Source: Rhodothermales bacterium (lineage in GTDB: Bacteria; Bacteroidota; Rhodothermia; Rhodothermales; VXPQ01). From it: a DNA stretch of 10,503 nt. Numbering within the stretch: position 1 is the stretch's first letter; the number at the start of each line of letters is the position of its first letter. A program made the position numbers and the translations under genes. A model generated the notes under the pieces. The model did not search any database, was not told where the DNA came from, and saw only the letters and a program-made list of their open reading frames with translations. Location: assembly GCA_040904565.1 (NCBI GenBank), contig JBBDTI010000011.1, forward strand, positions 14,849 through 25,351, written 5' to 3'. Of this stretch, positions 1 through 10,503 are shown in pieces.

Positions 1-134
1 ACGTCGGCCGCGGCGAACGCCGGGGCGCGTTCCGCACTCGGCGACGGAGCCGGAGCGGGTTGCTGTCCGGCAGCAGCCGATATGAATACCATGGCGGCCA
101 CTAGGATGCACAGATTGCGAACTAGAGATCGCAT
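1..134 (-). CDS. N-terminus of a secreted protein (runs off the left edge of the window); function not determinable
   Basis: Manual translation from ATG at 134 gives MRSLVRNLCILVAAMVFISAAAGQQPAPAPSPSAERAPAFAAAD, open to position 1. It has a basic n-region, hydrophobic h-region, A-A-G|Q cleavage site and Pro/Ala linker, with AGGA about 10 nt upstream. It starts 66 nt after the stop of the upstream dehydrogenase on the same strand. Not in the ORF track. Confidence 0.8.
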   Translation of the reverse strand, partial: MRSLVRNLCILVAAMVFISAAAGQQPAPAPSPSAERAPAFAAAD

Positions 135-200
135 GGGTTGTCCGTCCTGGAAGAAGAAGATTACGATGTCGACCATTCGACACGTGCTAAGGGCATCAAA

Positions 201-2396
201 TCACGGCGTCTCGACCGGCAATGAGAAGGCGACGTAGCCGGGCGTCTGAGGCGCGTCTTCGTTCGATGGAATGTACTGCCTCGGGCCGGGCGCGGAAGCG
301 ACGACGAACTGCCTGCCGTTCACCTGGTAGACGGCGGGGATGTTGTCGCCCAATGCCGGAAGGTCGCCGGCCCAGAGCTCCTCTCCCGTCTCGCTGTCGT
401 AGGCGCGCAGCTTCGTCCCGGTAATCTGGAAGATGAGTCCACCCGCCGTCACGGCCGGACCCCCACGCAACCACGCGGCCGAACCGGTATCGTCGATTCC
501 CTGCGCCGCCAGTTCCGGGTCGTCACCGATCGGAGCCTGCCACTTGATGCTTCCGTCGTTCAGATCGTAGGCCGTCAGGCGGAACCAGGGCGGCTTCGCG
601 AGCGGGCGGCCCTTGCTGTCAAGAATATGGACCCATCCGCTCTGGTAGCGCGTCTCGGGATTCGGCAGCCGGGTGGGATCTTCCTGCTCCTGCTGCGACG
701 CACCCTCCGTGAGCGCGAGGTCGGGGTTCGTAAGAAACATTTGAAGGTCGTTGTACTCCGCCTGGCTGAGCTGTGGGAAGGGAGGCATCTGGCCTCGCCC
801 GCCTCGTATGACGTTTTCGAGCTGGCCGTGGCTCAGGCGGTTCGTCACGCCTCGCAGCGACGCGATGCCGCTGGTGACGTTGCCTTCCAGATTGCCACCG
901 TGACAGATCTGGCAGTACTGCTGGTATACACCTTGCCCCCTGTCGATCGGCGAAGCACCGGTCCCCGTCGCACCCGTGGTGATGGGCTGCAGGTCCAGCA
1001 CGGAAGGCATGTTATAGCTGAGCACGTAGAACGTGCCGTCACGCGGATCTCCCGCCGTCGAACCGAAATTCGCGCCGCCCCGATTCCCCGGCACCTGCAG
1101 GGTCGGTTGCGTGTCGGGAGGTGTATAGATCCCCTTGTAGAGCATACCGCGCACGGCCTCCACGATCGAGTCGCGTTCGGAAGCTTCGAGATACGGATTG
1201 AGATCGGTTTCAAGATCGAAGGACTGCGGGATGAAAGGCTCGGGATGGGTCGAAAACGGCTGCGTCGGCCACGCCTGCTCACCGGGCATGTCGGACTCCG
1301 GAACCGGGCGCTCCTCGATCGGCCAGAGCGGCTCGCCGGTCACTCGATCGAAGACGAACACCATCCCGGTCTTCGTCGCCTGCGCGACGATATCCTTCAT
1401 CTCACCTTCGTGCTCTACGGTCAGGAGTACGGGCGTGGCGGTAAGATCGTAGTCCCACAGGTCGTGATGTATCGTCTGAAAATGCCAGAGGTGCTCACCC
1501 GTGCGTGCGTCCAGCGCGACGAGGGAATTGGCGAAAAGGTTCTCGCCGTGGCGGTCGACGCCGTAAAAGTCGTAGTTCGCCGAGCCCAGCGGGACGTAGA
1601 CGATGCCGCGTTCGTAATCCACGCTCATCCCTCCCCAGGAATTAGCTCCTCCCGCTCTCGGGTTATCGTTGTCCGAGCGTCCCTCGGGCCACGTATCGTA
1701 GCCGAATTCGCCGGGCTGCGGCAGCGTATGGAAGATCCACTCCTGCTCTCCCGTCCGCACGTTGAAGGCACGGATGTGTCCGGGTGACGCCACGTACCCT
1801 TCACCCGGGGCCGACCCAAGAACGACGAGGTCCTCCCAGACGACGCCGGGTGTGGCGTTGGTCGTACTCGTTACCATGGAAGGCTCGACGCCGAGACCGG
1901 ACCGCAAGTCGACGATACCGTCATCGCCGAATGACGTCACGGCGTCGCCCGCAACCGCATCGACGGCAATCAGGTGATAGGTACCCTTGAACGAGAGGAC
2001 GCGTCGGTCGGACCGGTCCGCGCTCCCCCAGTACATGAGCCCGTGCGTCCGGATACCGCCGTCGGCTTCGCTGCGGTGCCTCCACAATTCCCGACCCGTA
2101 GCTGCGTGGAGGGCGGCGATCTCCCCGTCGCCGGCGATGACGTACATGAACGAGTCGACGACGATCGGATTGATATCGCTTACACCGTCGTCCGAGAACG
2201 TCCACGCGACCTCGAGCCGATCCACGTTCGAACGGTCGATCTGGTCGTGCATGGAAAAGCTCGTGGCGTGCGGACCGCCCTCATAGCGTGTCCACGTCAA
2301 GAATTGATTTATCGGATCGGTCGGTCCGGGCTCGGGTGAGGCACAGGCCGAGAGCAGGCCGGCTGCGCAGAGGATGAGAACGGAAAATCGGATCAT
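201..2396 (-). CDS. PQQ-dependent (glucose/quinate dehydrogenase-like) beta-propeller dehydrogenase lipoprotein with inserted class I cytochrome c, paralog 1 (731 aa)
   Basis: Start placed at MIRFSVLILCAAGLLSA|C (lipobox LSAC) rather than at 2651. PQQ-propeller W motifs (ALHAATGRELW, AFNVRTGEQEW, ALDARTGEHLW, VFDRVTGEPLW, AYDLNDGSIKW, AYDSETGEELW), HHDLWDYD, ATKTG, GANSWGG, PTQP, KPPW and GGPAVTAGGLIF. Heme motif CQICH at 900-914, with distal Met in GRGQMPPF. Confidence 0.92.
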   Translation of the reverse strand: MIRFSVLILCAAGLLSACASPEPGPTDPINQFLTWTRYEGGPHATSFSMHDQIDRSNVDRLEVAWTFSDDGVSDINPIVVDSFMYVIAGDGEIAALHAATGRELWRHRSEADGGIRTHGLMYWGSADRSDRRVLSFKGTYHLIAVDAVAGDAVTSFGDDGIVDLRSGLGVEPSMVTSTTNATPGVVWEDLVVLGSAPGEGYVASPGHIRAFNVRTGEQEWIFHTLPQPGEFGYDTWPEGRSDNDNPRAGGANSWGGMSVDYERGIVYVPLGSANYDFYGVDRHGENLFANSLVALDARTGEHLWHFQTIHHDLWDYDLTATPVLLTVEHEGEMKDIVAQATKTGMVFVFDRVTGEPLWPIEERPVPESDMPGEQAWPTQPFSTHPEPFIPQSFDLETDLNPYLEASERDSIVEAVRGMLYKGIYTPPDTQPTLQVPGNRGGANFGSTAGDPRDGTFYVLSYNMPSVLDLQPITTGATGTGASPIDRGQGVYQQYCQICHGGNLEGNVTSGIASLRGVTNRLSHGQLENVIRGGRGQMPPFPQLSQAEYNDLQMFLTNPDLALTEGASQQEQEDPTRLPNPETRYQSGWVHILDSKGRPLAKPPWFRLTAYDLNDGSIKWQAPIGDDPELAAQGIDDTGSAAWLRGGPAVTAGGLIFQITGTKLRAYDSETGEELWAGDLPALGDNIPAVYQVNGRQFVVASAPGPRQYIPSNEDAPQTPGYVAFSLPVETP

Positions 2397-2456
2397 GGTA
2401 CGGCACATTTCCTGGTGCGGACGCCGGTCGGCTGCGCCCGCGGAGTGGAGACCTTG

Positions 2457-2520
2457 ATGATACCGGAAGTGCGCCACGTCTTCGAGAGCGGATCTTTCGA
2501 AGAACGTGTACGATTTTTCG
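2457..2520 (-). promoter_or_regulatory. Putative AraC-activated sigma70-type promoter of dehydrogenase paralog 1
   Basis: On the minus strand CGAAAAATCG (2520-2511) and CGAAAGATCC (2499-2490) are direct repeats exactly 21 bp apart. They are followed by a weak -35 TCGAAG (2485-2480), a 17-bp spacer and -10 TATCAT (2462-2457). The same architecture recurs at 8995-9058. Confidence 0.6.
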
Positions 2521-2629
2521 TGCTCCCGTCGACGCTCTCGAGAACGGCGTATCGATGTGCATGCCCGACCTTTAGAGTCACGAGCCGGCCCTACCGTTCC
2601 GGGCTCACGTTTCGCGTGATGTAGCCGAT

Positions 2630-3511
2630 CTATCGATTCGCGTCTCGCCACGCGCCGGGCGGACTCCCTTCTTCGCGGCGGAACAGGCGATTGAAGTGCG
2701 ACGGGTCGGCATATCCGACCTGTTCGGCGATCTGCGAGATATTGTCATCCGTGTGCAAAAGCAGATGGCGCGCTTCCGCCATGCGGCGCCACAGAATCCA
2801 ATCGCCCACCGTTCTACCGGTGAGCCGTCGGATCGTGGTCGTCAGGTAGGCGGGGGAGTAATGTACGGCCTCCGCCACGTCGGAGAGCGAAAGGCTTTCT
2901 GCGAATCGGGCGTCGATCTCTTCGAAAACCTTTCGCAGCAGCGGCTCGGACTGGGCGTAGACTACGTTGTCGTCGTGATCCAGGGCGAGACGGGAAACCT
3001 GGACCAGAAGCAGTACGAACAGCGCATGGACGGCCTCTTCCCAGCAGGGCTCCTTCGCTGCACGTTCGGATTCGAGATCCCGCAGCGAGGCTTCCCATTC
3101 GTTCCGCCGATGCATGGGAACGTTGAGGCGAAGTGGGCTCTTATCCGTGCCGAACGCGAACGGGGCCAGCAGGGGATGGAGCATCATGCCCAACAACGGC
3201 CCTTCCGTTGACTCAGCCGGATCCAGTGCCGCCACCGTGAACTCGAGAATCCAGATCGTTGCCTGCTTCTCGAGTACGTCCTCAGCCCATTCATGAACGT
3301 GGCCCGGCGGGATGATGAGAAGGTCACCCGCGGCACTCTCCCACGTAACATCGCCGAGACGGTGGATGCCGCCGGACTCTTCGAAATAGACGATCTCGAA
3401 GAATCGATGGGCGTGCGGCGTCAGAAACCCCTCCATGTTCTCCGGTTCGAGCCGAAACGCACGAACCTGGGGGCCAACTGTCGTCGGCTGGAAGCTGAAG
3501 AGTTTGGCCAT
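2630..3511 (-). CDS. AraC/XylS family transcriptional regulator with N-terminal cupin ligand-binding domain (293 aa)
   Basis: Cupin motifs PHAHRFFEIVY and GDLLIIPPGHVHEW. C-terminal double HTH: LSLSDVAEAVHYSPAYLTTTIRRLTG ... ARHLLLHTDDNISQIAEQVGYADPSHFNRLFRREEGSPPGAWR. Confidence 0.96.
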   Translation of the reverse strand: MAKLFSFQPTTVGPQVRAFRLEPENMEGFLTPHAHRFFEIVYFEESGGIHRLGDVTWESAAGDLLIIPPGHVHEWAEDVLEKQATIWILEFTVAALDPAESTEGPLLGMMLHPLLAPFAFGTDKSPLRLNVPMHRRNEWEASLRDLESERAAKEPCWEEAVHALFVLLLVQVSRLALDHDDNVVYAQSEPLLRKVFEEIDARFAESLSLSDVAEAVHYSPAYLTTTIRRLTGRTVGDWILWRRMAEARHLLLHTDDNISQIAEQVGYADPSHFNRLFRREEGSPPGAWRDANR

Positions 3512-3550
3512 GCCAGGATCTGGCTAACGATGAACGGCCAGGATGCGGCT
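3512..3550. repeat. 14-bp imperfect direct repeat immediately upstream of the araC-family start codon
   Basis: gccaggatctggct (3512-3525) vs gccaggatgcggct (3537-3550): 12/14 identical, 25-bp offset. The first copy contains the inverted repeat GCCAG-gat-CTGGC. Confidence 0.5.
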
Positions 3551-3587
3551 CATTCCCTTGTCGTAGGACGCGGGCGAGCGGACTCCT

Positions 3588-3608
3588 AAAACAGAGGGGT
3601 CCCTGTCC
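3588..3608 (-). terminator. Possible weak intrinsic terminator after dehydrogenase paralog 2
   Basis: Minus strand GGACAGGG-ACC-CCTCTGTTTT: short bulged stem ending in only 4 U, about 11 nt after the TAG. Confidence 0.3.
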
Positions 3609-3619
3609 GGTTCCTGGTC

Positions 3620-5815
3620 CTACGGCGCGTGGGGCAGGGCAAATGCCACATAGCCGGGCTCCGGCGCCTCCGTCGGCGACTGGCCCTGGTAGCCGCCGGT
3701 CACGGACACGACGACGTACTGTCGGCCGTCGACTTCGTACACGGCCGGAATCCCACCGACCAGCCCCGGGAGTTCGTACGACCATATCTCCTCACCCGTG
3801 TCGAGATCGAACGCGGCCAGTCCATCGTCGACGGCCTGGAAGATGAGTCCGCCTGCCGTAATCGCAGGACCGCCACGAAGCCAGAAAGCCGACCCGGTGT
3901 TGCGTACGCCCTGCTCGGCCAGGTGCGGGACCTCGCCGACGGGCACCTGCCACTTGATGCTTCCGTCATTCAAATCGTAGGCCGTCAGCCGGAACCAGGG
4001 CGGCCTGATGACCGGAACGCCCTTGCTGTCGAGCACGTGGATCCATCCACTCTGATAGCGTACATTTTCCGGGACCTCGACATCGGCTGTCCCTTCATCG
4101 TCCGCCAGCGACGTAACGGCGAGTTCGGGATTCGCGAGGTACATGCGAAGCGAGGTGAGATCTCCTTCGTCAAGCTGCGGAAAGCCCGGCATCTTGCCGG
4201 CACCAATCTGCACGATCTCCTGGAATTCCTCCGGGGTCATGCGCTCCGTCACGTCCACCAGCGACGGGATGCCGCCCGCCGGCTGTCCGCCCAGATCGGC
4301 GCCGTGGCAGAGAGCGCAGCCCGATTCGTATATGCCGCGGCCCTGATCGATGGGAGATCCGCCCGTACCCTCCGCTCCCGCCGTGATCGGGTGAAGCTGC
4401 AGAACGGACGGCATATTGTAGCTGAGCACGACGAACGTTCCGTCGCGCGGATCTCCCGCAGTCGACCCCCAGTTGGCACCGCCGCGATTACCCGGGATCT
4501 GAAGCGTCGGCTGCGTACTGGGCGGCGTAAACATGCCCTCGAAACGCATCCCTCGAACGAACGCTACGAGCGAGTCCCGCTCCGACGGATCCAGGTGTGG
4601 ATTCAGATCCTCTTCGAGATCGAATGATTGGGGCACGAACGGCTCGGGAATCGTGGCAAAAGGCTGCGTGGGCCACGCCTGCTCGCCCGGCATATCCGAT
4701 TCAGGTACGGGCCGCTCTTCGATCGGCCACAGGGGGGCCCCCGTTTCCCGATCGAAAACAAAGACCATCCCGAGCTTCGTCGCCAGGGCGACCACGTCCA
4801 CCGTCTCGCCGTCGTGCTCGACGGTGAGGAGCACGGGCGTCGCCGTCAGATCGTAATCCCACAGATCGTGGTGTACCGTCTGGAAATGCCACAATCGCTC
4901 CCCGGTGTACGCATCCAGGGCCACCAGTGAGTTGGCGAACAGGTTTTCGCCGTGCCGGTCGACGCCGTAGAAATCATAGTTCGCCGAACCGAGCGGCACG
5001 TACACGATCCCCCGCTCGTAGTCCACGCTCATACCACCCCACGCGTTCGCGCCCCCGAATGCCGTCTCGCCCCGTACGTTCGTATTGTCGGAACGACCGG
5101 GCGGCCACGTCTCGTAGCCGACCTCACCGGGCTGAGGAAGGGTGTGGAAGATCCATTCCTGCTCGCCGGTTCGTACGTCGAAGGCACGGATGTGCCCCGG
5201 CGAGGCAAAATATCCCTCGCCGGTTGCCGACCCCAGCACGAGCAGATCGTCGAAAATCACCCCCGGTGTAGGCGAGGTCGCCCGCGCGACGAGCTCCGGA
5301 TCGATACCGAGCCCCGGCCTGAGGTCGAGCGTCCCGCCATCCCCAAATTCCCGGATCGGTTCACCGGACGTCGCATCCAGCGCAACCATGTTGGTTCTGC
5401 CCGCCGGGACGAACACACGCCGGTCCGACCGATCGTCGTTTTCCCAGTACATCAATCCGGCTACGCCGACTCGTTCCCCGCTGCTGTACGTCCAGATCTC
5501 TCGCCCCGTAGCGGCGTGAAGCGCGAGGACCGAGTTATCGTCACCCAGTACGTACAGAAATGTGTCGGAGGCGATAGGATTGATAGCGCTTGCATTCGAA
5601 AGCCGGTGCGTCCACGCCACCTCCAGCCGGTCGACGTTGGATCGATCGATCTGATCCAGCCTGGAGAAGCTCGTTGCCCCGGGCTCCCCTTCGTAGCGCG
5701 TCCACGTCGTGAACCGGTCTTCGGCGTAGCCCGGCCCCGACCGCGGCTGCCCGCAGGCCGATATTATACATGCGGCGACAAAAAGTGCGATGAATGTAAA
5801 GAGAGGGAAACGCAT
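3620..5815 (-). CDS. PQQ-dependent (glucose/quinate dehydrogenase-like) beta-propeller dehydrogenase lipoprotein with inserted class I cytochrome c, paralog 2 (731 aa)
   Basis: Start placed at MRFPLFTFIALFVAACIISA|C (lipobox ISAC; ATG at 5815). Same propeller motifs as paralog 1 (HHDLWDYD, ATKLG, GANAWGG, RPPW, GGPAITAGGLIF). Heme motif CALCH at 4304-4318, with distal Met in GAGKMPGF. Confidence 0.92.
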   Translation of the reverse strand: MRFPLFTFIALFVAACIISACGQPRSGPGYAEDRFTTWTRYEGEPGATSFSRLDQIDRSNVDRLEVAWTHRLSNASAINPIASDTFLYVLGDDNSVLALHAATGREIWTYSSGERVGVAGLMYWENDDRSDRRVFVPAGRTNMVALDATSGEPIREFGDGGTLDLRPGLGIDPELVARATSPTPGVIFDDLLVLGSATGEGYFASPGHIRAFDVRTGEQEWIFHTLPQPGEVGYETWPPGRSDNTNVRGETAFGGANAWGGMSVDYERGIVYVPLGSANYDFYGVDRHGENLFANSLVALDAYTGERLWHFQTVHHDLWDYDLTATPVLLTVEHDGETVDVVALATKLGMVFVFDRETGAPLWPIEERPVPESDMPGEQAWPTQPFATIPEPFVPQSFDLEEDLNPHLDPSERDSLVAFVRGMRFEGMFTPPSTQPTLQIPGNRGGANWGSTAGDPRDGTFVVLSYNMPSVLQLHPITAGAEGTGGSPIDQGRGIYESGCALCHGADLGGQPAGGIPSLVDVTERMTPEEFQEIVQIGAGKMPGFPQLDEGDLTSLRMYLANPELAVTSLADDEGTADVEVPENVRYQSGWIHVLDSKGVPVIRPPWFRLTAYDLNDGSIKWQVPVGEVPHLAEQGVRNTGSAFWLRGGPAITAGGLIFQAVDDGLAAFDLDTGEEIWSYELPGLVGGIPAVYEVDGRQYVVVSVTGGYQGQSPTEAPEPGYVAFALPHAP

Positions 5816-5831
5816 GGTCGCAATCATAGAA

Positions 5832-5840
5832 GTATGGCAC
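5832..5840 (-). promoter_or_regulatory. Possible extended -10 element upstream of paralog 2
   Basis: Minus strand TG-C-CATACT in a locally AT-rich patch 16 nt upstream of ATG 5815. An alternative -10 (TATGAT) lies just downstream. No copy of the shared AraC-like motif is present. Confidence 0.3.
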
Positions 5841-5935
5841 AAAACGGCCTGTTTAGACCGCAAGAATCAAAGATTTGTCCGTCGTCGACGAGCGAGCTAC
5901 CGCGATATCGTGCGGTCATGCAGCCTGGCACCGAC

Positions 5936-7873
5936 TCACTGTCCCCAGAAAATGAAGATGCCATAGTAGCCTGACGTCACGATGTCCTCGAAGGTGTCGT
6001 GGTCGATGTCTAACACTTTGATCTCCGAGCCGACGCCGGACTTGTTGTGGATCAGATGTGGGACGAATTTCACGCCGCCCGGCGCGGCATCGTCTCGAAC
6101 CGTCTCATACCAGTAGATTACCGGCTCGCCGTACGGATCGGGATCGGCGTAAGAATCGAGGTGCGACCAGAAGCGCTTGCCGGTAATAAAGTCCATCACA
6201 CCGTCGTTATTCACATCTGCCAGCGTGGCGCCCGAGTGGAGCTGCGAGAACGTCACGTCGCCTGCGTTCTTGGTCGAGAAGTCTCCCATAATCAGATGCT
6301 CCTCGAAGGAGATGTCTCCGGTCGTACCCCGCTGCTGCTCGTACCAGGCGAGTCCCCATCCGTGCGCGCTGAGACTCGTAACCACGTCGTTGAGGCCGTC
6401 GCCGTTGAAGTCGTACACGGAAATTTCGGCACCGCCCGGATGCTGCGGCGAGCGCGTCATCCGCCCGAACCAGTCGTCGTGATAGATCCAATCGCCGTCC
6501 GCTCCCGATACGGGCTGCTCCCACCATCCCCGAGCTGAAAGGATGTCGGTGTGCCCGTCGCTGTTGACGTCTCCCGTACCGATACCATGCGTGTTACATC
6601 CGTCGACAATCGGTACGGAGATCTTGTTCACGAGCCACGGGCCGGTCCGATCCGCCGGATCGGGCTCACCGTAGGCCACCCGACCGTCGCTACCGACGTA
6701 GATCAACTCGGGCTCGCCATCGTCGTCCACGTCGGCACGCACGACGATCTCACTGCATACTTCGGGAAGAATGTCTACCTGGTCCCACAACCGCTTTTCG
6801 CCTCCCGGATTGACGTGCAGGACGAGCGGCCGCCGTTCGGTGCGGACGATATCCACCCACCCGTCGCCCGTCCAATCGTTAGCGAACGTGAGCATGTCGT
6901 TCACGTATTCCTCTCCCGGATTAAACGTGCGTGCCGGATAGAACTCGTAGCGATGCCGGAAATCAGGACCGAGAAAATAGAACGGCCCCGCAGCCAGGTC
7001 GTTGACGCCGTCGCCGTCGATATCGGCCACGTCGGCACCCCACGCATACGCAAAGGGATCGACGCGCTGTACGCGGAAGCGACCGGACGTTTTCTCCGGC
7101 TCGACGTCTTCGTGCAGCAGGTTCTTCACCGACACGTCGTCGAACTCGACGCTGCCGGAGCCCACATAGAGTCCGACCGGGCCGAAAGCATAGTTTGCAA
7201 CGGGCGTCGGGACGATCGCCCCGCCGAACGAGGCGTCCTGCTCGGAAACATCCTCCTGCGCACTGCCGCCGGGGATCGCATTCCGAACGTTGTTCAGGTG
7301 GTTGCGAAGGTCGTTTTCGTCCAGAAACACGACGACCTCATTCCACTCGCCCGACTGAATCTCTACGGGCGCCGTGAGCGAATCGCGCGCGGCAGCCAGG
7401 ATGTCGCTTACCGACTCGTCGTCCTCGCCGCCGCCATCGGCGCCGCCCTCGTCACGAGCGCTCTCCCGGGAGACCACCTCGCCGTCGGCGTTGAGTGTCA
7501 CGCGGTACGGAGCGACGGTATCATTTTCGAGCGCGACGAGCAGGCCATCCGTGCCATCCGCTCCGTCGTGGAGACGAAACAGGATTCCGGCGTCACACGC
7601 CCCCTCGCAGCGGAAACGCGTGAAGAACGCTACGCTCTCGTACGAATCATCAAAAACGAGCATGCCCGGCCCGGAGGCTGCATCCGCGGTGATGATGCCG
7701 TCCTGCGCCTCCCAACCGGCCTCGCCGACAGCCTCCCAGCGATCGAGCTGGGATCCCTGGAACGTATAGTCCGGAATGAAATCCGGCGCCGGACTCTGTT
7801 GGCCTGAGGCCGCATTGACGGTCAGCAGCATACAGCACGCTGCCGCAATCATCGCCCTAAAAAGCTTCCACAT
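5936..7873 (-). CDS. Secreted protein: N-terminal DUF1080-like (ConA/GH16-like beta-sandwich) domain fused to a 7-repeat FG-GAP/VCBS beta-propeller (645 aa)
   Basis: Signal peptide MWKLFRAMIAAACCMLLTVNAASG|QQ, with GAGGT RBS at 7879-7883. DUF1080-like segments FQGSQLDRW..W..QDGII, GEWNEVVV and VEFDDVSVK. Seven Ca-binding-type loops: DIDGDGVND, DWTGDGWVD, DVDDDGEPE, DVNSDGHTD, DFNGDGLND, DVNNDGVMD, DIDHDTFED. Confidence 0.88.
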   Translation of the reverse strand: MWKLFRAMIAAACCMLLTVNAASGQQSPAPDFIPDYTFQGSQLDRWEAVGEAGWEAQDGIITADAASGPGMLVFDDSYESVAFFTRFRCEGACDAGILFRLHDGADGTDGLLVALENDTVAPYRVTLNADGEVVSRESARDEGGADGGGEDDESVSDILAAARDSLTAPVEIQSGEWNEVVVFLDENDLRNHLNNVRNAIPGGSAQEDVSEQDASFGGAIVPTPVANYAFGPVGLYVGSGSVEFDDVSVKNLLHEDVEPEKTSGRFRVQRVDPFAYAWGADVADIDGDGVNDLAAGPFYFLGPDFRHRYEFYPARTFNPGEEYVNDMLTFANDWTGDGWVDIVRTERRPLVLHVNPGGEKRLWDQVDILPEVCSEIVVRADVDDDGEPELIYVGSDGRVAYGEPDPADRTGPWLVNKISVPIVDGCNTHGIGTGDVNSDGHTDILSARGWWEQPVSGADGDWIYHDDWFGRMTRSPQHPGGAEISVYDFNGDGLNDVVTSLSAHGWGLAWYEQQRGTTGDISFEEHLIMGDFSTKNAGDVTFSQLHSGATLADVNNDGVMDFITGKRFWSHLDSYADPDPYGEPVIYWYETVRDDAAPGGVKFVPHLIHNKSGVGSEIKVLDIDHDTFEDIVTSGYYGIFIFWGQ

Positions 7874-7968
7874 AACTGACCTCTATTGTTCTCTTCCTTG
7901 AAGATATGGGGTGTCGGCCCCAGGCATAGCCGTGTCGTGAGAAGATTCCGGCGAGCGGGAGTACCGAA

Positions 7969-8766
7969 TCAGCCGAGGCGCGCCAGCTCGATGTCCTTGA
8001 AGCGAAATCGGAACACCTGTCCGTTGTGCACCTCGATCGCGATATGGCCATTCGGCTGAATCAGATCGCCACCGTCCCAGTCGATAATCTGCTTGCCGTT
8101 CAGGACGGATGTAACGCGCGAGCCTTCGACGCGCATCTCGAGCAGGTTCCAGGGATCCTCGTCGGTACTCCATTTATACTCCCAGCCCTCAGGAAGGTAC
8201 GGCTCGAACAGATCCGACGAGTACCCCTGGATGCCGTAGGGCGGCAGCCAGCCTTCCTCGAAGTCCCATATAAAGCCCGTGGACTCCGGCACGTTGGAAG
8301 CCAGGTCGAAGCCGTGTCGGCCATACCACTGGTCGTCCGGCCAGACATCTCGGAACTGCACGCCGCAATTGCCGCGAGCGTCCTGATACGCGATGAATTT
8401 GAGACGGAGTACGTAATCGGTCAGCTCTTCTTCGAAGGTCAGCCAGGCAAACTCTTCGGTGCCGGGCGTGTCCAGTATGAGCTCGCCGTCCTCGATCGTA
8501 AACAGCTCGAGGTCCTCATCCGCCTCGATACGATCGATCCGCCAGCCGTCGAGATTCTCTCCGTTAAAGATGCGCTCGAACTCGAGATCATCGTAGCCGA
8601 AGTCCGTGTACGTAGACGTCGACGTAGACGTCGACGTCGAACATCCTGATACCGACAGCAGTGCGGCACAGCAAAGGATGGTGAATGCCTTTACGATACA
8701 GCGCGAAAAGACGTGGGCGGAGCCCGTCGAGAAGGCGTCTTGCGATGAGCACATGCGAAGCTTCAT
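7969..8766 (-). CDS. DUF1080 family (3-keto-glycoside lyase/hydrolase-like) lipoprotein; start uncertain (8808, 8766 or 8754)
   Basis: IFNGENLDGW, FTIEDGELI, DYVLRLKF, GNCGVQFR, WNLLEMRVEGSRVTSVLNG, GHIAIEVH and RFKDIEL are DUF1080 signature segments. Hydrophobic stretch AFTILCCAALLSVSG|C ends in a lipobox, followed by a Ser/Thr linker. Confidence 0.88.
   Translation of the reverse strand: MKLRMCSSQDAFSTGSAHVFSRCIVKAFTILCCAALLSVSGCSTSTSTSTSTYTDFGYDDLEFERIFNGENLDGWRIDRIEADEDLELFTIEDGELILDTPGTEEFAWLTFEEELTDYVLRLKFIAYQDARGNCGVQFRDVWPDDQWYGRHGFDLASNVPESTGFIWDFEEGWLPPYGIQGYSSDLFEPYLPEGWEYKWSTDEDPWNLLEMRVEGSRVTSVLNGKQIIDWDGGDLIQPNGHIAIEVHNGQVFRFRFKDIELARLG
8611..8640. repeat. In-frame hexamer tandem repeat (5 units, cgt[a/c]ga) encoding (Ser-Thr)5 right after the lipoprotein Cys
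   Basis: cgtaga cgtcga cgtaga cgtcga cgtcga at 8611-8640; translates to C-STSTSTSTST. Confidence 0.9.
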
Positions 8767-8994
8767 GATCGATATGACATTGAATGAGGGATAAACGGGG
8801 ACCGTCATGGCATGATGTGGGCCCCATACATTCTGGGCCTCAATATATGGTCCAGAAGCCGCTCTCGACAGTTGTCTTCAACAGGAGTCTCTGACGCTCG
8901 TCTGGAAATCGCGGACGAGCCCGGCCATCCGTGATCGCGGGACGTCCGACGCGTCACGCGCACGGCCATCCACTGATGTTGAGCAATGCTTAAC

Positions 8995-9058
8995 ACGATA
9001 CCCACGGGGCGGCCCGAATTCGAGAGCCTTTCTTTTTCTCTGAGTGGAGTATTTTTCG
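8995..9058 (-). promoter_or_regulatory. Putative AraC-activated promoter of the DUF1080 / DUF1080-VCBS unit
   Basis: Aligns without gaps to 2457-2520 at 40/64 positions: CGAAAAAT..T.CAC........AAAGA...GCTCTCGAA ... GGTATC(G/A)T. The -10-like TATCGT is at 9000-8995. Confidence 0.6.
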
Positions 9059-9150
9059 AAGTCAGCGTCCGAGCAGGCGTTTTACACGCGGCTGAACGCC
9101 CGTGCCCCAACGTGGAAGGCTGGCAGTGCCTGGCGCAATTGGGGTCGAGG

Positions 9151-9660
9151 CTACTGGTTGGGCTCCAGGTGAGCGCCGAAGAATTGCACGACGATCTTCC
9201 CGTCGCGCACGACGAATCCATCCACCCCATAGTGATAGATGTTGTCGGGTGTCTCGGCGACCCAACTGTAGTAACCGTAGTTGCCCACGTAATGCTCGTC
9301 CGTGAGCTCGAACGTAACACCCTCCTGTCCCCATTCGACGAAGAACTGCTCGAAAGCAGCACGGAGTTCCTCGTGGCCCCTGAGCGGACCGTTCGGCGTA
9401 AACAAAACGGCGTCTTCGGCATAGTCGGCAACGATGCCCTCCAAATCGCCCCCACCGAAGCGGTCGAGATGACGAAGCACAACCTCACGAGTCTCCTCTA
9501 CGGGCCCGTTACTCGAGACGACCGTCGGACCCGTAGCAGCCTCGTCGGTAGCTTCGCTCCCGCATCCCGCCGCGAACACGGCGGCCGAAAGCAGAAGAAA
9601 CAGGGGGATGCAGCGGCTTTGTCTTACCATATTCTGTCTTACAGTACGCCGTATACTCAT
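9151..9660 (-). CDS. SnoaL-like / NTF2-fold lipoprotein (alternative start 9630)
   Basis: Signal IPLFLLLSAAVFAAG|C (lipobox). SnoaL-type pattern VVLRHLDRFGGGDLEGIVADYAEDAVLFTPNGPLRGHEELRAAFEQFF ... GVDGFVVRDGKIV. Confidence 0.88.
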   Translation of the reverse strand: MSIRRTVRQNMVRQSRCIPLFLLLSAAVFAAGCGSEATDEAATGPTVVSSNGPVEETREVVLRHLDRFGGGDLEGIVADYAEDAVLFTPNGPLRGHEELRAAFEQFFVEWGQEGVTFELTDEHYVGNYGYYSWVAETPDNIYHYGVDGFVVRDGKIVVQFFGAHLEPNQ

Positions 9661-9878
9661 CTTTAATGTTGGCTGGATGGTCTATAGGATATCTGTCGTC
9701 GCATCGTATCGACGCTCATGGTCGTCACGGGCGGATCGTCTTGGGTGTACGAGTCTACGTCGGCGTGGCATGCATTTCAGCACATCCGTCGAAATCCGCG
9801 GCCGTTCGGCAAGTAATCAAGAGATGTTAACCCCACGGCCCACCACGCCCACGATACGGAAATCGCCGGCAAAGCGCC

Positions 9879-10503
9879 TTACGCGAGCGCCTCGCGGCAG
9901 AAATCGCCGCAGCGCTTCACCTCTGCAAGAACCGTCGACCCCTCCGGAATCTGGTACTCCAGTTCGATCATCGCGGTGATCGGATACTGTTCCCGCTGAA
10001 TGAGCTGAAGCACGTCCGCAATCGGCGTATCGCCCTCGCCCCACCGGACGTTGTCCTGTCCGTTCGCGGGTGTCCGTCGGTCTTTCAGGTGCAGGTGCGT
10101 GATGCGATCGTGATATTTCTGGATGACGGGAATCGGAGACTTCCCCGTCCCGGCTACGTAATGCCCGATATCGAGATTGAGCATGTTGTACGGCGAATAG
10201 GACAGAAAGCGGTCGAAGCTCCAGTCATCATCGACGATCTGCGTGTGATTGTGCATGCCGTTGTAGAGCTCGTGCTTCGAGGCGAATCGACCCATGCGGC
10301 GAGCGGCCTCGTCACTCCCCTCGAACGAGATCCCGCGCGCACCTACGGCTCGCGCCGCCTGATAGGCATAGTCGATCTCGGCGTCCGACCAGTCCGCGCG
10401 CCCGAGCTTGAGAATGTCGATCGAAACCCCGTCGGACTCGTACATCTCCCCCAGTTCTGCAAACCTGTCCGTCGGCGCCGAGAGACGCCACGACCGCGCT
10501 TCC
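9879..10503 (-). CDS. Sugar phosphate isomerase/epimerase, AP endonuclease 2 / xylose-isomerase-like TIM barrel (5' end outside the window)
   Basis: The frame stays open beyond the ORF-track ATG at 10445 to the window edge (...EARSWRLSAPTDRFAELGEMYESDGV). Metal-binding motifs GMHNH, LNLDIGHY, ITHLHLKD, WGEGDTP and MIELEY. Confidence 0.9.
   Translation of the reverse strand, partial: EARSWRLSAPTDRFAELGEMYESDGVSIDILKLGRADWSDAEIDYAYQAARAVGARGISFEGSDEAARRMGRFASKHELYNGMHNHTQIVDDDWSFDRFLSYSPYNMLNLDIGHYVAGTGKSPIPVIQKYHDRITHLHLKDRRTPANGQDNVRWGEGDTPIADVLQLIQREQYPITAMIELEYQIPEGSTVLAEVKRCGDFCREALA

Follow-up and report, generated by a model that had tools for sequence, protein, structure and literature searches.

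We identify a 64-bp element that lies ahead of two gene units in this stretch of DNA (sites A and B) and of a third unit on another contig (the C14 site), and we propose that all three sites are probably copies of a single activator-dependent promoter, with a dimer of the neighbouring AraC-family protein as the most likely binder and activator. The argument draws on what was computed for the element: the motif itself, how many copies exist, how well they are conserved and how they co-occur with the regulator gene. The preliminary description of this DNA had suggested that the resident AraC protein controls both units of the window; we regard that reading as supported, with binding and activation predicted from the sequence.

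Gene content of the window

The window, by which we mean the whole 10,503-nt stretch analysed (G000:C11:14849-25351 in the source genome), carries every one of its genes on the minus strand (Table 1). In the unit that begins at site B, 72 nt separate the DUF1080/FG-GAP gene from the gene for PQQ dehydrogenase 2, and a further 108 nt separate the latter from the AraC gene; a sigma-70/terminator scan found no terminator-like site in the gaps of this unit or ahead of the AraC gene. The DUF1080 protein probably has its true start at the ATG at 8766, which precedes a lipobox. The start codon that follows site B is ~190-230 nt away, which makes the leader long for a simple promoter. The ATG of PQQ dehydrogenase 1, at 2396, is 60 nt past the putative -10 element of site A, a site that longest-ORF calling hides, since an ORF at 201-2651 spans it. 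On the same contig, two more PQQ-dehydrogenase paralogues and further DUF1080/FG-GAP genes flank the window on both sides.

Table 1. Genes and putative regulatory features of the window, listed in the order of transcription
Feature	Position	Strand	Remarks
Xylose-isomerase-like TIM-barrel protein	open at window end	minus	first in transcription order
SnoaL-like protein	9151-9660	minus	upstream of site B
Site B	8995..9058	minus	putative promoter/operator before DUF1080, DUF1080/FG-GAP and PQQ dehydrogenase 2 genes (possibly AraC)
Site B, repeat 1 core	9058-9051	minus	
Site B, repeat 2 core AAAAAGAA	9037-9030; CTCG at 9024-9021	minus	degenerate repeat
Site B, putative -10 TATCGT	9000-8995	minus	
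DUF1080 (3-keto-disaccharide-hydrolase family) protein	7969..8808	minus	Pfam PF06439; first gene after site B
DUF1080 + FG-GAP protein, 645 aa	5936..7873	minus	Pfam; second gene of site B unit
PQQ quinohemoprotein dehydrogenase 2, 747 aa	3620..5863	minus	Pfam; third gene of site B unit
AraC/XylS-family regulator, 293 aa	2630..3511	minus	cupin + double HTH; proposed binder
Site A	2457..2520	minus	putative promoter/operator between AraC gene and PQQ dehydrogenase 1 gene
Site A, repeat 1 core CGAAAAAT	2520-2513; CA at 2508-2507	minus	
Site A, repeat 2 core CGAAAGAT	2499-2492; CTCG at 2486-2483	minus	
Site A, putative -10 TATCAT	2462-2457	minus	
PQQ quinohemoprotein dehydrogenase 1, 731 aa	201..2396	minus	lipoprotein-type N-terminus; Pfam PQQ, Cytochrome_CBB3, PQQ_2

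Three copies of the element in the genome

The letters of site A (2520-2457) and site B (9058-8995), read on the minus strand, are identical to those quoted in the preliminary description, and our recount returns the gapless match reported there, with 40 identities over 64 positions. The match has sharp edges, because identity in the same register drops to 2/30 just upstream and 15/46 just downstream. When the intergenic regions that contain the sites (233 and 342 nt) are compared in full, the best ungapped 64-nt window again scores 40, and 300 dinucleotide-preserving shuffles of the intergenic pair gave a mean of 30.8 (sd 1.44) and a maximum of 39. It is extremely unlikely that the match reflects chance similarity, or the decaying relic of a duplication that copied upstream DNA together with paralogous genes. 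The cluster is indeed rich in paralogues, with four PQQ dehydrogenases and several DUF1080/FG-GAP genes, and one of the 300 shuffles did reach 39/64; however, none reached 40, the sharply bounded similarity does not extend into leaders or coding regions, the genes behind sites A and B belong to different families, and genomes from a different family of the order retain the blocks with different spacers.

Each 64-mer was compared with every position of the genome on either strand (95 contigs, 4,020,002 bases). The top non-self match of site B is site A (40), with a runner-up at 35; those of site A score 41 (C14:31968, minus strand), 40 (site B), 38 and 36. The pattern GAAA.AT.{14,16}AAAGA occurs only three times in the genome, at site A, site B and the C14 site. 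A sequence-only covariance model built from eight sites (R1) likewise finds three sites in this genome, at 45-57 bits (57 bits for site A and 46.6 bits for site B), with nothing else above 15.8 bits. The preliminary description had allowed that the 64-mer might prove to be a genome-wide repeat; with three copies in 4.02 Mb, it is not. A REP/MITE-like dispersed intergenic repeat was rejected as a candidate, there being three copies, all upstream of PQQ-dehydrogenase or DUF1080 genes.

The third site, which matches site A at 41/64, was already the best non-self match in the genome when site A alone was used for the scan, before any model was built. It is intergenic and oriented towards its gene, and it lies between the gene for an exported Gfo/Idh/MocA oxidoreductase and that for a 613-aa DUF1080 + FG-GAP protein, which is followed by a SMP-30/gluconolactonase-like gene. 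From the end of its TAATAT hexamer to the start codon is 53 nt, compared with 60 nt at site A. A scan seeded with one site had hit a promoter-like location before a gene in the functional class of those in the window.

Anatomy of the 64-bp element

Twelve distinct sites from four genomes, the source genome and the three others that encode an orthologue of the regulator (see below), align without gaps and give the consensus CGAAAaATCCtCCAa.gaCt.ccAAAGATtccCtCTCGtAGgggtGga.gcC.cccgGTATtAT. The best-conserved columns are 1-8, 13-14, 24-29, 35-38 and 58-60 plus 64, whereas the spacers vary; in an alignment of eight sites the invariant columns are C1, G2, A3, A4, A5, A7, T8, C13, A14, A25, A26, A28, C37, G38, G58, T59, A60 and T64. 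Compared with itself, the 12-site profile scores highest when shifted by 21 positions (9.61, against 4.97 for the runner-up, offset 22), which makes the element a tandem direct repeat with the unit AAARAT-N3-C and agrees with the 21-bp spacing of A-rich boxes first noted between the two window sites. Indeed, AAARAT cores occupy positions 3-8 and 24-29 in 12/12 sites, as direct and not inverted copies. The repeat unit is roughly nGAAARAT-N3-C(C/A)A, the first copy covering positions 1-14 and the second 22-38; about one helical turn past the A-rich core, repeat 1 has CCA/ACA and repeat 2 has C(T/A)CTCG. Geometry is fixed in all 12 sites, such that repeat 2 ends at position 38 and a spacer of ~20 bp leads to GTAnnnT at 58-64. 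The hexamers at 59-64 are TATCAT, TATCGT, TAATAT, TATTAT, TACTAT, TATACT, TACCAT and TATGTT, always preceded by G. The conserved blocks listed in the preliminary description are thus retained in part: the A-rich boxes are kept in the 12 sites, but TnCAC shrinks to CA/CC, and of the block GCTCTCGAA only CTCG survives, its CG being invariant in the eight aligned sites.

In sites A and B, GCTCTCGAA-N16-GGTATC looks like a two-block promoter, and the blocks might be read as recognition elements of an alternative (ECF-type) sigma factor, with UP-like A-rich boxes and no dedicated activator. We consider this very improbable. Apart from the reduction of the upstream block to CTCG across the 12 sites, conservation is strongest in the far-upstream repeats (positions 1-8 and 24-29), and a sigma factor does not account for their 21-bp period. 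Moreover, the first six hexamers in the list above resemble the TAnnnT of the primary sigma factor (ECF promoters have CGTC-like -10 elements), and no sigma/anti-sigma pair is found among the annotated neighbours in the clusters of G000 (the source genome), G129 and G130.

We predict that the hexamer at 59-64 is the -10 element; with that hexamer at -12 to -7, the repeats would lie at approximately -70 to -34. The would-be -35 (positions 36-41) reads TCGAAG or TCGAAT in sites A and B and matches TTGACA at just 3/6 positions, which explains why a generic sigma-70/terminator scan calls neither site as a promoter; the -35 hexamers at the sites, which include CCGCAG, TCGGAG and TCGTGC among others, contain no good one. 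Since the presumed -35 is overlapped by the proximal repeat, and some AraC-family members repress without ligand, the AraC protein could instead obstruct the -35 region when bound to the repeats, acting mainly as a repressor or as a dual regulator switched by its ligand. This alternative is distinctly improbable: with poor -35s at all sites and no sigma-70 call at A or B, the unaided promoter would be weak, leaving little to repress, and -70 to -34 is the classic position of an activator. By eye, the upstream regions of tRNA genes read approximately TAnnTTG, which the sites fit in part; a Rhodothermales promoter consensus is not established.

An Rfam search of the window at E<=1 returned no match, and RNAalifold predicted 0 pairs on the eight-site alignment. 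A cis-regulatory RNA leader was rejected on these grounds; the constraint therefore acts on the DNA.

The regulator and its orthologues

The 293-aa regulator contains PF12833 (4.9e-25), PF00165 (2.5e-17) and the AraC_binding cupin PF02311 (2.8e-08). With this protein as the query, no other stand-alone AraC-type protein was detected in the genome; the four other matches are HTH domains within open frames of 613-1536 aa. Its best NCBIfam matches (HpaA, RhaR, AraC and RhaS) score 69.5-77.6 bits against cut-offs of 208-525, the HpaA match having 77.6 bits against a cut-off of 274.65, and because all of them fall below the curated cut-offs the protein is not an equivalog of any of these families. 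Its best PDB matches span the DNA-binding domain only.

Orthologues with 70-75% identity were found in three of the 284 other genomes of the order (285 searched), all of them (G129, G130 and G131) from one genus, g73, in another family of the order. None was found at E<=1e-20 in the 60 nearest relatives, including 0/18 in the organism's own family, or at E<=1e-30 in 400 genomes sampled across the phylum, and peptide-pattern scans of genome and metagenome contigs returned distant matches only (24-27% identity). A collection of 5.8 billion proteins holds ~16 other orthologue clusters at 61-83% identity, after which identity drops to <=45%; the named orthologues in this collection come from Rhodothermales MAGs, and the next-nearest homologues are automatically labelled "activator of pobA". 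Across the four orthologues, the sequence hardly varies in either HTH segment or in much of the cupin, which fits a conserved site and a conserved ligand. A sugar inducer, as envisaged in the preliminary description, is not indicated: the nearest labelled relatives are of the HpaA/PobR type, and the regulon of the sister genus includes SDR, aldehyde dehydrogenase and CoxG genes. In view of the pobA label on the next-nearest homologues, alcohols, aldehydes and aromatic compounds are candidate inducers, rather than sugars. No aromatic ring-cleavage genes are found among the regulon genes annotated.

Conservation of the site and co-occurrence with the regulator

The expectation that the motif would recur at orthologous loci holds in 3/3 of the other genomes with an AraC orthologue, where it is present in register. 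In G129, G130 and G131, the site is 15 to ~105 nt past the AraC stop codon and upstream of a PQQ-dehydrogenase gene; in G129 and G130 the operon behind it runs from one PQQ-dehydrogenase gene through two DUF1080/FG-GAP genes to another PQQ-dehydrogenase gene (in G131 the contig ends). Flanks and internal spacers diverge between the lineages and the boxes are kept, which is the pattern of a phylogenetic footprint.

Searching the four AraC-encoding genomes with R1 gave eleven full-length matches at 42.9-66.2 bits (one G131 locus is counted twice, on two contigs), two partial matches (26.2 and 20.5 bits) and nothing else above 19 bits. R1 recovers sites beyond its training set, namely G129:C43:32443 (42.9 bits), G131:C332:4971 (46.2 bits), G130:C3:4967 (26.2 bits) and G131:C332:5798 (20.5 bits). 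Each of these four keeps the register, with TAnnnT at 59-64, and precedes an oxidoreductase-type or DUF1080/FG-GAP gene. Behind the sites outside the AraC-linked operons, the genes of the sister genus encode an SDR and, next to it in G129 and G130, an aldehyde dehydrogenase (in G131 the SDR alone was examined), a UPF0261 protein (G130), a CoxG-like protein (G131) and a DUF1080/FG-GAP protein (G130:C3). Among the proteins compared, the last of these is the best match of the C14 DUF1080/FG-GAP protein (58%), and both genes carry the site; those closest to the window's 645-aa DUF1080/FG-GAP protein are encoded in the G129 and G130 operons (65% and 64%). Two target genes, one of them unlinked, therefore keep the site in both lineages.

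The 29-nt pattern CGAAARAT-N4-CA-N10-AARAW, which like R1 was derived from the four AraC genomes, so that its presence there is partly by construction, was run over all 285 genomes of the order and gave nine matches in these four and 13 single matches in 13 of the 281 others; a reversed-pattern control gave eight. CG37-38, GTA58-60 and T64 are all present in 9/9 of the AraC-genome matches, 0/13 of the others have more than one of them, and several of these 13 are inside open reading frames. With R1 at E<=1e-3, 151 genomes of the order were scanned using stricter first-look filters, which can lose weak matches: sites were found in 4/4 AraC genomes, and 0/147 others had a strong site, with one partial match of 21.8 bits. 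R1 found no site at 29 PQQ-dehydrogenase loci of relatives that lack the AraC gene, including those of the closest homologues (66% and 64%), and simple regular expressions applied to 30 PQQ-dehydrogenase loci returned only the source organism's own site. Because the motif is present with the AraC gene and absent from the 29 AraC-less loci, it tracks the regulator and not simply the PQQ-dehydrogenase genes; the four AraC genomes represent two lineages (the source genus and g73), and hence two independent points of co-occurrence. Any other gene confined to these clusters would co-occur equally.

The sites might also form a real shared operator and promoter that is bound by another transcription factor, encoded elsewhere. 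We assign the adjacent AraC protein by inference, its co-occurrence with the site comes from two lineages only, and the C14 site is unlinked to the AraC gene. Nonetheless, a different binder is unlikely: a site is directly downstream of the AraC gene in 4/4 genomes, tandem direct repeats spaced by 21 bp fit a dimeric double-HTH AraC protein (most other regulator families use palindromes), no other regulator gene is found among the annotated neighbours in the G000, G129 and G130 clusters, and no second stand-alone member of the AraC family was detected in the genome.

A proposed mechanism of activation

We propose that a dimer of the cupin/double-HTH protein would occupy the two repeats, one subunit per repeat, each subunit using its two HTH motifs to read an A-rich core and, a helical turn beyond it, the C-rich sub-box. 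The ligand-bound dimer would then recruit RNA polymerase to a promoter that has no usable -35; the proximal repeat would run into the poor -35, and GTAnnnT would serve as the -10 element. What binds the sites, where transcription starts, in which direction the genes are regulated and what the ligand may be are all matters of prediction in this model. The predicted regulon would comprise three units: PQQ dehydrogenase 1; the DUF1080 protein, the DUF1080/FG-GAP protein and PQQ dehydrogenase 2, with possible read-through into the AraC gene; and the unlinked DUF1080/FG-GAP gene with the SMP-30/gluconolactonase-like gene. With no terminator predicted in the 108 nt between the PQQ dehydrogenase 2 and AraC genes, the AraC protein may raise its own expression by such read-through.

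Membership of the class II AraC/XylS activators is well supported by these sequence features. AraC at I1-I2, RhaS and XylS bind direct repeats ~21 bp apart, of which the proximal one overlaps the -35, and recruit RNA polymerase. AraC at araBAD (I1-I2) and RhaS/RhaR at the rhamnose promoters of Escherichia coli likewise combine an N-terminal cupin-type ligand domain with a C-terminal double HTH, and the AraC/RhaS sites likewise consist of two direct repeats ~21 bp apart, the proximal one reaching a weak -35, as is predicted for the element here. By contrast, the repeat here is GAAARAT-N3-CCA, which to our knowledge has no resemblance to the E. coli AraC/RhaS sites; there is no sign here of a distal looping site, and where the E. 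coli regulators control cytoplasmic sugar kinases/isomerases, the predicted targets here are periplasmic PQQ dehydrogenases together with DUF1080/FG-GAP proteins. At the Pm promoter of the TOL plasmid, XylS binds tandem repeats that each have two sub-boxes about one turn apart, with the proximal repeat overlapping the -35; the element described here also has two tandem repeats with two sub-boxes each, but the box sequences differ. Regulators of aromatic acid catabolism of the HpaA/PobR type are represented by HpaA, the best NCBIfam match here, although below the cut-off, and no aromatic ring-cleavage genes were seen in the regulon.

The design is that of a textbook class II AraC/XylS system; what is new is a narrowly distributed regulator, the order in which it occurs and its targets. 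Among the papers listed in literature searches on DUF1080, PQQ, AraC, FG-GAP and Rhodothermus marinus promoters, titles and abstracts contain no description of this regulator, its motif, its regulon or a promoter consensus for Rhodothermales. Gene regulation has hardly been explored in this order, where PQQ quinohemoprotein dehydrogenases and DUF1080/FG-GAP proteins abound but have no assigned substrates. The value of the system is in annotation and access to function rather than in mechanism: a conserved operator of ~64 bp gives a testable regulator-site pair, and a list of regulon genes ties the target proteins together, to which the sister genus adds SDR, aldehyde dehydrogenase, UPF0261 and CoxG/molybdoenzyme genes. 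The operator is also a ready reporter for inducer screening, and hence a route to the substrate of the pathway.

The 3-keto-disaccharide hydrolase BT2157, a DUF1080 protein of the BT2156-BT2160 3-keto-glycoside pathway in Bacteroides thetaiotaomicron, hydrolyses 3-keto-trehalose and works with periplasmic dehydrogenases (PMC8121099). Because of that partnership, an oxidise-then-cleave pathway for the DUF1080/PQQ genes is a reasonable guess and no more. More tentatively, and with considerable doubt, the regulator, its sites, the PQQ dehydrogenases and the DUF1080/FG-GAP genes might form a self-contained, Rhodothermales-specific catabolic module that moved as a unit between families of the order, in which the periplasmic oxidation step that supplies DUF1080-type hydrolases/lyases would fall to PQQ enzymes in place of Gfo/Idh/MocA glycoside 3-dehydrogenases. 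If so, DUF1080/FG-GAP proteins would gain a defined pathway partner and an inducible promoter for finding substrates. In B. thetaiotaomicron, as in the genome studied here, a DUF1080 protein is encoded and, as predicted here, regulated together with periplasmic dehydrogenases (PMC8121099). However, the partners here are PQQ quinohemoprotein dehydrogenases, and most of the DUF1080 domains are fused to FG-GAP. A further likeness is the Gfo/Idh/MocA oxidoreductase gene just upstream of the third site.

Distribution of the regulator and gene content of the loci

In order-wide searches, no orthologue of AraC, the 293-aa regulator proposed to bind the 64-bp motif, turned up among the 18 genomes from the organism's family; all three genomes (G129, G130 and G131) of one genus, g73, in a different family, have one. 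Such a patchy occurrence suggests horizontal transfer of the regulator along with its sites. One g73 site, with identical flanks, lies at the ends of two G131 contigs, which most likely reflects an assembly overlap rather than two copies. The genes that precede AraC in g73 are missing from the cluster around the window (Table).

That cluster, taken as the window with a flank of about 5 kb at lower coordinates and one of about 3 kb at higher coordinates, contains four paralogous PQQ quinohemoprotein dehydrogenase genes, whose products share 59-66% mutual identity, interspersed with DUF1080/FG-GAP genes. Only two upstream regions within it have the motif. At the low-coordinate end of the window, the end of an ORF encoding FG-GAP repeats overlaps the next PQQ dehydrogenase ORF by 4 nt; this ORF, unlike its paralogues, has no DUF1080 domain and may represent a truncated copy.

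Table. Features in and around the window (G000, GCA_040904565.1; C11, JBBDTI010000011.1)
Feature	Window	Genome	Remark
FG-GAP-only ORF, 193 aa	1-37	G000:C11:14304-14885	FG-GAP repeats alone
PQQ dehydrogenase 1, longest ORF	201-2651		GTG start
Overextended part of that ORF	2397-2651
PQQ dehydrogenase 1, true start	2396		ATG
Site B putative -10 to DUF1080 start	8766-8995		about 190-230 nt
DUF1080 start candidate	8766		ATG
DUF1080 start candidate	8808		ATG
TATATTG in site B leader	~8846-8840
PQQ/DUF1080 cluster region		G000:C11:10040-28226
Genes beyond the PQQ dehydrogenase and DUF1080/FG-GAP genes			FAD oxidoreductase; xylose-isomerase-like TIM; gluconate-2-dehydrogenase subunit 3; GMC oxidoreductase; FG-GAP/UnbV_ASPIC
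Paired G131 site		G131:C255:35-105; G131:C542:3700-3770
Genes preceding AraC in g73		G129:C43; G130:C4	nucleoside:H+ symporter-family MFS transporter; histidine phosphatase; xanthine-dehydrogenase-type molybdoenzyme with FAD and CoxG subunits

Start codons downstream of the motif copies

The longest ORF of PQQ dehydrogenase 1 spans site A, the motif copy ahead of this gene, and overlaps the 3' end of AraC. The true start is an ATG that precedes a lipoprotein signal, and any gene caller choosing the longest ORF would mask the site A promoter. For the DUF1080 gene, which is separated from site B by a leader, the upstream candidate start gives an odd N-terminus; a lipobox (LSVSGC) follows the downstream candidate.

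The site B leader could possibly contain a second promoter, because its TATATTG resembles TAnnTTG elements ahead of tRNA genes. When we inspected the upstream regions of 34 tRNA genes in G000 by eye, TATCTTG, TAGCTTG, TATTTTG or TACTTTG preceded several of them, often with a second TTG about 20 nt further upstream. These elements look like a Bacteroidota-style -33/-7 promoter (TAnnTTG).
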